A stretch of 13,654 nucleotides of DNA, from positions 1 through 13,654 of the forward strand of contig JBJXGI010000026.1 of the NCBI GenBank assembly GCA_046153645.1, read 5' to 3'. Every line of letters begins with the position of its first letter. Position 1 is the first letter of the stretch. The notes below the pieces were generated by a model. That model was not told the DNA's origin, ran no database searches, and saw only the letters and a list, made by a program, of their open reading frames with translations. The DNA is from Elusimicrobiota bacterium. GTDB lineage: Bacteria; Elusimicrobiota; Elusimicrobia; F11. A program made the position numbers and the translations under genes. Positions 1 through 13,654 of the stretch are shown piece after piece.

Positions 1-296
1 CAAGTATGCGAACCAATTTCGTGGCCGTCTTGTTTAATTCTTTTCATAACCGCATCGTGCTTATTTACGGCTTGGCCCAAAACAAAAAAAGTAGCTTTTA
101 CATTTTCTCTTTTAAGCAAATCTAAAAATTTTTCAGTATTGGGACCAGGGCCGTCATCAAAGGTCAGTGCGATTTTTTTCTCTGAGGTTTTGCCGGAAGC
201 AAAAAAGTCGCCCGGATTCATATTTGAAGCCGAAAGAGGGTTAACTGCGATGAAAAGAGTAAAAAATAAACCCGTCATATAAAAATAATTATTCAT
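1..296 (-). CDS. Polysaccharide deacetylase (NodB / CE4 family), 5' part only; runs off the left edge
   Basis: Not in the ORF track; translated by hand: MNNYFYMTGLFFTLFIAVNPLSASNMNPGDFFASGKTSEKKIALTFDDGPGPNTEKFLDLLKRENVKATFFVLGQ...DGHEIGSHT. Contains the CE4 motifs TFDDGP, ATFFV and GHEIGSHT plus a signal-like N-terminus. ATG at 296 overlaps the upstream stop; an alternative in-frame ATG is at 278. Confidence 0.93.
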   Translation of the reverse strand, partial: MNNYFYMTGLFFTLFIAVNPLSASNMNPGDFFASGKTSEKKIALTFDDGPGPNTEKFLDLLKRENVKATFFVLGQAVNKHDAVMKRIKQDGHEIGSHT

Positions 297-1221
297 TAAT
301 AACCTCTGGATTCCAAAAATTAAAAATACGTTCTTGTGACACGACGTCTCCAGTAGGAGATAAAACAACTCGCACCTTTCCCCTCACCAATCCTTTCGAT
401 GAAAAAAGAAGGGTTCCCCATTCCACCTGCCATCCCTCAGGAAACTTATTCACTCTTGCCACCGGCCAGCGTGCGGTTTCAAAAAAATTTTTGGCAAGTG
501 GTGCTGACAAACTTTCGGTCACAGGAAATTTCTTTTTAGGCATTGAGAACGTGCGATCAACACTTTTGTTTCTTCGAAATAAATCAATTATATATGTTCG
601 ATACATTTTATGATCTGTATCGGTTTCAACGCCTCGCCACTGAAATGGGTTTACTGTCCTGGGAAGAGCTGTTGCTAATATATTTTCATTGATCATTATA
701 TTCTGAGCATATATCTTCGCTGAAAGACTTGCTCCTAAATATATAACCCAAGCAAACCAAATATATTTGGTCCCTTTCCATCCGTAACCTTTTTTTCGAT
801 TCAACCAATAAAGACCAAAACCCATAAACAAAATAGGAATAAAGGTAAAAGCTTGTACCCAGTCTAATGAAAATTCCTGAAAAGAAAAAGGCAATAACAA
901 TGGGACCCCAAAAATTGTCATAAAGTCACATAAAGAGTGTAGGCCAATAACAAGCCCATAGCCTAAAAACCTTTTTCTAAAAGGGCCTTCATCCCATTTT
1001 TTTAAAGCCCAAGCAAAAATAAAAGTTTGAGCTATCAAGCCAAAAAGTGAATGGGAAATTCCTCTATGTTGAAAAGCACTGGCCCAACTTCCAAAAAAAC
1101 TAAAAACGATATCTATATCAGGAAAAAGCGAGAGTCCGATCATTATCCAAAATCTTTTATTTGATGCATGAACAGACTTGCCTGCCACGGCCCCCACTAA
1201 AGCGTGGGTTAACGGATCCAT
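289..1221 (-). CDS. Inner-membrane metal-dependent hydrolase (YdjM / 'LexA-binding' family)
   Basis: Family motifs MDPLTHAL, PDID, HRGISHS and HSLCD, several hydrophobic segments and a soluble C-terminal extension. Confidence 0.85.
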   Translation of the reverse strand: MDPLTHALVGAVAGKSVHASNKRFWIMIGLSLFPDIDIVFSFFGSWASAFQHRGISHSLFGLIAQTFIFAWALKKWDEGPFRKRFLGYGLVIGLHSLCDFMTIFGVPLLLPFSFQEFSLDWVQAFTFIPILFMGFGLYWLNRKKGYGWKGTKYIWFAWVIYLGASLSAKIYAQNIMINENILATALPRTVNPFQWRGVETDTDHKMYRTYIIDLFRRNKSVDRTFSMPKKKFPVTESLSAPLAKNFFETARWPVARVNKFPEGWQVEWGTLLFSSKGLVRGKVRVVLSPTGDVVSQERIFNFWNPEVINE

Positions 1222-1928
1222 TCTTGTCCTTTCTCAATAATTTTTACCCAAGCATAACCTGTTTCTTTCGCCACTGTTTTCATGTAATCACGCATTTTCG
1301 GAGCACTCTGAAATAAAGTAACGCCCAGAAGCCCCAGAATCAAAATGTTTCCAATAAAAATGAGAACTCCAGATAAAAATAAACCCAATACTTTTAAATC
1401 TGGCTGGTGATGGTGAACCGCAGAGAATGTCATAGATATATGGAACATAAGTGTCGCACCCATAAGGAATTGAAAAGAAGGCAACAAATAAGGATGTGTC
1501 CAAAAGTGACGAACCAAGGCGTATAACAAAATAATAACGGCTGTATAAAAAGGAAGAATGTAGGGAGACAACGCAATAAAAGCGTTTGATTTGGAAAGGT
1601 GAACTTCTCCGCCTTTTGAAGTAGCTTTAAAAGAATGTATTTTAGCTCCAGTGAGGAGCCCCGAAACAACATGGGTACTTTCATGACCAAAAACATAAAG
1701 CCACATAGGTTTGGCAACCCATTTTTCTATAACAAAGTAAAAACCCGCGCCAACCAAATAAATCCATAACGTCTTCCAACCGGACTGCGTCACAGAAAAA
1801 GCCACTTGGTATAACCCCAGTGAAAGCCCCCAAGCCAATGGCAATAAAATAACGCCCATTGTCCAGCGACTGAGACGGCTGATTCCTTTTTTAAGCACTC
1901 GAAAAGAGTGTTTCTTTTTTCTAGGCAT
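1209..1928 (-). CDS. M50B-like intramembrane zinc metallopeptidase
   Basis: Polytopic membrane protein with HExxH (FGHESTH) next to a TM segment, followed by GG-x-V, IALSPY and a later QPDL Asp (possible third ligand). TAATG coupling to the upstream gene at 1928. Confidence 0.75.
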   Translation of the reverse strand: MPRKKKHSFRVLKKGISRLSRWTMGVILLPLAWGLSLGLYQVAFSVTQSGWKTLWIYLVGAGFYFVIEKWVAKPMWLYVFGHESTHVVSGLLTGAKIHSFKATSKGGEVHLSKSNAFIALSPYILPFYTAVIILLYALVRHFWTHPYLLPSFQFLMGATLMFHISMTFSAVHHHQPDLKVLGLFLSGVLIFIGNILILGLLGVTLFQSAPKMRDYMKTVAKETGYAWVKIIEKGQEWIR

Positions 1929-2428
1929 TACTCGAACATATAATCTTCAAATGGAATCTTTTGAGCACGCAATTCTTCTTTCCATAATTCAAGAGTTGTA
2001 AGGGCTTTTTTCCTTGCCATTTTCACCCATTTTGATTCAGGTGGGCTAAAAAGTTCATACGTATCTTTGTACCACTGGTAGGCGTATTTTAAAGATGATT
2101 CTGACATATGGAAATCATAATTAAATTGGAGAGCATCTAAACGTTGTCGATACTGATCGGGAGGAAGTTTTCCTTTTTTAAACAACTCTTCAACTTCTTT
2201 TTTCCCTTTTTCTAATTCCATTTCAAAATATTTTTTCTTTTCTTCGGGATGAGAACTCCAATGAAAATATTTTTCGCCTTCAAGAAAGCTTTCTTTGGCT
2301 CGAGATCGAACGTCAAGATAAACAATAATATTAACCCCAATAATTCCCAAAATGACAAGGCAAACATTTTGGATCCAACGCTTCTTCCACCAAGGTGAAT
2401 TTATTTGATTGGGAATAGGTTCAGACAT
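1928..2428 (-). CDS. Hypothetical single-pass membrane protein with a helical, charged soluble domain
   Basis: ATG at 2428 (MSEPIP) is preferred over the track's TTG at 2461, which lies inside panD. Basic WWKKR precedes one TM (VCLVILGIIGVNIIVYL). Its stop overlaps the next start. Confidence 0.75.
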   Translation of the reverse strand: MSEPIPNQINSPWWKKRWIQNVCLVILGIIGVNIIVYLDVRSRAKESFLEGEKYFHWSSHPEEKKKYFEMELEKGKKEVEELFKKGKLPPDQYRQRLDALQFNYDFHMSESSLKYAYQWYKDTYELFSPPESKWVKMARKKALTTLELWKEELRAQKIPFEDYMFE

Positions 2429-2435
2429 TTTTGAA

Positions 2436-2822
2436 TTAATTCTTACGTTGGCTTCGATCAACCTGCGTCTTGATCGCTATAATTTTATTTTTATCATTTA
2501 CTCGGACAAATTTGGGAATTAAGCGATGAGCGGCCTCTTCTTCCATCCATGCGACCGACATAACAATTATTTTATCACCAGGTCCACCTAAACGGGCAGC
2601 AGCGCCATTTAATCCAATCGTACCTGAGTTTTTAGGGCCTTTAATTACATAGGTTTCAAAACGCTGTCCATTGGAGAGATTGGCAATTAAAACCATTTCA
2701 TGCTCTAAAATGTCAGCGGCTTCCATTAATTTCTGATCAATTTCGATACTGCCTTCATAATCTAAACGACTCGAAGTAATAGTGGCACGATGTATTTTAG
2801 CACGACACATGCGTCTTAACAT
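2436..2822 (-). CDS. panD: Aspartate 1-decarboxylase proenzyme
   Basis: From ATG 2822: MLRRMCRAKIHRATIT...YEGSIEID places K9, H11 and the G24-S25 self-cleavage site at canonical positions. Also NGQRFETYVI and LNGAAAR. Confidence 0.98.
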   Translation of the reverse strand: MLRRMCRAKIHRATITSSRLDYEGSIEIDQKLMEAADILEHEMVLIANLSNGQRFETYVIKGPKNSGTIGLNGAAARLGGPGDKIIVMSVAWMEEEAAHRLIPKFVRVNDKNKIIAIKTQVDRSQRKN

Positions 2823-2878
2823 AGTAAGGGATCCTTTCAATTTATATAAGAACTGAGACTGAAAGAGTATATTATCTA

Positions 2879-3481
2879 TTAGATGCGAATTTGAGGAGGG
2901 TTATTCTTGAGATTAGTTAATATTTGTTCGACTTCTAAAGCTTCTTGTAATTTTCCCGTTTGTTTTAATTTATCAACAATAATGACTAATTTTTCAACTT
3001 CTGTAGAAACTAAATCGCGCTCTTTTTTAAGTTTAACTCTCAAACTAGCTAAGGTTTGATTAAATAAATCTCCCACTTCTTTAAGTTCATCATGTTTCCT
3101 TAAACGAACCTGCACAGTAAAATCCCCGCTTCGCATAGCTTCTAGCGTTTTTTCAAAACGATAAATGGGGCCAGCGATAAAATGAGAGAAAAATAAAGTT
3201 AAGGCAAAAGTAATGGCCAAAAGGATAACGCTTGTTTTAAAAATAATTCCATTGAGCAATTGCAACTGAGTTGTTGCTTCTCCTTGTTGAACAATTCCAG
3301 TTTCGATCATTTTATTAACAATCCATCGTCCTTCTAGATAAATAATAAGCGTGGCAAAAGTGAGGAAAGCTAAAATAATAAAACTAAATTTAAGCTGAAA
3401 ATTCGTCTTGATTATTTTCTGGCCAAACCAACGTGGTCGAGCTGAGGGGGATTGTGGCATACCATTATTTTCTTGAGACAT
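2879..3481 (-). CDS. Stand-alone two-TM HAMP-domain membrane protein with no output domain
   Basis: Two TMs flanking a short (~30 aa) loop, then HAMP (SHFIAGPIYRFEKTLEAMRSGDF...RKHDELKEVGDLFN) and a short coiled coil. AAGGAG SD 5 nt before the ATG. Confidence 0.85.
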   Translation of the reverse strand: MSQENNGMPQSPSARPRWFGQKIIKTNFQLKFSFIILAFLTFATLIIYLEGRWIVNKMIETGIVQQGEATTQLQLLNGIIFKTSVILLAITFALTLFFSHFIAGPIYRFEKTLEAMRSGDFTVQVRLRKHDELKEVGDLFNQTLASLRVKLKKERDLVSTEVEKLVIIVDKLKQTGKLQEALEVEQILTNLKNNPPQIRI

Positions 3482-3511
3482 ACACGCTCCTTATAATGAC
3501 CTATGAGAGAT

Positions 3512-3540
3512 AGATTACTGTGCTAAGATCCATTTTGCAA
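3512..3540 (-). promoter_or_regulatory. Putative sigma70 promoter for the HAMP-panD block
   Basis: Minus strand TTGCAA (3540-3535) - 17 nt - TAATCT (3517-3512), in the intergenic gap about 30 nt upstream of ATG 3481. Confidence 0.6.
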
Positions 3541-3555
3541 CTGCTTTGAAAAAAA

Positions 3556-3906
3556 TCATGTCAGGGTTATTCCCCCCTCAAAAGCCAAGGCAGAAATAAC
3601 ATCACGCAAGGTTTCATGGTCTACCACGTCATCAAAAGCCAATCCTGCAAAATAATAACCATCTTCATAAGAAACCCTAATAACACGAGACCTTAAATTA
3701 TTAAAACGAGCTCCGTCTTTGAGTGAAAATGTAACGTAAACCACCCCGGCTACTTTAACGGGATAGCGAGTTTCCATTAATAAACCCTCCGGGCTTAAAT
3801 TACAAATTCTTCCCCAGCCTTCTTTATAGGGGCCATCAGGAAACTGTAATCCGACAGGGATACTTGTCGAAAAACGAACTGTTTTCCGACGTTCAATTTC
3901 CATCAT
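3556..3906 (-). CDS. Single-domain PilZ protein (putative c-di-GMP receptor)
   Basis: Both PilZ motifs are present: RxxxR (RKTVR) and D/NxSxxG (NLSPEG), with a C-terminal AGLAF. 116 aa. Confidence 0.9.
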   Translation of the reverse strand: MMEIERRKTVRFSTSIPVGLQFPDGPYKEGWGRICNLSPEGLLMETRYPVKVAGVVYVTFSLKDGARFNNLRSRVIRVSYEDGYYFAGLAFDDVVDHETLRDVISALAFEGGITLT

Positions 3907-5113
3907 TTTTTTTACCTTTTTCTTCGGTTTTTTTCTCTTTTATGACTTTCCCTTCTTTCCATCCTGAAAGCGATTTATAGAGTGCACTGATGGGCTTTGA
4001 ATTCATCCGCGGATCACCGCCAGAAACAACCCACAATCGATCAAACCCGGCGGCAAGCCCAGAAGGCTCTACACCTTCTGCTAAGAGGTTGTTGGCGAGA
4101 TAGGGCCCTCTCCAAATATAGGAATCTCCCATTTTTTCAAAAGATGCTGCCTTTAAAGGAGAGTCTCCAATAATCCAAAACCTTTTCCCATCCCAAGCAA
4201 GCCCGGTTGGTTCTTGAATAATAGAAGGAATCGTCTCTATGACTCGAAAATCTCCTCCGTGGCGATAAATCAAAGAAGTTTGTTTATCAATAGACCATAG
4301 ATATTCTCCATCCCACACAAGCCCTGTTGGATTGGTTCCAGGAACGGGAGCCGCTTGCAACGTGGGAAGACCAATCACTCTTTGATGACTGCGAAATTTC
4401 AAATCAAAACCAATAGTAACCAACGCTTCTGGTGTGTTACAAACTAAAATCGGCTGAGTGTCTTGTAACCTAAACATTCCCACCGTCTCCAATTCTCGAT
4501 ACTGAGGGAGAATTCCCGATTGCAAACGATATTGTGTGATGGTTGAGTCCATCCAACTGCCCACCCACAAATCCCGAGAGTCCCATTGGAGACCAGATAA
4601 CGAAGCAGATCCCAGAGAAACAGTGGTAGGCGGGGCGCCCATTCGAATTTTTTGAATTCCCGATAAAAGTAAAAGCCCCAACACAACTCCGCTCACGATT
4701 TTTGAGGCGGGATGATGCGATTTATAAAGCTTGGCAGAAAAAAGAGTTCGCCCATTTTTTAAGGTGGCTCTTTTTGAAGCGGCAAGAATTTGAAATGGAT
4801 CCATTTTTCCTGAAAGGCAATCAAAAGCCCCGGCCTTCATTATTTGGAGAGCTACATCCATTTTATTTTCAGTCATAGTCACTAGAAAAGGAGTTGTCGG
4901 ACTATTCACCTTTAAATTTTGATCCAATACTCTTAACGTTTCTAATTCACCTTGAAATGATGCCACAACCAAGACTGGTGGCTCTTTACCTAACTTCTCT
5001 AATGCGAGTTCTAAATGCGGAACAGCTTCAGATTTTATTTCTACCGAATCATAAATTTTTTTTATTTTTTTGAGAGCTTTACTTTCAAAACCAATCAAAA
5101 GAACTTTAGACAT
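3893..5113 (-). CDS. Aspartate-less receiver domain + TM + extracytoplasmic beta-propeller-like repeats
   Basis: Residues 1-118 follow the REC pattern (KVLLI; PPVLVVAS; PTTPFLVT; MKAGAFDCL). Hydrophobic stretch at 139-153. Repeats LSGLQWDSRDLWV, PTGLVWDGEYLWS, PTGLAWDGKRFWI and PSGLAAGFDRLWV. Confidence 0.75.
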   Translation of the reverse strand: MSKVLLIGFESKALKKIKKIYDSVEIKSEAVPHLELALEKLGKEPPVLVVASFQGELETLRVLDQNLKVNSPTTPFLVTMTENKMDVALQIMKAGAFDCLSGKMDPFQILAASKRATLKNGRTLFSAKLYKSHHPASKIVSGVVLGLLLLSGIQKIRMGAPPTTVSLGSASLSGLQWDSRDLWVGSWMDSTITQYRLQSGILPQYRELETVGMFRLQDTQPILVCNTPEALVTIGFDLKFRSHQRVIGLPTLQAAPVPGTNPTGLVWDGEYLWSIDKQTSLIYRHGGDFRVIETIPSIIQEPTGLAWDGKRFWIIGDSPLKAASFEKMGDSYIWRGPYLANNLLAEGVEPSGLAAGFDRLWVVSGGDPRMNSKPISALYKSLSGWKEGKVIKEKKTEEKGKKNDGN

Positions 5114-6524
5114 GGCCTTCTCCCACCAAACCAGAAGAAGATTTTGGGATATAGGGAAGCTCGAGTTGAAATGTTGTTCCCGATGAGCTGGTTTGTATCA
5201 GTTGGAGAGAGCCCCCATGAACTTCTGCATAACGCCTAGACCGACTTAAGTTAAGCCCTTGCCGATGTTCTTTTGTTGTAAAGAAAGGCTGGAAAATTCT
5301 CTTCACAAGATGATCAGAAATTCCTGTTCCGGAATCTTTTATAAGGACACAAATACTTTTCCGAGCTGTTTGATTTTTTAACGATATCGTTATACGTCCG
5401 GCTTCTCCAGGAATGGCTTCTAGAGCATTTATCAATAATGTTTTCAGAATAAATGAAACAAGCGCGGGATCGCCTTGAATGCCAGGCATGGGATCATCAG
5501 ATAAAAATTCCACAGATAACGATGGTTTTCTATTGGCATAAATATCGGCCAACTGCTGCTCCACAACATCTTTGATTAAAATATTTTCAGATCTTGTTAG
5601 CCGACGACCAGTCAGATGAAGGTAATCGTCCAAGGCAGAGGTCACTTCTTGAATTTGACCTTGAATACTTTTGAAATTTTGACTTAACTCTCCCGCCCCC
5701 TCAACAAAAAGTTTAAAACGAGTCCGCCAAAATGCTTCTGATGTTGATTCTGGATCTAACAGACCCAAGCGTTCTAAAGTTAAAAGAAGTTGACCTTGAG
5801 TAGAAACAAGTGCCGTTCGAACACGATGGGCCACTCCATTGGCAAACATATCTTCTTCTGCCCAACTTAGTTCTTGTTTTCTTCTCAAAGCTATTTCCAT
5901 TTCATCTAATAACTTCTTTTGAACCAATGAAATTTCTTCTTGTTTTTGTGTTGCCAGTGTTTGATTATTTTCAGCAAACAGTGAACGCATATTCGTCAAT
6001 CTAGACTCAAGATCTTTTAACTGATCTTTAAGAGCTTCATGATTTTCGGCAAAATAGCGAACATCATTCTCTCTACTTTTTAACTGTTGTATTCGCAAAT
6101 CTTCAGCTTTTTGTTGGAAATCTCTTATTTTTTTTCTCAACGTTTCATTTTCAATATTCAATTCTGCCACACGGCGCCTTAATTCTTGAGCTTCCTCTTC
6201 AATATCAGTTTTTTCACGTTCTAAATGACGACGATCTTGATCTAAAGTTAACGTTTTTGTTTTTAACTCATCTTCTCCCACGCCCATAATAGAGCGTAAA
6301 AGGTCATTTTCATCTTTCCAAATTTGGATTTGACCTTGAACATTCTGAGAAAATTCTCCGATGTTTTTTTCAAAACCATCCAAATCGCTCAAATATTCTC
6401 TAAAGAGAATTTCTTTTTCCGTTTCACTGACACCCGGAAGCGCCCATAATCGTTCAGCAATTTTTTCTTTAAATTGTCGAAGAGCTTCTTGCCAAGCTTT
6501 TAATGTATCCTCAGTCACTCTCAT
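5106..6524 (-). CDS. Soluble histidine-kinase-like protein (long coiled coil + DHp + HATPase_c) with degenerate motifs
   Basis: H-box-like GVAHRVRTAL (H233), N box LLINALEA, G1 DSGTGI, F box IFQPFFTTK, altered G2 RQGLNL and VHGG. About 220 aa of E/K/Q/L-rich helix at the N-terminus; no TM. Confidence 0.88.
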   Translation of the reverse strand: MRVTEDTLKAWQEALRQFKEKIAERLWALPGVSETEKEILFREYLSDLDGFEKNIGEFSQNVQGQIQIWKDENDLLRSIMGVGEDELKTKTLTLDQDRRHLEREKTDIEEEAQELRRRVAELNIENETLRKKIRDFQQKAEDLRIQQLKSRENDVRYFAENHEALKDQLKDLESRLTNMRSLFAENNQTLATQKQEEISLVQKKLLDEMEIALRRKQELSWAEEDMFANGVAHRVRTALVSTQGQLLLTLERLGLLDPESTSEAFWRTRFKLFVEGAGELSQNFKSIQGQIQEVTSALDDYLHLTGRRLTRSENILIKDVVEQQLADIYANRKPSLSVEFLSDDPMPGIQGDPALVSFILKTLLINALEAIPGEAGRITISLKNQTARKSICVLIKDSGTGISDHLVKRIFQPFFTTKEHRQGLNLSRSRRYAEVHGGSLQLIQTSSSGTTFQLELPYIPKSSSGLVGEGHV

Positions 6525-8017
6525 GGAATAACCAGCTTTGAACCTGTTTTTGGAAGACCTCGTTCAATTTTATCAGGATTGGCGTTATAGATTTTTCGCC
6601 ACTGGTTGGGATCACCGTAATACTCGCGCGCGATACTCTGTAAAGTGTCGCCAGCTGAAACCGTATGAATTTTAATAGAGGCTTTTTTCTCTCTTAATTC
6701 GTTGGCCTCATGTCGATGGTGAGAGACATTTCCTTCAAGTTCTTTTATTCTTTCTCTGAGAGATCGGATCGTCGATTCCCTTTCTCCGAGTAAATCATCA
6801 TCCTTTAACGCTTTAATTCGCGCTTTCATGTTATTGAGTTCATCTTCCGCCATTTTCCTTTTCTGTTCTATTTCAGAAAGAGAATTTTTTAACTGAGCTT
6901 CTTCTTGAGTCAACTGAATAACTCGTTGATCTAATACTCCTGCCGCTTCTAAGGCTTTGTCATAATAAATCTCAGTAAATTGAGGGCGACCAAACCGATA
7001 AGAAAAAGAAGCTCTGAATTGACCCGAATTATCGGTTACGGTTTTTAAGGGGATCAAATAAGAAATATCAATTTGCATTGGTGAAAGATAAAAACCAATT
7101 CCTGTGGCCAGATGGTCAATTGCGCCACTATCACGATGTCCCCAGCCCAACCTGGGCCTTAACACTCCTCTTGATAAAAGCCATTCCAACCCAGGATGAA
7201 ACCGCCAAACTCCGCCAGAGCCATACTCCAAATCTAAAAACATATCGAGATATTCCAAGTGACGACGCACAACACCAAAATTGAGTGAAGGCCCGCGAGG
7301 ATCTCCATCTCCTGGAAAAAGATGACGAAGAGCAAACCCAACTTGATGCTGACGGTTGATTGGAACAAAAAAACCACCGGTTAGTCCTAACCCAATTTTT
7401 GATTTTCCCACATGAGAGGCTCGATCTTCGCCATTTTGATGACGGAGTGTTAAGGCAAGACCTGCTTTAACTGGAAACTTAATAAATCCTTTGGTCCAGC
7501 GATCAGCAGGGGCGTCAGTTCCTCCCCCCACTGTAACATCAATAATATGAGCTCCAGGAGCTGCTTGTTCTCCATAAAATCCGACCGCCAAGGGAACAAA
7601 TTTCTCCTTATATCGATACGGGAAACCATAAATACCATTAAAATCAGATCGCGCCGATTCATTTTTACTATAAGACCGCCCATAATCTAATGATAATTCT
7701 TCTTGGTTTAAATTAAAAAGACCGGCAGGATTATAAAAAAGGTTATAAACATCTCCCGAAACAGCGGTATACCCATTTCCCAAAGCAATGGGACGCGCTC
7801 CACGACTGCGGTGAGGAGCGGCGTGAGCGAGAACTGTCATTGTGACAATAAAAACAACCGCAAATATAAGCATTAACATCCAACTTGGTTTTGGTTGTTT
7901 ATTCCAGATAGGTCGGGATGCAGAAAGTTTAATATCGGTAGGAATTCGATACTTAAAAATATTTGATTTCGATCTGTTTTCGAATGAATTGAGTTTTTTA
8001 GAGTTTTGTATTCGCAT
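6521..8017 (-). CDS. Outer-membrane beta-barrel (FadL/PorV-like) + coiled coil + LysM
   Basis: Signal-like segment ending LAHA/A. Plug motif GARPIALGNGYTAVSGDVYNLFYNPAGL. Alternating strands ending FRASFSYRFG (~aa 343), heptad-rich aa ~352-446, and LysM HTVSAGDTLQSIA...WRKIYNAN...GSKLVIP. Start uncertain (8017 or 7879). Confidence 0.85.
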   Translation of the reverse strand: MRIQNSKKLNSFENRSKSNIFKYRIPTDIKLSASRPIWNKQPKPSWMLMLIFAVVFIVTMTVLAHAAPHRSRGARPIALGNGYTAVSGDVYNLFYNPAGLFNLNQEELSLDYGRSYSKNESARSDFNGIYGFPYRYKEKFVPLAVGFYGEQAAPGAHIIDVTVGGGTDAPADRWTKGFIKFPVKAGLALTLRHQNGEDRASHVGKSKIGLGLTGGFFVPINRQHQVGFALRHLFPGDGDPRGPSLNFGVVRRHLEYLDMFLDLEYGSGGVWRFHPGLEWLLSRGVLRPRLGWGHRDSGAIDHLATGIGFYLSPMQIDISYLIPLKTVTDNSGQFRASFSYRFGRPQFTEIYYDKALEAAGVLDQRVIQLTQEEAQLKNSLSEIEQKRKMAEDELNNMKARIKALKDDDLLGERESTIRSLRERIKELEGNVSHHRHEANELREKKASIKIHTVSAGDTLQSIAREYYGDPNQWRKIYNANPDKIERGLPKTGSKLVIP

Positions 8018-8037
8018 AGCAATGTAGGGGCTATGCG
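8013..8037 (-). promoter_or_regulatory. 8-bp hairpin containing the first ATG of the barrel-LysM gene
   Basis: Perfect inverted repeat CGCATAGC (8013-8020) / GCTATGCG (8030-8037) with a 9-nt loop. The ATG (8017-8015) lies in the 3' arm of the minus-strand RNA. Confidence 0.5.
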
Positions 8038-8040
8038 TTT

Positions 8041-8094
8041 AAAAAAAAACGCCTTAAACCGCCTTACTCAGGAAGGGTAAAGGGTTTAAGGCGT
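8041..8094 (-). terminator. Rho-independent terminator
   Basis: 12-bp perfect stem ACGCCTTAAACC (8049-8060) / GGTTTAAGGCGT (8083-8094) with a partly paired interior, and a 9-U tract on the minus strand (A run 8041-8049). Confidence 0.88.
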
Positions 8095-8131
8095 AAATTC
8101 AAGTTAATTTGAGATTTTTTAGAAGATTAAC

Positions 8132-8245
8132 TTAAGCAGACTTTGCAGCTTTCAAAGCGGCTTTTTTTCGCTTGATGCGCCGCTTCCAACGTTGGTCATG
8201 TTTATGTCGTTTTCTTTTTTGTCCACTTTTTGTTCGATGACTCAT
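8132..8245 (-). CDS. Small, highly basic 37-aa protein (not in the ORF track)
   Basis: MSHRTKSGQKRKRHKHDQRWKRRIKRKKAALKAAKSA. AGGAG SD at 8260-8256, 10 nt before the ATG. Fills the intergenic gap and is followed by a terminator. Confidence 0.8.
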   Translation of the reverse strand: MSHRTKSGQKRKRHKHDQRWKRRIKRKKAALKAAKSA

Positions 8246-8273
8246 AAATATTTAACTCCTATATAAACTTAAA

Positions 8274-9002
8274 TTAGTAAGTAACAAGCAAGGCAACTGT
8301 CGTAATAGTATCGTTACGACTAAAACCTATGGGAGGAACTCCCACATGTTTCCATTTGTAGGAAACTTTGAGTGAGAAATTTTTTGTCAAAGCCGCTGTT
8401 AAGGCTGACTCTGTATTCACACGAAAATCTTCACTGTCTTCAAAGTTATGAAGATATTCCGCATCTTGACTAATATTGGCTGTTGGACTAAAAGTCCATA
8501 CATATTTACTATAACCGCGTCCAACGGCAAAGTCATTTTTGGGGCCAACAGTTCTTTCTTCAGAAATAAATCCACCTCCAAGTTCACCAATAAGATGATG
8601 AGCGGAAGTTTTGACAAGTTCACGCCCTAACCCAGCACCCATATCGTAACGATTTTTGATACCAGCAAAGCGGTTTTTATCCCAAGCATTTTTTTGAAAA
8701 GCATAATTTCTATCGCTTAACTTATAGGAAAGTTTTTCACTGGCAAAATATTGTTCGGCTGTCGTGGTACCCTTGCTGTTGGAACCAAGCGCGCCCGCAA
8801 TTAATTCCAATGTGGTTTTAGACCAATTATATTTATAGGTATTTTTAGCAGAACCTGTAGTTGACTTGGTATTACCATTGGCACTTACAACAGACAATTC
8901 GGATTGATTTGACCATGGTTTTTTCACTTCTTCAGAAAAAGAGGAAACTGCATTTATAGCTACAAGGCCTAAAACCAAACTTAAATTAAATAATTTTCTC
9001 AT
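8274..9002 (-). CDS. DUF481 / YdiY-like outer-membrane beta-barrel protein
   Basis: Start at ATG 9002 (MRKLFNLSLVLGLVAINAVSSFS signal) with AAAGGAG SD. W...ANGNT motif, DKNRFAGIKNR, and a C-terminal beta-signal ending LLVTY. Confidence 0.85.
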   Translation of the reverse strand: MRKLFNLSLVLGLVAINAVSSFSEEVKKPWSNQSELSVVSANGNTKSTTGSAKNTYKYNWSKTTLELIAGALGSNSKGTTTAEQYFASEKLSYKLSDRNYAFQKNAWDKNRFAGIKNRYDMGAGLGRELVKTSAHHLIGELGGGFISEERTVGPKNDFAVGRGYSKYVWTFSPTANISQDAEYLHNFEDSEDFRVNTESALTAALTKNFSLKVSYKWKHVGVPPIGFSRNDTITTVALLVTY

Positions 9003-9025
9003 TGTTTTTATAGCTCCTTTAAAAA

Positions 9026-9439
9026 TTAAGCAACTGAGGTGCAAAACGCACATTTCGTTGCTTTAAGTGGAATATTTGAAAGACATTGACCACAAGCTTT
9101 GGTGGTGGGAGCAGCAGGCGCTTCAGCTTTTTTGAAACTATTGAGAAGTTTGATCATCATAAAAATAGCAAATGCCACAATAGCAAAGTTAACGACCTCA
9201 TTAACAAACACACCATACTTAAGAACCACAGCTTTGGCATCGCCCTCGGCAGGTTTCAGAACAAAACCTAGATCAGAAAAATCAACATTTCCCATTAACA
9301 TTCCAATGGGCGGCATAATAACATCATTAACAAGGGAAGCAATAATTTTCCCAAAAGCGCCTCCAATGATAACACCCACCGCCATATCAACCACATTTCC
9401 CTTCATCGCAAAATCTTTAAACTCTTTTATCATACTCAT
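9026..9439 (-). CDS. mscL: Large-conductance mechanosensitive channel with a C-terminal Cys4 tail
   Basis: [41 protein letters not shown] and [23 protein letters not shown]. Confidence 0.98.
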
Positions 9440-9455
9440 ATTTTTCTCCTATAAA

Positions 9456-9863
9456 TTATTTAGCGCTGTTTTGAGGATCTGCCAAAAAGTCATCTGAAAT
9501 AGAGTGAACTTCAGTAACAAAATAAGGCGTATCTCCAAAAATTTTCATTGGAATCCCTTTGTGCTCATTATATTTCAGTACAATTCTTTGGCCTAACGCT
9601 TTATTGATTTGATCTGAGACAGATTGATCACGGACAGTAAAGTAAAACTTCTCGGGAGCTGATCCGGGTAAATTAACCATAGACAGTTCTCCCTCCCATG
9701 TTTTAAAAACCCATCCTTTCTTTGAGAATTTTTGTAGATAACCAGCACGCTCACCCGTTGAATACACATATTTAAGTGACCCATAGGTCCAAGCTACAAA
9801 ACCAAGAATTCCGACAATTAAAATTAAAGCAGTTGTTTTTATAAACCAACGAATGAATGGCAC
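9456..9863 (-). CDS. Conserved hypothetical membrane-anchored protein (YSxGxRxG...KGWxFKTWEGEL type)
   Basis: GTG start with AAAGGA SD. One N-terminal TM followed by a beta-rich soluble domain. Confidence 0.8.
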   Translation of the reverse strand: MPFIRWFIKTTALILIVGILGFVAWTYGSLKYVYSTGERAGYLQKFSKKGWVFKTWEGELSMVNLPGSAPEKFYFTVRDQSVSDQINKALGQRIVLKYNEHKGIPMKIFGDTPYFVTEVHSISDDFLADPQNSAK

Positions 9864-9876
9864 AAATTTATCCTTT

Positions 9877-9914
9877 AAAAGAAAAGGGCCCTCCGCTTTA
9901 ACGGAGAGCCCTTT
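9877..9914 (-). terminator. Rho-independent terminator of the ompA-like gene
   Basis: Minus RNA AAAGGGCUCUCCG-UUAAAG-CGGAGGGCCCUUU then UCUUUU. The single irregular pair is G-U only on the minus strand. Begins 12 nt after the stop. Confidence 0.9.
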
Positions 9915-9926
9915 GGTTAAGACGGT

Positions 9927-11180
9927 TTATCGGCTCAAAACCTTGAATTCAATTCGTCGGTTTTTTGCGCGGCCTTCTTTGGTTTTATTGTCTACCAAAG
10001 GTCTTGTTTCTCCATAACCAGCGGAAGTTAATCGGTCAGCAGCAATACCTTTTCCGACCAAATAATTCTTCACACTCATGGCTCTTTTATCTGAAAGCGC
10101 TTGATTAAGTTGAGTTCCACCGATATTGTCAGTATGACCTTGAACTTCAACTGTTACCGTTGGATTGGCTTCTAACACTCCAGCAGCTTTATCAAGAACA
10201 ACTTTTCCTTCGGCTTTTAATTTATCTGAACCTGATTCAAAATTGACGCCTTCTAACACCCAATCATTTTTAGGAATGACTTTCGCCTCATCAGCAGGGC
10301 AACCATCGGCTTTAACAGCAATTCCAACTGGAGTACCAGCGCATTGATCAACATCATCTTTCACGCCATCGCCATCAGAGTCACCTGCACAACCATACAT
10401 ATCAACTTTGATTCCGGCTGGGGTGTTGGGACAAGTATCTTTGCTATCAACAATACCATCGCCGTCTGAATCTGCTTCACAACCACGTCCATCAACATTG
10501 GTTCCAGTGGGGGTTCCAGGGCAGGCATCATTATCATCAATAACACCATCTTTATCAGAATCTTTTGGAATTGCTGTGACAGCAGCAGGAGCTGGAATTT
10601 CTTTTTTGACAGGAGCTGAATCAGAATGTCCTCCAAATAAGAGTGAAAGTCCACCAGTGGCGGTCCCGATATTTTTAGCAGTTCCACGATCGACATTAAT
10701 ATAATGACGACCATCAACTCGAGCAGCCAACCAAGAAGTAAGCATCCATTTAAGACCTAAACCATAACCAACCAAACCATCTGTTCTTACCCCTCTAATT
10801 CGAAGGGCATTACCAGCCATTTCTTCTGGATTGGTTTGAATGGCTCCACCAGCAATTGCAAAGAAAGGTCTCAAACAAGATTGACCAAAATGATATTGAA
10901 TTTCACCTGTAGGAATGAGCACATCCGCTTTAAAAGGAGAATTTTTAATTTCGGTATCTTCTCCAACAACAGAAGCTTCAACGGCCCAATTTTCAGTTAA
11001 ATAATGACCAATTCGGCCACCAACAATTCCATCTTCATCTAGACCGTGGTTTCCTTCAAAGAAAACTCCTCCGGCTTGAAATCCTAATTCTGTTTTACCT
11101 TGATATGATGCATCAGAATAACCGATAGACGACGCGGCCAAAACCAATGACATATAAGCAATAATTGATGTACGACGCAT
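9927..11180 (-). CDS. OmpA/OprF-family outer-membrane protein (beta-barrel + TSP3-like repeats + OmpA_C peptidoglycan-binding domain)
   Basis: Signal peptide, N-terminal barrel ending GLSLLFG, Pro/Ala linker, acidic Cys repeats, then VNFESGS, GHTD, NQALSDKRA, GYGETRP and NRRIEF. AAGGAGG SD. Confidence 0.95.
   Translation of the reverse strand: MRRTSIIAYMSLVLAASSIGYSDASYQGKTELGFQAGGVFFEGNHGLDEDGIVGGRIGHYLTENWAVEASVVGEDTEIKNSPFKADVLIPTGEIQYHFGQSCLRPFFAIAGGAIQTNPEEMAGNALRIRGVRTDGLVGYGLGLKWMLTSWLAARVDGRHYINVDRGTAKNIGTATGGLSLLFGGHSDSAPVKKEIPAPAAVTAIPKDSDKDGVIDDNDACPGTPTGTNVDGRGCEADSDGDGIVDSKDTCPNTPAGIKVDMYGCAGDSDGDGVKDDVDQCAGTPVGIAVKADGCPADEAKVIPKNDWVLEGVNFESGSDKLKAEGKVVLDKAAGVLEANPTVTVEVQGHTDNIGGTQLNQALSDKRAMSVKNYLVGKGIAADRLTSAGYGETRPLVDNKTKEGRAKNRRIEFKVLSR
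10299..10562 (-). repeat. Three 30-aa (90-nt period) thrombospondin type 3-like Ca-binding repeats
   Basis: DSDKDGVIDDNDACPGTPTGTNVDGRGC / DSDGDGIVDSKDTCPNTPAGIKVDMYGC / DSDGDGVKDDVDQCAGTPVGIAVKADGC. Confidence 0.9.
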
Positions 11181-11365
11181 GTTGTGTCCTCCTTAGACTT
11201 TTCGCTTATCTTGCGATATAGCAAACATTAAAATGATTAATAAATACAAATAGACTTTGTATTAAACTTTTAAAATTCTCTCTTCCAGGCTTTTAATGAG
11301 TAAACCACTTCGGATTTTTAATAGAAAGAAGAAAAATAGCAGTGTCTATAATAAATACAGATGGC

Positions 11366-11394
11366 AGGTTACGAATCAAACCAGAAAGTGTCAA
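11366..11394 (-). promoter_or_regulatory. Putative sigma70 promoter of the ompA-like gene
   Basis: TTGACA (11394-11389) - 17 nt - TAACCT (11371-11366), with a T-rich UP-element-like tract upstream. Confidence 0.75.
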
Positions 11395-11422
11395 GAAATT
11401 TCAAGCAAAAAAACTTAAAAAA

Positions 11423-12439
11423 TTACTTAAATTGTTTCGCAACTTCTCTTAAGAATTCTTCGGGCAAATCGCTGATCAGTGTAAAATAGCGTGAACCCGA
11501 AGAAGATCGAACAATACGCTCAGGGAGAGCGGTGGGGTTTACCATATCAGAAGAGCTTTCCTTTAACGGCATTTTCATTTGAACCGGCTTATTTGATTGA
11601 AATATGGAAATAATTGCCATCCCATCCGTGTAACGGAGATGATGAACTTGTTGCTGGGACGCTGTTGATAATACGTCAAAACTTTCGAATACAAAACCAT
11701 GCGGAAGCTCTCTCGGATAAGGAAAGAGTTGATTATTTTTTTCTTCCCATTCAGGAACAGATAAAAAAGAAGGTGAAAATTGGTGCGCCATCAAATCACC
11801 TTGATTCACTTCTTGAGTATTGATGGAAATTTCCTTCTCTTTTAAAGGATTAAACTCTACGAAACGCGAAACAACCATATAGGAATCTTCGGGGCGAATT
11901 CGCTTATTTTCTAAGACAACTCCCGATAATTTATCAACTCGTAACTCTTGGGTAGGCTTTTCTCTAATTTTTGGGGAAATCTTTAATACCCAGACACGAC
12001 GATCAATCATATCTTCATCTTTTTCTAATTGAAGATCGTAATTTTTCATCAAAAACTTAAATTCAACCTCATCTGAAAACTGCTTAGATTTAGACTTAGC
12101 GCTTACGCCTTTAAATCCTTTTTTTTGATTTGCAAACCATGTCGTTTGAAAATCGCCATCACTTTGAACGACTTTATAAACCTTCCCTTCGGGTGTTAAA
12201 AAACGAAACTGATACTGATGGGGCGGAACATAGGTGACCAGCAACTGCTCAACGACAGAAGAAGAGTCTTGTGTTTTAATGATAATAACTCGTCCTCGAT
12301 AAGAAATATTGGGATTCGACAAAGCCTTTTTAAAAACACGCATTGACGCCACCTCTTGATCCTCAGAAAAAACAAGCGATAAGGTAAAAATTCCAAATAA
12401 AAATAAAAATGGCGAGAAATTAATTCTGGCTGGAAACAT
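11423..12439 (-). CDS. RseB/MucB-like periplasmic sigma-E regulatory protein (LolA-like fold)
   Basis: Signal-like N-terminus from ATG 12439 (the track uses TTG 12448). SYRG, NYDL...RRVWVLKISPK...VDKLSGVVL, LPHGF and HLRYTDGMAIISIFQ match MucB/RseB patterns. Third gene after sigma and anti-sigma. Confidence 0.85.
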   Translation of the reverse strand: MFPARINFSPFLFLFGIFTLSLVFSEDQEVASMRVFKKALSNPNISYRGRVIIIKTQDSSSVVEQLLVTYVPPHQYQFRFLTPEGKVYKVVQSDGDFQTTWFANQKKGFKGVSAKSKSKQFSDEVEFKFLMKNYDLQLEKDEDMIDRRVWVLKISPKIREKPTQELRVDKLSGVVLENKRIRPEDSYMVVSRFVEFNPLKEKEISINTQEVNQGDLMAHQFSPSFLSVPEWEEKNNQLFPYPRELPHGFVFESFDVLSTASQQQVHHLRYTDGMAIISIFQSNKPVQMKMPLKESSSDMVNPTALPERIVRSSSGSRYFTLISDLPEEFLREVAKQFK

Positions 12440-12902
12440 ACATAGCAAGCTGAATGGACGGATTTGATTGGACCATATCAGCTGAGGGCACTAAATTCTC
12501 ATATTCGTATTGGTGATGAGCTGCTAATAAACTCTCCAACTCAATGGACGGTTCTTGTTTACGAAAATTCCAAGAAAACCATGTGCCCGCAACCAACACC
12601 ACAGCAAATGCAACTCCTAAAGGGCGCCAAAGCGGGCGAAGATTGGAAATTTTTTGACGAAAGGATAAAGTTTTATCAACAAATGTATCTTTGGGAGCCT
12701 GAGATTTCAGATGAGCCAGCAAATCAATAGGAGCATTTTTTATCGGCAACAACTCAAGTCTATTTTTAATTTCTTTAATTTCATTGAGTTCCTGTGAACA
12801 ATGTTCACACGTTTTTAAATGCACCTCAACTTGACTACGGAAATCTTTTGGGAGAACTCCATTTATATAGTCAGACAATTTGTCTTCAAATGCGTCATTC
12901 AT
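12420..12902 (-). CDS. Membrane-bound zinc-binding anti-sigma factor (ZAS / zf-HC2)
   Basis: LSDYING...HLKTCEHC (HxxxCxxC), one TM (LGVAFAVVLVAGTWF) and a short periplasmic tail. Overlaps the sigma gene stop. Confidence 0.92.
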   Translation of the reverse strand: MNDAFEDKLSDYINGVLPKDFRSQVEVHLKTCEHCSQELNEIKEIKNRLELLPIKNAPIDLLAHLKSQAPKDTFVDKTLSFRQKISNLRPLWRPLGVAFAVVLVAGTWFSWNFRKQEPSIELESLLAAHHQYEYENLVPSADMVQSNPSIQLAMYVSSQN

Positions 12903-13506
12903 TTAATTTTAAACCCTTATTTTCTTTGGCAGTTAAAATCTTTTTTAAAAGCAACCGCCCTTGATGAATTCGAGAAGAAACAGTTCCGATCGGGCAATCC
13001 ATAATTTTACCTATCTCATCATAAGACATTTGTTCAATATCATATAAAACAACCGCGGTTCTATAATGAACAGGAAGTCTGTTTAATGCATTTTGAAGAA
13101 GTTTTTCATCTTCAGCACGAGCTAACGTTTCCAAAGGTTCTTCATCTTTCCCTTGAATTATTTGATCCCAAGACCCTTCTTCATCTTTTTTTAATGGGGC
13201 GTCCATAGAGACCGAATGTTTGTACTCATATCGGCGAACTCTATCTATAAAAACATTGTGAAGAATACGGTTTAGCCAAGCATTAAAAGGACGAGTAGAA
13301 TCAAACCGATCTCGATGCTCAAAGGCTCGAGCAAATGCCTCTTGAACCAGATCACGAGCATCTTGATCGTTTCCACACAACCTGAAAGCAAAATTATAGG
13401 CCCGATCGGCGGATTGTTCAATTAGTTTTTCAAACTGACTCAATTGTTCCTGAAAGGCGATTTCCGATGTTTTGTGATTGGCATAAGAATAGGTTTTTGA
13501 GTTCAT
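12895..13506 (-). CDS. ECF sigma-70 family RNA polymerase sigma factor (RpoE/SigW-like)
   Basis: Region 2 (DARDLVQEAFARAF; FNAWLNRILHNVFID) and region 4 (LPVHYR; SYDEIGKIMDCPIGTVSSRIHQGR). 203 aa. Confidence 0.96.
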   Translation of the reverse strand: MNSKTYSYANHKTSEIAFQEQLSQFEKLIEQSADRAYNFAFRLCGNDQDARDLVQEAFARAFEHRDRFDSTRPFNAWLNRILHNVFIDRVRRYEYKHSVSMDAPLKKDEEGSWDQIIQGKDEEPLETLARAEDEKLLQNALNRLPVHYRTAVVLYDIEQMSYDEIGKIMDCPIGTVSSRIHQGRLLLKKILTAKENKGLKLNE

Positions 13507-13514
13507 GCCAGATG

Positions 13515-13540
13515 TACGAATAAAGGAACAATTTGTTTGA
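13515..13540 (-). promoter_or_regulatory. Putative ECF-type autoregulatory promoter
   Basis: TCAAAC (13540-13535) - 16 nt - CGTA (13518-13515). One mismatch to the B. subtilis SigW consensus TGAAAC-N16-CGTA; ends 8 nt before the ATG. Confidence 0.6.
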
Positions 13541-13654
13541 ACTCAAAATATTCCTTTGGGTAAATCGGATTGACTTTCCCATATTAAAACTTCGGTATCA
13601 TTTTTTTTTGCAGTAATCGTTAAGCTTTGTTTCTGAGTTATTCTCGCAGAATCC

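Follow-up and report, generated by a model that had tools for sequence, protein, structure and literature searches.

A conserved Elusimicrobiota gene cluster that may act as a phosphorylation-free switch on an outer-membrane anchor

The window, by which we mean the whole stretch of DNA analysed here, comprises 13,654 nt from an Elusimicrobiota bacterium (GTDB: Elusimicrobia, F11; assembly GCA_046153645.1, contig JBJXGI010000026.1, positions 1–13,654). Positions 3556–8017 hold a cluster of four intact open reading frames (ORFs), all on the minus strand, that encode a barrel protein, a kinase-like protein, a receiver–propeller protein and a PilZ protein, in that order. The features of the cluster and its upstream region are the following.

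8074–8102, minus strand: promoter-like motif, TTGAAT (8102–8097), 17 nt, TACCCT (8079–8074), called from conserved columns; promoter activity presumed
8041–8094, minus strand: terminator-like hairpin and U9, overlapping the promoter-like motif, called from folding energy against shuffles
6521–8017, minus strand: PorV/PorP-type outer-membrane barrel protein, 498 aa (HMM, structure model, Foldseek)
5106–6524, minus strand: soluble pseudo-histidine-kinase, 472 aa, optional (HMM, alignment of orthologues)
3893–5113, minus strand: protein of 406 aa with a pseudo-receiver (residues 1–120), one predicted transmembrane (TM) helix (135–157) and a five-bladed beta-propeller (164–374)
3556–3906, minus strand: single-domain PilZ protein, 116 aa (Pfam-type match over the cut-off)

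As described in the initial annotation, all four frames are intact and overlap by 4, 8 and 14 nt in transcription order. Such overlaps are not special to the cluster, because the panD/177-aa gene, 177-aa/239-aa and 239-aa/YdjM pairs elsewhere in the window overlap too. The annotation had also bounded the cluster by a terminator upstream and a new promoter downstream. The upstream hairpin is real (8094–8049; −26.5 kcal/mol, z −4.82, none of 200 shuffles as good, then nine U), but the conserved element at this place is the promoter-like motif: the consensus TTGA(A/T)T-N17-TA(C/G)(C/G)CT has invariant columns in both hexamers across the window and all five relatives aligned, and the 3′ arm of the hairpin is not conserved among these relatives. 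The predicted start site, near 8067, comes after the 5′ arm, so that the hairpin would not form on the operon's own RNA; it would block read-through arriving from the small upstream gene. A pattern scan for promoters and terminators, which ran at chance level over the window (29 sites versus 32.8 expected), missed this hairpin and listed no promoter in 3482–3555, and folding gave no hairpin downstream of PilZ in the same interval (z +1.9). In relatives, a gene on the same strand follows PilZ with a gap as small as 21 nt. The downstream promoter, and with it a closed four-gene operon, was thus not borne out.

Two nearby genes were rejected as further parts. The 177-aa downstream membrane protein is linked at several loci, yet it is present in 32 of 41 genomes, and because it also occurs in families that do not have the cluster, we did not count it as a fifth component. 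An intact CheY-like gene follows panD in six of the nine family loci; its absence from the window, with no clear orthologue in the genome (best 37%), rules it out as an obligatory partner.

The 498-aa barrel protein has a signal-peptide-like hydrophobic stretch at residues 46–64 and a C-terminal LysM domain at 451–498. Its match to the PorV family (NF033709) is weak, at 40.3 bits against a cut-off of 90, and PF11751 (PorP_SprF) was matched by 3 of 30 relatives and not by the window's protein. The structure model (pLDDT 84) contains short N-terminal helices and 14 strands (residues ~107–341), matching a PorV/PorP (FadL-type) barrel with a hatch region, then two long helices (residues ~347–446) and LysM; both barrel ends are periplasmic in the model, and the helical stalk spans about 94 residues. 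The best Foldseek match was chain F of 6h3i, a type 9 translocon structure (E = 1.9e-10), which we take to be PorV. These results agree with the earlier barrel–coil–LysM call.

The 406-aa protein was modelled with a pLDDT of 94 as a receiver, a single hydrophobic helix and a five-bladed propeller. At the acidic pair, phospho-Asp, Thr/Ser and Lys sites, the window receiver carries G, F, S, M and G instead of the canonical residues, as its description as an Asp-less receiver–TM–propeller protein had implied. The canonical residue occurs at these five sites in 0, 0, 1, 0 and 3 of 12 family receivers, respectively, and phospho-Asp occurs in 0 of 44 receivers from loci without a kinase. To judge from these residues, canonical phosphorylation of the window receiver is not possible. 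The propeller is closest in structure to glutaminyl cyclases, at just 10–16% identity; Glu_cyclase_2 (Pfam) was matched by 0 of 65 receiver–propeller members at E 0.01 and no cyclase chain was matched by sequence, so that cyclase activity was ruled out by family match, the likeness being one of fold alone. OmpA-like and TPR domains gave no match in this protein. A single-sequence scan of the genome contigs with the receiver–propeller gave no match; scanning with a narrow alignment worked.

The 472-aa kinase-like protein consists of a long coiled coil, a DHp domain and a HATPase_c domain and has no TM segment, so the reported inverted topology, in which the kinase is soluble and the receiver is membrane-anchored, holds. 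His233 (5828–5826) lies in DHp and is followed by Arg; the N and G1 boxes are intact, and the G2 box reads QGLNLS. Among 11 orthologues, the H-box residue is His in three, Gln in seven and Asn in one, and the next residue is Arg in ten and Lys in one but never acidic; the conserved phospho-His with an acidic neighbour that typifies canonical histidine kinases was not found. Arg at H+1 alone is a weak sign of inactivity, as another kinase of the same genome carries it. The third and last G2 glycine is replaced by Ser or Asn in all 11, and phospho-His is also missing in the kinases of G031, L174 and L179. The N-box Asn and the G1 DxGxG motif are invariant in 11 of 11, the F box is retained and H+4 is Thr in nine. 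DHp helix 1 is the best-conserved segment (83% identity, versus 52% for the catalytic domain). The alignment suggests a pseudo-kinase for which nucleotide binding is possible and catalysis is doubtful, and the subunit is likely inactive. It is very improbable that the protein is still catalytic, serving some other response regulator as a slow kinase, a phosphatase or an ATPase: His233, the invariant N and G1 residues and the H+4 Thr are what such a catalyst would have, but Gln or Asn at the His site (8 of 11), H+1 Arg/Lys, the lost G2 glycine, the three kinases without His and the fusion proteins described below, which have no catalytic domain, argue against it. As first proposed, both phosphorelay partners are thus degenerate while their frames are intact and their sequences still conserved.

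In a sister clade, and not in the window clade, a single protein combines a coil, DHp-like helices, a degenerate receiver and a propeller. This fusion occupies the same slot after a LysM-ending gene at seven loci (L160, L161, L163, L164, L166, L167 and L171, among which L161 and L166 have common flanks). The hhalign comparisons behind it gave 96% (E = 3e-9) and, in a second case, 100%, although coiled coils inflate these profile scores and single-sequence HMM scores were weak. The idea that DHp and receiver dock on each other thereby gains a gene-fusion argument, while the physical contacts are still presumed.

The PilZ domain call was likewise upheld. The window protein has the motifs RxxxR (R7, R11) and NxSxxG (N36, S38, G41) and the subfamily motif WG(R) at 31–33; the genome carries one copy of this subfamily and 11 GGDEF matches. 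The c-di-GMP motifs are kept in the window and in 11 of 11 family PilZs (10 strictly) and, as read by eye, in those of a second class. By contrast, only 3 of 43 PilZs from kinase-less loci have them, and because the other 40 have lost them, c-di-GMP cannot be the universal input. Gating by c-di-GMP, as initially suggested, is therefore unsupported for the system in general, though it may apply within the family. In our comparison, PilZ accompanies degenerate receivers only: it was found after none of the 10 intact-receiver loci, nor after the single intermediate locus or any of the 8 receiver-less loci, with a profile built from window-type members that could miss a divergent PilZ beside intact receivers. 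Degenerate receivers without PilZ occur at six of the seven fusion loci (one cut) and at L127.

A homologue and neighbourhood search of the kind proposed with the initial annotation recovered the four-gene order within a single contig for 7 of the 11 genomes of the same family. Three more are cut by contig ends and consistent in order, and the last yielded receiver–PilZ alone. The same order occurs in G031 and in two genomes of another Elusimicrobiota class (L174, L179), a recurrence that goes beyond chance. The cluster is thus kept across several Elusimicrobiota families, although the genomes compared are related and hence not independent samples. At 44 further loci, the barrel gene stands directly before the receiver–propeller gene in every case, with PilZ next in 43 (one cut) and no kinase between. 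Because the kinase is absent from these loci, the kinase-like gene is optional and a four-part system was not supported as proposed; the expected co-conservation was borne out, with the kinase as a dispensable member. In all four f3 genomes, the gene after barrel–LysM encodes a propeller that lacks a receiver and bears, as read by eye, a lipoprotein-like Cys signal, and the window PilZ subfamily has no member anywhere in these genomes. A propeller tree splits the layouts cleanly; as it is long-branched, midpoint-rooted and without a one-clade test, we claim no order of events.

Some loci separate the parts. Receiver–propeller and PilZ occur without a barrel within the fetched 7–11 kb at five loci of another class (L176–L178, L180 and L181; L174 and L176–L181 were chosen through their PilZ), L175 has PilZ alone, L050 and L051 have kinase and receiver–propeller without a barrel at contig ends, and L054 has a barrel without a propeller match. 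These loci, apart from L175, and the cyclase-like fold would suit two separate functions in one operon, in which barrel–LysM is an independent wall anchor and the receiver–propeller, PilZ and pseudo-kinase form an inner-membrane ligand sensor or enzyme that makes no contact with it. We consider this improbable, because barrel–propeller adjacency is maintained through four different layouts and the propeller did not match the cyclase family by sequence.

The genomes also hold paralogous loci with every one of the five receiver sites retained (9 of 9). In these loci, a kinase of 217–290 aa without a sensor domain is paired with a membrane receiver that is joined to no other domain than the propeller beyond the membrane and so has no cytoplasmic output. 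A gene with a type IX-like sorting tail lies directly upstream of the barrel gene at 4 of 4 intact-type loci with a barrel and at 7 of 7 receiver-less loci with the layout cargo, barrel, propeller; two representative cargo genes exceed the CHU_C cut-off. Upstream of window-type clusters, such a gene was found in 0 of 50 rows for which upstream genes were available, a set that includes duplicates; any 'cargo display' is thus borrowed from the paralogues. The initial annotation had noticed neither the paralogues with intact phospho-sites nor the connection to the cargo cassettes of type IX secretion.

In Bacteroidota, PorP contacts the propeller-bearing PorE in type IX secretion cargo anchoring (PMC9143113, PMC12618676). 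The PorP/SprF–PorE-type B CTD complex shares with the present cluster a 14-stranded FadL-family barrel, a periplasmic propeller protein and a peptidoglycan-binding domain, as well as the cargo, barrel, propeller gene order of the paralogous loci. Where PorE has an OmpA-like domain, the wall binder here is a LysM that a helical stalk joins to the barrel, and the propeller has an inner-membrane anchor and a cytoplasmic receiver instead of the PorE lipoprotein architecture (TPR, propeller, CRD, OmpA-like). The window-type cluster also differs in having no cargo gene, and its host does not belong to the phyla to which the system is usually assigned. Because paralogues with an intact receiver stand behind sorting-tail genes, the module resembles a PorP–PorE-type anchoring cassette wired to a cytoplasmic switch, and a cargo-anchoring cassette like those of type IX secretion is the probable origin of the cluster.

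We propose, with a probability of about 40%, that barrel, receiver–propeller and PilZ, with an optional kinase-like subunit, form an inside-out, phosphorylation-free switch on an outer-membrane anchor. In this reading, a signal inside the cell would control the surface anchor without phosphoryl transfer. Gene order, loss of receiver residues, a variable His in a conserved helix, PilZ distribution and paralogue context come from sequence comparison; folding predicts the 14-strand barrel, stalk and LysM, and a five-bladed propeller beyond a single membrane helix. From these we infer physical coupling, signal direction and output. LysM would sit on peptidoglycan while the stalk or barrel touches the propeller, by analogy with the PorP–PorE contact. 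A complex prediction for the mature barrel–stalk–LysM (433 aa) and propeller (225 aa), with 50-row alignments each, scored 0.21 against a mark of 0.32, a run without folded controls whose score counts neither way.

Inside the cell, the family PilZ would take up c-di-GMP and dock on the pseudo-receiver, standing in for phosphorylation as the switch. The model for this step is Pseudomonas aeruginosa HapZ (PA2799), which binds the SagS receiver at high c-di-GMP (10.1101/2020.02.11.943704, PMC12564702) and, like the present protein, is a single-domain PilZ that has both c-di-GMP motifs and a receiver domain as its neighbour. SagS is an active hybrid kinase, whereas the receiver here is degenerate and fused to a membrane helix and propeller, and its putative PilZ binding is deduced from co-occurrence. 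The pseudo-kinase dimer may use its DHp helix to hold this receiver, serving as scaffold or competitor, much as Caulobacter DivL retains a histidine-kinase fold as a receiver-docking module without catalysis (PMC4211667). DivL reads a phosphorylated soluble receiver; the receiver here is degenerate and membrane-bound, and the pseudo-kinase, unlike DivL, is soluble, led by a coiled coil and dispensable in most loci. The receiver state would then pass through the membrane helix to the propeller and alter the retention of the barrel or what the barrel displays. The proposed logic is similar to that of LapD–LapG–LapA, in which cytoplasmic c-di-GMP acts through an inner-membrane protein and a periplasmic domain on the surface (PMC3032553). 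The parts are not shared: the four proteins lack a GGDEF/EAL receptor, a HAMP domain, a periplasmic protease and any type I secretion component, and the 16 window proteins gave no match to a GGDEF–EAL receptor, a periplasmic cysteine protease or a type I secreted adhesin. In agreement with the initial annotation, no described system with this layout was found in a search of the main texts of open-access papers.

The same anatomy and synteny also fit outside-in sensing, in which strain on the envelope or contact with a surface is relayed to the propeller by barrel, stalk and LysM. The pseudo-receiver would then inform the pseudo-kinase and PilZ, whose targets would be further cytoplasmic proteins, for example the nearby CheY-like regulator. 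The sensor-less kinase of the intact paralogues could use the receiver–propeller as its sensor, and the CheY-like gene of the family loci could offer an output. We nonetheless regard this as rather unlikely, since that gene is missing here, PilZ is the sole cytoplasmic partner at 44 loci without a kinase and no DNA-binding or enzymatic output is linked at the loci. Slightly less probable still is a static tether or polar landmark that joins outer membrane, wall and inner membrane, with the signalling folds as docking surfaces in the manner of FimV, which is reported to anchor the PilZ protein FlgZ (PMC12564702). Decay of each catalytic site, and of the c-di-GMP motifs, in some lineage, the lipoprotein-propeller form without any cytoplasmic part and the long coiled coils of both the barrel protein and the pseudo-kinase would suit a tether, but c-di-GMP motifs throughout the family and in the second class speak against it, and the complete receivers of the paralogues argue for switching.

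If the inside-out switch is correct, it would be a new signalling route that crosses both membranes and has a secretion-system anchor as its raw material, and the genomes would show a two-component pair giving up phosphorylation, first in favour of a c-di-GMP adaptor and later of mere docking. Because receiver, PilZ, DHp, propeller and stalk–LysM are small and soluble, in-vitro tests of the main contacts do not require a culture of the host. More tentatively, the system may be a previously undescribed kind of device, a two-component system in reverse whose response regulator has as its output a periplasmic propeller gripping a wall-anchored type IX-like barrel, with cytoplasmic phosphorylation (in the intact paralogues) or PilZ and a dead kinase (in the window) steering whether surface proteins are displayed or released; a series from phospho-switch to c-di-GMP switch to scaffold, on a stripped-down type IX system, would then be preserved in the phylum. 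The inside-out switch, if correct, would also point to type IX-like cargo handling in a phylum for which the literature searched holds no such description. GldN and GldM gave no match in the genome, and neither did the controls. An SprA-like gene is present under the cut-off (E = 1.5e-25), as are SprA-like matches in 39 of 41 genomes, all under the cut-off, and the genome contains 23 PorV-family matches, 14 of them over the cut-off.

An open reading frame check confirmed the four genes proposed in the initial annotation: all are intact, lie on the minus strand and overlap by 4, 8 and 14 nt, in a window (contig C61; genome size 2.6 Mb) whose base composition is uniform along its whole length.

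6521–8017, minus strand: gene 1, barrel-LysM protein, 498 aa
5106–6524, minus strand: gene 2, pseudo-kinase, 472 aa
3893–5113, minus strand: gene 3, receiver-TM-propeller protein, 406 aa
3556–3906, minus strand: gene 4, PilZ protein
8102–8074, minus strand: promoter-like motif, TTGAAT ... TACCCT in the window, its two hexamers holding the columns that are invariant across the window and five relatives

Tight junctions alone are weak evidence, because adjoining genes in the window overlap as well. Consistent with the proposed co-conservation, all four genes occur in the same order on a single contig in 7 of the 11 genomes of the window's family and, with a more distant kinase, in genome G031 and in two genomes of a second Elusimicrobiota class (loci L174 and L179). 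Three other family genomes have a cluster that is interrupted by contig ends yet consistent with this order, and from the last (71% complete) the receiver–PilZ part alone was recovered. Full-length kinase orthologues (52–60% identity) were present in 10/11 family genomes and, at that level, in 0/29 other genomes of the class. More often the kinase is missing: in 44 loci (L085–L125, 41/41, plus L039, L042 and L044, with six duplicate loci excluded, split frames in L114 and L123 and unread bases in L092), the barrel is always followed by the receiver-propeller and then by PilZ in 43, the other being cut. The four-part system first claimed is therefore not supported in that form, as the kinase comes and goes. 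The 50 best full-length barrel relatives (L076–L125) are labelled as Elusimicrobiota-type, except three given only as 'bacterium'. The system is patchy rather than universal, because the PilZ subfamily was found in 18 genomes of a 151-genome phylum sample and in none of the 45 and 44 genomes that represent the sample's two largest families. Judged from sequence, the steadiest link is that between barrel and propeller and the second that between degenerate receiver and PilZ, with the kinase variable.

Gene 1 encodes a hydrophobic stretch (residues 46–64), a weak PorV-family match (40 bits against a cut-off of 90) and, by domain search, a C-terminal LysM. Its model (pLDDT 84) shows 14 strands, two helices (60 and 34 residues) and the LysM, and its best fold match was a type 9 translocon chain, followed by FadL-type channels. 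An outer-membrane barrel with an even number of strands has both termini on the periplasmic side; therefore, the stalk and LysM of gene 1 are predicted to be periplasmic. Gene 2 encodes a long coiled coil, a DHp domain and an HATPase_c domain whose nearest solved structure is ZraS, and a search of it for a transmembrane segment found none. The gene 3 model (pLDDT 94) comprises a receiver, a helix (135–157) and a five-bladed propeller. As modelled, the topology is inverted, as had been suggested, with a kinase that has no transmembrane segment and a receiver joined to a membrane helix and propeller. The closest folds to the propeller are glutaminyl cyclases (10–16% identity), and none of 65 members matched the glutaminyl cyclase Pfam family. 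Two proteins from other bacteria (P0049 and P0050) join the same propeller family to a transglutaminase-like domain. Gene 4 is a single-domain PilZ by domain search.

Both phosphorelay partners are degenerate, in agreement with the initial annotation. Among family receivers, the acidic pair is absent in 12/12, and Asp is found in the phospho-Asp column in 1/12, Thr in 0/12 and Lys in 3/12. Kinase-less receivers have neither Asp in that column (0/44) nor Lys (0/44), many having an Asp one residue past it; second-class receivers, read by eye, keep Asp and have lost the acidic pair and Lys. Every catalytic site is retained in nine intact paralogue receivers. The window kinase has His233, and the H-box column of 11 orthologues holds three His, seven Gln and one Asn; the His is also absent in G031, L174 and L179. 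The H+1 residue is basic in 11/11, there is no variation in the N and G1 boxes, and the third G2 glycine is replaced by Ser or Asn in 11/11. The His-bearing helix is the best-conserved segment (83% versus 52% for the catalytic domain), and a conserved helix around a variable His is the pattern that would be expected of a docking surface.

As a general feature, the suggested gating by c-di-GMP was not supported. Both c-di-GMP motifs are present in 11/11 family PilZs (10 strictly) and, read by eye, in the second-class PilZs, but in only 3/43 kinase-less PilZs and not in that of G031. The WG motif is invariant across all 55 PilZs compared, and the window's genome has 11 GGDEF matches. The study 10.1101/2020.02.11.943704 describes c-di-GMP motifs and non-binding PilZ variants, as well as binding of HapZ to the SagS receiver when c-di-GMP is high. 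PilZ comes next in 10/11 family loci (one cut) and 3/3 other four-gene loci, and follows 0/10 intact, 0/1 intermediate, 0/8 receiver-less (L155, a cassette in the window's genome, left out), 0/4 lipoprotein and 0/7 fusion loci (one cut).

These paralogous layouts can be set side by side as a series (intact, fused, receiver-less and lipoprotein); the comparison also brings out a link to cargo genes and the promoter-like motif. The intact type runs from cargo through barrel-LysM and a short soluble kinase (AHQ(I/V)RNP) to a complete receiver-TM-propeller; the receiver-less type, also found on contig C99 of the window's genome, has cargo, a barrel of 700–770 aa and a TM-propeller. In the fusion type, a coil, DHp-like helices and a degenerate receiver-TM-propeller form one protein in which the catalytic domain is absent; it follows a barrel-LysM or LysM-ending gene in seven loci, two of which share flanks, and its N terminus has a DYWKR-type motif common to the long kinases of L034 and L046. 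In another family (f3), barrel-LysM precedes a propeller with a lipoprotein-like signal in 4/4 genomes, which have neither a receiver nor this PilZ subfamily. Each layout occupies a separate branch of the propeller tree (56 rows), from which no direction of change was drawn. Kinases also vary: L034 has a second long kinase 3′ of the receiver-propeller (9910–11271), and very long coiled-coil kinases (855 and >2600 aa) precede an intact receiver-propeller in L052 (3–7922) and L053.

The upstream cargo genes form a single cluster, covering 4/4 barrel-bearing intact loci and 7/7 receiver-less loci of that layout, and two representatives exceed the CHU_C type IX signal cut-off. SprA-like genes occur in 39/41 genomes, every match being below cut-off, and searches of the window's genome for GldM and GldN gave no match, as did their controls. 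The window's genome has an 1801-aa SprA-like protein (C100:33154–38559), 23 PorV-family matches and several proteins with type IX-like C-terminal tails (C40, C79 and C99; one C79 ORF is 8730 aa). These features point to a type IX-like system of reduced form throughout the class. L155 (C99:213–5859) has a cargo with fn3 repeats and a CHU_C tail, a 758-aa barrel with a helical extension, and a TM-propeller with a low-complexity region in place of the receiver.

In Bacteroidota, according to PMC9143113 and PMC12618676, type B cargo is retained on the outside by a PorP-like barrel of 14 strands, whose binding partner PorE is a wall anchor with a propeller; the gene order is often cargo, barrel, PorE. 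The Elusimicrobiota paralogues retain the order cargo, barrel, propeller; unlike in PorP–PorE, wall binding sits on the barrel, and the propeller carries a membrane anchor and receiver. Because the receiver has no cytoplasmic output, we favour inside-out control of the cassette. Phosphorylation would be the switch in the intact type; in the window type, a PilZ adaptor may serve instead, with predicted c-di-GMP sensitivity in the window's family, together with a probably dead kinase that could act like DivL (PMC4211667). Outside-in sensing by these envelope parts, or a static tether built from them, would fit the same components, and three observations count against inside-out control: window-type clusters have no cargo gene upstream, five loci have a receiver-propeller-PilZ pair with no barrel nearby, and degenerate receivers can occur without PilZ.

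The cluster is real and conserved, and its mechanism is inferred. As the initial annotation supposed, no described system with this layout was found; the main texts of the freely available papers searched gave no account of the cluster, nor of any PorV- or SprA-like protein from Elusimicrobiota. For every single element a precedent exists; for the combination none was found. Two-component system, PorP–PorE and Lap were rejected as identities, the cluster failing the membership tests for each.

The cluster had been described as bounded by an upstream terminator and a new downstream promoter. A strong hairpin does lie upstream (z −4.8, followed by 9 U), but the invariant columns in the alignment of the window and five relatives are two hexamers spaced 17 nt apart, and the 3′ arm of the hairpin is not conserved there. 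This arrangement may represent a promoter and, overlapping it, a local terminator that serves the small upstream gene. Promoter and terminator scanning and hairpin folding gave no support for the downstream boundary, and a HAMP or panD gene lies closely 3′ of PilZ in relatives.

Farther away, an ordinary-looking trio (ECF sigma, zinc-finger anti-sigma and RseB-like; 11423–13506, minus strand), then OmpA, MscL and DUF481 genes, had no link to the cluster in relatives. An intact single-domain CheY-like regulator lies between panD and a 177-aa gene in 6/9 family loci (L021:12184–12672, L022, L024, L026, L027 and L029), and no orthologue-level copy was found in the window's genome. The 177-aa single-pass membrane protein (1928–2461, minus strand) has no Pfam or NCBIfam match and falls in unnamed, mostly Elusimicrobiota Atlas clusters; it occurs in 32/41 genomes, often near the cluster, and immediately 3′ of PilZ in L174. 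A 200-aa membrane protein (2879–3481, minus strand), with HAMP, a short coiled tail and no output domain, lies 3′ of PilZ in five relatives (L021, L027, L029, L030 and L059). Immediately upstream of the cluster is an unlisted, very basic 37-aa ORF (8131–8245, minus strand), which may resemble small basic ribosome-associated proteins; similar Lys/Arg-rich ends also precede the promoter-like motif in relatives.
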